64,000 bases of DNA from Actinomycetota bacterium. GTDB taxonomy: Bacteria > Actinomycetota > Acidimicrobiia > Acidimicrobiales > WLNW01. The translations under genes and the position numbers were made by a program. Below, one piece after another: positions 1 to 64,000 of the stretch. Under the pieces are notes generated by a model. The model worked only from the letters and a program-made list of their open reading frames with translations, made no database searches and was not told where the DNA came from. Where the stretch lies: contig WLNW01000001.1 in NCBI GenBank assembly GCA_009699605.1, forward strand, positions 8,960-72,959. Direction: 5' to 3'. How positions within the stretch are numbered: position 1 is the first letter of the stretch; each line of letters opens with the position of its first letter.

Positions 1-35
1 AGCGCTACTTGATCGTCAGAGAGTTCGAAGTCCAT
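1..35 (-). CDS. 5' end of an acyl-CoA dehydrogenase-like gene running off the window (partial)
   Basis: Reverse complement of 1-35 reads ATG GAC TTC GAA CTC TCT GAC GAT CAA GTA GC = MDFELSDDQVA, a typical ACAD N-terminus. The ATG (35..33) lies 1 nt after the TGA (39..37) of the upstream ACAD, so it looks like an operon partner. Confidence 0.45.
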   Translation of the reverse strand, partial: MDFELSDDQVA

Positions 36-36
36 C

Positions 37-1224
37 TCAACGCTCCTTCGGCAGGCCGAGAATGCGCTCGCCCACGATGTTCCGCTGGATCTGCGATGTG
101 CCCGCGGCGATCGACAGGGTCAGGCTGTACACCCGATCGCCCACGAAGTCGACCGTCGACAGGTCCCCGAGGTCTTCCATGGCCAACGTGTGCCGACCGA
201 GGATCTTGTGCGACAAGGCGGTCATGCGCTTGTGCACATCTGCATAGAAGAGCTTGAACACTGAGCCACCAGGGCCGGGCACGCCGGTACGGGTGGCCTG
301 GGAGACGTTGCGCTTGGTGAGCGCCCAGAGTGCGTCGAGCTCGGCTTGCAGTCGGCCGATCTCGCGCCGGACCTCGCCGTCGTCCCACGCTGTCGCGTTG
401 CCCTTCGGTACGGAGCGCGCCACGTGTGCCAGCTCCTTGAGCTTGCGCATCGCCGCGAGCTGCTCGCTGATGAACGCCGTGCCGCGCTCGAAGCTGAAGG
501 TGACCATGGCGACGCGCCACCCGTCGTTCTCGTCGCCGACGCGGTTCTCGACCGGGATGCGCACCTCGTCGAGGAAGACCTCGCTGAACTCGCTCGCGCC
601 GTGAATGGTCTTGATCGGCCGCACCTCGATGCCCGGAAGGTCCATGGGCATGGCGAGCCAGGTGATGCCGCGGTGCTTGGGGGCTTCGGCATCGGTGCGG
701 ACCAGAAGTTCGCAGTAGTCGGAGATCTGCGCGTTCGACGTCCAGATCTTCTGCCCGGTGACCACGTAGTGATCGCCGTCGCGAATGGCCCGCGTAGACA
801 GCGACGCCAGATCGGAGCCGGCATTCGGTTCGCTGAACCCCTGGCACCACACCTCGTCGCCGCGCAGGATGGAAGGCAGGTGCTTGGCCCGCTGCGCATC
901 GGAGGCCTCCATGATGAGCGTGGGACCACCGTGGAGCAGGCCTACGAAGTTGACGCCCACATACGGAGCACCGACCCGCTCGGTCTCCTCGAGGAAGATC
1001 AGGTGCTCGGTCGGCGTCGCGCCACGGCCACCGAACTCCTTGGGCCAGTTGATACCCGCGTAGCCCGCGTCGAACAGCATGCGCTGCCACGCGGTGTCGT
1101 AGGCGCGGCGGGCCACGAAGTCGTTCTCGGGCGGGGGCGGGGCGAGCGTGGGCAGCACACCGTGCAGCCATGCCCGAAGCTCGTCGCGGAAGGCGAGCTC
1201 GTCGGCGGTGAAGCGAAGATCCAC
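37..1224 (-). CDS. acyl-CoA dehydrogenase (long subunit of a tandem pair)
   Basis: 395-aa ORF. N-term MDLRFTADELAFRDELRAWL, mid-protein GFSEPNAGSDLASL, C-term AAGTSQIQRNIVGERILGLP, all typical ACAD blocks. Competing overlapping ORFs are Arg/Pro-rich off-frame products. Confidence 0.9.
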   Translation of the reverse strand: MDLRFTADELAFRDELRAWLHGVLPTLAPPPPENDFVARRAYDTAWQRMLFDAGYAGINWPKEFGGRGATPTEHLIFLEETERVGAPYVGVNFVGLLHGGPTLIMEASDAQRAKHLPSILRGDEVWCQGFSEPNAGSDLASLSTRAIRDGDHYVVTGQKIWTSNAQISDYCELLVRTDAEAPKHRGITWLAMPMDLPGIEVRPIKTIHGASEFSEVFLDEVRIPVENRVGDENDGWRVAMVTFSFERGTAFISEQLAAMRKLKELAHVARSVPKGNATAWDDGEVRREIGRLQAELDALWALTKRNVSQATRTGVPGPGGSVFKLFYADVHKRMTALSHKILGRHTLAMEDLGDLSTVDFVGDRVYSLTLSIAAGTSQIQRNIVGERILGLPKER

Positions 1225-1263
1225 GGGAGGTGAGGCTAGCGGGTCACTCCCGATCGGCTCCCT

Positions 1264-1974
1264 TCAGAGAATGCCCGCGAGCCGGCACGCCATGACGGAG
1301 TGCAGCACCACGGCCACGATCACGAGCACGTGCCAGATCTCGTGATAGCCGAACGTCGCCGGCCATGGATCGGGGCGCATCGCACCCACGACCAGCGCGC
1401 CAGCCGTGTAACAGGCGCCCCCCGCCAGGAGCAGTGCGAAGTTGAGCAGGTTCGTGCCCCGGTAGATCCACGGGAGCAGCACCACAGGGAACCATCCCAG
1501 CGTGAGAAAGATGGTGTTCATCAGGCCCTTCGGCCGGTGGAACGGTATCCATTCGAGGATCACGCCGGCCAGCGCACCGACGGCGAGCACGGCGAGCACG
1601 GCGACCCGCAACCGGCCCGTGAGGATGAGGAGCCCCACCGGAGCGGCCTGCGCCGCGATGCACACGTAGATCGCGGTGTGGTCGAGTTGGATCAGTCGGT
1701 GATAGCGGGCTGGCGGCCACGGTCGCAGGTGCACCAACGCGCTGACCCCGAACATGAACGATCCACCGACCGCGAAGAGCGCCAGCGCAACCTTGGCCAT
1801 GCCGCCGTGAGCGAGAACAACCTCGACGACCCCGATGGGCAACGAGAGAAAGAACGCCCAGCGATGCGAGACGCCGCGCCAACGCGGCCGCTGGCGCGAC
1901 AACATGCGCACGACGGACGGTGAGAGATCCGACGTGACGCGGCTGGTGCGCCGCCTCGGCGCGGTTCGACCCAT
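1264..1974 (-). CDS. hemolysin III / PAQR-family integral membrane protein
   Basis: Polytopic hydrophobic protein ending ...FGYHEIWHVLVIVAVVLHSVMA (HlyIII-type His motif). Start placed at the internal Met (MGRTAPRR...) because the 5' 59 codons of the 295-aa ORF are Arg/Cys-rich and non-protein-like. The start is uncertain. Confidence 0.7.
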   Translation of the reverse strand: MGRTAPRRRTSRVTSDLSPSVVRMLSRQRPRWRGVSHRWAFFLSLPIGVVEVVLAHGGMAKVALALFAVGGSFMFGVSALVHLRPWPPARYHRLIQLDHTAIYVCIAAQAAPVGLLILTGRLRVAVLAVLAVGALAGVILEWIPFHRPKGLMNTIFLTLGWFPVVLLPWIYRGTNLLNFALLLAGGACYTAGALVVGAMRPDPWPATFGYHEIWHVLVIVAVVLHSVMACRLAGIL

Positions 1975-2062
1975 GCGCCGACCGTAGCGGTTGCATAGTC
2001 TCCGGCCTTCACTTCGACGCAGTGCGCAACGCGCACCGCGTCGCTCACCTCGGGGGATCACG

Positions 2063-2854
2063 ATGACCGACGGTACGCACATCGATCTGGGCAGCGCCAT
2101 GATCACCATGGTCGAACCGACCGACGACCCCGATCGTCTACACGAGTACAACCGCTGGTACGAGCACGACCACTGCTACTCCGGCGTCATGATCGGGCCA
2201 TGGGCGTTCTCCTACGGCCGCTTCGTCGCCACGCGCGCGTTGAAGGACCTGCGGTTCCCCCCGGCGAGCACAGTGAGCACCCCCGTCGATCAAGGCAGCT
2301 TCATCGCCTTCTACTGGTACCTCGCTGACAAGGTCGACGAGCACTTCGCCTGGTCGTTCCCGGCCACCCAGGAACTCGCGGCCGAGGGCCGCATGAATGG
2401 CGAGCGCACGCACATCTCGACGTCGTTGTACGACTTCCGCGGCTCGGTGAACCGGCCGGACTGGCCGGTGCCGGCCGAGGTCAGCCTCGATCATCGGTAC
2501 CCAGGCGTCGTGTGCCTGTGGATCGATCGAGCCGAGGCGGGTTCCAGCGACGCGCTGGTCGCCTGGCTCACCGGCGACTTCCTGCCGTGGGTATTCAGCG
2601 AACCGTCGACCCTCGCGCAGGCGCTCGTGTTCTCGCCGCGCGACTTCCCGAACATCCCAAACTCCGGGGTCGGAGTCGATCAAAAGGTGCTTGTCGCGCT
2701 CTTCGTGCAGGGCGACCCGCGCGACATCTGGGAGTCGCACATCGCGCCGATGGCCGACTCGGTCGCCGCCGCGGGCTACGGCACAATCGGCCTCGCCGCG
2801 CCGTTCATCGCCGTGGTGCCCGGCACCGACACGTACCTCGATCAGCTCTGGTAG
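2063..2854 (+). CDS. hypothetical protein (possible tandem dimeric alpha/beta-barrel, EthD/DUF4286-like)
   Basis: Start at ATG 2063 (MTDGTHIDLGSAMITMVEP...). Contains an EYNRWYEHDH motif reminiscent of the 'xNxWYxxEH' blocks of EthD/DUF4286-type proteins. Composition is balanced and GC3 is high. The function call is weak. Confidence 0.6.
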   Translation: MTDGTHIDLGSAMITMVEPTDDPDRLHEYNRWYEHDHCYSGVMIGPWAFSYGRFVATRALKDLRFPPASTVSTPVDQGSFIAFYWYLADKVDEHFAWSFPATQELAAEGRMNGERTHISTSLYDFRGSVNRPDWPVPAEVSLDHRYPGVVCLWIDRAEAGSSDALVAWLTGDFLPWVFSEPSTLAQALVFSPRDFPNIPNSGVGVDQKVLVALFVQGDPRDIWESHIAPMADSVAAAGYGTIGLAAPFIAVVPGTDTYLDQLW

Positions 2855-3396
2855 CCATCCGCAGGGCGCAAGGCCAAGAGCAATGCGTCGACGAGCACGT
2901 CGAGCTCGTCGACGCACTCGTCGAACACCGGTTGCTCGCCCGCCGCAGGGTCGACGACCTCTTCCCAGTCCTCGGACTCGATGGTCTCGAGCCGCAGCGC
3001 ACGCACCCGCTCGGCCAGCGTTGCGTCAGACGCCGAGGACAGCAGCTGCACCAACCGTTTGATGGTCGCGGTCCGCGGGGCGGCTGCGGGATGGTTCTCG
3101 CGTACCCAACGAACGTGCTCGGGCGCCATGGCCACGACCAGCGCGGCCGAGGACGCGTCGTCGCGCCACAACTGACGGCTACGGTGCGTTCGGTCGACCA
3201 GCCCGTGGCGTTCGAGCGCTCGGCGCGTGCGCACGCTCATGGGATGACCTTCGATCACGTGGGTACCCGCGCCGGTGACGCGGAACGCGTCGCTGCGATC
3301 GCGCAGCATCACGGTGGCCATCACTGACCGAGCCGCATTGCCGGTACACAGGAAGAGCACGTGATCGCGCGAGTCGATCGGTTGTTCGTCGGCCAT
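2842..3396 (-). CDS. low-molecular-weight protein-tyrosine-phosphatase / ArsC-type phosphatase family protein
   Basis: MADEQPIDSRDHVLFLCTGNAARSVMA... carries the CX5R(S/T) P-loop (CTGNAARS). Start at internal Met 3396, because the upstream part of the 300-aa ORF is His/Arg-rich junk. Confidence 0.8.
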   Translation of the reverse strand: MADEQPIDSRDHVLFLCTGNAARSVMATVMLRDRSDAFRVTGAGTHVIEGHPMSVRTRRALERHGLVDRTHRSRQLWRDDASSAALVVAMAPEHVRWVRENHPAAAPRTATIKRLVQLLSSASDATLAERVRALRLETIESEDWEEVVDPAAGEQPVFDECVDELDVLVDALLLALRPADGYQS

Positions 3397-3422
3397 GCTC
3401 AGATGCCCTCGAGCGGGCACGG

Positions 3423-3737
3423 TCACCGCAAGGGGCCTTCGGTGGCGCCCGAGTACTTGTTGATGTCGATGCCGGTGATGCCGATGGCCCCCATGACGCC
3501 GCCAAAGGCGGCCATGTGCGGGCTCACCATGTGTGCGGCGAGGGCCTCTTCGCTCTCCCACTTCTCGAAGATCAACACGGTGCCGGCTTCGGTGCGCGAG
3601 TTGTAGATCTCGTAGCTGCCACAGCCCGCTTCCTGAAGGGTCTCGGCCTGCATGGCCGCAAAGCCGGTCTCGAGCGCTTCGCGCTTGGCCGGATCGAATG
3701 AGATTGTCCCTGCGATGATGATCATGGGTGGCGACAT
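3423..3737 (-). CDS. antibiotic-biosynthesis-monooxygenase (ABM) domain protein
   Basis: About 104 aa from MSPPMIIIAGTISFDP... with FEKWESEEALAAHMVSPHM, the typical ABM/ferredoxin-like-fold signature. Confidence 0.75.
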   Translation of the reverse strand: MSPPMIIIAGTISFDPAKREALETGFAAMQAETLQEAGCGSYEIYNSRTEAGTVLIFEKWESEEALAAHMVSPHMAAFGGVMGAIGITGIDINKYSGATEGPLR

Positions 3738-3750
3738 TACCCACTCCCCA

Positions 3751-4404
3751 CTATGCGCGAGGTCGGTAGTCGGCCTGTCGGTCGGCGAGGGCTCGCATGT
3801 CAACGCGGATGAACAACGCCTCGGCCTCGGCGGTGAGCACTCCGTTGGCGTGGCACGTGGCCTTCGAAAGGATGCGCCGGCCGCTCGTGTAATCGACCCA
3901 GGCGACGAAGTGGAGTTCGGTGTCGAGCGGCGTCACCTTGCGGTACTTCACCTCAAGGGTGCCGGTGACCGCGCTCGGACCGTCCACGAGGCGGATCGTG
4001 CCGCCGAGCACGTCGTCGAACAACCCGGCCACGTAACCACCGTGCACGCCGTGCGGTGGCCCTTCGTAAAGCTGGTTGCAGACCACGCGCGCTTCGACGC
4101 GCCGGCGACCGTCCGCGAGGTCGACGATCTCGGCCGACATCCCGGCCGACAGCGCGTTCGACCGACCGCGAAACAGTGAGCCGTCGTTGAAGTTCATGTC
4201 GTGCAGGTGGGCGCGGCCGTCGGTACCGATCGCGTCGAACCAACGCGGTTTGGGCTCCGTGGCGAGGCCGGCCCGAATCGTGCGGATCTCCGCGATCGCG
4301 TCGCGCAGCACGCTCGCATCGGAGTCGGAGCGATGAAGTTGCAAAAGCAGGCCGCGTAGCTCAGCGGCGAGCTCGTACTCGAGATCGCGGTCGCGGTCGG
4401 TCAC
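3751..4404 (-). CDS. PaaI/hotdog-fold thioesterase family protein
   Basis: C-terminal half ...LYEGPPHGVHGGYVAGLFDDVLGG...GTLEVKYRKVTPLDTEL matches hotdog thioesterase blocks. GTG start at 4404 overlaps the TGA of the upstream gene (GTGA). Confidence 0.75.
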   Translation of the reverse strand: MTDRDRDLEYELAAELRGLLLQLHRSDSDASVLRDAIAEIRTIRAGLATEPKPRWFDAIGTDGRAHLHDMNFNDGSLFRGRSNALSAGMSAEIVDLADGRRRVEARVVCNQLYEGPPHGVHGGYVAGLFDDVLGGTIRLVDGPSAVTGTLEVKYRKVTPLDTELHFVAWVDYTSGRRILSKATCHANGVLTAEAEALFIRVDMRALADRQADYRPRA

Positions 4405-4838
4405 GCCGCCAACTCTGCGTCGGCCTTGATGCCGGCCGCGAAACGGGCCACGGCGCGTTCGTAGATGCGGCGCACGACCGCCGAGGTGCCCGGGACGCGC
4501 GGTTCGAAGGTGGACGACCATTCGAGCACCGTCACCCCACCCTCGTCGCGAAGCACCATTTTGCTGGTGTACGTCTTCGTCATCTGCTTCGAGTTCAAGC
4601 GGTACGTCATGCGCGTCGGCGGCTCCCACGCGGTGACCTCCTCGCGCACCTTCATCGGGCCGGCTTGGAAGCAGCGAATCGCTCCCAGACCGTTCGGTGC
4701 CGGCGTTCCGGGTCGCTCGATGATGACGGTCTTCGCGCTGCCCCACCGGGCGTAGCGGACGTGGTCGGTCATGACCTCCCACACTGCAGCCACGGGCGCA
4801 TCGATGCGCGTGACTGACGCGAACGTCGTGTTCACCAT
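4401..4838 (-). CDS. SRPBCC (START/polyketide-cyclase-like) family protein
   Basis: 145 aa, MVNTTFASVTRIDAPVAAVWEVMTDHVRYARW... is a typical SRPBCC N-terminus. Coupled to both neighbouring genes by overlaps. Confidence 0.75.
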   Translation of the reverse strand: MVNTTFASVTRIDAPVAAVWEVMTDHVRYARWGSAKTVIIERPGTPAPNGLGAIRCFQAGPMKVREEVTAWEPPTRMTYRLNSKQMTKTYTSKMVLRDEGGVTVLEWSSTFEPRVPGTSAVVRRIYERAVARFAAGIKADAELAA

Positions 4839-5782
4839 GCTGCTGCCTCCTGCACAATGGATGCGAGGTACTCGCGAGTGCGAGCGAAGATCTTGTCCTT
4901 GTGCGCACCCCAGGCGAAGGGGGCCATCAGCACGTCGGTGGCTCCGAGTTCGGCGTAGCGCTTCAGCCGCATGCTGACCGCGGCCTCGTCGCCGACGAAC
5001 AACACGTGCTCGGGCCGCGGATCGGCACCGTGTTCGAGGATGCGGTTGTAGGTCGGGATCTGGGCGTACATCGAGAAGATGCGCGCCGCGTTCTCGCGAC
5101 CGTCGTCGACATCGTCGCATATGGCGATGGGCATGCCGACCACCACCCGGGGCGACGGTCGCCCGGCTGCGGCAGCCGCTGCGGTGATGCGGGGCAGCAC
5201 GTGGGTCTCGAGCGCCTGTTCGTCGGTCAGCCACAAGATGGTGCCGTCGGCGCGCTCGCCGGCGAGCCGAAGCATGTACGGCGCCAAGGCGGCGACCAAC
5301 AGGCCCGGCGGTTTCGCCGGGGCATCGGGAACGGAGAAGATCGACGAGAAGTCGTAGAACTCGCCGTGCGCGTCGGCGCGACCGTTGCCGGCGAACGCGC
5401 TGTGCAGCGCCTCGACGTACTCGCGCGTGTGCACACCGGCCCGGTCGTACGAGTAGCCGTACATCTTCTCGATGACTGACGGGTGCGACGGGCCGATGCC
5501 CAACGTGAGCCGCCCGCCAGCCGCCGCGTTGGTCGACAGCGCGCCACGGGCCATGGCTTGGGGATGGAACGGGTAGGTGGGCACGACGGCAGTACCCAGC
5601 TCGATGCGCGAGGTCTCGCGGCCCGCGATGGTGAGCGCGACCATCGCGTCGAGGCTCCACGGCACGTAGGGCACCCACCCGCTCGCGAGCCCCACGGCCT
5701 CGGCCCACTGCGCGCGTTCGATGAGATCGTCGATGCCCACCTGCGACGGGCTCGTATCGCTGATGAACATGCCGAGCTTCAC
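4832..5782 (-). CDS. luciferase-like monooxygenase (LLM, F420-dependent-type) oxidoreductase
   Basis: VKLGMFISD...IELGTAVVPTYPFHPQAMARGALS...GRLTLGIGPSH... are LLM blocks. GTG start at 5782 overlaps the upstream stop (GTGA). Confidence 0.85.
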   Translation of the reverse strand: MKLGMFISDTSPSQVGIDDLIERAQWAEAVGLASGWVPYVPWSLDAMVALTIAGRETSRIELGTAVVPTYPFHPQAMARGALSTNAAAGGRLTLGIGPSHPSVIEKMYGYSYDRAGVHTREYVEALHSAFAGNGRADAHGEFYDFSSIFSVPDAPAKPPGLLVAALAPYMLRLAGERADGTILWLTDEQALETHVLPRITAAAAAAGRPSPRVVVGMPIAICDDVDDGRENAARIFSMYAQIPTYNRILEHGADPRPEHVLFVGDEAAVSMRLKRYAELGATDVLMAPFAWGAHKDKIFARTREYLASIVQEAAAW

Positions 5783-6513
5783 GACAGACCCCCAAGGTCG
5801 TCCACCGAGCGTGGCGCGCACCAGTCGATCACGGCCACGAGCGCCTCGCATAAACGGTCCGAGGCCATGGCCAGGTTGGCCTCGAACTGCGCCACGGTGT
5901 CGGCATGCGCGTCGACCAGGTCGGTGATCGCCTTCACCGCCAGGATGGGCACATCGAGAAGCTCGGCCACCCAGGCCACGGCCGCGCCCTCCATGTCCTT
6001 CACCGACGCTCCGCTCGCCGCGATCATGCGCCGGTCGTCGTCGGTCTCGTCGAGGGAATTGCCGGTGGTCACGATGCCTTGGCGAAGGCCGAGCACCCGC
6101 GCGAGCGCATCGGCGCGCACCGCGGGATAGCTGCCGACCCCGTAGGACTCGTAGCCGGGGATCGCGATCCGTCGATCGTGATAGACGAAGTGCGTCTCGC
6201 TCAGGTAGACGTCGCCGATCCTCCCACCGGCCCGCGCCCATCCGCCGGCCGTGCCCGCAGTGATCACGAGATCTGGTCGGTGCTGCTCGAGCGCAAGGTA
6301 GGTGTTGAGCGCCGCGGGTTGCGTGCCGATCTTGTCGACGCCGTGGCGCGGGTCGCGTCCGTTCACCGCGACGACCACCTCGCAGCCGGAGCGTTCGGCC
6401 ACATACCAACCGAACGAGAGCGAGGGCGGCGACGCCCGCGCAACGGCACCGAGTCGTTCGAGCACCGGTGCTGCTTCGGCGCCCATGGCCATGACGATGA
6501 CGATCCGTTTCAT
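5779..6513 (-). CDS. 5'-methylthioadenosine/S-adenosylhomocysteine nucleosidase-family protein
   Basis: 244 aa. MKRIVIVMAMGAEAAP..., ITAGTAGG, VKDMEGAAVA and AVKAITDLVD are PNP_UDP_1/MTN-type blocks. Confidence 0.8.
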   Translation of the reverse strand: MKRIVIVMAMGAEAAPVLERLGAVARASPPSLSFGWYVAERSGCEVVVAVNGRDPRHGVDKIGTQPAALNTYLALEQHRPDLVITAGTAGGWARAGGRIGDVYLSETHFVYHDRRIAIPGYESYGVGSYPAVRADALARVLGLRQGIVTTGNSLDETDDDRRMIAASGASVKDMEGAAVAWVAELLDVPILAVKAITDLVDAHADTVAQFEANLAMASDRLCEALVAVIDWCAPRSVDDLGGLS

Positions 6514-6585
6514 GTGGGTCGATCGTACGCGGGATGCCCGACACCACCGCTCGCCCCGATCGGGCGCGCGCGCAAGAATGTCGCC

Positions 6586-7593
6586 ATGTCCGACAGCTCA
6601 GCCATCAGCCACGGCCTCGACTTCGTCCGCGAACGCTTCGTCGAGACCAACGGCATCCGCATGCACGTAGTCGAAGCCGGGCCCGTCGACGGCCCCGCCG
6701 TGGTGCTGTGCCACGGCTTCCCCGAGAGCTGGTACTCGTGGCGCCATCAGCTCCGGGCGCTCGGCGCGGCCGGGTACCACGTGATCGCCCCCGATCAGCG
6801 GGGCTACGGCCAGACCGACATGCCCGACGACATCGACTCGTACACCCAGCTGCACCTGGTGGCTGATCTCGTCGGCCTGCTCGATGCTTCGGGCATCGAA
6901 CGAGCCGTGGTCGTCGGCCACGACTGGGGCGCACCGGTGGCCTGGAACGCGGCCGCGCTCCGGCCCGACCGCTTCGTGGCCATGAGCGCGCTGTCGGTGC
7001 ACTGGAGCGGGTACCACCCGTATACCGGGCCGCCGACGGCTTCGATGCGCGACGCGCTGCGGGGCGGCTTTCTCTACGTGTTGCACTTCCAGGAACCCGG
7101 CGTGGCCGAGGCCGAGCTCGATAGCGACATCCGCGCCACGCTGGGTCGGTTCCTGTATTCGCTGTCGGGCGACATCCCACGCGACCAGTACCGGTTCTTC
7201 GACGCCGCGGCGCGCGACATGAGCGGGGTGCTCGTCGACGCGCCGGGCCCGTTGCCCTGGCTCACTGCGCACGATCTCGACGTCTTCACGGCCGAGTTCG
7301 AACGACGGGGCACGTTCCGTGGCGGCATCAACTGGTACCGCAACATCGACGCGAACGCAGCGTTGCTGGCCGCGTTCGTGGGGCGCCGCGTCGAACAGCC
7401 TGCGCTGTTCATCGGCGCGGAACGAGACTCGATATTCGGCCAGACCCGGGAGTCCGTCGACGCAACTCGCAGCGCGGCGCCCCAGCTGCAGCAGGTGTGG
7501 ATCGCCGGCAGCGGCCACTGGGTGCAACAGGAACGTCCCGACGAAGTCAACGCGGCGCTACTCGATTTCCTCGGGGCGCTCCCGCGTTGGTGA
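6586..7593 (+). CDS. alpha/beta-hydrolase, epoxide-hydrolase-like
   Basis: ATG verified at 6586 (MSDSSAISHGLDF...). HGFPESWYSWRHQ (HGXP oxyanion motif) and GHDWGA nucleophile elbow are present. 335 aa. Confidence 0.9.
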   Translation: MSDSSAISHGLDFVRERFVETNGIRMHVVEAGPVDGPAVVLCHGFPESWYSWRHQLRALGAAGYHVIAPDQRGYGQTDMPDDIDSYTQLHLVADLVGLLDASGIERAVVVGHDWGAPVAWNAAALRPDRFVAMSALSVHWSGYHPYTGPPTASMRDALRGGFLYVLHFQEPGVAEAELDSDIRATLGRFLYSLSGDIPRDQYRFFDAAARDMSGVLVDAPGPLPWLTAHDLDVFTAEFERRGTFRGGINWYRNIDANAALLAAFVGRRVEQPALFIGAERDSIFGQTRESVDATRSAAPQLQQVWIAGSGHWVQQERPDEVNAALLDFLGALPRW

Positions 7594-8094
7594 GAGGTGC
7601 ACGCGGCAGCTGCCGATCATGGTGGTGAACGCGTGCTGAAACCGTGCGGTGTCCTCGGCCAGGCAGGACGCGACGATCTGGTAGATCACACGCGCCGAGG
7701 AGTGGGGATGTTCGAGGTCAGCGTCGAGCAGTGCGTGCAGCTGCGAGAGCCGGACGCCCTCGTTACGCACGTCGAAGGCTCGAAGGCGCACAACGGCGGC
7801 GGCATCGCCGCAATGCGCCACACGCTCGCTGCGCACCTCGACTGCGTCGTAGGTCGCCGCGACATGTCTTTCACCCGCAGCCATCACGGTCGCGAGATCG
7901 AGGTCCGCCGGCACGCCCTCGCGGCTGATGACCACGTTGGTGCGAAACCAACCATGGTCCTCCGCTGGGCGGAGCACCGCCAGGGTTCCCGGTGCGTCGT
8001 GCACCTGCCACCCCTCGGCGAGCACGAGGTGCAACCGACGAGTGCCGTCGTCGTCGAGTAGCACCAAGATCACCGGGCCGTCGGCGAGGGTCAC
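7558..8094 (-). CDS. hypothetical protein, LpqN/DUF1795 (PsbP-like)-like; third gene of the WXG-like operon
   Basis: 178 aa. EGWQVHDAPGTLAVLRPAEDHGWFRTNVVISREGVP resembles the 'P.GW....f.pN(i/v)v(v/i)..e.l' pattern of LpqN/DUF1795 proteins. GTG start overlaps the upstream stop (GTGA). No TM segment or signal peptide is visible. The 3' end overlaps the convergent epoxide hydrolase gene by 36 nt. Confidence 0.65.
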   Translation of the reverse strand: MTLADGPVILVLLDDDGTRRLHLVLAEGWQVHDAPGTLAVLRPAEDHGWFRTNVVISREGVPADLDLATVMAAGERHVAATYDAVEVRSERVAHCGDAAAVVRLRAFDVRNEGVRLSQLHALLDADLEHPHSSARVIYQIVASCLAEDTARFQHAFTTMIGSCRVHLSPTRERPEEIE

Positions 8095-9194
8095 GAGAAA
8101 ATCCCCTTCACCATGCGGAGGCCCTTCTTCGCCGCACCTGCGCCGCCACCGACGATGTCGGCCACGCCGCCGGCGACCGCACGCGGATTCACGCTGACGT
8201 CGACGCCCACGTTGAACCCGAGCCCGATCGTGGCCCCGAGATCCACAGCGAACGAGATCTTGTCGAGGCCGATGTCGGCTTCGGCCTTGTACTGCGCGCC
8301 GACACCGGCGCTCACGCCGGCATGCGGCCGAGCGACCACGCCCAGCACGGATACCTCACCTTCGACCTCCGCCTCGGCGCCGACGAGGATGCGACCTTCG
8401 ACCTCGGCCTGTACGCCATGGAGTCCGACCTTGACGGTGGCCTCGCCTTCGATCGCCGCGCCGCCGAACACCCGTGCCGCTACCCCGGCGCCGAGTGCAG
8501 CGTTGCCGACCGATGCTGTTGCCGAGACCGCAACGCCGATCTCGACCCGACCGCCGACGGTGAGATGGGCCTCGCGGTTGCTGACCCCGGCATTGGCCTG
8601 GACCGTCATGCCGAGGCCGGCGTGCGCGTGGAGATCGAGGTGCGCCTTATCAGTGCCGAATCGGCGCGTCCCGCCGGCGCCCGTCAACGACGAACGCGCC
8701 ACGTTGGCGAGCGACATCTCGGTCGTCGTCGACGTCCAACCATCCTGCACCGAACCATTGCCGACGCTGAGCTTGTGGCTACGGGCGGCTCGGTCGAGGG
8801 GCCCCGACATCTCGCCGGCGTAGATCCGGCGTACACCGCGGGCGTAGCGCCGTGTGTGACTCGAGGTGTTTCCCGAGGACAACTGCGTCCAGGGGCTTGT
8901 GCCGGCCCAGAGCCACCCGTCGTTCACCGCAGCAAGGGTCGCGTCAGCCGCGGTGAGCGCCTCGGAAACGTCGCGCACGAACATCGCGAGATCGTCGAGG
9001 GACCGCGCGAGCTCCCCAAGGTCGCTCGCGGCGTTCATGGTCTCGGCCACCAGCATGGTCGTGCCGGTCGTCAACGGGATGATGTCGAGCGACCGGCCCA
9101 GCGCCGTGCGCAGCGCTCCGTGCGCGTCCGCCTGGGAGCGCAGGCGCCACGCGAGGTCGGCGAGAACTTGGGGCTCCCCCGCAACCGCGCTCAC
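8091..9194 (-). CDS. hypothetical secreted/pore-like protein: helical N-terminal domain plus Gly/Ala/Val-rich amphipathic beta-repeat C-terminal half with terminal glycine zipper
   Basis: 367 aa from the GTG that overlaps the TGA of the upstream gene. Very high GC3 in this frame (checked on ...GGC GCG CAG TAC AAG GCC GAA GCC GAC ATC GGC CTC...). The opposite-strand 501-aa ORF is Arg-rich junk. No family is recognised. Confidence 0.7.
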   Translation of the reverse strand: MSAVAGEPQVLADLAWRLRSQADAHGALRTALGRSLDIIPLTTGTTMLVAETMNAASDLGELARSLDDLAMFVRDVSEALTAADATLAAVNDGWLWAGTSPWTQLSSGNTSSHTRRYARGVRRIYAGEMSGPLDRAARSHKLSVGNGSVQDGWTSTTTEMSLANVARSSLTGAGGTRRFGTDKAHLDLHAHAGLGMTVQANAGVSNREAHLTVGGRVEIGVAVSATASVGNAALGAGVAARVFGGAAIEGEATVKVGLHGVQAEVEGRILVGAEAEVEGEVSVLGVVARPHAGVSAGVGAQYKAEADIGLDKISFAVDLGATIGLGFNVGVDVSVNPRAVAGGVADIVGGGAGAAKKGLRMVKGIFS

Positions 9195-9472
9195 GAGCAC
9201 ACCTGTTCGTCGCGCGCTCGGCGCCCGGCGAGGGCGACCAATGCGAGCGCCTCGTTCACCCGGCGAACGCGTAGCTCGATCTCGCGGATGGCGGCCTCGA
9301 ACCGATCACGGTGGCCGCCCTGCCACCCGTCGGTTAGGGCGGTGTCACGGCGCCGACCGTCGGCAAGGGCGTCGAGCCGGCTCCGCACCAACGCCACCGC
9401 GTCGTCGAGGCCCTCCATGGCCGAGGACGACTCAGGGGGCGCGGACGGCGGTACGGCAGGTTCGAGTGGCAC
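9191..9472 (-). CDS. small helical WXG100-like protein (first gene of operon)
   Basis: 93 aa from GTG 9472 (or 75 aa from ATG 9418). Two predicted helices flank ...LTDGWQGGHRDRF..., which fits a W-x-G turn followed by an aromatic residue. Its stop overlaps the next gene's start. Confidence 0.55.
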   Translation of the reverse strand: MPLEPAVPPSAPPESSSAMEGLDDAVALVRSRLDALADGRRRDTALTDGWQGGHRDRFEAAIREIELRVRRVNEALALVALAGRRARDEQVCS

Positions 9473-9480
9473 CCCAACAG

Positions 9481-9520
9481 CCTGTCATGTTATTTGAGTA
9501 TTTATCAATAGCTCTCACAC
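9481..9520 (-). promoter_or_regulatory. AT-rich island, candidate promoter of the WXG-like operon
   Basis: The 25-nt core 9487-9511 (atgttatttgagtatttatcaatag) has 5 G/C by hand count (20 % GC) in a ~70 % GC window. On the minus strand it reads ...TTGATAaatactcaaaTAACATgacagg... 10-40 nt upstream of GTG 9472. The hexamer spacing is not canonical. Confidence 0.35.
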
Positions 9521-9544
9521 CAGCTTCGGCCGTTCAGCGCTGCT

Positions 9545-9937
9545 TCAGCGCAGGTAGAACGCGGCGCCGGTGATCGTGACGTTCAGAGACGCCAAATACG
9601 CGATGAACGAGACCGCTGTGCCCACGACCATGAGCGCGACGCCCACGATCTGCGACGGGCCATGGCGAGCATCTTCTGCTCGCCGCCTGACATCGTTCCG
9701 GCCAGCTGCTTGCAGCGTTCGCCGAGGCAAGGGAAGCGCGTGTACGACACGTCTTCGACGTGGGCCAGCTTCACCCCCGCTCGGGTTCTTGCCCAGGCTG
9801 ATGCCGATGAGCGCCGGCATCACTGCGGTGGATGACGCAAGAAACGTGAACCACCGGCGGAACGCCCTGTATTCGTGGCCGAGCTTGGTGAGGATGTTGG
9901 ATCCCCAGCGCTTTCGGCCCGCTTCGGAGCCGTTCAC
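9545..9937 (-). pseudogene. frameshifted remnants of a branched-chain-amino-acid-type ABC transporter (permease C-terminus plus ATPase signature region)
   Basis: The frame of ORF 9583..9774 contains [27 protein letters not shown], an ABC signature (LSGGQ-type) block as in LivF-like ATPases. The adjacent frame (9545..9937) carries hydrophobic permease-like and ...AAFYLR* tail fragments. No intact Walker A/B is present and the pieces sit in different frames. Confidence 0.45.
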
Positions 9938-9990
9938 TACACTCGCCCGCGCCGGCTCGGACCTGTGCCGGGACCCGACCAGGAGGGCCT

Positions 9991-10935
9991 ATGGGCTCCA
10001 TCGTTCCCGCCGGCCAGCTCGTGTGGGGCACCCAGATGCCCATCCAGATGCACTCGCTCTCGCGTCGCGAGGAATGGGAGCCTGCAGCGCCAGTACGCGA
10101 ACTCGTGGCCGTGGCCAAGGCGGCTGACGACGCGGGCGCGTTCTTCGTGGGTGTGTGCGATCACGTGGCGCTCCCCTACGACGCGTACACCGAGAAGATG
10201 AGCCCCACGTGGTACGACACCGTCGCCACGCTCGGTTACCTCGCCGCCCATACCGACCACGTCCGGTTGCTGGCCTCGGTCGTCATTGCGGCATACCGCC
10301 ATCCGCTGGTGATCTCCAAGGCGTTCTCCACGCTCGATCACCTGTCCGAGGGCCGGGCCGTGCTCGGCGTGGGCGCCGGCCACGTCGCGGGTGAGTTCGC
10401 GGCGCTGGGCGTCGACTTCGCGAAGCGGGGTGAGATCACCGACGAGACGATCGATGCCGTGCGCGGGGCCTTCCAGAACGAATACAGCGAGCATCATGGC
10501 GCCCACTTCGACTATGGGCCGGTCGGCCAAGGACCGCGACCGGTGGCGGGCGACGTGCCGATCTGGATCGGCGGCTCCAGCAAGCCCGCGCTGCGCCGCG
10601 TAGCCGAGCGCGGTGATGGTTGGATCCCCCAGGGCACGCCCCGGGCCGAGATGCGGGCCTGCGTCGACTACATCCACGCGCATCGCGACAAGACGCGGCC
10701 GGGGGCCGCGCTCGACCTCGGGTTCTTCCCCGAAAACATCTACGTCGGTCGGGCCGGCTGGGACATCGGGCCGACCGCACTCACCGGTGACCCCGAACCG
10801 ATCGCCGAGTCGCTCCGAGAGGCGAGCGACCTCGGGTGCAACGCGCTGCACATCCGTCTGCGTAGCCGCTCCGCGAGCGAGCTGTGCGACCAGCTCGCCG
10901 CGTTCGGCCGCGACGTCGCCCCACTCCTCAACTAA
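9991..10935 (+). CDS. luciferase-like monooxygenase (LLM, F420-dependent-type) oxidoreductase
   Basis: 314 aa. ...RLLASVVIAAYRHPLVISKAFSTLDHLSEGRAVLGVGAGH...IWIGGSS are typical LLM blocks. Confidence 0.85.
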   Translation: MGSIVPAGQLVWGTQMPIQMHSLSRREEWEPAAPVRELVAVAKAADDAGAFFVGVCDHVALPYDAYTEKMSPTWYDTVATLGYLAAHTDHVRLLASVVIAAYRHPLVISKAFSTLDHLSEGRAVLGVGAGHVAGEFAALGVDFAKRGEITDETIDAVRGAFQNEYSEHHGAHFDYGPVGQGPRPVAGDVPIWIGGSSKPALRRVAERGDGWIPQGTPRAEMRACVDYIHAHRDKTRPGAALDLGFFPENIYVGRAGWDIGPTALTGDPEPIAESLREASDLGCNALHIRLRSRSASELCDQLAAFGRDVAPLLN

Positions 10936-10942
10936 CCCCCGC

Positions 10943-11746
10943 CTACCAGAGCATCGAAACCCCGCCGTTGGGGCGCAACACCTGGCCGGTCACGAACTTG
11001 GCCGCGTCGGAGGCCAGGTACAACATCGCAAAGGCCTGGTCATTCGGCTCCCCGGGGATGCCCATCACCGACATCTTGGAGCGTTGCGCGACGTAGGCGG
11101 CCTTGCGTTCCGGATCGACGGTGCCGTCCTCGCGGAGCACGTGCCGTTCGTTCATCGGCGTGTCGACCCAGCCCGGGGCGACGGTGTTGACGCGCACCTG
11201 ATGAGGGCCAAGCTCGGCGGCGAGCGAACGGCTGAACTGCGCGGCGGCGGCCTTGGCCGTGGCGTAGGCGATCATGAACGGGGTCGGCGCGTCGACAGCG
11301 CCGCTGGTGATGTTGATGATGCTGCCCTTGCGCTTCGGGATCATGGCCCGCGCTGCGGCCTGCGAGCCGTAGACCACGCCGCGAAAGTTCACCGCATGCA
11401 CCCGGTCGAGCTCGTCCTCGGTGACATCGAGCGGACCTGACTCGGTGATGATCCCGGCGTTGTTGATCATGACGTCGAGCCGGCCGTGCCGGGCCAAGAC
11501 GTCGGCGACCAACGCGTCGACCTCGAGCCGCTTCGACACGTCGACCTCGGCCGAGTCGGCCGAGTAGCCAGCGGCGCGCAACTCGGCCGCCGTGGCAGCC
11601 GCGAGCTCGGCCCGGTTGTCGACGATCACGACGTGCGCCCCCACGTCGGCGAGCAGCGTCGCTGCGGCCTTCCCGAGACCTCGTGCGGCGCCGGTGATGA
11701 TCGCGACCCGGCCGGTCATGTCATAGGTGTCCTGAACGATTCCCAT
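10943..11746 (-). CDS. short-chain dehydrogenase/reductase (SDR)
   Basis: ITGAARGLGKA Rossmann motif and YATAKAA (YxxxK). The start is either Met 11746 or Met 11719. Confidence 0.9.
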   Translation of the reverse strand: MGIVQDTYDMTGRVAIITGAARGLGKAAATLLADVGAHVVIVDNRAELAAATAAELRAAGYSADSAEVDVSKRLEVDALVADVLARHGRLDVMINNAGIITESGPLDVTEDELDRVHAVNFRGVVYGSQAAARAMIPKRKGSIINITSGAVDAPTPFMIAYATAKAAAAQFSRSLAAELGPHQVRVNTVAPGWVDTPMNERHVLREDGTVDPERKAAYVAQRSKMSVMGIPGEPNDQAFAMLYLASDAAKFVTGQVLRPNGGVSMLW

Positions 11747-11902
11747 GACCGGGAGTTCATCACGTCGGGGCGACCAACCACGGCTCGTCACAGAACTGCA
11801 ATGCGCCGTTTCGCCGAAAGGCCCCCGACGCCATTGACTTCCGCTCTAGGGTGCCGAAGCTTTGAGGGCTACCGGTCAACGACGCCCGGGGGGGTTTCTC
11901 AC

Positions 11903-12142
11903 ATGAATACACCCATCTGTCTGCTGTGCAACGCACGCGGTGCCACGCATCGTCCGGGCCGTCTCGGCCGCTACGCACAGACCTGCGATCGCTGCGAGCA
12001 GCGACGCGGATCCCACCTGGAACGCGCCACGTCCGAGGTGAGCCGGCCGGTGACCGAAAGGCCCCTGGTCGAGCGCGCCAGCGTGTCGGTCACAGCCACT
12101 GGCCAGGTACAAGCCCTGCAGTGGAGCGCCCGCCCCCGCTGA
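11903..12142 (+). CDS. possible small zinc-ribbon protein (79 aa)
   Basis: MNTPICLLCNARGATHRPGRLGRYAQTCDRCEQRRG... has a CxxC...CxxC arrangement and sits in an otherwise unassigned 460-bp gap. No clear RBS and no family recognised. Confidence 0.3.
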   Translation: MNTPICLLCNARGATHRPGRLGRYAQTCDRCEQRRGSHLERATSEVSRPVTERPLVERASVSVTATGQVQALQWSARPR

Positions 12143-12156
12143 CCGACGCGGCCGAG

Positions 12157-12193
12157 ATCGCGCTGAGCCACACCTGATGTGGCCGAGCGCGAT
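12157..12193. terminator. strong imperfect hairpin between convergent genes
   Basis: ATCGCGCTGAGCCACA-cctga-TGTGGCCGAGCGCGAT: 14 of 16 positions pair, with a 5-nt loop. There is no U-tract, so it would be a factor-independent terminator only in the loose actinobacterial sense. Confidence 0.3.
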
Positions 12194-12208
12194 GTCAGCG
12201 ACGGATGG

Positions 12209-13210
12209 TCAGATACCGAGCGAACGACCGATGCGGTCGCGATGGAACGATGCGTCACCCCACGAGGCGGCGAGCGCCCAGCCCCGCTTCATCCATAGGT
12301 GTAGGTCATATTCGAACGTGTAGCCGATCGCGCCGTGGCACTGCAACGCCATACGCGCCGCCTTGTCGACGGCGTCGGACGCCGCAGCCTTGGCCAGGGA
12401 CACGTCGCGCCCACGATGCGGGGTGGAGTTCGCCACTGCGTACGCGGCCACGTAAGCCAGGGGGCGGGCGAACTCCGTGGCAATGAGCGCGTTCGCGATG
12501 TGGTGTTTGACCGCCTGATACGAACCGACGACCTTGCCGAACTGCTCGCGCTGGCCCACGTAGTCGACGGTGACCTCGATGAGGGTCTGTGCGATGCCCA
12601 CGCACTGGGCCGCCGCGGCCAGCGCGCCCCGATCGCACGCATCGACTACGGCCTGCTGCGCGGCAGGGCCCTTGGCCAGCAGCGTGGCATCGCTCGGGGT
12701 CCAGGCCACCGAGAACAAGCGGCGCGAGTAATCGACGGAGCGTTGCGCGGTGAGGGTCACGTCGGCCGCGGGAACCGCGTGCACTTCATCTTCGTGCACC
12801 AGCAACAGCACATCGGCTTGGTCGGCGTAGAGCACGTACGGCGACCCAACCCCGACGCCAACGATGACCTCGCCCGCCGCGGCCTTGGCCAACCATGCCG
12901 ACTCGCCGAGCTCGGCGAGCAGCGGCAGCGCAACCGCGGTGTGCTCGATGAGCACCTCGGGCAACGCGGCGCGGCCCGCCTCCTCCTGCAACAGCACGAG
13001 GTCGACCTCGTTCATGCCCATTCCACCAGCGGCTTCGGGTGCGGTGAGCGCAGCGACACCCATGTCGACGAGCTTGTCCCAAAGGCCCGGCACGCGACCC
13101 GTGGGGTTCAGCCATGCGGCGCGCACCGCCTCTGGCTTGCACTCGTTGGCCAGCAGGTCGCGCACGGTGTCGCGGAACAGCAGTTGATCTTCGGTGAATG
13201 CGAATTGCAT
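12209..13210 (-). CDS. acyl-CoA dehydrogenase-family protein, short (beta-type) subunit of a tandem pair
   Basis: 333 aa from MQFAFTEDQLLFRDTVRDLL. C-term ...QCHGAIGYTFEYDLHLWMKRGWALAASWGD. Sits directly downstream (10-nt gap) of the 392-aa ACAD. Confidence 0.85.
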   Translation of the reverse strand: MQFAFTEDQLLFRDTVRDLLANECKPEAVRAAWLNPTGRVPGLWDKLVDMGVAALTAPEAAGGMGMNEVDLVLLQEEAGRAALPEVLIEHTAVALPLLAELGESAWLAKAAAGEVIVGVGVGSPYVLYADQADVLLLVHEDEVHAVPAADVTLTAQRSVDYSRRLFSVAWTPSDATLLAKGPAAQQAVVDACDRGALAAAAQCVGIAQTLIEVTVDYVGQREQFGKVVGSYQAVKHHIANALIATEFARPLAYVAAYAVANSTPHRGRDVSLAKAAASDAVDKAARMALQCHGAIGYTFEYDLHLWMKRGWALAASWGDASFHRDRIGRSLGI

Positions 13211-13220
13211 GGCGCTTCCC

Positions 13221-14399
13221 TTACCGCGGCAGCCCGAGCACGCGCTCGGCGATGATGTTGCGTTGGATCTCGTTGGTGCCCGCGTAGATGGGGCCGGACA
13301 GCGCGAACTGGTAGCCGTCCATCCAGGTGCCGTCATCGACGGCGTCAGGGGCGTCGCCCATGAGCTCGCCCTGGGCGCCCGCCAGACGAAGCGCGGTTGC
13401 GTGGATCTCGACGTCCATCTCGGACCAGAACACCTTCATCAGACTCGCCTCGGGCCCCATGTGACCGCCGCCCATGAGGCGCGTCGCGGTGGAGAACGTG
13501 AACCAGCGGTACGCCTGTGCGTTCATCCAGTTGCGGATGATCTGATCGCGCAGCGTCGGATCAACGCCACCGACGCGCTCGTCGCGGGCCTCGCTCATTC
13601 GCTGGAACAGTTCGACGGCGCGTTCGGCGGGCGCCATGAAGCGGCCCGGGCTGCGCAGGTTGAGCCCACGTTCGCTCGACGCGGTGGCCATGGCCACGTT
13701 CCAGCCTTGGCCCTCGCCGCCGAGGATCATGGACTCGTGCACGCTCGCGTCCTCGAAGAACAGCTCGGCAAAGCCCGGCTCGCCGTCGAGGCGGCCGACC
13801 GGGTTGCGCTCCATGCCAGGCGTGTCAGCGGGAACCAGGAAGTACGTGAGCCCCTTGTGGCGTTGCGCCTCGGGGTCGGTGCGGAAGATGCAGAAGATCC
13901 AGTCGGCGAAGGCACCGCGCGAGCACCAGGTCTTTTGTCCATTGACCACGAAGTGGTCGCCATCGCGCACCGCTTTGGTCTTGAGCCCGGCCAGGTCGCT
14001 ACCCGCGTTCGGCTCGCTCCAGCCCTGCGCCCAGATCTCGTCGCCACTGGCCATCTTCGGGAGAAAGCGATCCTTCTGCTCCTCGGTGCCGAAGCCGAAG
14101 ATCGTGGGGCCGAGCAAAGTGACCCCGTTCGCACTGACGCGGCCCGGCGCGCCGGAGCGGTAGTACTCCTCTTCGAAGATCAGCCACTCGATGAGCGTGC
14201 AGTCGCGGCCACCGTACTTCTCGGGCCACGAGACGACCGACCAACGGTCGGCGTGCAGTTCCTTCTCCCACCCGCGGTGTTGCTCGAAGCCGTCCGCGGT
14301 GTCCATCGATCGCAACGACTTGGCCGGCACGTGCTGTTGGAGCCATGAGCGGATGTCGTGGCGGAACGACTCTTCGGCCTCGGTGAAGGTGAGATCCAT
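13221..14399 (-). CDS. acyl-CoA dehydrogenase, long subunit of a tandem pair
   Basis: 392 aa. MDLTFTEAEESFRHDIRSWL, GWSEPNAGSDLAGL, ...IYAGTNEIQRNIIAERVLGLP. Confidence 0.9.
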   Translation of the reverse strand: MDLTFTEAEESFRHDIRSWLQQHVPAKSLRSMDTADGFEQHRGWEKELHADRWSVVSWPEKYGGRDCTLIEWLIFEEEYYRSGAPGRVSANGVTLLGPTIFGFGTEEQKDRFLPKMASGDEIWAQGWSEPNAGSDLAGLKTKAVRDGDHFVVNGQKTWCSRGAFADWIFCIFRTDPEAQRHKGLTYFLVPADTPGMERNPVGRLDGEPGFAELFFEDASVHESMILGGEGQGWNVAMATASSERGLNLRSPGRFMAPAERAVELFQRMSEARDERVGGVDPTLRDQIIRNWMNAQAYRWFTFSTATRLMGGGHMGPEASLMKVFWSEMDVEIHATALRLAGAQGELMGDAPDAVDDGTWMDGYQFALSGPIYAGTNEIQRNIIAERVLGLPR

Positions 14400-14405
14400 A
14401 CCTGC

Positions 14406-15290
14406 CTACTTGAGCTTCTCGGCCATCGACCGGGCGTTCTGCCCGGCCAAATGGTTCTCGGTTGTGAGTTCGTTGTGCGCGTGCGCCAGATGATGCATGT
14501 GATAGGTGCCGTCGATGGTGTCGCGCAGACCTTGTTGGTCCTCGGCGAAGTTGACGGCCCGCTTCGTGAGCGCCAGACCGAAGCGGGGCATCTCGGCGAT
14601 GCGGCTCGCGAGCGCGAGCGTGGCCGACTCGAGGTCGGTGTCGGGCACCACGCGATTGATCATGCCAACCTCGTATGCCCGCGACGCCGGCATACGGTCG
14701 CCGGTCATGAGGAACTCCTTCGCGATGCGCGGCGGCATCACGAACGGATGGGCGAACCACTCGGCCCCCGGCACGCCCATGCGGATGACTGCATCGGCGA
14801 AGAAGGCGGTGTCGCTCGCGACGATGAGATCACAGGTCCACGCGAGCATCAGCCCGCCGCTGACGCAGGCGCCTCGCACCGACGCGATGATGGGCTTGGG
14901 GATCTCGCGCCAACGACGACACATACCGAGGTACTGCTCGTTCTCGCGGGCGTAGTGGCGCTCGGCGCCCGCCTTGTCGGCATGGCCGTAGTGCAGCGTG
15001 GCCACGCGCGGGTAGTCGAGGTCGACGTCGCGACCCGGCGAGCCGATGTCGTGCCCCGCGGAGAAGTGCTTGCCCGCACCGCGCAGCACAATGACCTTGA
15101 CTGAATCGTCCTCGACCGCCCGGTGATAGGCATCGTCGATGGCATAGGTCATGCGCCCGTTCTGGGCGTTCGCGAACCCCGACCGCGCCAGCGTGACGAA
15201 CGCGACGGGACCTTCGGTTGAGTAGCTGACGACCTCGGCCTCGGCCTCGAGGTTCGGTGCCGGCCGCTGATCATCCGGAGCTGCTGCCAT
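14406..15290 (-). CDS. enoyl-CoA hydratase/isomerase (crotonase) family protein
   Basis: VAFVTLARSG...VKVIVLRGAGKHFSAGHD... is the crotonase oxyanion-hole region. 294 aa. Confidence 0.9.
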   Translation of the reverse strand: MAAAPDDQRPAPNLEAEAEVVSYSTEGPVAFVTLARSGFANAQNGRMTYAIDDAYHRAVEDDSVKVIVLRGAGKHFSAGHDIGSPGRDVDLDYPRVATLHYGHADKAGAERHYARENEQYLGMCRRWREIPKPIIASVRGACVSGGLMLAWTCDLIVASDTAFFADAVIRMGVPGAEWFAHPFVMPPRIAKEFLMTGDRMPASRAYEVGMINRVVPDTDLESATLALASRIAEMPRFGLALTKRAVNFAEDQQGLRDTIDGTYHMHHLAHAHNELTTENHLAGQNARSMAEKLK

Positions 15291-15297
15291 GGAGGCG

Positions 15298-16365
15298 CTA
15301 CTGCTTCCTGCAGAGGTGGTCGAGGCGTTCGATCGCTTGCTGCACGCAGAGGTCGATGATCTCCTGGCAGCTCTGCAAGGTGTCGATGGCCCCGACGCCC
15401 TGCCCCGTGGGAAGGATGCCGACCTCGGGGTGTCCGTCGACCAAAGTCGCCTTGGTCAGCATGGGGGCGTTCGCGGCGAGCGCGAGCTGGGCCCACGAGA
15501 GGTCCTGGCTCTTCTTCATGGCCAAGCCCTCCTTCAGGAGGTCGCGATAGCTGGTGCTCGTGAGCTTGCGGAACTTCAGCGCGTTGCTGAACGCCTTGGG
15601 GAACGCCAGGAACTTGGCCCTCTCGAGCTCGTCGATGAGCTTGGTGCGGATGACACGCTGGGGCGCACCGTCGATGGCCTTGGTGACCACGGTGCCGGTG
15701 AGCGGGGTGTCGAGGTAGATCTGCTTGACGTGCGCAGGCACCGCGCTATCGGAGGACATTAAGAACCGCGTGCCCATGGCGATGCCGTCGGCGCCGCAGG
15801 CGAGCGCAGCGGCGAGTCCACGGCCGTCGTAGACCCCGCCCGCGACGAGCACCGGGATGTCGACCGCGTCGAGCACCTGCGGGATGAGGATCGAGGTCGG
15901 GATGACACCGGTGTGGCCACCACCCTCGGCCCCCTGCGCGATGACCGCGTCGACGCCCCACGCCGCGACCTTCTCGGCGTGGCGACGCGCCCCGATCGTG
16001 GGCATGACCACCACGCCGGCGTCCTTGAGCTTCTTCACGACGGCTTCGCCGGGCGCCTGCGCGAACGACGCGACCTTGACCTTGACCTTGATGACGTAGT
16101 CGACGCGTGCATCGATGTCGACGGCGTCGGTGCGCAGGTTCACGCCGAACGGCTTGTCAGTCGCGGCCTGCACCTCGGCGATGGCCTGCTTCATCTGTGC
16201 GAACGTCATGGGCGCCGCGGCGATGATGCCGAGTCCGCCCGCGTTGGACGTGGCCGCAGCGAGGTGTGAGTTGGCCACCCAACCCATGCCGGTCTGCACG
16301 ATCGGATAGCGGACCCCGAACAGCTCGGTGATGCGGGTCTTCAGGCGCGGGTCGTCGGTCATCAC
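15298..16365 (-). CDS. nitronate monooxygenase (NMO)/enoyl-reductase-like FMN protein, IpdC-like
   Basis: ITELFGVRYPIVQTGMGWVANSHLAAATSNAGGLGIIAA is the NMO family N-terminal block. The start overlaps the upstream stop (GTGA). Confidence 0.85.
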   Translation of the reverse strand: MMTDDPRLKTRITELFGVRYPIVQTGMGWVANSHLAAATSNAGGLGIIAAAPMTFAQMKQAIAEVQAATDKPFGVNLRTDAVDIDARVDYVIKVKVKVASFAQAPGEAVVKKLKDAGVVVMPTIGARRHAEKVAAWGVDAVIAQGAEGGGHTGVIPTSILIPQVLDAVDIPVLVAGGVYDGRGLAAALACGADGIAMGTRFLMSSDSAVPAHVKQIYLDTPLTGTVVTKAIDGAPQRVIRTKLIDELERAKFLAFPKAFSNALKFRKLTSTSYRDLLKEGLAMKKSQDLSWAQLALAANAPMLTKATLVDGHPEVGILPTGQGVGAIDTLQSCQEIIDLCVQQAIERLDHLCRKQ

Positions 16366-17141
16366 TTAAACTCGCTCTTGCGCGCGCCCTTGGGGTCGAT
16401 CACGGTGCGCAGCATCTCGAGCTCGTCATCGGTGGGCAAACGGCTCGTGGGAATGTCGCCATCGATCACCAACTCGAAGGTGGTGGCATCGACGATCTGG
16501 TCAACGGTGACGCCCGGATGCGTCGACACGAGGCGCATGCGGTTGTCGGGGGTGTTGTGATCGAACACACCGAGGTTCGACACGATGCGGCGGATCTCGA
16601 AGAAACGGCCGCTGGCGGGGCTGAGGGCACGGATCTTGTCGTAGCCGGGGCCCGACACGACGTCGACCTGCTCGCAGAATACCTGCTTCGAATGGTTCGG
16701 GATCCAGTAGGTGACGGTGTGGTTGATCACGTTGCCCGGCGCGCCGCGCAGGCCGAGCAGCTGGGCCTTGGGCTTGCGCCAGTCGCCGATGGCCGCGAGG
16801 TTCTGGTTGCCCCACATGTCGATCTGGTTGGCCCCCATGACCACGTGGCGCTTGCCCGACCACACCACATCGAAGATGGTGCGATACGGCATGTAGGCCT
16901 CGATGACCTTGGGCGGGTTGGTCACACCCACCGGGATGGTGTTCGCGATGAGCGCAGCCACCGTGTCGGTCATCATGAGATCGGGTTCGAAGGTGGCGCG
17001 GGCCAGCCGACCACCACAGATCGGCACGATGCCGATGGGGTTGCACAGGATCTCGCCGTCGCCGCGGAACGCATCGGCAACTGCGGTGACGCACACCTCG
17101 TCGAGAGTTACGTCGGACGTTGTAGGAGGCTTCATTGTCAC
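16362..17141 (-). CDS. CoA-transferase family subunit B, IpdB-like
   Basis: 259 aa with family I CoA-transferase beta-subunit-like blocks (...GANQIDMWGNQNL...). GTG start overlaps the stop of subunit A. Confidence 0.8.
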   Translation of the reverse strand: MTMKPPTTSDVTLDEVCVTAVADAFRGDGEILCNPIGIVPICGGRLARATFEPDLMMTDTVAALIANTIPVGVTNPPKVIEAYMPYRTIFDVVWSGKRHVVMGANQIDMWGNQNLAAIGDWRKPKAQLLGLRGAPGNVINHTVTYWIPNHSKQVFCEQVDVVSGPGYDKIRALSPASGRFFEIRRIVSNLGVFDHNTPDNRMRLVSTHPGVTVDQIVDATTFELVIDGDIPTSRLPTDDELEMLRTVIDPKGARKSEFK

Positions 17142-17995
17142 TTCTCCCCTCGTGCCGTGATGGCCTTGACGTACTCGTCATGCGACGGGAGGTCGAGGTA
17201 CTTCGTCTTGAACGCCTTCCAGGCGTCGTCGTCCTTGGCAGTCGCCGCGTACTCGCGCTGGAACGCTTCGTCGCGCTCGTAGTCGGACGGGCACTCGGTG
17301 AAGTGCGCGCCGAGGGGCGCTTCGACCACGCCAGTGACGTACATCCGCGGGATCTTCAGCGTGTGCACCGAGCCGTACTTCAAGAAGTCGTCGGTGGGGA
17401 TGATCTTTTCGGTGGACATGTAGGTCTTGGGCGAGCCCATGGCCATGAGGTCGTCGAAAAACAGGTCGGGCCCGAGGAACTGGCCGTTGCCGCGCTCGTC
17501 GGCGCGGTTCATATGGATGAGCGCGGCGTCGAGCTTGAACGCCGGGATAGCCACGAGCTCTTCGTCGTCATAAGGCGACTTCACGAGCTTTAGGTCGGGG
17601 TTCATGGTGAGCATGTGCGACCCCAGGCCGGCACGGGTGGGGTAGAAGGGCACCCGATGCGCCGCCGCCATGAGCCCGAGGTAGAAGGCGCCTTCGTCGT
17701 ACTCGCTGAACTCGATCGAGCCACTCTGCTTGGCCTTGCGGAAGTGCGGTTCGAGCGGGATCGAGTCGAGCGAGACGAACCCGTACACCACTTTCTTGAC
17801 CTTGCCCGTCGCGCACAGCAGGCCCACGTCGGGGCCGCCGTAGGTGACGATGGTGAGATCCTTGAGGTCGCTGCGGAGGATCGCGCGGACGAGCGACATC
17901 GGCTTGCGGCGAGAACCCCAGCCGCCGATGCCGATGGTCATCCCGTCGCGGAGCTCGGCGACCACGTCGTCGTCGGTCATTCGCTTGTCTGACAT
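17138..17995 (-). CDS. CoA-transferase family subunit A, IpdA-like
   Basis: LRDGMTIGIGGWGSRRKPMSLVRAILRS...VTYGGPDVGLL is the glutaconate-CoA-transferase-A-like N-terminal block as I recall it from IpdA-type proteins. 285 aa. Confidence 0.8.
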   Translation of the reverse strand: MSDKRMTDDDVVAELRDGMTIGIGGWGSRRKPMSLVRAILRSDLKDLTIVTYGGPDVGLLCATGKVKKVVYGFVSLDSIPLEPHFRKAKQSGSIEFSEYDEGAFYLGLMAAAHRVPFYPTRAGLGSHMLTMNPDLKLVKSPYDDEELVAIPAFKLDAALIHMNRADERGNGQFLGPDLFFDDLMAMGSPKTYMSTEKIIPTDDFLKYGSVHTLKIPRMYVTGVVEAPLGAHFTECPSDYERDEAFQREYAATAKDDDAWKAFKTKYLDLPSHDEYVKAITARGEK

Positions 17996-18127
17996 GGCCG
18001 TAACCGTACGCGAGAAGGGCAGTTGCGGCTAATAGGGCACGACGGTCACCTGTCGCTCAGCTGTCACGGCCCCGCACCGAGGTGCGCCGGTGGCGCACCG
18101 ACCCGGCGGCACCGTACTGTGCGCGCC

Positions 18128-18940
18128 ATGTCAGGGAGCGCAACCGCATCGTCCGAGCTCGATCTCACCGGGAAGACCGTCATCGTGACGGGCGGCACCA
18201 AGGGCATCGGCCGCGTCATCACCACGACCTTTCTCGAGCACGGGGCCGATGTCGTGATCTGCGCCCGCAACGCGCCCGATTCGCCCGTCGCCGCGAACGG
18301 CAAGGAGGCCGTGTTCGTGGCGTGCGACGTGCGCGACCCCGAGCAGGTCAAAGCCGTTGCGCAGGTCGCGCTCGATCGTTTCGGCCGCATCGACGTGCTC
18401 GTGAACAACGCTGGCGGCGCGCCCCCGGCCGACTCGGCCACCGTGTCGCCGCGCTTCAACGAGCGCATCATCGCTCTCAACCTGCTTGCACCCATCACGT
18501 TTGCGCAAGCGGTATATCCCGCTATGTCCACGCAGGAATCAGGCGGGGTCATCCTCAACATCTCGTCGGTGTCGGGCATCCGCCCCAACCCGGCAGGTGT
18601 CGCGTACGGCGCGGCAAAGGCCGGGCTCAACAACGTGGCCGAGACCCTCGCCACCGAGTGGGGCCCCAAGATCCGCGTGCTTACCATCACCGTGGGGCTC
18701 ATCGTCACCGAAGAGGCCAACCTCTTCTACGGCGACTCCACCGGCGTTGACCGCGTCGGGGCCACCATCCCGGCGCGCCGCATGGGCACTCCCGACGACA
18801 TCGCCGGCGTGGTCCTGTTCCTCGCGTCGCCCCTGGCCAAGTGGATGACCGGCACCAACGTGATGGTGCACGGCGGCGGCGAGATACCGGCCTACCTCGC
18901 AGCCTCCACTGGCGAGGTCACGCAGATCAACAAGGGGTAG
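18128..18940 (+). CDS. short-chain dehydrogenase/reductase (SDR)
   Basis: Start at internal Met (MSGSATASSELDLTGKTVIVTGGTKGIGRV). YGAAKAG (YxxxK). Confidence 0.9.
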   Translation: MSGSATASSELDLTGKTVIVTGGTKGIGRVITTTFLEHGADVVICARNAPDSPVAANGKEAVFVACDVRDPEQVKAVAQVALDRFGRIDVLVNNAGGAPPADSATVSPRFNERIIALNLLAPITFAQAVYPAMSTQESGGVILNISSVSGIRPNPAGVAYGAAKAGLNNVAETLATEWGPKIRVLTITVGLIVTEEANLFYGDSTGVDRVGATIPARRMGTPDDIAGVVLFLASPLAKWMTGTNVMVHGGGEIPAYLAASTGEVTQINKG

Positions 18941-18945
18941 CTGAC

Positions 18946-19881
18946 ATGGCCACGGTGGTACCCCACGTCCGGGAGTTCGCAGCTGTGCCTGGCCTCACCT
19001 ACTCGGTGTCGCCCCATATCCGACGCGTGCTCGCGAACAACCCGAGCGCGTTCACGTTCCACGGCACCGGCACCTACATCGTCGGCTGGGGCAAGGTTGC
19101 GGTCATCGACCCCGGGCCTCGAGACACGGCGCACGTGAAGGCATTGCTGCGCGCACTCCGCGGCGAGAAGGTCGTCGCGATCCTCGTCACGCACACCCAC
19201 GGCGATCACTCCCCTGCCGCGGCGATGTTGCGCAACGCGGGCATCGACGCCCCGGTGTACGCGTTCGGCCCCCACCCGCTCACCAGCGAAGCCGAGGAGA
19301 AGGGCGAGGCCGAGGGCAAGGTCGAGGAGCGGTCCGACCTCACGTTCGTACCCGATGTACTCGTCACCACCGGCGACGTCATCGAAGGGCCGGGTTGGAC
19401 CTTCGACGTACTGCACACCCCCGGTCACATCTCGAACCACCTCTGCTTCGGGTACCGCGAGGAGAACGTGTTGTTTAGCGGCGACCACATCATGGGGTGG
19501 TCGACATCGATCATCCCGCCTCCCGACGGCGACGTGGCCGACTACCTCGCCAGCCTCGATCTGGTGCTCGAACACGACTACGACGCGTTGTGGCCCACCC
19601 ACGGTGGGCCCGTGCGCGAGGTCCACACCTACGTGCGTGCGCTACACGCACACCGGCTCGAACGCGAACAGCAGATCCTCGACCTGCTGGCCGACGCGAC
19701 CAAGCCAATGAAGGTGCCGACCATGGTCAAGCGCATCTACGTCGGGTATCCGAAGGAGCTCCACAAGCCCGCGGCGCGCTCGGTGCTCGCGCACCTCGTG
19801 AAGCTCGTGCGCGAGGGCCGCGTCACGTGCAACAAACCCGAGCCCATGATGGCTGCGACCTACCGACTTGCGTCTGCCTGA
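18946..19881 (+). CDS. MBL-fold metallo-hydrolase
   Basis: VTHTHGDHSPAA (HxHxDH). Start at MATVVPHVREF..., 5 nt after the SDR stop. Confidence 0.85.
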   Translation: MATVVPHVREFAAVPGLTYSVSPHIRRVLANNPSAFTFHGTGTYIVGWGKVAVIDPGPRDTAHVKALLRALRGEKVVAILVTHTHGDHSPAAAMLRNAGIDAPVYAFGPHPLTSEAEEKGEAEGKVEERSDLTFVPDVLVTTGDVIEGPGWTFDVLHTPGHISNHLCFGYREENVLFSGDHIMGWSTSIIPPPDGDVADYLASLDLVLEHDYDALWPTHGGPVREVHTYVRALHAHRLEREQQILDLLADATKPMKVPTMVKRIYVGYPKELHKPAARSVLAHLVKLVREGRVTCNKPEPMMAATYRLASA

Positions 19882-20014
19882 CCTCGGCCGGCTGACCCTC
19901 AACTGACCGCCGAGCGCAGACTTATGCACCGCCTGGGTGCGTAACTCGGCTCTCGACGGTGGGCCACCGCGCTGCGGGGGACGCCCGCTGACAGGGCCGC
20001 GAACACCACCACCC

Positions 20015-20063
20015 GTTCTTCGGACGATTCACTACCTCCCATGTCGTGTGCGGTCCGAAGAAC
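20015..20063. other. 11-bp perfect inverted repeat with 27-nt loop between convergent genes
   Basis: GTTCTTCGGAC (20015-20025) ... GTCCGAAGAAC (20053-20063). The loop contains cactacctcccatg. Confidence 0.3.
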
Positions 20064-20105
20064 CGAGGCGGGGCGCGGCGGCTGGAGGCGAGGGCAGGGA
20101 GCGGC

Positions 20106-21416
20106 TCAGCTGTTCGAGGCTTCGATGTCGACGAGGGCGGCGAACTTTTCGAGGGCGGCCGCACGACGGGTCGGGACGAACTCGGTGGGCCAGCCCTCGA
20201 CCGGTGCGTAGCCCTTTAGGAGCTGGCGGGCGATGGTGACCTTGTGCACCTCGTCGGCGCCGTCGACGAGGCGCGACGCGCGTGCGTTGCGGTACATCTC
20301 CTCGAGCGGGATATCGGTGGTGTAGCCGAGCGCACCGTGCACCTGGATGGCCCGGTCGATCACGTTGTAGAGCATCTTTGTGCCGTAAACCTTGATCGCC
20401 GCGATCTCGACGCGCGAACGCGACGCGCCCACCTGGTCCATGTGCCACGCGGCCTTCATGCACAACATCTTCGCGGTCTCGATGTCGATGTAGGACTCGG
20501 CGATGAAGTCCTGGATCATCTGCTTCTCGGCCAGCAGCGAACCGTGCGAGTACCGCGAAAGTGCGCGCTCGCACATCATGTCGAACGCCCGCCGCGCCTG
20601 GCCGAGCCAGCGCATCGCGTGGTGGATGCGGCCCGGCCCGAGGCGCTTCTGCGCGAGGAGGAACCCGTCACCGGGGTTGCCGATGAGGTTGGCGCGAGGC
20701 ACGCGCACGTTGTCGTAGATGATCTCGGCGTGGCCGCCTGGTTGACGGTTCGGGCCGTGCGCCGCCGCGGGATGGTGCATGTTCGGCACGTCGCGCACAA
20801 TGTTCACGCCGGGGGTGGCATTCGGGACGATGATCATGGAGCTGCCCTGGTACGCGTGCACGTCCGGGTTGGTCACCACCATCACGATGAGGAAGTCGGC
20901 CTTCGACCCCTGCGACGTGAACCACTTGTGGCCGTTGACGACGTACTCGTCACCATCGAGCACTGCGCTGGTGCGGATGAGGGTGGGGTCGGACCCCGCG
21001 ACGTCGGGCTCGGTCATCGAGTAGCCGCTACGCATGCGGCCATCGAGCAACGGTTCGAGCCACAGCTTCTTCTGCTCGGGGTCGCCGCCGATCGCGATGA
21101 GCTCCGCGTTGCCGGAGTCGGGCGCCTGATTGCCGAAGATCCCCGGCGCGATGGTGGTGGAACGCCCGAGGATCTCGTGCATCAACGCCAACTTCACTTG
21201 ACCGAAGCCCTGCCCGCCGAGCTCGTGGTCGAGGTGACATGCCCACAGGCCTTGGCGCTTGACCTCGGCCTTGAGCGGATCGGTGAGGACCTTCCACTGC
21301 TCCTCGGTGACGTCGTACTCGATGGTCTCGAGGGGGAGGATCTCGTGATCGAGGAACTCCCGCATCCAGTCGAGCTTCGCCTGAAACTCGGGCTCGGTCG
21401 AGAAATCCCATGCCAT
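20106..21416 (-). CDS. acyl-CoA dehydrogenase (ACAD10/11-FadE-like, 436 aa)
   Basis: MAWDFSTEPEFQAKLDWMREFL..., ...YSMTEPDVAGSDPT..., ...LVDGADEVHKVTIARQLL. Confidence 0.9.
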   Translation of the reverse strand: MAWDFSTEPEFQAKLDWMREFLDHEILPLETIEYDVTEEQWKVLTDPLKAEVKRQGLWACHLDHELGGQGFGQVKLALMHEILGRSTTIAPGIFGNQAPDSGNAELIAIGGDPEQKKLWLEPLLDGRMRSGYSMTEPDVAGSDPTLIRTSAVLDGDEYVVNGHKWFTSQGSKADFLIVMVVTNPDVHAYQGSSMIIVPNATPGVNIVRDVPNMHHPAAAHGPNRQPGGHAEIIYDNVRVPRANLIGNPGDGFLLAQKRLGPGRIHHAMRWLGQARRAFDMMCERALSRYSHGSLLAEKQMIQDFIAESYIDIETAKMLCMKAAWHMDQVGASRSRVEIAAIKVYGTKMLYNVIDRAIQVHGALGYTTDIPLEEMYRNARASRLVDGADEVHKVTIARQLLKGYAPVEGWPTEFVPTRRAAALEKFAALVDIEASNS

Positions 21417-21449
21417 CGCTGGCCTCCCACATCTGACTCGCGTGCGGCG

Positions 21450-21473
21450 TCGACCCTAGCCTCGTAGGGTCGA
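21450..21473. promoter_or_regulatory. perfect 9-bp inverted repeat in a divergent promoter region (candidate operator or 5'-leader hairpin)
   Basis: TCGACCCTA-gcctcg-TAGGGTCGA, ending 5 nt before the ATG (21479) of the SDR and 34 nt from the divergent ACAD start. Confidence 0.35.
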
Positions 21474-21478
21474 TCAGC

Positions 21479-22258
21479 ATGGACCTCGGGCTGAACGGAC
21501 GTCGGGCGATCATCACCGGCGGATCGCGTGGCATCGGCGCGGCAACGGCGGCGGCGCTGCACGCCGAAGGGGCCCTGGTCGCGATCATCGGCCGCGATGC
21601 AGCCGCCCTTGCCGCGGTAGCCGAACCGATCGGCGCTCACGTCGCCGTCGCGGACCTGGCCACGGCGAACGGCGTCCGCACCGCCGTCGACTCGTGCATC
21701 GCTGCGCTCGGCGGGGTCGACGTTCTCGTGAACAACGCCGGCGCATCACCCAACGGAACCATCGACGACATCACCGACGAGCAGTGGCAGCACGCGTTCG
21801 ACCTCAAGGTCATGGGATACATGCGTTGCATGCGCTCCGTGCTTCCCGCTATGCGAGCGCAACGGTTCGGGCGAATCGTCAACGTCGGCGGAACCGCCGG
21901 GATCCGAGCGACGCCCGGATACACCCTCGCTGCGCTCAACGCGGCCATCGTGCACCTCACCCGCAGCACCGCCGAGCACGTCGGTCGTGACGGCATCAGC
22001 GTCGTGTCGTTGCATCCGGGACCCACGCTCACCGACCGCCTGCGCACGATGCTCGAGCGCGGCGCGGCAAACGCCGGGATCGAGATCGACGAGTTCGCCG
22101 CGAACGTGGTGGGCAAGGCATTGCCGCTCGGGCGCGTCGGCTCGGCCGAGGAGGTCGCACGCATGATCGTGGTGCTGTGCTCCGACGTCGCCGCGTGGGT
22201 CACCGGCGGCGGCATCAGCATCGACGGCGGCGCGGCCATCGGCGTCGTCGGAGGTTGA
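21479..22258 (+). CDS. SDR-family protein with atypical active-site region
   Basis: ITGGSRGIGAA Rossmann motif, but the expected YxxxK reads GYTLAALNAAIVHLTRS, with no Lys four residues after Tyr. Confidence 0.85.
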   Translation: MDLGLNGRRAIITGGSRGIGAATAAALHAEGALVAIIGRDAAALAAVAEPIGAHVAVADLATANGVRTAVDSCIAALGGVDVLVNNAGASPNGTIDDITDEQWQHAFDLKVMGYMRCMRSVLPAMRAQRFGRIVNVGGTAGIRATPGYTLAALNAAIVHLTRSTAEHVGRDGISVVSLHPGPTLTDRLRTMLERGAANAGIEIDEFAANVVGKALPLGRVGSAEEVARMIVVLCSDVAAWVTGGGISIDGGAAIGVVGG

Positions 22259-22326
22259 AATGGGCCAAACCGCACTTGTCGCGCCCGGTCCCGGGATCAG
22301 ACTTGCGCGATGAACCAGCGCGCTCG

Positions 22327-23850
22327 GTGACGCGGCTCAGAATCGGCGCCATCGCAGCCGTGCTCCTGGCGGGGGTGCTCAGCCTGCCCCGCCCGCTCGG
22401 CGGCGACCAGGCCCTTTTCCTCTACATCGCCAAGTCGATCGACCACGGGTCCTTGCTCTACCGAGACCTGTGGGATGCCAAGCAGCCCGGCATCTACATC
22501 TTCTACGCCGTGGCCGGGAACCTGTTCGGCTTCAACGACATCGCGGTGCACCTGCTCGAGTTGATCGTGATGCTCGCGCTGGCCGTCGTGCTCCAGCGAA
22601 CCCTCCCTGACTTCGGATTCTCCAGGCGTGCCGCGGCGCTGGCCCCCATCGCGACCGTGCTGCCCTACTACCTCGTCGCCGCCACCTGGGATCTGAGCCA
22701 GCTCGAGCCACTTCTCGGTCTGCCGCTGTACTTAGGTTTCTGGACCTCGATGCGCGCCCGCGACTCGACGCAGCATCAGGCGCGCTGGCAACTCGCAGCG
22801 GGCGCGTGCTGTGCGATCGTCTCGATCTTTAAACTGCTCTACCTGCCCTACGGCGTGTTGTTCCTTGCCCTCTCGATGCGCCGCGACCGACGAGCGCGAA
22901 CGGCAGCGGCCTGGGCCCTCGGGTTCGCTGCGGCATGGTCGCCGGTGCTCATCTGGGTGCTCGCTCACAGCCTCGTCCACGAGGTCTGGTACACGTGGGT
23001 CACGTTCCCCATGACTGCGCGACGCCAAGCCGCCCAACCGTTGTCGGTGCTCACGAGCAGCGCTCGGTCGTTCGGACGTTCGTTCGCACCGGTCGCCGCG
23101 CTCGCCCTCGTCGGCATTTGGGCCCACCGCCACCGCCTCGAGCGTTGGATGGTGCTGGCGCTGGCGTGGGCGGCACTCGCGCTGGTGCTCGACCTCGCGC
23201 AGTTCTGGTGGCGCTACCTCTACTGGGATGCGACCGTGCCCGTCGGGCTGTTCGCCGTGCTGGGGGCGATCGCCCTAGCCGACAACGCGCGTGAGCATCG
23301 GCGTGTGGTGCTCGGCTCGCTCGGCGTCGTGCTGTTGCTAGCCGTGTATGCGCTCGCACCGCACCGCCAACGCATCGCCGAATCGTTCCCTGACCCCACG
23401 GCGACCCTCCGCCACACCGACGCTCGCGACGATCTCCGAGCCCTCGAGGAGCCGCTGTACGGCGACCTCGACCGCACGCTCGCCGTGTTGCGCGCGCCGG
23501 ACGCGCGTCCGGGGCCCGTGGTGATCTTCGGCAGCCCGATCGTGCAGCTCGCCAGCGGACGCGCCCAGGCCGGGCGTATCCCCGGTTTTCTCGCCAACAC
23601 TCTCGGGTCCGACGAGTGGCACGACTTCGCGACGCAGATGCGGTCCACGCCGCCCGCGTACGTGTTCATCGGCGAGGTGCAGGGCATCTCCGAGAGCGAG
23701 TTCCTCGAGTCGCGCGGCACCGAAGTGCTCGAGATCCTCCAGCAGTCCTACTGCGGCGCTGCGCACCCGGCCGCTGGCCGGTGGCTCGTGCAGTGCCGCG
23801 ATGTCGCCCAAGTGCCCGGAGCGCTCCGACGCGCCACGGGCAACCCATGA
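22327..23850 (+). CDS. polytopic membrane protein, GT-C (ArnT/PMT_2-like) glycosyltransferase-like
   Basis: At least 10 hydrophobic segments. The N-terminal loop GDQALFLYIAKSIDHGSLLYRDLWDAKQPG resembles ArnT/PMT_2-type family loops. The start is ambiguous (TTG 22303 or GTG 22327); the annotated 557-aa ORF start lies inside the previous gene. Confidence 0.6.
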   Translation: MTRLRIGAIAAVLLAGVLSLPRPLGGDQALFLYIAKSIDHGSLLYRDLWDAKQPGIYIFYAVAGNLFGFNDIAVHLLELIVMLALAVVLQRTLPDFGFSRRAAALAPIATVLPYYLVAATWDLSQLEPLLGLPLYLGFWTSMRARDSTQHQARWQLAAGACCAIVSIFKLLYLPYGVLFLALSMRRDRRARTAAAWALGFAAAWSPVLIWVLAHSLVHEVWYTWVTFPMTARRQAAQPLSVLTSSARSFGRSFAPVAALALVGIWAHRHRLERWMVLALAWAALALVLDLAQFWWRYLYWDATVPVGLFAVLGAIALADNAREHRRVVLGSLGVVLLLAVYALAPHRQRIAESFPDPTATLRHTDARDDLRALEEPLYGDLDRTLAVLRAPDARPGPVVIFGSPIVQLASGRAQAGRIPGFLANTLGSDEWHDFATQMRSTPPAYVFIGEVQGISESEFLESRGTEVLEILQQSYCGAAHPAAGRWLVQCRDVAQVPGALRRATGNP

Positions 23851-24050
23851 GCACGACTACGCCCACGGTGCGAAAGACGCGATCGCCGCGTCCTGGTCAG
23901 CTGGTCGCAGGCGATCGAGTGGTTCTTCTACCTGATGTTCGCGTTGCTCGCGGTGCCGAGCGCGCTGCGGTAGGGCTCGCACTGGGGTAGGTGGTGCTCG
24001 AAACCGCGTTGAGTCACACCTGCTCGGGCTGAGCGCAATCTCGGCGGTGG

Positions 24051-24836
24051 CTACGGGTGCTGGCTGGAGACTGACAGGACCTCGCCGGTCATGTACGAGG
24101 AGTACTCGCTCGCCAAGAAGACCATGACGTTCGCGATCTCCCAGGTCTCGGCAGGACGGTTGAACGCCTCGAGACCGATGAGCGAGTCGAGGAACTCCTG
24201 GGTCGACACCTTCGCGAGGAACGGATGCATCGCGAGCGACGGCGCCACGCAGTTCACGCGGATGCCGTGCGGCGCAGCTTCGAGCGCGGCGCAGCGGGTG
24301 AGGGCCATGACCCCGGCCTTGGCCGCGGCGTAGTGCGCCTGGCCCGCCTGGGCTCGCCAGCCGATGACCGATGCGTTGTTCACGATCGCGCCGCCGGTGC
24401 CGCGCTCGATCATGTGCCTCAGCACCGCCCGCGTGGCCCGCATCGTGCCGTTGAGCGTGACATCGATGACCACGTTCCATTGGTCGTCGGTCATGTCGAC
24501 GAGGTTGGCCGTGCCGCCGAGGCCCGCGTTGTTGATCATGACGTCGATGCCACCGAGCTCGCGCACCGCCGCCGCAACGAGCCCTTGCACATCGTCCTCG
24601 CTGGTGACATTGCACATCGCGGACGCCGGCCGCCGGCCGGTCTCGGCCTCGAGGCGATCGACGGCCTCGCCGAGTCGGCGCTCGTGCACGTCGGAGATGA
24701 GGACGTGCGCGCCCTCTTCGATGCAGCGCTTGGCCGCGGCGTAGCCAATACCGGTTCCGGCTGCCGCGGTGATGACCGCGTTCTTGCCCGCGAGTAGCTG
24801 ATGGCCCGGTACGTAGGCGGGCGCGTTGGTGCTCAT
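24051..24836 (-). CDS. short-chain dehydrogenase/reductase (SDR)
   Basis: ATG 24836 preceded by GGAG. ITAAAGTGIGYA and YAAAKAG motifs. Confidence 0.9.
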   Translation of the reverse strand: MSTNAPAYVPGHQLLAGKNAVITAAAGTGIGYAAAKRCIEEGAHVLISDVHERRLGEAVDRLEAETGRRPASAMCNVTSEDDVQGLVAAAVRELGGIDVMINNAGLGGTANLVDMTDDQWNVVIDVTLNGTMRATRAVLRHMIERGTGGAIVNNASVIGWRAQAGQAHYAAAKAGVMALTRCAALEAAPHGIRVNCVAPSLAMHPFLAKVSTQEFLDSLIGLEAFNRPAETWEIANVMVFLASEYSSYMTGEVLSVSSQHP

Positions 24837-24867
24837 CGAAATCTCCAAAGGGGGTTGAGAGGCCAGC

Positions 24868-25758
24868 TCAGGGCGAGACTGGGACGTCGGGGACGTCCTT
24901 CATGAACGCCGCGACATCGGCCAGGGTGAAGTCGCGCTGCTCGGCGATCCAGGGCGTGCGCTGCCACGGCACGAACGGCCGGATGTCGCCGCCCTTGGCC
25001 ATGAACACCCGGCCGGTGAGCGCACACTCGGTGGACGCGAGATACGCGACCACCGGCGATACGTGATGCGGCGCGAACACGTCGAAGCCGCCGTCGTCGG
25101 GCTTCTTGACGAGGTCCTTGGTGCCCGGCGAATCCTCGGTCATGCGGGTACGACCGGCTGGCACGACGCAGTTGACGCGCACGCCGATGCGCTTGGCCTC
25201 CATGGCCAGGATCATGGTGAGCGACGCGATGGCCGCCTTCGCGGCGCCGTAGTTGGTCTGGCCGGGTGAACCGATGAGCCCGGACGTGGACGAGGTGTTC
25301 ACGATCGCGTTGGCGAGCTCCTTGCCCGCCTTGCTCTCGTCGCGCCATGCGCCCATGGCCACCCGCGACATACAGAACGTGGTCTTGAGGTGACCGCGGA
25401 TGACCGCGTCGAAATCGTCCTCGGTCATGTTGACGAACATCTTGTCGCGCAGCACACCAGCGTTGTTCACGACCACGTGGAGCTCGCCGAAGGCGTCGAC
25501 CGCGAGGTCGTACACCGACTGTGCGCCGGCCATGGTGGCCACGTCGGCATCGCTCGCCACAGCCGCGCCGCCTGCGGCGACGATCTCGTCGGCGACCGCT
25601 TGCGCGACCGTTGCGTCGTGACCCGTGCCGTCAGGCGCGCAGCCGAGGTCGTTGACCACCACCGACGCGCCTTCGGACGCGAAGAGCAACGCGTGGTGGC
25701 GACCAATGCCGCGACCGGCACCGGTGATGACGCAGATGCGCCCGTCGAGTGCACCCAT
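24868..25758 (-). CDS. SDR, MFE-2/Hsd4A-N-terminal-like 3-hydroxyacyl-CoA dehydrogenase type
   Basis: ITGAGRGIGRHHALLFASEGASVVVNDLG... and YGAAKAA. 296 aa with a C-terminal extension. Confidence 0.9.
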   Translation of the reverse strand: MGALDGRICVITGAGRGIGRHHALLFASEGASVVVNDLGCAPDGTGHDATVAQAVADEIVAAGGAAVASDADVATMAGAQSVYDLAVDAFGELHVVVNNAGVLRDKMFVNMTEDDFDAVIRGHLKTTFCMSRVAMGAWRDESKAGKELANAIVNTSSTSGLIGSPGQTNYGAAKAAIASLTMILAMEAKRIGVRVNCVVPAGRTRMTEDSPGTKDLVKKPDDGGFDVFAPHHVSPVVAYLASTECALTGRVFMAKGGDIRPFVPWQRTPWIAEQRDFTLADVAAFMKDVPDVPVSP

Positions 25759-25801
25759 GATGTCCCCCTCCCGCGCGAGCGCGGCTGCTGTTAGTGGGCG
25801 C

Positions 25802-26725
25802 TCAGCCCTGCGCGGTGGCCTCGGCGGCCTTGCGTTCTTCCATCTGCTTCATGCGCGACGCGAGCTCGGCGAGAAACGGGTGCTCCTCGGTCTTGATCGT
25901 GCGGGGCAAGATGTCAGCGATCTGTTCGGGGGTCCAGCGCCCGAGACCCGGGGCGAACATGCTGCGGACCTCCTTGGGCTGGTTCCACACCGAGATGCGG
26001 GGACCGACGCAGGTGTAGATCTGGCCGGAGATGTCCTTGGCCTGATCGGAGAGCAAGTAGGTGACCATCGGCGCGATGTCTTCAGGAGCGCCCATCTCGA
26101 GACCGAACGGCACCTGATCGCTCATGCGAGTCTTGGCCACGGGCGCGATGATGTTGGCGTTGACGCCGTACTTGAGCCCGGTGAGCGCTGCGCTCTTGGT
26201 CAGCGACACGATGCCGCCCTTGGCCGCCGAGTAGTTGGCCTGGGCGGTGGAGCCGATGAAGGCACCCGACGTGAACCCGACGAGCGACCCGCCCGTGGGC
26301 TGCTTGCGCATGACGGCCAGCGCAGCGCGGAACACCGTGAACGTGCCCTTGAGGTGGACGCGCACGACATCGTCCCATTCGGCCTCGCTCATGTTGAACA
26401 GCATGCGCTCGCGGAGGATGCCAGCCACGCAGACCACGCCGTCGATGGAGCCCCAGTTGCTGATGGCGGCGTCGACGATGGCCTGGCCCACGGCCATTTC
26501 GCTCACGTCGCCCGCGACGGCGACGGCGGTGCCACCAGCCCCGACGATCTCGGCGACGACGCCGTCGGCGACCTCGCTAGTGGGGTTGGAGCCGTCCATG
26601 GTCACGCCGTAGTCGGCCACGACCACGCGCGCGCCTTCGGACGCCGCGTGCAGCGCAACGGCCTTGCCGATGCCGCTGCCTGCGCCCGTCACCGCGATGT
26701 TCTTGCCCTCGAGAAAGCCGGCCAC
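25802..26725 (-). CDS. SDR, MFE-2/Hsd4A-N-terminal-like
   Basis: VTGAGSGIGKAVALHAASEGARVVVADYG... and YSAAKGG. 307 aa. Paralogous in layout to 24868..25758. Confidence 0.9.
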   Translation of the reverse strand: MAGFLEGKNIAVTGAGSGIGKAVALHAASEGARVVVADYGVTMDGSNPTSEVADGVVAEIVGAGGTAVAVAGDVSEMAVGQAIVDAAISNWGSIDGVVCVAGILRERMLFNMSEAEWDDVVRVHLKGTFTVFRAALAVMRKQPTGGSLVGFTSGAFIGSTAQANYSAAKGGIVSLTKSAALTGLKYGVNANIIAPVAKTRMSDQVPFGLEMGAPEDIAPMVTYLLSDQAKDISGQIYTCVGPRISVWNQPKEVRSMFAPGLGRWTPEQIADILPRTIKTEEHPFLAELASRMKQMEERKAAEATAQG

Positions 26726-26862
26726 CTGGAAGTCCCCTTGTTGTCGTACGTGCTGTCGTGCGTCGATGTGCGTTCGGTTCCCTGCGCCATTGCGTGACTA
26801 CGCCACGCGGGGCAGCGCCCGCTCGCCGCGCAGGGGAACGATGGACATTACCTTTGGTGCCC

Positions 26863-27642
26863 ATGACTGGGCGACTCGCGGGTGAAGTAGCGGTAGTGAC
26901 CGGATCCACGGCCGGCCTCGGCAAGGAGGTGGCCCGCCTCTTCGCGGCGGAGTCGGCGTGCACCGTGGTCACCGGGCGCAATACCGCCCGCGGCGACGCG
27001 GTGGTCGCCGAGATCCGGGCCGCGGGGGGCGCGGCCACCTTCTTCCGGGCCGACCTCACCATCGAGGACGAGGCCCGGGGCCTGATGCGCGCCGCCGCCG
27101 CGGCCTACGGACCCGTCACGGTGCTCGTCAACAACGCCGTGGCCCCCGAAGTGGTGGCGGCTGACCGCAAGCTGCTCGAGGTCCCGCCCGAGGTGTGGCA
27201 GCGCATGTACGAGGTCAACGTGATCGGCGCGGTCTGGCTGATGCAGGAGGCCATGCCCGGGATGATCGAAGTGGGACACGGGTCGATCGTGAACATCTCC
27301 TCGCGCACCGCCGAGCGTTCGTCGCCGAAGCTCGCGGCGTACACCGCGTCGAAGGGCGCCATGAACGCGCTCGCCCGCAGCATCACGCTCGACTACGCCC
27401 GCCAGGGCATCCGTTGCAACACCGTGCAGCCCGGCTACATCGTCCACGAGGAGCGCGACGCCGACATGACTCCCGAGCGCGTGCGTTACATCACCGACAT
27501 GAGCCTCACCCGACCGGCCACGGCCCGCGACGTGGCGTATGCGATCCTGTTCCTCGCCTCGCACGAGGCCGAGTGCATCAGCGGGGTCACGTTGCAGGTC
27601 GACGGCGGATCCTCGTTCGCGCGTTCGCGCACCATGGACTGA
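26863..27642 (+). CDS. short-chain dehydrogenase/reductase (SDR)
   Basis: Start at internal Met MTGRLAGEVAVVTGSTAGLGKE. YTASKGA. Confidence 0.9.
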   Translation: MTGRLAGEVAVVTGSTAGLGKEVARLFAAESACTVVTGRNTARGDAVVAEIRAAGGAATFFRADLTIEDEARGLMRAAAAAYGPVTVLVNNAVAPEVVAADRKLLEVPPEVWQRMYEVNVIGAVWLMQEAMPGMIEVGHGSIVNISSRTAERSSPKLAAYTASKGAMNALARSITLDYARQGIRCNTVQPGYIVHEERDADMTPERVRYITDMSLTRPATARDVAYAILFLASHEAECISGVTLQVDGGSSFARSRTMD

Positions 27643-27654
27643 GAGGTTCTCCAC

Positions 27655-28494
27655 ATGACGGCATCCACGTTGCTGCAGGGCAAGGTCGTGATCATCTCGG
27701 GGGTCGGTGTCGGGTTTGGGCGCGACCTCGCCCTGGCTATGGTCGAGAACGGGGCCCAGGTGGTGCTCGGCGCGCGGCGCGACTCCACGCTGCAGTCGGT
27801 CGCCGCCGAAATCGAGGCGTCGGGCGGCGAATGCGTCTGGCGCACCTGCGACATCACCGAGCCCGAACAGTGCGAAGCGCTCGCGCAACTGGCGGTCGAT
27901 ACGTTCGGCGGCCTCGATGTGCTGGTGAACAATGCGTTCGACCCGGGAGTGTTGAAGGGCAGCCCGTACGAGTGGGAGCCGTCCGGCGATCCCGTCACGT
28001 GGGAGCCGCTCCTCACCGCGGATCTCGACGTGTTCCGGCGGGCGATGGACGTCAACTTCTTCGGCACACTGAACATGACGCGCGCCGCCGTGCCGCACAT
28101 GCAGACGCGCGGCGAGGGTCGCGTGATCATGATCAACACGCAGTCCTCGATGTGGATCAAGCCGATGCACGGCGCGTACGCGTCGTCGAAGGGTGCACTC
28201 TGGACCGTCACGAAGACGCTTGCTCGCGAGCTCGGCCCGCTCGGCATCCGGGTGAACGGCCTGCACCCCGGCTTCATCGACGGAATCCCCGTGTCGAAGT
28301 CCATCAACGAGAGCGCCGACCGCATCGGCATGCCGGTCGAACAATTGCGCCAGGCCATCGCTGCGGAGACCTGCCTCGGCTACCTCCCACCGGGCGACGA
28401 GCTGGCGGGCGCCGCGGTGTTCTTCGCGTCGGATCTGGCCCGCCCCATCACCGGACAGGCGCTAGCCATCAACGCCGGGCACTGGCTGCACTGA
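27655..28494 (+). CDS. short-chain dehydrogenase/reductase (SDR)
   Basis: VVIISGVGVGFGRD (divergent Gly motif) and YASSKGA. 279 aa. Confidence 0.85.
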   Translation: MTASTLLQGKVVIISGVGVGFGRDLALAMVENGAQVVLGARRDSTLQSVAAEIEASGGECVWRTCDITEPEQCEALAQLAVDTFGGLDVLVNNAFDPGVLKGSPYEWEPSGDPVTWEPLLTADLDVFRRAMDVNFFGTLNMTRAAVPHMQTRGEGRVIMINTQSSMWIKPMHGAYASSKGALWTVTKTLARELGPLGIRVNGLHPGFIDGIPVSKSINESADRIGMPVEQLRQAIAAETCLGYLPPGDELAGAAVFFASDLARPITGQALAINAGHWLH

Positions 28495-28532
28495 GCGAAC
28501 AGCTCACCGACCGCACTGAGCGAACAGCTCAC
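28488..28532. repeat. 20-bp direct repeat x2 (period 25) spanning the SDR stop codon
   Basis: GCACTGAGCGAACAGCTCAC occurs at 28488-28507 and again at 28513-28532. Confidence 0.8.
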
Positions 28533-28606
28533 GCGAATTACAAGCGTGGCATCCGTCATGACGTGATGCTTCGTGGCTACGTTACGAAATGGCGTCGGGC
28601 GGACAC

Positions 28607-28640
28607 CACGTGGAAACACGTGCCCTAGCGCGGCACGTGT
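28607..28640. promoter_or_regulatory. cluster of three CACGTG palindromes upstream of the GGDEF-EAL gene (candidate operator)
   Basis: CACGTG at 28607-12, 28617-22 and 28634-39. The last two sit in a 9-bp inverted repeat, ACACGTGCC-n7-GGCACGTGT (28616-28640). The cluster lies 57-90 nt upstream of start 28697. Confidence 0.3.
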
Positions 28641-28696
28641 CGATTCGTGGGTCGGGGCACGCCTTCGAGCGAAGCCCCGACGACGAATGGTGACAG

Positions 28697-30877
28697 GTGA
28701 CGGAACGCAGCCGAGCCCGCAGGCAGCAGTCCGAGCGAAGCGAGCACATCGATGAACGGCTCGCGGCACTCGCCGATTCGAGAACCGACGATCACACCCG
28801 TGCGCTGCAGGCGCGCGTCGTGCTGGAGGGCATGCGACACTTCGCGGGCCTCGTCGACATCGACGGCACGCTGCTCGACATCAACCGGCGTGCGCTCGAG
28901 ACGACCGGGTTGTCGCGCGGCGAGATCCTCGGGCGCCCGCTGTGGGACACGCAGTGGTTCCGGGCGAACCCGGCCGGCCGTGCGCAGATCCGCAACCTCA
29001 TCGAACGTGCCCGCACCGGCGAAGCGACGCACGATGTGGTGCTCTACCGCTCGACCCTCGGCGCGCCGCACGACATTCCGATCGAAGTGACGTTCACCCC
29101 GGTGCGCGATGTCGACCATGGCGTCGTGTTCCTGGTGGTCGAAGCGCAGAACATTGCGGCGCGTCACGCGGCCGAGGCGATCCTCGAGGCGAAGAACCGA
29201 CAACTCGCCGAATCGGAGGCGCGCTTTCGTGCGCTGGCCGAGAACACGTCGGACCTTGTGTGCCTCCACGACCCCGATGGCATCTACCAGTACCTTTCGC
29301 CCTCGGTGCGGAAGTTGCTCGGCTACGAGGCGCGCGAACTCGTCGGTACGCATCCGATCGACCGTGTGCATTCCGAGGACCGCACTCTCGTCGAGGACGC
29401 GCTGCACGCGGTCGGCGCGAGCGGCACCTCGAGCCAGGAGTTCAGCCATCGCGTGCGGCGACGCGGCGGGGCGTACGTGTGGTTCGAGTCGGTGGTCACG
29501 GCGATCATGGGTGGCGATGGCAACGTGGTTCAGCTGCAGTCGTCGTCGCGCGACATCACCGAACGCAAGCGCACCGAGCAGGAACTGGTCCGGCTGGCTT
29601 TCCACGATGATCTCACGGGTCTGCCGAACCGCGCGTTGCTGCTCGATCGGATCAGCCAAGCGTTGAAGGTGACCCTTCGCACGCGCCAGAACGTGGCTGT
29701 GCTGTTCATCGACCTCGACGGCTTCAAGGCCGTCAACGACACCATCGGTCACTACGCCGGCGACGCGACGCTCGTCGCGGTGGCCGAGAGACTCACGGGC
29801 ATGGTGCGCCCGGGTGACACCCTGGCCCGCCTTGGCGGCGACGAATTCGTGATGCTCTGCACCTGCGTCGACAACACGCAGGCGGCCACCGACGTCGCGA
29901 GTCGCGTGCTCCACGCGCTGAGCCAACCGTTCACCGTTTACGGCCGCATCATCGACCTATCGGCCAGCATCGGCATCTCGGTGTCGGCCGGCGAGGACGA
30001 TCCGTTGCGCCTGGTCGAGAACGCCGACACCGCCATGTACGAGGCGAAGCGCGCAGGACGAAGCCGGTATCTCGTGTTCGATCCCGAGGAGCGCAGCTCC
30101 ACGCTGAACAAGCTGGCGACCGAGTTCGCGTTGCGGCGCGCCGTCGAACGGGGCGAACTCCGGCTGCACTACCAACCCGAGATCGACCTGCGCACCGAGA
30201 AGGTCGTGGGCTTCGAGGCGCTCGTGCGGTGGCAGCGCGACGACGGCACACTCATCCCACCGAGCGAGTTCATCCCGCTGGCCGAGGAGACGGGGCTCAT
30301 CGTGCCCATCGGGCGTTGGGTCATCGAAGAGGCATGCCGTCAGATCTGCATCTGGGAGCGCATGCGCCCCGACCATGAGCGCCCGCGCGTCTGGGTCAAC
30401 CTCTCCGCGCGGCAACTCGGTGAACCCGACCTCGTGCCCACGATCGTAGCGGCCATCCACGACCGCGAAATCTCGCCCGATTCGATCTGCCTTGAGATAA
30501 CCGAGTCGGCCCTCATGCAGGACGCCGAGGCCGCCACCGCGCAACTCGACCAGCTGCGCGGGCTCGGCATCAGCCTCGGCGTCGACGACTTCGGCACGGG
30601 TTACTCGTCGCTCGCCTATCTGAACCGGTTCCCGCTCGATGTGCTGAAGGTGGACCGTTCGTTCGTCGCCGGCCTCGGCAGCGACCCCGAATCTGAGACG
30701 ATCGTCGCCGCCATCATCGATCTCGCGCATGCACTCGAGCTCACGGTGATCGCCGAGGGGGTCGAGAACGACGAGCAGCTCGCCGTGCTGCGCCGCCTCG
30801 GCTGTGATCAGGCGGTGGGCTTCCACTTCAGTCGCCCGAAGGCGCCTGAGGAGCTCACCGAGCTCATCCTCGCCTAA
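28697..30877 (+). CDS. PAS-PAS-GGDEF-EAL c-di-GMP signalling protein
   Basis: 726 aa. Two PAS-like segments, LARLGGDEFVML (GGDEF), EALVRW and DDFGTGYSSL...KVDRSF (EAL domain blocks). Confidence 0.9.
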   Translation: MTERSRARRQQSERSEHIDERLAALADSRTDDHTRALQARVVLEGMRHFAGLVDIDGTLLDINRRALETTGLSRGEILGRPLWDTQWFRANPAGRAQIRNLIERARTGEATHDVVLYRSTLGAPHDIPIEVTFTPVRDVDHGVVFLVVEAQNIAARHAAEAILEAKNRQLAESEARFRALAENTSDLVCLHDPDGIYQYLSPSVRKLLGYEARELVGTHPIDRVHSEDRTLVEDALHAVGASGTSSQEFSHRVRRRGGAYVWFESVVTAIMGGDGNVVQLQSSSRDITERKRTEQELVRLAFHDDLTGLPNRALLLDRISQALKVTLRTRQNVAVLFIDLDGFKAVNDTIGHYAGDATLVAVAERLTGMVRPGDTLARLGGDEFVMLCTCVDNTQAATDVASRVLHALSQPFTVYGRIIDLSASIGISVSAGEDDPLRLVENADTAMYEAKRAGRSRYLVFDPEERSSTLNKLATEFALRRAVERGELRLHYQPEIDLRTEKVVGFEALVRWQRDDGTLIPPSEFIPLAEETGLIVPIGRWVIEEACRQICIWERMRPDHERPRVWVNLSARQLGEPDLVPTIVAAIHDREISPDSICLEITESALMQDAEAATAQLDQLRGLGISLGVDDFGTGYSSLAYLNRFPLDVLKVDRSFVAGLGSDPESETIVAAIIDLAHALELTVIAEGVENDEQLAVLRRLGCDQAVGFHFSRPKAPEELTELILA

Positions 30878-30956
30878 AGCCGCCGAGATCGCGCGAACCA
30901 CATCGAGCGTGGCGCAACGCGATGTCGAACGAGAGCGATGTCGAGTGAGAGCGAGG

Positions 30957-31541
30957 TCAGCGGGGGTCGAGCAGCAGGTGCGCGGTGAGGGCGAGGTCGT
31001 CGCCCATGGCGCCCAACGGGGTGACACCGCCGACCCATTGCGAAATGCCCGACGACCACACGTGCGCCATCACCCGACAGACGCCATCGACGTCGACCCC
31101 CTGCGGGGGCGGTGAACCGAGCGCTTCGCGGACGATCTCGCGCATGAGCGTATGAAGCTGGCGCGACTTCTCGGCCACGGTGATCGACGGCGACGACATC
31201 GCGGTCATGAGCGCTCGTAGCAACGGTGTCGCGTCCTCGGGGACCCGAGCTGCGGCGCGGAGCGCGTCGGCCAACTGCTCCGCGGCGGTGTTCCCGCGGC
31301 GAGGGCGAACGGCGATCCGCTCGCGCAGGCCTTCGACCCAGGCAACGAGCCCTTCGGCGAGGATCTCGTCCTTCGATGCGAAGTAGCGGTAGATCGTGCC
31401 GAGCGCGACATCGGCCTGCGCAGAGACCTCGCGCATCTGAACTGCGTCGTAGCCGCCGCCGCGGGCCAGCTGCATCGCTGCTTCAATGACGCGAGCTCGG
31501 CGCTCCGCCTGCTTCCGTTCCCTTACGCCACATGGTTCCAC
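30957..31541 (-). CDS. TetR-family transcriptional regulator
   Basis: RRARVIEAAMQLARGGGYDAVQMREVSAQADVALGTIYRYFASKDEIL is a canonical TetR HTH. 194 aa. Confidence 0.85.
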   Translation of the reverse strand: MEPCGVRERKQAERRARVIEAAMQLARGGGYDAVQMREVSAQADVALGTIYRYFASKDEILAEGLVAWVEGLRERIAVRPRRGNTAAEQLADALRAAARVPEDATPLLRALMTAMSSPSITVAEKSRQLHTLMREIVREALGSPPPQGVDVDGVCRVMAHVWSSGISQWVGGVTPLGAMGDDLALTAHLLLDPR

Positions 31542-31643
31542 TCAACAGCGCTTCTTATCAGGTCACGGGTACTCGGGGCCAGAGGACCGCCCGATGGAGC
31601 CGCAGGGCACACGGGGCGAACCGCTCCCCTACGCTGCCAGCTC

Positions 31644-32588
31644 ATGGTCACGGTGCTGCATCACCCACGTCCCGACGCCATGGCGTCGCTCCGAGCACAG
31701 TTCCCCGATGTGGTCTTCGTGCCAATACCGACCACCGGCGAACTGCCTCCCGATGCGAAGGGCGACGTGTTGCTCAGCACTGCGATCGGCGCCGACACGC
31801 TCGTCGCGGCCCTCGATCGTGGGGTGCGCTGGGTCCACACCATCGGCACCGGCGTCGACCGGTTCCCGGTCGAGGACGTGCACGACGACCAGGTGCTTAC
31901 GTGTTCCAGAGGCGCAAGCGCTATCCCCATCGCCGAATGGACGCTTGCGATGATGCTCGCATTCGAGAAGCGACTCCCCGAGACGTGGATAACGGCGCCA
32001 CCCGTGCCACCGAATCGATGGCATCAGGCCGGCCTGGGTGGGCTCCATGGATCGACCGTCGCGATCCTCGGCCTCGGTTCGATCGGGGTCGAAGTCGCCA
32101 AACGCTCGCTGTCCTTCGGCATGCGCGTACGGGCTATACGCCGTCGGGCCGATGCGCCATCTCCGCTCCCAGGCGTCGAGCTGGTCGACTCCGCAGCCGA
32201 GGCAGTGACCGGGGCCCGCCACATCGTGATCGCCGCGCCGCTGACGCCCGCCACCCGCCACCTCGTCGGCCATGAGCTCCTCCGGCGCCTGACGCCCGGA
32301 GCGCACATCGTCAACATCGCGCGCGGCGGGATCGTCGATCAGGACGCGCTGCGGGTCGCTCTCGATGACGGCACGGTGGCCTGCGCGTCGCTCGACACCG
32401 TCGACCCCGAACCGCTACCCGCGGGCCATTGGCTGTACTCGCATCCGCAGGTGCGACTCAGCCCGCATGTGTCGTGGAGCCAACCGATGTCGATGGAACT
32501 GCTCTATGAGATGTTCGCCGCGAACCTCACCCGCTACGTCGCCGGGGAACCTCTCGAGGGCATCGTCGATCGCGCCGAGCGGTACTGA
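31644..32588 (+). CDS. D-isomer-specific 2-hydroxyacid dehydrogenase family protein
   Basis: VAILGLGSIGVEVAKR (NAD Rossmann fold), ...IVNIARGGIVDQDAL..., ...SPHVSW. 314 aa. Confidence 0.85.
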   Translation: MVTVLHHPRPDAMASLRAQFPDVVFVPIPTTGELPPDAKGDVLLSTAIGADTLVAALDRGVRWVHTIGTGVDRFPVEDVHDDQVLTCSRGASAIPIAEWTLAMMLAFEKRLPETWITAPPVPPNRWHQAGLGGLHGSTVAILGLGSIGVEVAKRSLSFGMRVRAIRRRADAPSPLPGVELVDSAAEAVTGARHIVIAAPLTPATRHLVGHELLRRLTPGAHIVNIARGGIVDQDALRVALDDGTVACASLDTVDPEPLPAGHWLYSHPQVRLSPHVSWSQPMSMELLYEMFAANLTRYVAGEPLEGIVDRAERY

Positions 32589-32628
32589 TCCGTCCGGTTC
32601 AACGCCGACACCCGGCACACTTGGCGAT

Positions 32629-32820
32629 GTGAAACTGCCCGAAAGCCGGCACGACCGACGTGTACGCGACGAGGCGCTCGTCCGATTAGGCAAGCGTGTT
32701 GCCATCGTCGGAGTGCCCACGCTCCTCGTTGGCTCGCTCACCCACGCACTGGGCGTACCGTGGTGGATGGTGCTCATCGCCGCACTCGTCATCGTCTGCT
32801 TCGGCGTGTTCGAGGCCTGA
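32629..32820 (+). CDS. possible small membrane protein (63 aa, two hydrophobic segments)
   Basis: GTG start. VAIVGVPTLLVGSLTHALGVPWWMVLIAALVIVCFGVF. The stop lies 2 nt before the HAD gene's GTG. GC3 is high in the hydrophobic part. Confidence 0.35.
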   Translation: MKLPESRHDRRVRDEALVRLGKRVAIVGVPTLLVGSLTHALGVPWWMVLIAALVIVCFGVFEA

Positions 32821-32822
32821 GC

Positions 32823-33548
32823 GTGCTGCGACCAGGGTCCCCCGGCGTCCCATGGGACGTGGTGCTGTTCGATCTCGATGGCACCCTCACCGATCCACAC
32901 GTGGGCATCACCCGCTGCCTCGCCCACGCGCTCGACTCGGTCGGGCAACCAGTCGAGGACCCCAACTCCCTACGAGTCTTCATCGGCCCACCCCTCATCG
33001 AGGGATTCGCCGAGATGGGCGTTCCCCATAACCGCATCGAAGACGCGATCGCGGCGTATCGCGATCGCTTCACGAAAGTCGGCATGTTCGAGAACGCGTT
33101 GGTCGACGGCATCTTCCCCGTACTGCTCACGCTGCTCGCGCAGGGCACCCGTCTGGCTGTGGCCACCTCCAAGCCCGAGCCCTTCGCCGAGAAGATCCTC
33201 GAGCACTTCGACATCAACGAGCTGTTCGAGGTGATCGCCGGCGCCACTCTCGACAACCGGCGGCGCCACAAGGAAGACGTGATCGCGCATGCGCTCGACG
33301 CGCTTGACCACCCCACTGCGCAGAGCGTCATCATGGTCGGCGACCGCGAGCACGACGTCTACGGTGCGCGCGCCCATGGCATCGAGTCGATCGGCGTGCT
33401 GTGGGGTTTCGGCTCGCGCGGCGAACTGCTCGACGCCAACGCCGAGCACATCGTCGCGACCATCGACGAGCTTGCGCTCCTGCTTGCCCCTCCACGCGGC
33501 ACACCGACCCGCCGACGCGATCACATCAAGCTCGTACCGCCCAGCTGA
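32823..33548 (+). CDS. HAD-superfamily hydrolase (phosphoglycolate-phosphatase-like)
   Basis: VLFDLDGTLTD (DxDxT motif I), ...VATSKPE..., ...MVGDREHDV. Confidence 0.85.
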   Translation: MLRPGSPGVPWDVVLFDLDGTLTDPHVGITRCLAHALDSVGQPVEDPNSLRVFIGPPLIEGFAEMGVPHNRIEDAIAAYRDRFTKVGMFENALVDGIFPVLLTLLAQGTRLAVATSKPEPFAEKILEHFDINELFEVIAGATLDNRRRHKEDVIAHALDALDHPTAQSVIMVGDREHDVYGARAHGIESIGVLWGFGSRGELLDANAEHIVATIDELALLLAPPRGTPTRRRDHIKLVPPS

Positions 33549-33630
33549 CGGCTCACCATCGCAGCCACGCCTCGAGGTTCGCACGAGCCGTCGGCCACTC
33601 GACGCCCGGTATGCGGCTTTCAGATTACCG

Positions 33631-33654
33631 AACTACAAATCCCGCTTCGCGGGA
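33631..33654 (-). terminator. candidate intrinsic terminator of the VOC/SDR/acyl-CoA-synthetase transcription unit
   Basis: The minus strand reads TCCCGC-gaa-GCGGGA followed by TTTGTAGTT, 30 nt downstream of the stop at 33684. Confidence 0.35.
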
Positions 33655-33683
33655 CACCCATATGCGCCCTGTCATTTAGCCCT

Positions 33684-34085
33684 TCAGGCATCGAGGGTGA
33701 GGAGCTCGAGGAGGTTGCCGTCGAGGTCGCGGAAGTAGACCGACGTACCGCGCTCGCCGTTGCTGGCGGGCCGAGGCACCGGGCCTTCGATGACCGCAAC
33801 GTCGTGGAGCGCGAGGTGGTCGACCGCGGTCTTGATGGGCCCAACCCAGCGGAAGCACAGATCGACGGAGCCGGGCGTGGGGGTTCGTGCGTGCGGCTTC
33901 GCTGGTGCAGCCGCCTGGTGCAAGCTCAGGCGGTTCGCGCCGACCTGCATGATGGCCACGGGCATCTTGCGGTCGTGCCACAGGTCGGCGAGCAACAGCT
34001 CGGCGCCGAGCACGCTCGCGTAGAACGCGATCGACGCGTCGACGTCATTGCACGTGATTGCCAGATGGTCGAAACCCGAGATCAC
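33684..34085 (-). CDS. VOC (glyoxalase/bleomycin-resistance/dioxygenase) family protein
   Basis: GTG start. ISGFDHLAITCNDVDASIAFYASVLGAEL... and ...SVYFRDLDGNLLEL. Confidence 0.8.
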   Translation of the reverse strand: MISGFDHLAITCNDVDASIAFYASVLGAELLLADLWHDRKMPVAIMQVGANRLSLHQAAAPAKPHARTPTPGSVDLCFRWVGPIKTAVDHLALHDVAVIEGPVPRPASNGERGTSVYFRDLDGNLLELLTLDA

Positions 34086-34092
34086 GCGGCGC

Positions 34093-34875
34093 TCACTTGC
34101 CGTGCACCGCGGGGTCCCACGAGTACGTGGGGAACGGGCCGGCCTGGGAGCCGCCATCGATCACAAACTCGGTGCCGGTCATGAAAGCGCTCTCGTCGCT
34201 CGCGAGAAAGACCATGAGCGAGGCGACCTCTTCGGGCTCGCCGTAGCGACGCGCCGGCAGGTGCTGGAAGCGGGCGACGTCGGGCGTGGCCCCCGGGCTC
34301 GAGGACAACATGTTGGTGTTGATCGGCCCGGGGTGCACCGAGTTCACCCGGATGCCATCGCCACCGAGCTCGACCGCGGCGACCTTGGTGACCCCCCGGA
34401 TCGCCCACTTCGTGTGGCCGTAACCCGAGTGGTAGGCCAAGCCGGTGAGCCCGGCAGTCGACGACACGTTGATGATGGATCCGCCACCCGCAGCTCGCAT
34501 CGGTGCGATCACCTTCTGCATACCGATAAACGACCCGAGGAAGTTCACCCGCCAGATCTTCTCGAGTGCCTCGGGCCGTTCGTGTTCGATGGGACGCACC
34601 CAGTGGATGGCCGCGTTGTTGATCAACACGTTCAGCGACCCAAGGGCGCCGGCGGCCGCCACGGCGGTATCCCAGTCGGCTTCACTGGTGACATCAAGGT
34701 GTACGTACGTGGCCCCGTCGCCGAGGTCGGCGGCTACCCGTTCACCGTCGACATCGAGCACGTCGCCGAGGACGACCTTGGCCCCTTCGGCGATGAACCG
34801 GCGCGCGTGCGCTTCGCCCTGGCCGCGCGCGGCCCCCGTGATGATTGCGACCTTGCCATCGAGCCGTGAAGCCAC
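34093..34875 (-). CDS. SDR, 3-alpha(or 20-beta)-hydroxysteroid-dehydrogenase-like
   Basis: GTG start preceded by GAAGGGAA. KVAIITGAARGQGEAHARRF and YGHTKWA. Confidence 0.9.
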   Translation of the reverse strand: MASRLDGKVAIITGAARGQGEAHARRFIAEGAKVVLGDVLDVDGERVAADLGDGATYVHLDVTSEADWDTAVAAAGALGSLNVLINNAAIHWVRPIEHERPEALEKIWRVNFLGSFIGMQKVIAPMRAAGGGSIINVSSTAGLTGLAYHSGYGHTKWAIRGVTKVAAVELGGDGIRVNSVHPGPINTNMLSSSPGATPDVARFQHLPARRYGEPEEVASLMVFLASDESAFMTGTEFVIDGGSQAGPFPTYSWDPAVHGK

Positions 34876-34921
34876 GGTGTTCCCTTCGTCTTCGGTGAAA
34901 ATCGAGCGATGCGGCACGGGC

Positions 34922-36487
34922 TCAGATCGAGCGCGTGCGCCCTTCCCAATACGGGTCGCGCAGCTTGCGTTTGTAGAGCTTGCCGTTGGGATCACGCGGC
35001 ATCTCAGTGGTGTAGTCGATCGTTCGCGGATGCTTCTGGCGGGCGATGTTGTCGCGGCAGTACGCCATGATCGATTTGGTCGTCTCGTCGGTGGGTTCGA
35101 ACCCGGCGCGCAGCTCGATGACCGCCTTGATCTCTTCGCCCGCGTCCTCGTTCGGGATGCCGAAGACCGCGACGTCGGCCACGGCTTCGTGCTGGATGAG
35201 TGCACCTTCGATTTCGGCCGGGTAGATGTTGACGCCGCCCACGATGATCATGTCGTTGCTGCGATCGTTGAGGAACAAGAAGCCTTCCTCGTTGAAGTAC
35301 CCGACGTCGCCGACCGTCCAGAACCCGCTGTCCTTCAGGCGACTCTTCGAGGTCTTGGCTTCGTCCTTGTAGTACTCGAACTGGTTGCCACCCATGCGCA
35401 TGTAGATCGTGCCCGACTCGAACGGCGGCAATGTCTCGCCTTCCTCGTCGACCACGATGACCTCGCTGTTCGGCCACGGCTTGCCGACGGTACCGGGATA
35501 CTTCATCCACTCGTCGGCGCTCACCCACGTGCCACCGCCTTCGGTAGCCGCGTAGTACTCCCAGATGGCGTTGCCCCACCACTCGATCATCTGCCGCTTG
35601 GTCTCGACCGGGCAGGGCGCCGCAGCGTGCACCATCGAGCGCAGGGACGAGACGTCGTACTTGGCGCGCACCTCGGCCGGCAACTGCAGCATGCGGTTGA
35701 ACATGGTGGGCACCATGTGGCTCTGCGTGACGCGGTACTTCTCGTATCGCTCGAGAGCGCCCTCCGCGGTCCACCGGTCCATGAGCACCACGGTGTGGCC
35801 GATCTGCAAGGACGTCGTCGTCCAGTTGTTGACGGCCGTGTGATAAAGCGGCGCCTGCGCGATGTGCACGTTGCCATCGTGCGGGCGACAGGCGAACAGC
35901 AAGAACAAGCCACCCGACGCGGCACCCATCTGGTCGGGGCCGATCTCGGGCAACGATCGACGCACGCCCTTGGGCCGGCCGGTGGTGCCCGAGGTGTAGA
36001 ACATGAACGCGCCCGTCGAAAGCTCCTCGGGGCGTTCGGTCGGCTGCGCCGCGATGAGCTCGTCGTAAGGCCGGAATCCGGCCACGGCGCCGACGCTGAA
36101 GCGGTGCGTGACCGGCACGCTGATCTCGGGAACGATGCGCTCGGCCTCGCCGGCGAAGCGCTGGTCGACCACCAGCACACGCGTCTCGCTGTCGTTCACG
36201 ATGTAGGCGATCTCGGGGCCGACGAGGTGCCAGTTGACCGGCGTGAAGTAGAAGCCGCCCTGGAAGCACGCGAGCGTCATGGCGACCTGGTGGATGCCGT
36301 TCGGCAGCACCGTGGTGACCTGGTCGCCGCGCTTCAGCCCGAGCGCCCGCAAACCGTGCACGATCTGGTTGGTCAGCTGGTACAGCTCACCGAAGGTGTA
36401 CTCGTCGTAGTCGGGGGTGACGACGGCCAAGTGGCCGGGGTCGGCCTCGGCGATCCTCCAGAACCCCATCGCGTCGGTGTTGGCCAT
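34922..36487 (-). CDS. AMP-dependent acyl-CoA synthetase/ligase
   Basis: 521 aa. FMFYTSGTTGRPKGV (AMP-binding motif), ...GDVGYFNEEGFLFLNDRSNDMII.GG.NIYP.EIE. AGGAGGAG RBS before the ATG. Confidence 0.9.
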   Translation of the reverse strand: MANTDAMGFWRIAEADPGHLAVVTPDYDEYTFGELYQLTNQIVHGLRALGLKRGDQVTTVLPNGIHQVAMTLACFQGGFYFTPVNWHLVGPEIAYIVNDSETRVLVVDQRFAGEAERIVPEISVPVTHRFSVGAVAGFRPYDELIAAQPTERPEELSTGAFMFYTSGTTGRPKGVRRSLPEIGPDQMGAASGGLFLLFACRPHDGNVHIAQAPLYHTAVNNWTTTSLQIGHTVVLMDRWTAEGALERYEKYRVTQSHMVPTMFNRMLQLPAEVRAKYDVSSLRSMVHAAAPCPVETKRQMIEWWGNAIWEYYAATEGGGTWVSADEWMKYPGTVGKPWPNSEVIVVDEEGETLPPFESGTIYMRMGGNQFEYYKDEAKTSKSRLKDSGFWTVGDVGYFNEEGFLFLNDRSNDMIIVGGVNIYPAEIEGALIQHEAVADVAVFGIPNEDAGEEIKAVIELRAGFEPTDETTKSIMAYCRDNIARQKHPRTIDYTTEMPRDPNGKLYKRKLRDPYWEGRTRSI

Positions 36488-36680
36488 CGGATCTCCTCCT
36501 GGAGGACTTGTTTCCCAGCGCAGGCATCGTAAACGACGCCGAGCGCCTCGGCCTCGGCCTCATCTCCAGCTCCAGCCATCGACGAGACCGCCATTCGTCG
36601 AGATACTCGGACGTCAGGGACGATACGGCCCCTCCCCGCTTGGTAATAGAGTGTTGACAACTTTCACTGGGAGGTGGCTC

Positions 36681-37103
36681 GTGGCCCGATCCGACATCGA
36701 TCAAACCCTCGCCGGGATTCCGATCTTCTCTGAGTGCTCCAAGAAGGAACTCAAGGCGATCTCGAAGCTCGTGACGTCCGTGCACATCAACATGGGCAAG
36801 GTGCTCGTTCGCGAGGGTGATGCCGGCCGCGAGTTCATGATCATCGCCCAGGGCACCGCCGTCGTGAAGCGCAACGGTCGCAAGATCGCCGTGCTCGGCC
36901 CCGGCGACTTCTTCGGCGAGCTCGCCGTGCTCGCGGGCGTCCCCCGCACCGCCACCGTCACCGCCGAGACCGACATGGTGGTCGAAGCGATGAACCGCCG
37001 GGAATTCTCGTCGCTGCTCGACGAGAGCCCGGCCATGGCCAAGAAGATCCTGTTGGGCGCCGTCAAGCGCATGTACGCCAACGACCAGAAGTCACTTCAC
37101 TAG
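36681..37103 (+). CDS. stand-alone cyclic-nucleotide-binding domain protein (140 aa)
   Basis: GTG 36681 preceded by GGGAGG. IPIFSECSKKELKAISKL...GDFFGELAVLAGVPRTATVTA (cNMP-binding FGE...R(T/S)A motif). No HTH or other output domain follows. Confidence 0.8.
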   Translation: MARSDIDQTLAGIPIFSECSKKELKAISKLVTSVHINMGKVLVREGDAGREFMIIAQGTAVVKRNGRKIAVLGPGDFFGELAVLAGVPRTATVTAETDMVVEAMNRREFSSLLDESPAMAKKILLGAVKRMYANDQKSLH

Positions 37104-37201
37104 TCGCACTCACTCGTCGCGCTCGCCGACGCTCGCTCGACTCCGTTGCTGCGAGTTGACCGGTGCCGGCTATGTCGGCGCGAAGTGCGCGCAAACGCGG
37201 G

Positions 37202-37984
37202 TCACCAGCCGGGCGGCAGGTTCGTGAAGTCGGGGGCGCGTTTCTCGGCGAAGGCGGTGAGCGCTTCCTTGTTCGCCGGACCGGCCATGAGCTTTTGGAA
37301 CGCCGCGTTCTCGCGGCGGCGCGCCGCGTCGATCTCGGCCCGGTAGGGCGCGTTCATCGCGGCCTTCGACTCGACGAGTGAGCTGATGGGCTTCTTCGCG
37401 AGATGGGTCGCGTGACGCATCGTCGTCGCGAGGAGGTCGTCGGGTTCGCATACCTTCCACACGAGACCCATCTCTTGGCATTCGTGGGCGCCCAGCCACT
37501 CGCTCGACAGCAATGCCCAGGTCGCGTTCTGCCGACCGAGGAGCAACGGGAACGTGTAGCTGGATGCCGCCTCGGGCGCGACTGCTAGGTCGGTGAACGG
37601 ACATTTGAGCTTCGCGGTCGACGACATGAACACGAGATCGGCGAGGCCGAGGATGGTCGCACCGATTCCGATGCCGATGCCGTTCACCGCGAGGATCAGC
37701 GGCTTCGAGAAGTCGAGCAGGGTATCGATCATGCCGGCGAAGCCGTACTGCCCGGCGACGAACGACGGATCGGTGCCGCGGGCCGCCATCTCGAGCAGGT
37801 CGGTACCGGCGGAGAACGCCCGCCCGGCGCCGGTGATGACCACCACCGCAACGGCATGATCGGCAGCGGCGGCGCGCAGCGCGACGGTGGTCGCGTCGTA
37901 CAAAGCTTCGTTGAACGCATTGAGCGCCGCGGGGCGGTCGAGCGTGAGCACACGCACCCGCTCGGTGTCTTCGATCTGGAGCAT
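37202..37984 (-). CDS. enoyl-CoA hydratase/isomerase family protein
   Basis: VRVLTLDRPAALNAFNEAL...VVVITGAGRAFSAGTDL. 260 aa. Confidence 0.9.
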   Translation of the reverse strand: MLQIEDTERVRVLTLDRPAALNAFNEALYDATTVALRAAAADHAVAVVVITGAGRAFSAGTDLLEMAARGTDPSFVAGQYGFAGMIDTLLDFSKPLILAVNGIGIGIGATILGLADLVFMSSTAKLKCPFTDLAVAPEAASSYTFPLLLGRQNATWALLSSEWLGAHECQEMGLVWKVCEPDDLLATTMRHATHLAKKPISSLVESKAAMNAPYRAEIDAARRRENAAFQKLMAGPANKEALTAFAEKRAPDFTNLPPGW

Positions 37985-38200
37985 TCGGCGATGTTAGGTG
38001 GTCACGGAACGCCGGCACATCGCGGTCATCCACCTCGGGGTAGGCCGTAGATGTCCCGGACGACCTATCGACTGCGAGGCGGGTTGACCGAGAAGTACAC
38101 GGCGGGAGCGTTCCCATGGCGTTCTCGCAACCTGCCGCGGGTGGGCCACATCACTTCGTGGCGGACGGCGTCCTCGTCTGCCACGACTAGCGTCCCGCGC

Positions 38201-39118
38201 ATGGCGATCTCCGCATCTCGCATCTTCCACGTCAACGCGAACTGCACCGACCTCAAACGGTCGCTCGGCTTCTACCGCGATCTGCTGGGTCTCACGCAGA
38301 ACACCCACCCGATGCCGAGCATCCTCCAGCGCGGCGATGCGTTCGGACTCGAACAGGTCATGTGGGATGCGTGGATGCTCCAGAGCGACCTCGGCAACGA
38401 TGGGCTCGCGCTCGACCTTCTCGAGTGGAAGACCCCCTTGCCGGCCGGTGCCCCACCGCGTGCGATCAACGAGATCGGCTTCCATCACCTCACGATGGCC
38501 GTGCCCGACCTGCACGCGTGCGTCGATCGGCTGCGTGACGCAGGCGTCACCATCATCGGCGGCCCCGTCGACATGGATCTCGGCAACGGCTCGAGCATCT
38601 CGATGGCCATGGTCGAGGATCCTGACGGCATCCCACTGCAGCTCATCGGCGGGCGCGACACCCGCATCTCGCATGTCGTGATCAATACGCGCGATCTCGA
38701 CGGGTCCGTCGCGTACTACCGCGATGTGATGGGCATGACGGTGTTGCGCGTGGTCGACGCGGTGCGTCAGTCGGGCGCCCTCTACGGAATGGCCGACCAT
38801 GTCGAGTGCCGCTCCGCCATGATGCGCGATGCGGGCTCCAAGTTCATGGTCGAGCTCATCGAATGGATCGATCCGCTACCTGCGCCCGGCACCGATCGGG
38901 TGCGCAACGCCAACGACATCGGCCTGTTCCGCATGGCGTGGTCGACCGCCGATTGCCACGGCGACGAGACTGTCGTGCGCGCCGCCGGTTCCGTGCCGCT
39001 CGCGCCTACCGGCACGTTGTCCGTCGGCGACCACCTGCCGCTGCTGTACGTGCTGTTCTGGCCCGGCCCGAACGGCGAGTGCCTCGAACTCATACAGACC
39101 GGCGCGCCGCGTCCCTGA
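38201..39118 (+). CDS. two-domain VOC-family protein (glyoxalase/extradiol-dioxygenase-like fold)
   Basis: Start at internal Met MAISASRIFHVNANCTDLKRSLGFYRDLLGL. Second module ISHVVINTRDLDGSVAYYRDVMGM. Substrate unknown. Confidence 0.75.
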   Translation: MAISASRIFHVNANCTDLKRSLGFYRDLLGLTQNTHPMPSILQRGDAFGLEQVMWDAWMLQSDLGNDGLALDLLEWKTPLPAGAPPRAINEIGFHHLTMAVPDLHACVDRLRDAGVTIIGGPVDMDLGNGSSISMAMVEDPDGIPLQLIGGRDTRISHVVINTRDLDGSVAYYRDVMGMTVLRVVDAVRQSGALYGMADHVECRSAMMRDAGSKFMVELIEWIDPLPAPGTDRVRNANDIGLFRMAWSTADCHGDETVVRAAGSVPLAPTGTLSVGDHLPLLYVLFWPGPNGECLELIQTGAPRP

Positions 39119-39135
39119 ACTGCGGCCGAGTACAG

Positions 39136-39912
39136 CTAACGATTGCCGGCGGTCATGCCACCATCGACGGGGATGATCGCGCCCGTCAGATAGGACGACG
39201 CAGGCAGCACGAGCGACAGCACGATGTGCGCGACCTCGACCGGTTCGCCGTAGCGGCCGATCGGTACGCGGCGCCGGGCAAAGGTAGCTTTCGAATCATC
39301 GGGGATCCGCGAGGTCATCGCCGTGTTGATCGGGCCGGGGCAGATGCAGTTCGCAGTGACTCCGCTGCGACCGAGATCGACGGCCAACGAACGCGTGAAG
39401 CCGACCAGGCCGGTCTTCGATGCCGTGTACGGCGAAGTGCGGGGGGTCGCCCCCAGACCCTCGGTGGAGGCCACGTTGACGATGCGGCCGTCGCGGTTGC
39501 GCACGAGATCATCGAGGCATGCCCGGACGAAGCGCATCGGCGCGTCGAGATTGATCGCGAACGTGCTGCGCCACACCGCCTCGTAGTCGGGTTGGTCGAG
39601 CGTCGCTCCGGCGGAGACGCCGGCGTTGTTCACGAGTATGTCGATCGGGCCGAGCTCGTCGCGCACCGCCGCCACGCACTGTTCGATCGCCGATCCATCA
39701 GAGAGTTCGACCACATAGCCGCGAGCGATGCCGCCGCTGGCCGTGATCTCGCTCACGGCCGCGTCGAGCGTGTCGGGTGCACGATCGACGAGCGCGACGC
39801 GCGCGCCCTCGGCGGCGAACAGCAGCGCTATGGCGCGACCCATGCCACTCGCGGCGCCCGTGACCAGCGCCGTGCGACCTGCGATGGATCGCACGTTCGC
39901 GTCAGGGGTCAT
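39136..39912 (-). CDS. short-chain dehydrogenase/reductase (SDR)
   Basis: VTGAASGMGRA and YTASKTG. The start overlaps the stop of the upstream ABM gene. Confidence 0.9.
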   Translation of the reverse strand: MTPDANVRSIAGRTALVTGAASGMGRAIALLFAAEGARVALVDRAPDTLDAAVSEITASGGIARGYVVELSDGSAIEQCVAAVRDELGPIDILVNNAGVSAGATLDQPDYEAVWRSTFAINLDAPMRFVRACLDDLVRNRDGRIVNVASTEGLGATPRTSPYTASKTGLVGFTRSLAVDLGRSGVTANCICPGPINTAMTSRIPDDSKATFARRRVPIGRYGEPVEVAHIVLSLVLPASSYLTGAIIPVDGGMTAGNR

Positions 39913-40217
39913 CGCAACTTCTGGACGACGGTGCCGGTGACCGCGCTGCCGTTTACCAAGAGGCCAGCCAATGCTTGGTGAATCGTGGCCAGCGCGTCGC
40001 TGGCCATGTGCGCGTCCATCGCCGACTGGTCGGTGTAGTGCTCCCAGAAGTAGAGCACGTCGGGCTCGTCGCCCTCGCTCAGCGTGTAGGAGAGCGTGCC
40101 CTGTTCCTTCGCGGCCTGTTCGAACATCGGGCCGAACACGGCCTTGAGTTCCTCGCGCTTGCCGGCCGCGGCCACCATGGTGGCAAACATGACTCGTTCG
40201 GACGTTGTTCCGGACAT
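39909..40217 (-). CDS. ABM-domain (antibiotic biosynthesis monooxygenase-like) protein
   Basis: About 102 aa from MSGTTSERVMFATMVAAAGKREEL... with ...LYFWEHYTDQSAMDAHMASD. Confidence 0.7.
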   Translation of the reverse strand: MSGTTSERVMFATMVAAAGKREELKAVFGPMFEQAAKEQGTLSYTLSEGDEPDVLYFWEHYTDQSAMDAHMASDALATIHQALAGLLVNGSAVTGTVVQKLR

Positions 40218-40286
40218 CGCTTCACACCCCTGCATCGTTGGACGTCGGGCAGTCTCGCGCCAACGGCCTGCCTATGCTGGCGTCTC

Positions 40287-41339
40287 ATGGACAACCCGCC
40301 TCCTGAGGCCCCGCGTGGCATCGACCGGGTGCGTGTCGACCCCTGGCTCGTCGAGAACGTTCCGGGCGCTACCGCTCCGTTCCGCTATGACCTCATCGCC
40401 GCCGGAGGGTCCAACCTCACCTTCCGCGTCACCGACGCGGCCGAGCACGTGTGGGCGTTGCGCCGTCCCCCCGTCGGCCACGCACTCCCCACCGCCCACG
40501 ACATGCATCGCGAGTGGCGCATCATGGCCGCGCTCGAGCGCACTGCAGTGCCCGTGCCGGCCTGCATCGCATACTGCGCCGACGTCGACCTGAACGGCGC
40601 GCCGTTCTACGTGATGAGCTTCGTCGAAGGGCTCATCGTCCGCGATCGCGCGTCCGCCGTCGGCCTCACCGCCCAGGACGCCGACACCGCCACCGACTCG
40701 CTCATCGACGTCCAGATCGCGTTCCACACCGTCGACCTCGACGCCATCGGCCTGGGCGACCTCGCCAAGCGCGGCGACTACGTCGGGCGCCAGCTCAACC
40801 GGTGGCGCACGCAAGTCGAACGGGCCAACGTGCGCGAGCTCCCGCTCATGGTCGAACTCCACGAACGACTGCTCGCCGCCAAGCCGGTGGAGCAGACCGC
40901 ACCGGGGCTCGCACACGGCGACTACCGCTTCGACAACACCATCCTCGGCGCCGACAACACCGTGATCGCCGTGCTCGACTGGGAGTTGTGCACGATCGGC
41001 GATCCGATCGCCGACTTCGCGTGGTCACTGCAGTATTGGGCGGACCCCGGCGACGAGTTGACCTTCCTCAGCGACCCGCCCACCCTCGAACCGGTCTTCG
41101 TACGCAGCGACGAAGTGGTCACCCGCTACGCGACGCGTTCGGGCTTCGATCTCTCGGACCTGCCGTACTACGCGGCGTTCAGTTGGTGGAAGCAGGCGTG
41201 CATCGTCGAGGGGGCCTACGCACGACGCCTCGCCGGTGCAACGGGCGGCATGCGCTCCACCGGCGATCCCGCCGACATCGGCCGCCGCGTCGATCGGATG
41301 CTCGAGCACGCAGCCGACCTCGCCGCCGACGTGCGGTGA
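40287..41339 (+). CDS. phosphotransferase (APH/choline-kinase-like) family protein
   Basis: Start at MDNPPPEAPRGIDR. ...GGSNLTFRV..., ...LAHGDYRFDNTIL (HxDxxxxN catalytic loop), ...VLDWELCTIGDP. Confidence 0.85.
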   Translation: MDNPPPEAPRGIDRVRVDPWLVENVPGATAPFRYDLIAAGGSNLTFRVTDAAEHVWALRRPPVGHALPTAHDMHREWRIMAALERTAVPVPACIAYCADVDLNGAPFYVMSFVEGLIVRDRASAVGLTAQDADTATDSLIDVQIAFHTVDLDAIGLGDLAKRGDYVGRQLNRWRTQVERANVRELPLMVELHERLLAAKPVEQTAPGLAHGDYRFDNTILGADNTVIAVLDWELCTIGDPIADFAWSLQYWADPGDELTFLSDPPTLEPVFVRSDEVVTRYATRSGFDLSDLPYYAAFSWWKQACIVEGAYARRLAGATGGMRSTGDPADIGRRVDRMLEHAADLAADVR

Positions 41340-41369
41340 GACGACCCGCACCGAGATGAGCATCACCTC

Positions 41370-42305
41370 ATGACACGCGCCGCCATCGTGCTCGACTGCG
41401 ACCCTGGGCTCGACGACGCCGTCGCGATCCTCGTCGCCAGTCGCTATGCCGACCTCGTCGCCATCACCACCGTCAACGGCAACGTGTCGCTCGACAAGAC
41501 CACGCGCAACGCGCTGGTCGTCGCGCAGGTCGCGGGCCTCGATGCTCCGGTGCACGCGGGCAGTGCGCAACCGCTGGTCCCGCACTCGCTCGACGCCTCG
41601 CACATCCACGGCGAGAACGGGCTCGGCGCCGACATCGACATCGCGCTCACACGCCGCGTCGTCAGCGACGACGCGGTCGGCTTCCTCGTTGAGCTGGTGA
41701 AGGAACGCGACGATATCCACCTGGTGGCCGTCGGGCCGCTCACCAACGTCGCATTGGCGATTCGCCGCGATCCCCGGTTCGCGTCGCGGCTGCGAAGCCT
41801 CACGATCATGGGTGGCGCAGCGTGCGGCGGCAACGTGACACCGACAGCCGAGTTCAACATTTTCATCGACCCTGAAGCCGCCGCTATCGTGTTCGACTGC
41901 GGGGTGATCGTGCGCACCATCCCGCTCGACCTCACAAAGCACGTCATCGCGCATGCCGCGCACGTCGATCAGCTGCGCGCCGCCGACACTTCGACGTCGC
42001 GCTTCGTCGCCGATCTGCTCGTGTACTACGGACGCATCGGCGCCACGGTCAAGGTGCCCACTCTTGGAGCCTTGCACGATCCTTGTGCCGTGCTCGCCGT
42101 GACCAACCCCGAGTTGTTCGGTCTTGTACCGCGGCACGTCGACATCGAGCTCGACGGTCAGCACACAAGGGGCATGACGGTGGTCGACGCACGCCGCAAC
42201 GTCGAACCCGCCGACCAGAACGCGCTCGTCGGCTACAGCGTCGACGCTTCGCGTGTGTTGCGCATGATCGTCGATGCGTCGATCGATCCTCGGCCCGCCA
42301 CATGA
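41370..42305 (+). CDS. nucleoside hydrolase (inosine/uridine-preferring family)
   Basis: IVLDCDPGLDDAVAI (DxDxxxDD fingerprint). 311 aa. Confidence 0.9.
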   Translation: MTRAAIVLDCDPGLDDAVAILVASRYADLVAITTVNGNVSLDKTTRNALVVAQVAGLDAPVHAGSAQPLVPHSLDASHIHGENGLGADIDIALTRRVVSDDAVGFLVELVKERDDIHLVAVGPLTNVALAIRRDPRFASRLRSLTIMGGAACGGNVTPTAEFNIFIDPEAAAIVFDCGVIVRTIPLDLTKHVIAHAAHVDQLRAADTSTSRFVADLLVYYGRIGATVKVPTLGALHDPCAVLAVTNPELFGLVPRHVDIELDGQHTRGMTVVDARRNVEPADQNALVGYSVDASRVLRMIVDASIDPRPAT

Positions 42306-43387
42306 ACCGCCTCGCCATCGTCGATCACGCCAAGCTCCGCGTCATCGACGTCGACCGCAAGAGCGGCACCGACATCGGCGCCTTGGCCGACAGCAGGCTT
42401 GCGAATCGCCAGCCTGCGTGGAGTCCCGACGGCGCATTGCTCGCGTGGTCGGCCTTCGATCGCCGCCAGACCGATTCACCGGCGTCCCTGGCCATTGCGA
42501 CACCCGACGCGACCTGGCGCATCGATCATCCCGCAGTCTTCCCGCCCTTCTACCTCGCCTGGCGCCGCGATTGCCGCGCTGTGGCCGCGCTTGCCGACGG
42601 CCCCCTAGGGCTCGAGTTGTCGGTCACCGACGTCGCTTCGGGTTCGTGCGAGATCGTCCACCGCGGCGCGCCGCTGTTCTTCGATTGGTCGGCCACCGGT
42701 GCGCTCGCCGTGCATGCCGGCACCGGCGAGTCGGCGCGCCTCGAGGTGCACGGTGCCGACTACGACCACGAAGCGTTCACTGCGCTCGCCCTCGGCTCGT
42801 TCAGCGCGCCCGCCTTCCTTCCCTCCGGTGAGCTCCTCGCCGTGGTCGTCCACGAAGGCCACCCCGTGCTGGCGCTCATCGATCGCGCGGCCACGGTGCA
42901 GCGCGTGATCACGAACGCCGAGTTCGGTTCGCGCTTCGCGGTCCACCCTTCAGGCGACTGGGTGGCCACCACCAGCGGTCGCAGCGCGAGTGGCGCTCTG
43001 GTCGTGCACCACCTCCCCTCCGACACGATGTCGTTCGTCGACGAGCGCGCCCCCGCGCTGTTCGCATGGAGTGCCGAGAGCATCGGCCTGCTCTTCGCTC
43101 GCGTCCTCGATCGCGGCGACTCCCCCGTGCTCGAGTGGTGCACCTGGCACGATGGCGAGGTGCGCGCGCATGTCCGCGCACGCATCACCGCCACGTTCGC
43201 ACGCGAGGTGCTCCCCTTCCACGAGCAGTACGCACGATCACACTCGTGGTGGTCACCAACGGGCGATGCGTTCTGCTACGGCGCAGTCGACGACTACGGC
43301 AACGACACGATCTGGGTGGTGAACATCGCCCGTCCGAACCCCGAGCGCATCGCGACCGGATCGATGGCGGTCTGGTCACCTCGCTAG
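42302..43387 (+). CDS. hypothetical beta-propeller (TolB/PD40-like) protein
   Basis: The ATG overlaps the upstream stop (ATGA). PAWSPDGALLAWS and further W/F-S-P-(S/T)G-like repeats are present. No signal peptide is obvious. Confidence 0.65.
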   Translation: MNRLAIVDHAKLRVIDVDRKSGTDIGALADSRLANRQPAWSPDGALLAWSAFDRRQTDSPASLAIATPDATWRIDHPAVFPPFYLAWRRDCRAVAALADGPLGLELSVTDVASGSCEIVHRGAPLFFDWSATGALAVHAGTGESARLEVHGADYDHEAFTALALGSFSAPAFLPSGELLAVVVHEGHPVLALIDRAATVQRVITNAEFGSRFAVHPSGDWVATTSGRSASGALVVHHLPSDTMSFVDERAPALFAWSAESIGLLFARVLDRGDSPVLEWCTWHDGEVRAHVRARITATFAREVLPFHEQYARSHSWWSPTGDAFCYGAVDDYGNDTIWVVNIARPNPERIATGSMAVWSPR

Positions 43388-43584
43388 ATCCCGCATTTTC
43401 GCAGGATCGTGTTCGATCGTTCGTGGAACCGGGTGGATCGTGCCATTGGGCGAGCGCTGCCGACTGGCGTGCAGCGCTCCACCAGGATCAGAGCCGCTGT
43501 TCAGTACCCGTTCAGCGTCTACGCCCGGCCCGCCGTGGGGGTATGGCGGGCCGTCCCCGCACACCTGCGGGCTAACCTCCGCGT

Positions 43585-44688
43585 ATGCCCGAACCGGTCG
43601 TTGCTGTCGTCCAAACTGGCCCGCGGGCGCTCGAGTTGGTCGAGCTGCCCCGCCCCCGCGTCGGGCGCGACGACGCGATCCTTCGGGTCGAGGCCTGTGG
43701 CATCTGCGGCACCGACGTCGAGCAGTACCGGGGCGAGCTCGACGGGGTGATCGACCTGCGGTACCCGCTCGTGCCTGGCCACGAGCCCGTCGGCGTCATC
43801 GACGAGATCGGGTCCGACGCGGCCGAGCGTTGGCGGCTCGCTCCGGGTGACCGCGTGGCCGTGGAACCGTTCCTGCCGTGCGGCGGGTGCCGGTACTGCT
43901 TGTCGGGTTCCTACGAGCATTGCAACGGCTGGGCCCAGATGATGTCGTACGGCTTCGTGCCCACCGCTGTCGCACCGTCGATCTGGGGCGGGTACGCCAC
44001 GCACCTCTACCTGCACCCGAAGGCCGTGCTGCACAAGGTGCCGGCTTCGATCGCCCCGCACGTCGCGGTGCTGTTCAACCCACTCGGCGCAGGCGTGCGG
44101 TGGGGCGTCACGCTGCCCCGCACCACGCTCGGCGCGACCGTCGTAGTGCTCGGGCCGGGCCAGCGGGGCATCGCCGCCGCGGTCGCCGCGAAGGTGGCGG
44201 GTGCGCGGCTCGTGATCATCACCGGCCTCGGCCGCGATCGGCACAAGCTCGACCTCGCGCTCGAACTGGGCGCCGACGTCGCGATCGACGTCGAACTCGA
44301 AGACCTCGTGCCACGCGTGCGCGAGCTCACCGGCGGCGCCATGGCCGATGTGGTGCTCGACGTGACCGCCAACGCCACCAGGCCGGTGGTCGACGCGGTC
44401 GACCTCGTGCGCGCCGGCGGCACCATCGTGCTCGGTGGGCTGAAGGGCACCGAAGTGCCGAACTTCCCGAGCGACAAGATCGTGCTGCGGGGCATCACGG
44501 TGATCGGCGCCCGCGGCGTCACCGCCGATGGCTACCGGGAAGCGCTATCCATCATCGAACAGCAGCGCTTCCCACTCGAGAAACTCCAAACGCACACGTT
44601 CGCATTGGCCGACGCCGAGCTGGCAATCCAGACCCTCGCCGGCGAGATCCCTGGCGAACATGCGATCAACGTCGTCATCCAACCGTGA
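43585..44688 (+). CDS. zinc-dependent alcohol dehydrogenase (MDR) family
   Basis: EACGICGTDVE, GHEPVG, Cys cluster CGGCRYC, and VLGPGQRGI Rossmann motif. Confidence 0.9.
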   Translation: MPEPVVAVVQTGPRALELVELPRPRVGRDDAILRVEACGICGTDVEQYRGELDGVIDLRYPLVPGHEPVGVIDEIGSDAAERWRLAPGDRVAVEPFLPCGGCRYCLSGSYEHCNGWAQMMSYGFVPTAVAPSIWGGYATHLYLHPKAVLHKVPASIAPHVAVLFNPLGAGVRWGVTLPRTTLGATVVVLGPGQRGIAAAVAAKVAGARLVIITGLGRDRHKLDLALELGADVAIDVELEDLVPRVRELTGGAMADVVLDVTANATRPVVDAVDLVRAGGTIVLGGLKGTEVPNFPSDKIVLRGITVIGARGVTADGYREALSIIEQQRFPLEKLQTHTFALADAELAIQTLAGEIPGEHAINVVIQP

Positions 44689-45394
44689 CGCGTGACGGAT
44701 CTTCGGCGCGCCACTGCCCCTCGGGCAGATCGCCCAGCTCGTAGGGGCCGACCGAGATGCGGTGGAGTGACGCGACGCTCGGCCCGCACGCGCCGATCAT
44801 GCGGCGTACTTGCCGGTGACGGCCCTCGGTGAGCACAACCTCGATCCGGTCAGGGCGGTCGGTGGCCCGCAGCACCGCAGGCAGGCAAGGGTCGTCCTCG
44901 CCCTTGAGCATGATCGTGCCGGTCGCGAAAACCGCGGCCATGTCGGCCAACTCGCGTTCGGACAACGGCAGGTCGAGGCCCACGAGGTAGCGCTTCTCGA
45001 CATGGTGGCGGGGCGCCGCGAGCTGGTGCACCATCGGCAGGATGTCGGTGACAAGCAGCAGACCGCTCGAATCCTTGTCGAGCCGCCCGACCGAAGTGAC
45101 CTTGGGGTTGCGGGCCAGCCAGCGAGCGGGCAGCAGGTCGTACACCGGCGGGCCGTCCTTGTCCTCGTGGGAGCACACGACACCCACCGGTTTGTGGAAC
45201 GACACGAACAGGCCGTGCGGGAACTCGAGCGGCTCGCCGTCGATCGCGATGTCGGCCGGGTCGGCGTGGTGCTCGGGCCCGCGCACGACCTCACCCGCCA
45301 CGGTCACCCGGCCGTCGCGCACCGCGCGCTGTGCTTCACGGCGGGTGCCGTAGCCCAGGTTGGCGATGGCGCGGTCGAGTCGGAGATGTGTCAC
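44675..45394 (-). CDS. pseudouridine synthase, RsuA/RluB family
   Basis: GTG start VTHLRLDRAIANLG (S4 domain). ...TSVGRLDKDSSGLLLVT (catalytic Asp block), ...EGRHRQVRRM. Confidence 0.85.
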   Translation of the reverse strand: MTHLRLDRAIANLGYGTRREAQRAVRDGRVTVAGEVVRGPEHHADPADIAIDGEPLEFPHGLFVSFHKPVGVVCSHEDKDGPPVYDLLPARWLARNPKVTSVGRLDKDSSGLLLVTDILPMVHQLAAPRHHVEKRYLVGLDLPLSERELADMAAVFATGTIMLKGEDDPCLPAVLRATDRPDRIEVVLTEGRHRQVRRMIGACGPSVASLHRISVGPYELGDLPEGQWRAEDPSRVTVG

Positions 45395-45458
45395 CGGCCG
45401 AGGCTCCCACAAAGACCGTCCGCCTACACTGCGCAGAGGCGTGCAAGGGGGAAGTGCT

Positions 45459-46229
45459 GTGGAAGACGAACCGACCGGCGGACGTGCGGCGTGGTCACCG
45501 AGGGCGATGCCGGGCATCGGACGCGAGCTCACACCGCAACAAGAGCTGGCCATCGCGCTGCGTCACCTCGACGACATCGGTTTCTGCGAGAACCTCACCG
45601 GGCACATCACCTGGCAGCTCCCCAACGAGGACAACCTGCTCGTGAACCCGTGGGGCCTGTGGTGGGCCGAGACCACCGCGGCGGATGTGCTCACCATCGC
45701 TTTGAACGGCGATGTGGTCCACGGTCCGTGGGACGTGACCCCGGCATTTCACATCCACACCGAGTTGCACAAGAGGCGCCCCGATGCGCGCGTGGTGGTG
45801 CACAACCACCCCATGCATGCGACGATCCTCGCGGGCATCGGCGTGCTGCCCGACATCATCCACCAGAACTCGGCCATGTTCTTCGAGGAGATGGTCTTCA
45901 TCAACGAGTACGACGGCGAGGTCGCCACGTCCTCGGGCGGCGCAGCCATCGCCGACGCCATGGGCGATGCCTCCGTCGCACTGCTCGCGAGCCACGGGGT
46001 CATCGTGGTTGCGCCCACCATGGCCGAGGCCACGTACAAGTCAGCGCTGTTCGAGCGGGCCTGCGAGATCATGTACCGCTCGATGCTGCTCGGCCGCCCC
46101 ACCTTTCCGATCGACCCGGTGCACCTCAAGCCCATGAAGGCGTCGCTCATCGAACGCGCGGCCGAGGCGTACTGGGACGGCGCGGCGCGCCAACTCATCG
46201 CCGCCGAGCCTGAAGTCCTGAAGTCCTGA
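45459..46229 (+). CDS. class II aldolase/adducin-domain protein
   Basis: GTG 45459 preceded by AAGGGGGA (alternative ATG at 45507). ...HIHTELHKRRPDARVVVHNHP...LLASHGVIVVAPTMAEA. The stop falls inside the octamer repeat. Confidence 0.8.
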   Translation: MEDEPTGGRAAWSPRAMPGIGRELTPQQELAIALRHLDDIGFCENLTGHITWQLPNEDNLLVNPWGLWWAETTAADVLTIALNGDVVHGPWDVTPAFHIHTELHKRRPDARVVVHNHPMHATILAGIGVLPDIIHQNSAMFFEEMVFINEYDGEVATSSGGAAIADAMGDASVALLASHGVIVVAPTMAEATYKSALFERACEIMYRSMLLGRPTFPIDPVHLKPMKASLIERAAEAYWDGAARQLIAAEPEVLKS

Positions 46230-46272
46230 AGTCCTGAAGTCCTGAAGTCCTGAAGTCCTGAAGTCCTGAAGT
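46209..46272. repeat. perfect octanucleotide microsatellite (CCTGAAGT) x 8
   Basis: Hand-verified 64 nt of uninterrupted CCTGAAGT units. It covers the last 6 sense codons and the stop (46227-46229) of the aldolase gene and ends 29 nt before the ATG of the next gene. Confidence 0.95.
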
Positions 46273-46301
46273 TCCACGCCCCGCCCACCGGAGGTCCTGT
46301 C

Positions 46302-47558
46302 ATGGCGATGAGTTTCGACGAGCTCACTGCGAACGCCTCGTTCACCAAGAACGTCAAGGGTCAGTTCACGCTGCTACCTGATCCACCACGCGCCGACCGC
46401 GAGTACCTGATGATCTCGTGTGACGATCACATCGTCGAGCCCCCCGACACCTTCACCGGCCGCGTACCGAAGCACCTCGCCGAACGCGCTCCGCGCGTCA
46501 TCGAGAACGCCGACGGCTCCGAGCAGTGGCTGTTCGACGGCGAACTCATGCCGAACGTCGGATTCAACGCAGTGGCCGGTCGCCCGGTCGCCGAGTACAG
46601 CTTCGACCCCACCCGCTTCGACCAGATGCGCAAGGGCAGCTGGGACGTCGCGAGTCGCATCGACGACATGAACCTCGACGGCGTGTACGGCTCGCTCTGC
46701 TTTCCGTCGTTCATCCCGGGCTTCGCCGGGCAGCGCCTCTACAACGTGGCCAAGGACACGGAGCTTGCGGTGGCCTGCACCCGAGCCTGGAACGACTGGA
46801 TGCTCGACGAGTGGTGCGGGTACGCGCCCGACCGCCTCATCCCCAGCCAGCTGCCCATCTGGAGCGACCCGATCCTCGCTGCGGCCGAGATCCGAAAGAA
46901 CGCCGAGCGCGGCTTCAAGGCGATCTCGTTCTCCGAAGGCCCGCATCTGCTGGGTTACCCGTCGCTGCACACCGGCTACTGGGACCCGGTCATGGAGGCA
47001 TGCCAGGAGACCAGCACGGTCGTCTGCCTGCACGTCGGCTCGTCGGGCACCTCACCCGCCACCGCTCCCGATGCGCCGAGCGACGCCGTCGGCGCCCTGT
47101 TCTTCGCCTACGCCATGTACTCCGCCGTCGATTGGCTCTTCTCGAAGATCCCCGTGCGCTACCCCGACATCCAGATCTGTCTCAGTGAGGGCGGCATCGG
47201 TTGGGTCGCCGGGCTCATCGACCGCTTCGAGCACATGAACCAGTACAGCTCTATGTACGGCACCTGGGACGGCATCGAACTGACCCCGGCCGAGGTGTTC
47301 AAGCGCAACTTCTGGTTCTGCGCGATCGACGACCCGTCGTCGTTCCTGCAGACCGAGGTCATCGGCGTGAACAACATCATGGTCGAGAGTGATTACCCGC
47401 ACGCCGACACCACGTGGCCGCACACCCAGGACAAGCTGCACGCCCAGATCGCGCACCTGTCGCGCGCCGACCGCGATCGCATCTGCTGGGGCAACGCCGC
47501 CGAGTTGTTCGACCTCGAGGTGCCGGCGTCCTTGATCGCCGACCCCAACAGCTTCTAG
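46302..47558 (+). CDS. amidohydrolase-2 (ACMSD/metal-dependent hydrolase) family protein
   Basis: 418 aa. ...ISCDDHIVEPPDTF... (HxH-like metal site variant DDH), ...SDYPHADTTWP. GGAGG RBS. Confidence 0.85.
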   Translation: MAMSFDELTANASFTKNVKGQFTLLPDPPRADREYLMISCDDHIVEPPDTFTGRVPKHLAERAPRVIENADGSEQWLFDGELMPNVGFNAVAGRPVAEYSFDPTRFDQMRKGSWDVASRIDDMNLDGVYGSLCFPSFIPGFAGQRLYNVAKDTELAVACTRAWNDWMLDEWCGYAPDRLIPSQLPIWSDPILAAAEIRKNAERGFKAISFSEGPHLLGYPSLHTGYWDPVMEACQETSTVVCLHVGSSGTSPATAPDAPSDAVGALFFAYAMYSAVDWLFSKIPVRYPDIQICLSEGGIGWVAGLIDRFEHMNQYSSMYGTWDGIELTPAEVFKRNFWFCAIDDPSSFLQTEVIGVNNIMVESDYPHADTTWPHTQDKLHAQIAHLSRADRDRICWGNAAELFDLEVPASLIADPNSF

Positions 47559-47605
47559 CGCAGCCGGGGCGGCCCGCCAGGGGCACCGCGACATGATGGA
47601 CGGCG

Positions 47606-47722
47606 ATGGAGATCCTCCTTGTCGTCGCCGTGGTCGGTCTGTTCATCTTCGTGCCGCGGTATTTCCGTACCAAACGCCGTACCCGGGCCGAGGCCAAGGC
47701 ACGCCGGCGCACTCGCAACTGA
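47606..47722 (+). CDS. possible 38-aa membrane peptide
   Basis: MEILLVVAVVGLFIFVPRYFRTKRRTRAEAKARRRTRN*: one hydrophobic helix plus a strongly basic tail. Codons verified by hand, mostly G/C-ending. It is below the ORF-track size cut-off and has no strong RBS. Confidence 0.3.
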   Translation: MEILLVVAVVGLFIFVPRYFRTKRRTRAEAKARRRTRN

Positions 47723-48197
47723 GTCGAGCCGACCGGTCTCGCACCAACGCTGCGTCGACCGCGGAGTCAGGCACCTCTACGGTGCACAACTCGACACTCG
47801 TCCTGGTGCCCGGGGCGCTGCCTTGCCCACGGCTACCCGCTGCCCGGACGACACGGTCCTCGAAGTCGAGCGTGTCCAGCTCGTCGGGGGCGACGACCAG
47901 GCGGTACGCGCCGGGCACGGTGACGAGCTTCGTCGGTGGGCACTCCTCGCCGAGCAGGTCGCTCAGGCGATTGATGTGCACCTGCAGGGTGGCCCTGCTG
48001 CGCTTGGTGTTGTCGCTCCAGAGCGCCTCGACCAGGGTCTCGGTGACCACCCGCCACATGTCCGAGGATCTTGATCGCCAGCACGGCGCCTCCCCCGGTC
48101 GCGACATTACCAAGCCTGCTGCGGTCGCAACCTGACCGACCTCCGTGGTACGAAGGGCACCAATGAAAACCGTCCCTGCCGTAGACCCCCGCACCAT
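47643..48197 (-). pseudogene. truncated SARP/OmpR-type winged-helix DNA-binding domain (no BTAD or other C-terminal domain)
   Basis: ...VFIGALRTTEVGQ...LVMSRPGE...TETLVEALWSDNTKRSRATLQVHINRLSDLLGEE...LVTVPGAYRLVVAPDELDTLDFE matches the trans_reg_C / SARP N-terminal pattern. The tail after it is non-protein-like. The 5' end collides with the divergent acyl-CoA synthetase start. Confidence 0.4.
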
Positions 48198-49809
48198 CGA
48201 CGAACATGTCCGAGATGGCTGGTGGGGCACCGACACGCTGACCGATGTCATCCGACGCCAACGAGCCGACAACCCCGATGGCGTGGCCTTCGTCGACGAG
48301 CACGGCGATCGCATGACGTGGACCACCTACGACGAGCTGTCCGATCGTGTCGCCGCCGCGTTGATGTCGCTCGGCCTCGACCGCGGAGATCGTGTGGTGG
48401 TCTTCCTCCCGGATACCCCGCTCGTGCACGCAGCCTTCGTCGGCACCGAAAAGGCGGGACTGGTCATCATGGGCCTCGGCCACCGCGCCGGCGAGGCCGA
48501 GATGATCCACCTCGTGCGCAAGAGCGAAGCCCGCGCGATCATCACGCCGCTCACCCACCGCGACGAGAGCTCGAGCGCGCTCGTGGCCCGCCTACGGGCC
48601 GCCGTGCCGTCGCTCGAACACCACGTCGTGCTGCGCGGCCCGAGCAGCACCGCGGCGATCGCGGTCATGAACAGCACGACGGCATTGTCCAAGCCCGCGG
48701 ACCTGCGGGCCAGGATCGACGCCCAGCGCCTCGACCCGAACGAGCTGTTCCTGCTGAACAGCACCTCGGGCACCACCGGCCTGCCGAAGTGCGTGATGCA
48801 ATTCCAGAACCGTTGGTTCTACTTCCACAAGAAGGCCGCCGAGCTCGGCGCGCTGCGCCCCGACGACGTGTTCATGTCGGTCGTGCCGGCACCGTTCGGC
48901 TTCGGGCTGTGGACCGGCCACTTCACGCCGACCATCCTCGGCGCACCATGCGTGATCATGGACCACTTCTCGGCGCGCAAGATGGTCGAGATCATCGAAC
49001 GCGAACGGGTCACCGTGCTGTGCTGCGTGAGCACGCAATTCATCATGATGCTCAACCTGCCCGAACTGGCTGAGCACGACGTGTCGTCACTGCGGATCAT
49101 GTTCACGGGCGGCGAGGCCATACCCGAGGCCCGGGCCCGCGAGTTCGAAGCGCGCACCGGGTCGATGGTCATGAACTTCTACGGGTCGAACGAGACCGGC
49201 ACGTTGAGCGGTACGTCGATCGACGACCCGACCGTGAAGCGGCTCACCACCACCGGCCGCATCATGCCCGAAATGCAGGTGCGCCTGTACACGCCCGAGG
49301 GCGAACGCATCGCGGGCGACATCGGGCGGGGCGTGCCGGCGTGCAAAGGTCCGGCGACCACCATCGGCTACTACGACGACGAAGCCGCAAACGCCACGTT
49401 GTTCGCCGACGACGGTTGGATGCTCATGGGCGACGTCGTCGAGATCGACGCCGAGGGCTGGCTCAGCGTCGTCGGCCGGACAAGCGACTTCATCATCCGC
49501 GGCGGTAAGAACATCAGCGCGCCGGCGGTCGAGGACGAGGTCGCCACGCACCCGGCGGTGTCGATGGTGGCAGTCGTGCCCGCACCCGACCCCGTCTTCG
49601 GCGAGCGCGTCGCCGCCTTCGTCGAACTCCACGAGGGTGCGTCGCTCACCCTCGACGAACTGCGCGAGCACCTCATCGCCCGCGGCATCTCGAAGGAGTG
49701 GTATCCCGAATACCTGTTCATCACCGACGCGCTGCCACGCGCGTCGGGGGGCAAGGTCGCAAAGGGCGAGCTGAAAAAGGACGCGGCCGCACGCGTCGCC
49801 GAGAGCTGA
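48163..49809 (+). CDS. AMP-dependent acyl-CoA synthetase/ligase
   Basis: ATG 48163 preceded by GAAGGG. LLNSTSGTTGLPKCV (AMP-binding motif), ...GDVVEIDAEGWLSVVGRTSDFIIRGGKNISAPAVE. Confidence 0.9.
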   Translation: MKTVPAVDPRTIDEHVRDGWWGTDTLTDVIRRQRADNPDGVAFVDEHGDRMTWTTYDELSDRVAAALMSLGLDRGDRVVVFLPDTPLVHAAFVGTEKAGLVIMGLGHRAGEAEMIHLVRKSEARAIITPLTHRDESSSALVARLRAAVPSLEHHVVLRGPSSTAAIAVMNSTTALSKPADLRARIDAQRLDPNELFLLNSTSGTTGLPKCVMQFQNRWFYFHKKAAELGALRPDDVFMSVVPAPFGFGLWTGHFTPTILGAPCVIMDHFSARKMVEIIERERVTVLCCVSTQFIMMLNLPELAEHDVSSLRIMFTGGEAIPEARAREFEARTGSMVMNFYGSNETGTLSGTSIDDPTVKRLTTTGRIMPEMQVRLYTPEGERIAGDIGRGVPACKGPATTIGYYDDEAANATLFADDGWMLMGDVVEIDAEGWLSVVGRTSDFIIRGGKNISAPAVEDEVATHPAVSMVAVVPAPDPVFGERVAAFVELHEGASLTLDELREHLIARGISKEWYPEYLFITDALPRASGGKVAKGELKKDAAARVAES

Positions 49810-49869
49810 TACCACGCGGTCGATCTGCCGTCCCCGGTGCCGCTTCAGGCCGGTCCGGCAGGCCGACCG

Positions 49870-50337
49870 TCAGCGCTGCGTCGACACCAGCGCGGTCCAG
49901 CTCCGCTCGATGCGGGCCGCGCTCAGCAGACGAGCCGCGTCCACGATCCACGTGATCAACATGACCGGCGCGGTGTCGGCCGCAACCTCGAGCACGATGC
50001 CCCGGCGCGGGTGGTCCTGCTTGATCTTCCATTCGCGCGGCGTGAGCACGCCGTTGTCTCGAAGGTACGGGATCGCCTTCGCGGCGTGCGGGTGCTCGAG
50101 CCCCACCGAGAGCACGGCACCCGTGCGCGCCAACGTCCCGAGCGGGATGGGTGCCCCGGCCTTCTGGAACATGCGCACCAACGGATGTGGGATGCGGTCA
50201 CGTAGCTCGTCGAGATCCTCTTCGCGGAGATACGGCTCGATGTTGAGCCACTCGCCATCGCGGAGGTCGCGCACTGCGGTGACCACCTCGTCAAGATCGT
50301 CGTCGGTGAACTGGATGAGCCGCTTCTCGATCGCCAC
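49870..50337 (-). CDS. hypothetical protein (155 aa), last gene of the bicupin-SnoaL operon
   Basis: Balanced acidic/basic composition (MAIEKRLIQFTDDDLDEVVTAVRDLRDGEW...). The alternative-frame ORFs are Ser/Arg junk. No family recognised. Confidence 0.65.
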   Translation of the reverse strand: MAIEKRLIQFTDDDLDEVVTAVRDLRDGEWLNIEPYLREEDLDELRDRIPHPLVRMFQKAGAPIPLGTLARTGAVLSVGLEHPHAAKAIPYLRDNGVLTPREWKIKQDHPRRGIVLEVAADTAPVMLITWIVDAARLLSAARIERSWTALVSTQR

Positions 50338-50346
50338 TCGCGAACC

Positions 50347-50886
50347 CTAGGACCAGCGTTGCTGTTTGCGCAGCCGGTAGCTGATGTCGTCGGGGCTGCG
50401 GTGCCCGACGGTGAAGTCGTTGGGGAACTCCCACGGTGTGGCCGGCTCGATCCAGTACGCCCAGTCGAACGCGCACACGCGCCGGGCGATGCGCCACTCG
50501 CCGGCTCGGCGTTGGAAGTGGTCGCAGTAGCGAAGGCCCATGCGCATGTCGGCCTGCCGCCCGTCGGCATCGGGCTTTCCGACGTGGTGTGCGCTGCAAT
50601 AGGTCTCGACGTAGGCCGACGCGTCGTCGAGCGCGAGGTCAATGCTGCACTGCCCGAGGAAGTGGTGCGTGGCCGCGAAATGAGGCAGGACCTGCAGTAC
50701 CCAGTCGGCGAACTCGACCGGGCCACCGCGGAACGAGTTGTGGTCGTCGAAGCCATCAGGCCAGTAGCCCGACACGATGAGCTCGTGATCGAGACGGTCG
50801 GTGCCCCGCGCGACGCGGTGGATGATCGCGGTGATGGCGTCCTTCGCGAGGAGAGCCTCGATCGGTGAGTGCGGGGCGTCGCTCAT
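50347..50886 (-). CDS. SnoaL-like / NTF2-fold protein
   Basis: Start at MSDAPHSPIEALLAKDAITAIIHRVARGTDRLD... is typical of the SnoaL_4 N-terminus. The start overlaps the bicupin gene's stop by 4 nt. Confidence 0.75.
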   Translation of the reverse strand: MSDAPHSPIEALLAKDAITAIIHRVARGTDRLDHELIVSGYWPDGFDDHNSFRGGPVEFADWVLQVLPHFAATHHFLGQCSIDLALDDASAYVETYCSAHHVGKPDADGRQADMRMGLRYCDHFQRRAGEWRIARRVCAFDWAYWIEPATPWEFPNDFTVGHRSPDDISYRLRKQQRWS

Positions 50887-51992
50887 GTGCGACCGCCGAT
50901 CGGTGCGCCAATCATGACGGCCACCCAGCGGGCCGGCCCATCGCCTCGGTTGTGCCACTTGTGCCAGTTGCCGCGCTGCACGACGACATCACCCGCGCCG
51001 AGCACCTTCGAACCGTGTCCGGGCAGTTCGAGCTCGACCGTGCCCTCGAGGATGAAGTCGAAGTCGATGGTGTCGGTCTTGTGGTTGCCCGGGTCGTCGG
51101 GGTCGTGATGGCCCGTGCCGGCGAGAAGCGCGCCGATCTCGCCCATGTGCGCCCGCAGCCTCGCGACATCGAGCGCCGCCGCCCGAGCGTCGTCGCTGGG
51201 CAGCTCGATGTACTTCAGCGCGATGCCCATGCCGTACGGATCGAGCGTGAGCGTGACCGGTGCGGCATCGCCACCTTGATCGACGGCGGCCACCGCGCCG
51301 CCGGTCTGCCAGAGGTCACCGTGGACCATGCCCGCGCCGCCGTCGATAGCCACGCAGTTGGGCGCTGGGCCGTCGCTGACCACGTAGGACCGGCCAAGCG
51401 CATCGACACCCGTGACCACGCGTCGAGGCCCGGCGGACGTCGGGAGGCCGGCCGGGCGCGGCACCAAGCCGAACATCGGCTCCTTCGCCCCAGGATCGAG
51501 GGCGAACATCGCGACCACGTACGTGCAGGGGCCTTCGCCCACGACGCGCCAACGGTGTTGGGTGCCGCGCTGGATGACGCAATCTCCCGCGCCGAGCCGG
51601 ACGCAGCCGTCCTCGAGTTCGAGCTCGATCTCGCCCTCGACCACCCATTCGAGATCGAGCGTCGCCGTGGCGTGCATGCCCGGCCGCTCAGACGAGAAGT
51701 GCGAATCGGCCGGGTTGTGCAGGAACTGCTGCTCGCGCGGCAGCGACTGGTCGGGCAGCGGCAGCCGGATGATCCGCAGCGTCATGCCACCCGGCGGAGG
51801 TTCCAACGGGAAGCCTCCCTCCGGATCGCGGCCAGCGGCGGGGTCGGCAGGAGGACCGTCGATGGCCCACAGGTCGGCCACCGCGGTGCCACCGGGCATG
51901 TCGACGATGTGCGGCGGCGGGCCGTCGCTCACGAAGATCGCCTGTCCATCAGCGTCGTGGCCCGTGACCACGCGCCGGACGTGGAAACCCAT
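50883..51992 (-). CDS. bicupin protein (two cupin-2-like domains)
   Basis: 369 aa from MGFHVRRVVTGHD. Two internally similar halves (RRVVTG.DA.G...VSDGP...; ...LGAGDCVIQRGTQHRW... and ...LGAGDVVVQRGNWHKW...). Confidence 0.75.
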   Translation of the reverse strand: MGFHVRRVVTGHDADGQAIFVSDGPPPHIVDMPGGTAVADLWAIDGPPADPAAGRDPEGGFPLEPPPGGMTLRIIRLPLPDQSLPREQQFLHNPADSHFSSERPGMHATATLDLEWVVEGEIELELEDGCVRLGAGDCVIQRGTQHRWRVVGEGPCTYVVAMFALDPGAKEPMFGLVPRPAGLPTSAGPRRVVTGVDALGRSYVVSDGPAPNCVAIDGGAGMVHGDLWQTGGAVAAVDQGGDAAPVTLTLDPYGMGIALKYIELPSDDARAAALDVARLRAHMGEIGALLAGTGHHDPDDPGNHKTDTIDFDFILEGTVELELPGHGSKVLGAGDVVVQRGNWHKWHNRGDGPARWVAVMIGAPIGGRT

Positions 51993-52100
51993 CGCACTCC
52001 CCCTTGCCATGCGGTGCCGACCAGCAGCGCGCGCCGACGCTACAGGTCGACTGTTCAAACAGTTGTTCGGAATGGAGGACGGGCTACTCTTGCCCACGAC

Positions 52101-52727
52101 ATGGAACTGATCCTCGTACGCCACGCGTTGCCCGAGCGGGTCGAGAACGTCGACGGCGTGGCCGACCCCGGCCTGCAGACCGTCGGCTGGACGCAGGCCG
52201 AGCGCCTCGCCGCCTGGCTTTCGCGCGAGCAAATCGACCACATCGCGGTCAGTCCCAAGCGCCGGGCCATCGAGACGGCAACGCCCCTGGCCGAGCGCCT
52301 CGGGATGACCCCCGAGATCATCCAAGGATTCTCCGAGATCGATCGCTCGTCGCGCACCTACATCCCCGTCGAGGAGATGCGTCGCGAGAACAACGCGCAC
52401 TGGCAGGCCATCGTCAGTGGCGATTGGGCGAGCGTCGGCTACCACGACCCGGCCGAGTTCCATCGCGAGGTCGTCGCCGCGCGCGACGACCTGCTCGAAC
52501 GCCATGGCGATCACCGCGTGGTCGTCGTCGCGCACGGTGGCACCATCAACGCGATCGTGTCGGCGTATCTAGGATTCGAGTCACCGCGCTTCCTGTTCGA
52601 CTTCGGCTACACGTCGATCACCCGAGCAGGGAAGGGCTACACCGATCGTGTCATCATCCGTTCCCTCAACGAGATGGCGCACCTCCACACCGAGCGCGAC
52701 ACGCTCGATCCCCTGCCCCTGCTCTGA
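52101..52727 (+). CDS. histidine phosphatase (phosphoglycerate-mutase-like) family protein
   Basis: MELILVRHALPE (RHG-type motif variant RHA), ...SPKRRAIETA..., ...VVVAHGGTINA. Confidence 0.85.
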   Translation: MELILVRHALPERVENVDGVADPGLQTVGWTQAERLAAWLSREQIDHIAVSPKRRAIETATPLAERLGMTPEIIQGFSEIDRSSRTYIPVEEMRRENNAHWQAIVSGDWASVGYHDPAEFHREVVAARDDLLERHGDHRVVVVAHGGTINAIVSAYLGFESPRFLFDFGYTSITRAGKGYTDRVIIRSLNEMAHLHTERDTLDPLPLL

Positions 52728-52754
52728 TCACCCACTCTCACGGAGTTCCTCCCT

Positions 52755-54536
52755 ATGGCCAAGCCGCTCCGGATCGCTGCGCTCGTCAAGCAGATCCCGA
52801 AAATCGAGGCGCTCACGCTGGGCGCCGACGGACGCCTGCAGCGCGACGGTGTCGAGTTGCACATGAACGACTACTGCCGGCGCGCCGTGGCCAAGGGCCA
52901 CGAGCTCGCACAGGCCTCGGGCGGCACGCTCACCGTGATCACGCTCGGGCCGCCCAGCGCCGAGAACGTGCTGCGCGAAGCCATCGCGTTCGGCGCAGAT
53001 CACGGCGTGCACATCACCGATCCCGCGTTCGCCGGCAGCGACACGTGGGCCACCGCGAAGGCACTTGCCCGCGCGATTCAGGTGCTCGGCGGCTACGACC
53101 TCGTCTTGCTCGGCCGTAACTCGGTCGATGCCGACACCGGGCAGGTTCCGCCGCAGATCGCGCAGTTCCTCGGGTTGCCGTTCGCTACCGGCGTACGCGA
53201 GCTGAAGCTCGAGGACGACACGCTCGCGCTGCGCCTCGAACATGACGACGAATGGGTCGACGTCGAGATCGCACTCCCGGCCATGATCTCGTGCGCCGAG
53301 CGCCTGTGCGACCCGTGCAAGATCAAAGACCCCAACGTGTGGGCCGGCGTCGACGCGTCGAAGATCTCTCGGCTCACGGCGGCCGATCTCGGCGAAGGGC
53401 CATGGGGCCAAGCAGGTTCGCCCACCCGAGTGGGCGCAGTGCGCACCATCGAGGTCACGCGCTCCAACGTGGTGGCCGAGGGCACGCTCGACGAGCGCAT
53501 CGACACGGTCATGGCCGTTCTCGAGGCGCGGGGCGCGTTCGACATGCGCGACCACGACCAATCACGCGAGATCGTCGCCGGCCAGGGCGGCACCCGCGGC
53601 CCCGCGGTCATCGTCACCGTCGAGCCGTCACGCACGCAGGTCACACGCGAGTTGCTCGGCGAAGCTGCCGCGCTCGCCGCGTCGATCGACGGCCACGTGG
53701 TCGCATTCGGCCCCGCCCCCGGCGAACCGCACCGCCTCGCCGCGTGGGGCGCCGACGCCGTCGTCGCGCTGCCCGCCGACCTCGTCGAGGAGGATGTCGC
53801 CAAAGCTCTGTGCGGCTACACCGACAGTCACCCCGCCTGGGCCATCATCGGCCCGAGCACCGCGTGGGGACGCGAGGTCCTGTCGCGGGTGTCGGGAGCG
53901 ATCGGCGCGGGGCTCACCGGCGACGCCGTCGACCTCGAATCGCGCAATGGCCGGCTCGTGGCCTGGAAGCCTGCGTTCGGCGGCAAGCTCGTAGTCGAGA
54001 TCCTCTGCACCTCCCCGGTGCAGATGGCCACGGTTCGCGCCGGTGTGCTTCCGTCACGCACGCCGCGCGACATCACCCACGCCGAGACCACCGTCATCGA
54101 TGTGCAGCCCGCGAGTCGCGTTCGCATCGTCGCCAAGGAGCGCGAGGACGACAGCGACGAGCTCGCCACCGCTCCGCTCGTGATCGGTGTGGGCCAAGGG
54201 GTCAAGCCCGCCGACTACGACGCGCTCGACATGCTGCGCGACAAACTCGGTGGTGTGTACTGCGCGACGCGCAAGGTCACCGACAAGGGTTGGATGCCCC
54301 GCGCTCGACAGGTGGGCATCACCGGTCACTCCATCTCACCGAAGCTGTTCATCTCGGTCGGCGCATCCGGCAAGTTCAACCACACCGTGGGCGTGCGAGG
54401 TGCCGGCACCATCGTCGCCATCAACACCGACCCCGACGCGATGATCTTCGAATGGGCCGACGTTGGCATCGTCGGCGACTGGCGCGAAGTGCTCGAAGCG
54501 CTCACCCCACGCCTCGAAGCCTCGCTCATCCGCTGA
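52755..54536 (+). CDS. fused electron-transfer flavoprotein, beta-subunit domain followed by alpha-subunit domain in one 593-aa ORF
   Basis: The N-terminal ~250 aa are ETF-beta-like (LRIAALVKQIPK..., ...DLVLLGRNSVDADTGQVPPQIAQFLGLP). The C-terminal ~300 aa are ETF-alpha-like, with SPKLFISVGASGKFNHTVGVRGAGTIVAINTDPDAMIFEWADVGIVGD (FAD-binding signature). There is no stop or frameshift between the two. Confidence 0.85.
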   Translation: MAKPLRIAALVKQIPKIEALTLGADGRLQRDGVELHMNDYCRRAVAKGHELAQASGGTLTVITLGPPSAENVLREAIAFGADHGVHITDPAFAGSDTWATAKALARAIQVLGGYDLVLLGRNSVDADTGQVPPQIAQFLGLPFATGVRELKLEDDTLALRLEHDDEWVDVEIALPAMISCAERLCDPCKIKDPNVWAGVDASKISRLTAADLGEGPWGQAGSPTRVGAVRTIEVTRSNVVAEGTLDERIDTVMAVLEARGAFDMRDHDQSREIVAGQGGTRGPAVIVTVEPSRTQVTRELLGEAAALAASIDGHVVAFGPAPGEPHRLAAWGADAVVALPADLVEEDVAKALCGYTDSHPAWAIIGPSTAWGREVLSRVSGAIGAGLTGDAVDLESRNGRLVAWKPAFGGKLVVEILCTSPVQMATVRAGVLPSRTPRDITHAETTVIDVQPASRVRIVAKEREDDSDELATAPLVIGVGQGVKPADYDALDMLRDKLGGVYCATRKVTDKGWMPRARQVGITGHSISPKLFISVGASGKFNHTVGVRGAGTIVAINTDPDAMIFEWADVGIVGDWREVLEALTPRLEASLIR

Positions 54537-54750
54537 CCTATCTCGGCCCACTGTCGCACCCCCGACGGAGGGCTCGCACGCGGACTGTGGACGCGTGCCG
54601 CGCACGCTGCTCGACCTCGCCCGCGTGCTGCGCGACGAGGCGCACAGTGCTCGACGCACGGCGCAATCACGGGTGACTGTGGGCGCGAGAACCACTGCCA
54701 CGGCGGATTCGACGCCCACTGTCCGCGCGACCCGGGATGGCGGCGCTGGC

Positions 54751-55605
54751 TCAGGGGGTGAACGGGTCGAAGCGGAACGAGTCGCCGTTCGTGCGCAGGT
54801 GACCGCAACTCGAGCCACCGAAGTGCGTGCCGAACACGCGCACTGCGGTGTCGGCGTAACGATCGCGGAACGCGGTGCGCGTCGAGGCAGCGCGCGGCGG
54901 GTCGTCGTCGGCCGACATCTGCCAGTGGGGGGCCACGAACTGGATGGGGTGATGCACCATGTCGCCCGTGATGACGGCCTCGTCTCCACCCGATGACAGG
55001 CGTACGCTCATGTGGCCGGGTGAGTGGCCCGGCGTGAGCTCGAAGCCGATCTCGTCGGTGATGCGGTACGACTCGTCGACGAAGTCGACCAGCCCGGCCT
55101 CGACCACCGGGCGTACTGCAGTATCGAAGGTCACGGCGAAGCCCCCAGCGCCGCCGTCCCAGTAGTCGTACTCGGTGCGGTTGAACAGGTACCGCGCGTT
55201 CGGGAACGTGGGCACCCAGGTGCCGTCGACGAACTGCGTGTTCCAACCGACGTGGTCGAAGTGCAGGTGCGTGCACATCACGACGTCGACCGCGTTCACG
55301 TCGAAGCCGGCCGCAGCGAAGTCGGCGAGGAAGGTGGTCTCCCGGTTCGACAAGGCCTCGTAGCCCGGCACGGGTCGTTCCCCCACGCAGGTGTCGATCA
55401 CGATGGTCTTGCCCATCGACTCGAGCACGAGCGCGTGGATCGACAACGTGAGATCACCGACGTCGTCGACGTACTCCGGCATCAACCAGTCGCGGTGCAA
55501 TTCGATCAGCGCGGCATCGGCCAAGGGGAACATCCCGAGCAAGGGCACGGTGGACGCGCTCTCACGAACCCGGGTGACGCGGATGTTGCCTACCTCGAAT
55601 CGCAT
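54751..55605 (-). CDS. MBL-fold metallo-hydrolase (lactonase-like)
   Basis: VMCTHLHFDHVGWN (HxHxDH). 284 aa. Confidence 0.85.
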   Translation of the reverse strand: MRFEVGNIRVTRVRESASTVPLLGMFPLADAALIELHRDWLMPEYVDDVGDLTLSIHALVLESMGKTIVIDTCVGERPVPGYEALSNRETTFLADFAAAGFDVNAVDVVMCTHLHFDHVGWNTQFVDGTWVPTFPNARYLFNRTEYDYWDGGAGGFAVTFDTAVRPVVEAGLVDFVDESYRITDEIGFELTPGHSPGHMSVRLSSGGDEAVITGDMVHHPIQFVAPHWQMSADDDPPRAASTRTAFRDRYADTAVRVFGTHFGGSSCGHLRTNGDSFRFDPFTP

Positions 55606-55642
55606 GAGCGGACTCTCTCTTCTCCGACGCCCAGGGCGTGGA

Positions 55643-56545
55643 TCACAACTGGCCGATGGTGTCCTGTACGCGTCGCACGAAGTCGCGGATCGCGCCTATT
55701 TCGGTGCTTCCCGATTCCTGCACAGACACCACGAGGCGACGGCAACCGAGTTCGGCGAACCGGCGCATCGTGTCGACCTCGAGCGATGCGCCGGGCTTCC
55801 AGCAGCCGGGCCACGCCGTGATCTCGATCGCGTCGGGGTCACGCTGGTGTTCGCGGGCCGTCGCACGGATGGTGTCGATTCGCACGGCCAGGTCGTCGGG
55901 GCCGATCACGTAGGGGAAAAACCCGTCGCCGAGGCGGCCGGTGCGCCGGGCTGCGGCATCGCTCGAACCACCGATGATGATCGGTGGTCCACCGGGTTGC
56001 GCGGGCAGGATCGTGGTGTCGACATCGCGGAACGCGTAGCGATCGCTGGTGTAGGTGCGATAGCCCGGTTGCCACAGCTCGCGCATGGCGATGATGGTCT
56101 CGTCGAGGCGGGCGCCACGCCTTTCGAACGGAACCCCGCACGCCGCGTACTCCTCGACCTGCCAGCCGCTACCGACACCGAGCCGGACGCGCCCACTGGA
56201 CAGCGCATCGAGGGTGGCCACGCGCTTGGCGAGGATGGCCGGCTGGTGCAGCGTGGCCACAACGACCGCGGTGCCGAGGAGCAATCGTTCGGTGCACGCG
56301 GCGACGAAGCTCAGGTACTCGAGCGGGTCGGGCATCTGCGTGTCGGGCGAACCGCCCATGCGACCGCTCGGCGAGTACGAATAGCGCGGCTCGTAATCCT
56401 TCGCGACCACCACGTGCTCGACCGCCCAGAGCGACTCGACGCCCTCGGCCTCGAGCATCTCGACGAGCGCCCGCACATGCTGCGGGTTGTCCGCGCAGCC
56501 TTTTTTGAACACGGGCATCACGCCCAACACCACCGGTTCCCCCAT
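55643..56545 (-). CDS. luciferase-like monooxygenase (LLM, F420-dependent-type) oxidoreductase
   Basis: ...LLLGTAVVVATLHQPAILAKRVATLDALSSGRVRLGVGSGW...PPIIIGGSS. Confidence 0.85.
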   Translation of the reverse strand: MGEPVVLGVMPVFKKGCADNPQHVRALVEMLEAEGVESLWAVEHVVVAKDYEPRYSYSPSGRMGGSPDTQMPDPLEYLSFVAACTERLLLGTAVVVATLHQPAILAKRVATLDALSSGRVRLGVGSGWQVEEYAACGVPFERRGARLDETIIAMRELWQPGYRTYTSDRYAFRDVDTTILPAQPGGPPIIIGGSSDAAARRTGRLGDGFFPYVIGPDDLAVRIDTIRATAREHQRDPDAIEITAWPGCWKPGASLEVDTMRRFAELGCRRLVVSVQESGSTEIGAIRDFVRRVQDTIGQL

Positions 56546-56595
56546 GGTCGGGAACCATAACGCAGCTAGCGTGACGCCGACGGAGAGGAGCTGCG

Positions 56596-57675
56596 ATGAC
56601 GGCGAAACAGACGGTCATCGACGTCGACGGGCACACGTTCGAGCCCGACGAGCTGTGGGAGCGCTATCTGCCGCGTTCGCTACACGCCCGGCGGCCACGA
56701 CTCGTGCGCGACGAACGAGGCACCACGCGCTACGAGCTCGAGGGGCGGATCATCCCCTCGGGCACCGGTCGCGGTGCGTGGGTGCCCGAGGGGATGCGCG
56801 AATCCGCGGTGCATCGTGAGGGCGCGGTCGACCCGAAGTTGCGGCTCGAGGACATGGACCTGGAAGGCATCGATGTCGCCGTGCTCTACGGCGTAGTGTC
56901 GCTTGGCTTCTATGCGATGGACGATCGCGAGCTGTGCAACGCGTTCTGCCGTGCATACAACGACTGGCTCGCCGACTACTGCGCAACCGACCCTGAACGG
57001 TTGAAGGGCACACCGGCGCTGCCGCTCAAGTGGATCGACGACGCGTGCGTCGAAGCCGAGCGCGTCGTACGCGACCTCGGCTTCGTATCGCTCACCGTTC
57101 CGTGCGCCGTCGGCGAACGGAACGCCGATGACCCCGAGAACTTCGCCCTGTACGAACTCGCGCAGACGCTCGATGTGCCCGTCGGCTTCCACGCGGGCGG
57201 TGGCCGCTTCGCCTACAAGAACTTCGTCGATTCGTATGCACAACTGCACGCGCTCGAGTTCCCGTTCAACATCATGTTCGCGATGACCACGCTTCTGTGC
57301 GGCGGCGTGCTGGAACGGTTCCCGCGTCTACGCGTGGCGCTGCTCGAGGCCGGCGTCGGCTGGGCGCCGTACTACCTCGAACGCCTCGACGAGCACTACG
57401 AGCACCGCACGGACGAGTTCCCGAACATCACCAAGGCACCGAGCGAGTACTTCGCCGAGGGTCGTATGTTCATCTCGACCGAGGGCGAGGATCACCTGCC
57501 GCACGCATTCGACGCACTCGGCGCGGACAGCATCGTGTGGGCGTCCGACTACCCGCATTGGGACTCGAGCTTTCCGCGAAGCGTCACCAAGGTGACCTCG
57601 CGATCCGACCTCACCGACGAGCAACGCCGCGCGATGTTCGCGACGAACCCGAAGCGTCTGTACGGCTGGGCCTGA
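56596..57675 (+). CDS. amidohydrolase-2 family protein
   Basis: VIDVDGHTFEP (metal-binding start), ...WASDYPHWDS. 359 aa. Confidence 0.85.
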   Translation: MTAKQTVIDVDGHTFEPDELWERYLPRSLHARRPRLVRDERGTTRYELEGRIIPSGTGRGAWVPEGMRESAVHREGAVDPKLRLEDMDLEGIDVAVLYGVVSLGFYAMDDRELCNAFCRAYNDWLADYCATDPERLKGTPALPLKWIDDACVEAERVVRDLGFVSLTVPCAVGERNADDPENFALYELAQTLDVPVGFHAGGGRFAYKNFVDSYAQLHALEFPFNIMFAMTTLLCGGVLERFPRLRVALLEAGVGWAPYYLERLDEHYEHRTDEFPNITKAPSEYFAEGRMFISTEGEDHLPHAFDALGADSIVWASDYPHWDSSFPRSVTKVTSRSDLTDEQRRAMFATNPKRLYGWA

Positions 57676-57678
57676 GCG

Positions 57679-58164
57679 ATGCCCCGACCTTCAGCCGAGG
57701 ACCTGATCGCGCTGCTCGGCCTCGAACCCCACCCCGAAGGCGGCCACTACCGCGAGACCTGGCGAACCACGGCCGAGTCGGGGCGCGACACCGGGACGGC
57801 CATCTACTTCCTGCTGCGGGCCGGCGAGGTGTCGCACTGGCATCGCGTCGACGCCGACGAGACATGGCACTTCTACGCGGGTGACCCGCTGGAGCTCGGC
57901 GTTGCACCTACGAGCGACGAGACCGCCACCTGGCAGGTTCTCGGGCCCGACATCGTGGGGGGCGAGCGGCCACAGATCGTGGTGCCGGCGAACGCGTGGC
58001 AGGCCGCACGCCCACTCGGCGAGTGGACCCTCGTCGGCTGCACCGTGGCCCCCGCGTTCGACTTCGCCGGCTTCGAGCTCGCACCACCCGGCTGGGCACC
58101 GGGCGCTCGCCGTGCACGCGACGCCACGCGGAACGGGTGCGCACACCCCTCCCCGCATCCTTGA
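57679..58164 (+). CDS. cupin (DUF985/YML079w-like) protein
   Basis: LIALLGLEPHPEGGHYRETWR...SHWHRVDADETWHFYAGDPL...VGCTVAPAFDFAGFEL is the characteristic DUF985 pattern. The last ~20 codons are low-complexity. Confidence 0.75.
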   Translation: MPRPSAEDLIALLGLEPHPEGGHYRETWRTTAESGRDTGTAIYFLLRAGEVSHWHRVDADETWHFYAGDPLELGVAPTSDETATWQVLGPDIVGGERPQIVVPANAWQAARPLGEWTLVGCTVAPAFDFAGFELAPPGWAPGARRARDATRNGCAHPSPHP

Positions 58165-58212
58165 GTACTGTCCGACGGCCGGTACGAGCGACCAGAAGGC
58201 CGAGGTTCTCCC

Positions 58213-58980
58213 ATGAGCAGCGCGTCGGCGGGGCCTACGAATGCGGGGCTTGCCGGCCGCGTTGCGCTGGTCACCGGCGCCGGCCGCAACGTCGGGGCCG
58301 GGATCGCGCACGCCCTCGCTGCGGCGGGCGCCCACGTGGCGGTCAACGACCTGCACGGCGAACGGGCCGAGGCCACAGCCCAGGAGATCATCGCTCGTGG
58401 CGGGACCGCTATTGCGATTGCGGCCGACGTCTGCGACGCCGAACAGGTCAGGGCGGCCTGCGACGCGACCATTCGAGAACTGGGCCCGATCGACATCCTG
58501 GTCAACAACGCAGGTGTGCCCGACGCCGGGGTGCCGCTGCAGGCGTTTCGTGACATGCCCATCGAGGATTGGGATCGCTACCTACGCCTCAACCTCCACG
58601 CCGTGCTGTTGTGCGCGAAGGCCGTTCTCGACCCGATGTGCGACCGCGGCTTCGGCCGCATCATCACCATCACCAGCGAGGCGGGGCGGCTGGGCGTGCC
58701 CCCCGGGCTCTCGTTGTACGCGGCGGGCAAGGCAGGCGCCGCGGGGTTCTCCCGCGTGCTGGCACACGAGGTCGGCAAGTTCGGGGTCACGGTGAACTGC
58801 GTGTCACTCGGGCCCATGGAGAACGCCACGATGCGCGAGCAGGTCCTGAAAGCCATGCCAACCCGCCGCTACGGCACTCCGGCCGACGTGGGCGCTGCCG
58901 TGGCCTATCTTGCGTCGCCCGGGGCCAGCTGGGTCACCGGCCAGACCCTCGCGGTCAACGGAGGACACTTCACCACATGA
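58213..58980 (+). CDS. short-chain dehydrogenase/reductase (SDR)
   Basis: VTGAGRNVGAGIA and YAAGKAG. 255 aa. Confidence 0.9.
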   Translation: MSSASAGPTNAGLAGRVALVTGAGRNVGAGIAHALAAAGAHVAVNDLHGERAEATAQEIIARGGTAIAIAADVCDAEQVRAACDATIRELGPIDILVNNAGVPDAGVPLQAFRDMPIEDWDRYLRLNLHAVLLCAKAVLDPMCDRGFGRIITITSEAGRLGVPPGLSLYAAGKAGAAGFSRVLAHEVGKFGVTVNCVSLGPMENATMREQVLKAMPTRRYGTPADVGAAVAYLASPGASWVTGQTLAVNGGHFTT

Positions 58981-59855
58981 ACACCCCACTCGCGCCTGAC
59001 CACATGGACGCGCCGCTGGTGCCTGACCACATGGACGCGCCGCTGGTGCCTGATCACATGGACGCGCCGCTGGTGCTGACGGCATCGGCGCTCGAGAACC
59101 CGTCCATCGAGATCGTGGTCGACGCGGCGCGACGCGCCGGCTTCGACGCGCTGTCGCTCTGGCCCGGGGCGGGCTACGGCGCGACCGCCGACCATCGCCG
59201 CGTCATCGAAGACGCCGGCCTGTATGTGTGGGATGTCGACGCGGCCATCGTGTGGGTCGGCCCCGACGATCCGGGCAGCCCCTACTTCGAAGAGGCGCCC
59301 ATCGACGACGTGTTCGCCTCTGCTGCAGCGCTCGGCGCCCGGGCGGTGAACGCGCTCATGATCGGCCCGCGCGGCCAGACCTCACTCGAGGCCTGCGCGC
59401 GAGCGGTGCAGATCGTGGCCGCGCGAGCCGCGGACCTCGGCATGTTGCTCACCGTCGAATTCGCCCGGAGCACGGCGGTGGCCGACCTGCACCAGGCCAA
59501 CGCCGTCCTCGCCGACACCGGGGCGCCCAACGCCGGGATCCTCCTGGATACGTGGCACCACCATTGGAGCAACGTCCGCGACGCACCGTTCGAGCGGGTG
59601 CGCGCCATCCAGCTGTCGGATGCGCCCCACGAACGACCTGTCGACTTCCCCCAGGCCACCCGACACCGTCGCGAGGTGCCGGGCACCGGAGCGGTCGACT
59701 TCGCGCCGATCCTGAGCGGCGCGCCCGCCGGTACACCACTGATCGTCGAGGTCTTCAACGGGCCGCTGCTCGCACGCCACGGCATCACCGGTTTCGCACA
59801 GGTACTCGGCGACGCGGCACGCCACGTGCGCAATCGCCCGATCGAATCGGCCTGA
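58977..59855 (+). CDS. sugar-phosphate isomerase/epimerase (xylose-isomerase-like TIM barrel) family protein
   Basis: The ATG overlaps the SDR stop (ATGA). ...IEIVVDAARRAGFDALSLW..., ...GILLDTWHHHWS. The N-terminus carries the 27-bp repeats, so the true start may be one of the in-repeat ATGs (last at 59058). Confidence 0.8.
   Translation: MNTPLAPDHMDAPLVPDHMDAPLVPDHMDAPLVLTASALENPSIEIVVDAARRAGFDALSLWPGAGYGATADHRRVIEDAGLYVWDVDAAIVWVGPDDPGSPYFEEAPIDDVFASAAALGARAVNALMIGPRGQTSLEACARAVQIVAARAADLGMLLTVEFARSTAVADLHQANAVLADTGAPNAGILLDTWHHHWSNVRDAPFERVRAIQLSDAPHERPVDFPQATRHRREVPGTGAVDFAPILSGAPAGTPLIVEVFNGPLLARHGITGFAQVLGDAARHVRNRPIESA
58995..59075 (+). repeat. 27-bp tandem repeat x 3 (in frame, PDHMDAPLV x 3)
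   Basis: CCTGACCACATGGACGCGCCGCTGGTG at 58995, 59022 and 59049. The third copy has one C>T change. Confidence 0.9.
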
Positions 59856-59873
59856 CCGCCGGGTCTTCTGACC

Positions 59874-60974
59874 ATGCAGGCGGTGCGGTACCGTACGGCC
59901 CGAGGTCCCGCCATGGTCACCACCGCCACGCCCGAACCTGTCGCCGTCGGTTCTCGTCGTCGCGCCCGCTGGGTCCACGGGCCGGTGCTCGATGTGGCGA
60001 TGGCGCTGTGCTGGGTGCCGTTCGCCGCCGCGGGCGTGGCGTTGCAGGACAACACCAACCAGCTCGCGTGGTTCGTCAGCGCCACGTTGCTGCTGTCGTT
60101 CTCGCACCAACCGCTCACCCTCGCACTGGTCTACGGCGACGCCACGAACTTCCGGCTGCGCCGGCGCATCTTCACCTGGAGCCCGCTCATCTTCGCGGTC
60201 GCGGTGTTCGCGACGCGAAGCATCAGCCTGGCCACGCTCGCGGTGGTTGGGGGCCTGTGGAACGCCGAGCACACGTTGATGCAGCGCTATGGCATCACCC
60301 GCATCTACGGGCGCAAATCCGGGCAGGACACCGGCAGCACCGAGAAGTGGATGTTGTTCTCATGGCTCGGCCTCGCCATGGTGTGGGCCGCGGCCGATTC
60401 ACGCACCCCCGGTCGCGTCGAACGCACCGGCCTCGGCGGGAACAACAAGCGAGGGCTCGACATCCTCACCGACCTGAGCCCGGCGGCACGATGGGCGTTG
60501 CCCGTGGTCGCGCTGCTGGCGCTCGGGTTCACGGCACGATGGATTCGCGACGAGCGCCATCGGGGCGACGCCGCCAACCCGGCCAAGCGCTTCTACATCG
60601 CAGCCACTGCCGCCTTGTTCATCACCATCCTCGTGAACCCCATCGCCGGTTTCCTCGGCTACGTCGGCGCCCACGCGGTCGAGTACTTCATCATCGTCCA
60701 CCAGAGCATCGGCCCCCGCTACGCCAGCGCGGCCATCGACGGCGGCGCTCCGGTGGGCCGCGCGGTGCGCCGGCTCACCCGCCTGGGCTTCTTCGCCGTC
60801 TACCTGTCGATCGTCGTGGGCCTGGTCATGCTGCTGCGGCGCTACGGCAACCTCACCACCTACGCGCTCGTGGTATTCACCCTCGGCGGCATGCACGTCT
60901 TCTACGACGGGTTCATCTGGAAGCTGCGGCGCCCGAACGTCGCCCACAGCCTCGGCGTACCTGTGACCCCCTGA
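59874..60974 (+). CDS. integral membrane protein with several His-containing motifs, function unknown
   Basis: About 8 hydrophobic segments. FSHQP, NAEHTLMQRYG, GAHAVEYFIIVHQS and GGMHVFYDGFIWK. The start is either 59874 or ATG 59913. Confidence 0.65.
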   Translation: MQAVRYRTARGPAMVTTATPEPVAVGSRRRARWVHGPVLDVAMALCWVPFAAAGVALQDNTNQLAWFVSATLLLSFSHQPLTLALVYGDATNFRLRRRIFTWSPLIFAVAVFATRSISLATLAVVGGLWNAEHTLMQRYGITRIYGRKSGQDTGSTEKWMLFSWLGLAMVWAAADSRTPGRVERTGLGGNNKRGLDILTDLSPAARWALPVVALLALGFTARWIRDERHRGDAANPAKRFYIAATAALFITILVNPIAGFLGYVGAHAVEYFIIVHQSIGPRYASAAIDGGAPVGRAVRRLTRLGFFAVYLSIVVGLVMLLRRYGNLTTYALVVFTLGGMHVFYDGFIWKLRRPNVAHSLGVPVTP

Positions 60975-61197
60975 CCGTTCAGCAGCGTTCGTCGGCTGCG
61001 TGGTCGTCAACGAAGGACGACTGCTCGTCCATCGCGGGCCAGCGAGGCACTTGTTGTGCGATTTTGCGCCTCTACGGTGGATTTTCGCGCAACAAGCGGC
61101 CTGGATTTGCCTCGCCCGCGGCGATGCACGAGGCCCAGCGACTCGGCGCGAAGTCGACAACTACTATGAGCCGGTCGACTCGAAGGAGAAGGTTCAC

Positions 61198-62013
61198 ATG
61201 CCCATCTTCCGTTACGACGGCAAGAACGTCGTCATCACCGGTGCCGCCTCCGGCATGGGGTACGAGACCACGCGCCTTCTGCTCGACGCGGGCGCCGATG
61301 TCATTGCGCTCGACGTGGCCGAGGTGCACCTTCCCGGCGTGCGCTACCTGTACACCGACCTCGGCGACCAGGCCTCGGTCGACGCGGCGGTCGCACAGCT
61401 ACCCGATCGGGTCGACGCCCTCATGAACTGCGCGGGCATCCCGGGGGGCACCCGGTTCACCTCGGAACAGGTCATGGCCGTGAACGTGTTCGGCCTGCGT
61501 CACCTCACCGAGTCCGTGCTGCCCCGTATGAACGAGGGTGGCGCAGTCGTGCACATCGCGTCCATCGCCGGCGGCATGTGGTTCCAGAACGTGGCCAAGA
61601 TCGGCGAACTGCTTGCCACCACCGGCTACGCCGACGGCGCCGCGTGGTGCGCCGAGAACGCCGAGCTGGTGGGCGACGGCTACTCCTTCTCGAAGCAGGT
61701 CGTGCAGGTGTACACCATGGCGCGTTCGGTGTCGGCCATCAAGCAAGGCGTGCGTGTGAACAGCATCTGCCCGGGCGTCACCGACACCAAGATCATGCCC
61801 GACTTCCGCGAAGCCATGGGCGACAAAGCCATCGACATGACCGCCGATGTCGGCATCGGCCGACTCGCCGACCCGGCCGAGATGGCACCCGCCATGATCT
61901 TTCTGGGCAGCGACGAAGCGAGTTACGTGGTCGGCGTCAACCTCATCATCGACGGTGGGTTCACCGCGGCCGCCACCACCGGCCAGGTCGACTTCGCCAA
62001 GTACCTCGGCTGA
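61198..62013 (+). CDS. short-chain dehydrogenase/reductase (SDR)
   Basis: ATG 61198 preceded by GAAGGAGAAGG. ITGAASGMGYE and YSFSKQV. Confidence 0.85.
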   Translation: MPIFRYDGKNVVITGAASGMGYETTRLLLDAGADVIALDVAEVHLPGVRYLYTDLGDQASVDAAVAQLPDRVDALMNCAGIPGGTRFTSEQVMAVNVFGLRHLTESVLPRMNEGGAVVHIASIAGGMWFQNVAKIGELLATTGYADGAAWCAENAELVGDGYSFSKQVVQVYTMARSVSAIKQGVRVNSICPGVTDTKIMPDFREAMGDKAIDMTADVGIGRLADPAEMAPAMIFLGSDEASYVVGVNLIIDGGFTAAATTGQVDFAKYLG

Positions 62014-62020
62014 GCAGCCG

Positions 62021-63505
62021 ATGTCCCACCATGCGGTCGACACGCTGATCATCGGCGCAGGCTCCGCGGGAAGCGCGCTCGCGGTGCGACTCAGCGAAGA
62101 CCCGAGCCGCCGCGTGCTCCTGCTCGAGGCCGGCCCCGACTACCGCAGCGCGACGCTTCCCCCCGAGCTCGAGACGTTGTCGCGCCCGATCGCGTGGCCG
62201 CACGACTGGCGCAACGAGGTCACCAGCATCGACGGGCGCATGCTGCATTACGGGCGCGGCCGCGTGGTCGGTGGCTCGTCGCAGACCAACGGCGGCGTGG
62301 CCATCCGCGCCGAACCCGACGACTTCGTGACCTTGCCTGTGGGCTGGCACTTCGACGACCTGCTGCCCGCGTTCCGGCGCAGCGAGCACGATCTCGACTT
62401 CGGGGGCGCCGAGTACCACGGTGACTCGGGGCCGATCCCCATCGTCCGTTGGGCACGCGAGGAATGGACGCCGATGCAGACCGCGTTCCACGACGCGTGC
62501 CTCGCGCTCGGGTACCTCGCCTGCCCCGATCACAACGCCCCCTACACCACTGGGGTCGGGCCGATCCCGATGAACCGCGTCGGCCGGCGGCGCATGTCGA
62601 ACCTCATCGTCTATTTGGAACCGGCCCGCGAGCGCACCAACCTCGAGATCCGCGGCGACGCTCACGTACGCCGCCTGCTCATCGAGGGTCGCACCGACCG
62701 CGTTCGGGTCACCGGCGTCGAGCTTGTCGACGGCACGCGGATCGTCGCCGGCGAGGTGGTCCTATCTGCTGGGGTCGTGCAGAACCCCTTGTTGCTCTGG
62801 CGTTCGGGCATCGGCCCTGCCGACGCCCTCGGTGAGCTCGGGGGGACGTGCGTGCTCGACGCGCCACACGTAGGCGCCCACGTAACCGATCACTACGTGG
62901 TCACCTACGCGACGCCCATCGACGCGGGGCTCGTCACCGACGACGACCCGTCGCTGCAGAACATCCTGCGGCTGCAATCGCCTGGCAGCACCCGTGGGAA
63001 CGATCTGCAGATCACGCCGTTCGTGCGCCGCCACGCCGACGGGGCGCGCTCGATCGCCATGAGCGTGAGCCTCCAACTGCCTGACGGCGAAGGGTCGATC
63101 ACGCCTACCTCGCTCGATCCCGATGCGGCTGCGCGCATCTCGTGGCCGTTCGCCGGCATCGCCGAGAACGTCCGGCGCATCCGCGAGGGCTACCGGATCA
63201 GCGCTCGGCTCGCCGAGGCATCGGGCATCGCCATCGACCACGACGCACTCGCCCGCGACCTCGCGCTCGACGACACCGAGATCGACGCGCTCATCGCGGC
63301 CGAGCACAGCGCCTTTTACCACGGGGTCGGCACGTGCCGAATGGGTGACGACCCGGCAACCAGCGTGGTCGACGCGACATGTCGAGTGCACGGGGTCGAC
63401 GCACTGCGCATCATCGACGCGTCGATTCTGCCCACCGTGCCACGAGCGAACACCCACCTCGCCGTGGTCGCGCTGGCCGAGCACGCCGCGGCCACGATCT
63501 TCTGA
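62021..63505 (+). CDS. GMC-family FAD oxidoreductase (choline-dehydrogenase-like)
   Basis: DTLIIGAGSAGSALAVRLSE (GxGxxG), ...GGSSQTNGG..., ...FYHGVGTCRMG...IIDASILP. Confidence 0.9.
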   Translation: MSHHAVDTLIIGAGSAGSALAVRLSEDPSRRVLLLEAGPDYRSATLPPELETLSRPIAWPHDWRNEVTSIDGRMLHYGRGRVVGGSSQTNGGVAIRAEPDDFVTLPVGWHFDDLLPAFRRSEHDLDFGGAEYHGDSGPIPIVRWAREEWTPMQTAFHDACLALGYLACPDHNAPYTTGVGPIPMNRVGRRRMSNLIVYLEPARERTNLEIRGDAHVRRLLIEGRTDRVRVTGVELVDGTRIVAGEVVLSAGVVQNPLLLWRSGIGPADALGELGGTCVLDAPHVGAHVTDHYVVTYATPIDAGLVTDDDPSLQNILRLQSPGSTRGNDLQITPFVRRHADGARSIAMSVSLQLPDGEGSITPTSLDPDAAARISWPFAGIAENVRRIREGYRISARLAEASGIAIDHDALARDLALDDTEIDALIAAEHSAFYHGVGTCRMGDDPATSVVDATCRVHGVDALRIIDASILPTVPRANTHLAVVALAEHAAATIF

Positions 63506-63522
63506 GCCAGCGCAGCACCGGA

Positions 63523-64000
63523 TCAGCTGCGGTGCGCAACGACCACGTTCTGCTCGTCGAAGACGATCATCCATTTCGGTGACGCCAGCACGTCTTTCAA
63601 AAGGCTCAGGCTCTCCGGGCCGAGTGTGCCCTTGTCGACGGCGATCCACTGGATGGAATCAGGGTCGCGGGCAGGCGGCCATGCCGTGACACGACCATCG
63701 GGCAACCTCTGATCGACTCCCCAATACGAGTTGCGCCACGGGTTGGGGAACTCGTAGACAAACTCGCGATGGGCGAGGTGGGGCGAAAAGTTGTACGACA
63801 CCGAGATCACCGCATCGTCGGGCACGAGGTTCACCGCGTTGCGCAGCACACGGACGTGCGGCGTGATCTCGGTCGGCCACATCCCTGGGTCGTTGTAGGC
63901 CCAGCCGTACGAGGGCGCCCACATCGCCGACATCACCACGGCAGATGCCGCTACGACCATGCCGATTGACTCGAGCAACCGGGTCGGCCAGGCCACCGCC
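63523..64000 (-). CDS. C-terminal part of a membrane protein (DUF2079-like), gene continues beyond the window
   Basis: ...VSYNFSPHLAHREFVYEFPNPW...IQWIAVD... resembles the extracytoplasmic C-terminal region of DUF2079-type proteins. The ORF is open to the window edge. Confidence 0.5.
   Translation of the reverse strand, partial: AVAWPTRLLESIGMVVAASAVVMSAMWAPSYGWAYNDPGMWPTEITPHVRVLRNAVNLVPDDAVISVSYNFSPHLAHREFVYEFPNPWRNSYWGVDQRLPDGRVTAWPPARDPDSIQWIAVDKGTLGPESLSLLKDVLASPKWMIVFDEQNVVVAHRS

Follow-up and report, generated by a model that had tools for sequence, protein, structure and literature searches.

A strain-variable octanucleotide microsatellite at an aldolase-amidohydrolase gene junction of freshwater Acidimicrobiales

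A perfect array of short tandem repeats that ends one gene and leads up to the next raises the question of whether it serves the expression of the downstream gene or is a by-product of replication slippage, and how it came to lie there. In the 64-kb stretch of DNA analyzed here (in the following, the window; 67.6% G+C), positions 46209 to 46272 of the plus strand consist of eight copies of CCTGAAGT, arranged head-to-tail and without interruption. This was found by direct reading of the sequence and also by TRF, which gave a period of 8, 8.0 copies, 100% matches, no indels, and a score of 128, the second-highest in the window. None of 100 dinucleotide-preserving shuffles of the window reached eight occurrences of the octamer. 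A search for further arrays of the same unit had been proposed; outside the array, neither strand of the window contains CCTGAAGT (about 0.62 occurrences expected). In 445 kb of related DNA, comprising the window and 59 loci, the array was the sole non-triplet one with at least four copies and at least 95% matches. With a unit in the range of 1–9 nt, tandem copies, and high identity, it has the sequence properties of an SSR/VNTR.

The gene ending in the array belongs to the class II aldolase/adducin family (45459 to 46229, plus strand; Pfam PF00596 Aldolase_II, E=2.7e-38; 257-aa orthologue alignment). Its 3′ end reads ...GCC GCC GAG CCT GAA GTC CTG AAG TCC TGA, with the last six codons and the stop inside the array and the TGA (46227 to 46229, plus strand) in repeat unit 3. 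Thereby, units 1 to 3 are translated as P-E-V-L-K-S-stop, and units 3 to 8 constitute an untranslated intercistronic spacer. The unit gives TGA in all three plus-strand frames within 24 nt, and the array thus cannot be read through in any of them; the start codons ATG, GTG, and TTG do not occur in it. It is followed by a 29-nt right flank (46273 to 46301, plus strand; TCCACGCCCCGCCCACCGGAGGTCCTGTC), delimited from the sequence and by comparison with relatives, which bears the Shine-Dalgarno (SD) motif GGAGG at 46290 to 46294, graded as strong and located 7 nt before the ATG (46302) of the next gene. This downstream cistron (46302 to 47558, plus strand) codes for an Amidohydro_2 protein of 418 aa, a TIM-barrel metal-dependent hydrolase (Pfam PF04909, E=5e-30), and the number of repeats sets its distance from the aldolase stop. 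The original prediction had described a perfect eightfold array which supplies the last codons and the stop of the aldolase gene in the third unit, ends 29 nt upstream of the amidohydrolase ATG with a GGAGG ribosome binding site at about 46289, and is of a kind rarely seen in a high-GC genome; the layout and the comparison with related DNA agree with this description.

The exact amidohydrolase protein was found on at least 23 contigs from freshwater metagenome assemblies and from MAGs named 'Actinobacteria bacterium'. Across the exact-match contigs and MAGs the gene order is kept, with genes for a Zn-ADH, a pseudouridine synthase (minus strand), the aldolase, the amidohydrolase, and an AMP-binding enzyme. 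Aldolase_II, Amidohydro_2, Zn-ADH, and the AMP-binding enzyme make this a catabolic-looking cluster. Orthologues of the amidohydrolase are widespread in Acidimicrobiia; among the GTDB species representatives, an Acidimicrobiales MAG (L064) comes closest, with 95% amino acid identity.

To compare alleles among close strains, we used 12 assemblies with no differences in the 1,245-nt amidohydrolase gene and with identical flanks. Eight perfect units are present in six of them (the window, L001, and L006–L009) and seven perfect units in the other six (L002–L005, L010, and L127), all at 100% nucleotide identity of the amidohydrolase gene. At 99.1–99.5% nucleotide identity, four perfect units were found in L126, CCCGAAGT plus three units in L125, and CCCGAAGT GCTCAAGT plus six units in L124. 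The distance from the stop to the ATG amounts to 40, 64, or 72 nt (72 nt in the window), which shows that the copy number shifts by whole 8-nt units between close strains with conserved flanks, as is typical of a VNTR. An invariant copy number across related strains had been named as a finding that would speak against the original prediction; instead, the number varies (8, 7, 4, 1+3, and 2+6 units). The predicted recent expansion is in line with perfect arrays of 7–8 units being confined to strains with a 100% identical flanking gene, and also with the shorter, interrupted, or decayed arrays in slightly diverged strains and sister species. The aldolase C-terminus had been expected to be unaffected as long as at least three units remain. 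It is indeed PEVLKS-stop throughout the alleles of 2.6 to 8 units, also in the one with just two units followed by CCTGA.

The repeat number was also combined with the SNPs of the 7.2-kb locus. All four gametes were present for 16 of the 17 informative SNPs, including one only 49 nt away, at which the (a,7) haplotype is carried by a single NCBI MAG. This pattern would fit recurrent slippage; beyond 141 nt, it is explained equally well by recombination or by chimeric consensus contigs. We read the tract, with a probability of roughly 65%, as a hypermutable intercistronic microsatellite (VNTR) that is probably near-neutral. Balancing or fluctuating selection could also be behind the even split (6:6) of one population into 7- and 8-unit alleles.

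To trace the origin of the array, the junction states of relatives were arranged along an NJ tree built from the amidohydrolase gene, to which the contig of P0027 (95% identity) and L131 contributed no allele, as both end short of the junction. Among the more distant relatives, the aldolase ends with ...EPEVLTCR-stop and a stop-to-ATG distance of −10 in L011–L016 (~80% nucleotide identity), with ...DPEVLN-stop and a distance of −1 in L017/L018 (~78%), and with ...EPEVLD-stop and a spacer of 20 nt in L065/L069/L070 (~78%). The distances of −10 and −1, found in relatives of 76–84% identity, are those of overlapping gene pairs, and we infer from these overlaps that the aldolase and amidohydrolase genes were once coupled. 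In L119–L123, L128, and L132 (~86–89%), there is no array and the aldolase ends with ...EPEILK-stop (CCC GAG ATC TTG AAA TGA); the spacer of 25 nt in the L119 group (CCTTGCGCCTACTGGAGGTTCTGTC) aligns with its 3′ part of ~20 nt to the right flank in the window and is homologous to it. The tree places the origin of the array after the split of L119. Nearer to the window, L129/L130 (~95%) have CCTGAAGT CCTGAAGT CCTGA, then GAACCCGGCGTCCCACGCC..., with PEVLKS-stop and a spacer of 41 nt. A decayed array in the same register is present in L064 (90.4%), where it reads CCCGAAGT ACTGAAGT CCTGAGGT CCTGAAGT CCTGAGTT CCTGAAGT CCGGAGAA... (TRF: 5.9 copies, 82% matches), again with PEVLKS-stop and here with a spacer of 71 nt. 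The stretch GAGAACC(C)GGCGTC, common to L129/L130 and L064, is gone from the lineage of the window, and this loss of 16 nt equals two unit lengths.

The codons of the aldolase C-terminal P-E-V-L-K, CCT GAA GTC CTG AAG T, amount to two 8-nt units, and a third partial unit adds Ser and TGA. The graded series of junctions, together with this proto-repeat in the PEVL(K) codons, argues that the array was born in place by slippage. Coding constraint still holds for the first units of the array, and the variants met with in other strains (CCC/CCT, GTA/GTG/GTC, and CTG/CTC) are without exception synonymous. In 241 million metagenome records, 45 contigs carry other arrays of (CCTGAAGT)>=3, which lie in heterogeneous, often AT-rich contexts. 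As none of these 45 shares the flanks of this locus, the array is neither a mobile element nor a member of a dispersed family, and an origin in situ from a local proto-repeat accounts for it rather than the insertion of a dispersed element. In the course of events that we propose, a 2-unit proto-repeat would have been present in the conserved aldolase tail, and L129/L130 with two units and CCTGA would still be near to this state. Replication slippage would then have added units in the lineage of the window, where the perfect tract of seven to eight units presumably represents the youngest, homogenised state, whereas in L064, at 90%, it would have been eroded by point mutations. A different proposal, for the SD region, was that CCGGAGGTCCTG to the right of the array is a duplicated aldolase 3′ end, an idea taken from relatives of 84% identity, in which P-E-V-L is encoded by CCGGAGGTnCTC doubling as SD. 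It was dropped because L119–L123 had an SD-bearing spacer of 25 nt, homologous to the right flank, before there was an array.

According to the original prediction, slippage would alter the promoter or leader spacing of the downstream gene in steps of 8 nt. In a consensus scan, which has to be read with regard to possibly different promoters in this lineage, no sigma-70-like promoter or terminator was found in 45200–47800, and the 200 nt preceding the amidohydrolase ATG contain no TANNNT −10 motif. Because of these results and the tight or overlapping junctions in relatives, we infer that aldolase and amidohydrolase are co-transcribed. On the RNA level, there was no Rfam match at E<=1 in 45300–46500, and the array folds with −5.6 kcal/mol compared to −13.6 ± 3.2 kcal/mol for its shuffles, i.e., it is less structured than these; neither an Rfam match nor a stable conserved structure marks it as a known structured RNA element. 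The SD is predicted to be unpaired with a flat probability of 0.17–0.20 for every n = 3–14 units. A mechanism by RNA structure or SD occlusion finds no backing here, as the predicted SD accessibility is independent of copy number and the array is unstructured. Coupling by termination-reinitiation drops steeply with distance and is nearly lost at ~20–38 nt in native gene pairs, as measured in E. coli and Haloferax (PMC10666635); the distances may be different in Actinobacteria. With 40–72 nt, the spacers of all alleles are beyond this range and longer than the up to ~10–20 nt of coupled pairs (PMC10666635). An effect of slippage on promoter or leader spacing thus finds no counterpart in the promoter scan, the flat SD accessibility, or the spacer lengths.

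With a TGA in every frame, translation always stops in unit 3, so that the aldolase always ends with PEVLKS-stop. Assuming co-transcription, the tract following unit 3 would be an untranslated, unstructured RNA spacer, changed by 8 nt per slippage event, and the amidohydrolase would most likely be initiated independently, from the strong SD 7 nt before its ATG (GGAGG). Given this SD and independent initiation, expression would probably respond little or not at all to a change in copy number. The tract would then be a near-neutral by-product of slippage and not a switch.

A different role would be that of a rheostat of the contingency type, in which slippage in the tract tunes the amidohydrolase output relative to the aldolase via the length of the spacer, and by which the population would hold ready-made expression variants. 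We consider this doubtful. It could act through mRNA stability, through Rho-dependent polarity on the longer naked RNA, or through ribosomes that stand by or are handed over to a residual extent. In its favor, the tract appears hypermutable and is polymorphic within one population, and it is located exactly between the stop codon and the next SD, at a place where the genes of relatives overlap and are presumably coupled; however, every allele is already past the measured coupling range, and the array-less sister lineage also has a spacer of 25 nt with its own SD. Rho might act on the flank past the array, which is C-rich and G-poor (TCCACGCCCCGCCCACC) and may be regarded as loosely rut-like, whereas an action of spacing on transcription initiation has no promoter or −10 motif to work upon, and the predicted SD accessibility is the same at every copy number. 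An unrelated 15-nt repeat with five tandem copies grew at the same junction in the distant relative L066, which might be a sign that longer spacers are selected for; in L064, the array was left to decay. Precedents exist in H. influenzae, where upstream SSRs of 7, 8, and 9 nt are known or suspected modulators of expression (PMC2651432), but the genes controlled here would be those of metabolic enzymes instead of the surface, host- or phage-interaction, or restriction-modification functions usual for contingency loci (PMC11868660). The stronger form of this proposal, namely a selected rheostat on a metabolic operon, with the 7- and 8-unit states both kept in one lake population as a bet-hedge and with the L066 repeat, from another lineage of the Acidimicrobiia, as a convergent case, appears decidedly unlikely.

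Read as a near-neutral microsatellite, the locus is by its defining features a bacterial intergenic SSR/VNTR and belongs to a known class. In H. influenzae, the octanucleotide (ATTATTTG)1-6 is located 12 bp upstream of pdxS, a housekeeping metabolic gene, with a putative role, and (GCATCATC)12-15 is located upstream of the hmw genes (PMC2651432). As with these SSRs, a perfect head-to-tail 8-nt unit lies just 5′ of a gene and differs between strains by whole units, and as with the pdxS tract, the gene is a metabolic one. Whereas H. influenzae is an AT-rich, host-adapted pathogen, the array belongs to an uncultured member of the Acidimicrobiales that lives freely in freshwater and has a high GC content; moreover, the array does not lie in a promoter region but begins in the upstream coding sequence, provides its stop, and separates two co-oriented cistrons. 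Contingency loci are characterized by slipped-strand mispairing, in which units are reversibly gained and lost, by heterogeneity of the population, and by changes of phenotype or expression level that are frequent and reversible (Moxon et al.; PMC11868660). Slippage in a short tandem repeat, probably as localised hypermutation, and a heterogeneous population are shared with them. Unlike contingency loci, the array permits no ON/OFF switching by frameshift, since TGA is found in all frames, the C-terminus is invariant, and 29 nt separate the array from the ATG; it affects no promoter spacing as far as the consensus scans show, and it adjoins genes of metabolic families (Aldolase_II and Amidohydro_2).

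The life cycle of microsatellites with proto-repeat birth, expansion, interruption, and decay is best described in eukaryotes (PMC4102424, PMC2997547). The same stages can be followed here from a 2-unit proto-repeat to 4–8 perfect units, interrupted variants, and decay in the 90% relative, with the difference that the proto-repeat was provided by the coding sequence for a conserved C-terminus and that the first units are coding-constrained. The MIRU-VNTRs of mycobacteria are intercistronic repeats in operons, polymorphic among strains, with units of ~40–100 bp belonging to a family dispersed over many loci, and these units often carry small ORFs which preserve translational coupling. The array is likewise actinobacterial, intercistronic, and strain-polymorphic, whereas its unit has 8 nt, occurs at one locus, where it also originated, and leaves none of the plus-strand frames open. 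Unusual in the present case are the high-GC free-living host, the origin from a codon tail, the closure of three frames, and the complete series of birth, expansion, and decay.

Differences in copy number of short repeats may also arise in silico. The true copy number would then be fixed, and the differences between seven and eight units (or four) would reflect collapse of the repeat in the de Bruijn graph. Seven units (56 nt) and eight units (64 nt) straddle k=55, at which assemblers of the SPAdes type usually reach their maximum, and such an assembler could collapse eight or more units to seven. However, both alleles are found in SPIRE-style records (L001–L004, L007, L009, L010, and L127), which correspond to MEGAHIT at default with k up to 141. 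SPIRE assemblies were generated by MEGAHIT v1.2.9 with default settings (PMC10767986). Since k-mers of this length (up to 141) reach across the whole array into both flanks, we judge a collapse at k=55 as unlikely, with the qualification that the assembler may be another one for the three NCBI MAGs in the comparison. The 4-unit and the interrupted alleles are located on k141_ contigs and are accompanied by independent SNPs in flanks and units, and sister species show still other states of the junction. Altogether, an artefact as the source of the variation is very improbable. The array may also be taken as a warning when metagenomes are assembled and genes called across short tandem repeats.

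The original prediction had further pointed out that each unit contains CTGAAG, the recognition sequence of Eco57I/AcuI-type enzymes. These letters are present in each unit, and eight tandem sites could in principle be a restriction target or an operator of a DNA-binding protein; a restriction role does not follow, as CTGAAG is not avoided elsewhere, with 23 sites outside the array compared to 16.3 ± 3.8 expected for the whole window. Also, the number of sites is not conserved (2 to 8, and degraded in L064), neighboring sites do not face the same side of the helix at a period of 8 bp, and the unit is already explained by the P-E-V-L-K codons of the aldolase, which makes a functional array of DNA sites extremely unlikely. 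The chance that the array instead codes on the minus strand, where three frames are open and it would encode (TSGLQDFR)n within ORFs of 78 or 202 aa crossing it (46041–46277 and 45749–46357, minus strand), is negligible, because both ORFs are antisense to well-supported genes and without Pfam match, an 8-nt indel shifts the frame between 7- and 8-unit strains, the array is absent from close relatives with antisense ORF conservation largely lacking, and antisense shadow ORFs are common in genomes of 67.6% G+C.

Regarded as a near-neutral VNTR, the array offers a high-resolution strain marker for an abundant, uncultured freshwater Acidimicrobiales population. The junction series documents, to an unusually complete degree and from public assemblies, the birth of a bacterial microsatellite from a conserved protein tail, its expansion, interruption, and decay. 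By the expansion, an ancestrally tight gene junction was turned into a long spacer with both proteins unchanged. Should the copy number tune enzyme ratios after all, the import would be greater, as this would be a case of SSR-based bet-hedging in a metabolic operon of free-living plankton; to our knowledge, the documented cases of such bet-hedging come almost entirely from host-associated bacteria and concern surface or restriction-modification functions. A minor observation concerns the other end of the aldolase gene. Its likely start is the GTG at 45459, giving 256 aa (MEDEPTGG...) in agreement with the N-termini of relatives in the 257-aa orthologue alignment; the start called in most assemblies is the ATG at 45507 (240 aa), and the 256-aa and 240-aa forms fall into one protein cluster.

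A tandem repeat was also found at the aldolase/amidohydrolase junction of L066, a distant relative of the window's species (Acidimicrobiia MAG OTE_78_metabat_91). There, the spacer between the two genes has a length of 103 nt as a result of a repeat of the 15-nt unit AACCCCGCGCAAATC (L066:2897–2970; 4.9 copies, 88% matches). This repeat is unrelated to the 8-nt array in the window, so that tandem repeats have expanded at this junction twice, independently. By a metagenome-wide scan for at least three tandem copies of the 8-nt unit, unrelated contigs (L019–L063) were detected on which CCTGAAGT and closely similar units form long arrays, for example L053, L054 and L057 from the sample series Ga0163155/Ga0163147. 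These arrays comprise up to 10 perfect units interspersed with GCTGAAGT and CGTGAAGT blocks, and many of the contigs originate from AT-rich or mat-type metagenomes.

Upstream of the junction, the predicted start codon of the aldolase gene is probably GTG at 45459 (256 aa, MEDEPTGGRAAW...) and not ATG at 45507 (240 aa), the start annotated in most assemblies. The N-terminus read from this GTG aligns with MQTEPKGGAAAW... of relatives. In public records, the same gene is present in versions of 240, 256 and 287 aa.

Comparison of the 7.2-kb locus in the window with that of the ten assemblies carrying an identical amidohydrolase gene (L001–L010) revealed 21 SNPs in otherwise identical strains. The SNP pattern was strongly mosaic, and all four gametes were present for most pairings of SNP with repeat state, therefore indicating either frequent recombination in the population or chimeric consensus contigs. 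In one of these assemblies (L009), a 5-nt deletion (alignment columns 5897–5901) breaks the gene of an AMP-binding enzyme into fragments; either the gene is a pseudogene in this strain or the deletion is an error of the assembly.

On the minus strand at 47643–48326, a putative regulator remnant was found, for which the match is limited to about 88 aa with 67% identity (regulator residues 40–127). At this position, the relatives L012, L014 and L015 (about 80% nucleotide identity) encode a 979-aa Trans_reg_C/BTAD/AAA regulator, which appears to have shrunk to this remnant in the window's species.

A further tandem repeat with a 27-nt unit is located at 58972–59080 (4.1 copies, 89% matches, TRF score 162), starting exactly at the ATGA stop/start overlap of an SDR-like gene (stop 58978–58980) and a xylose-isomerase-like TIM-barrel gene (PF01261). 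Every unit contains an in-frame ATG and codes for M-D-A-P-L-V-P-D-H, and the repeat looks as if the start region of a coupled gene pair had been duplicated in tandem.
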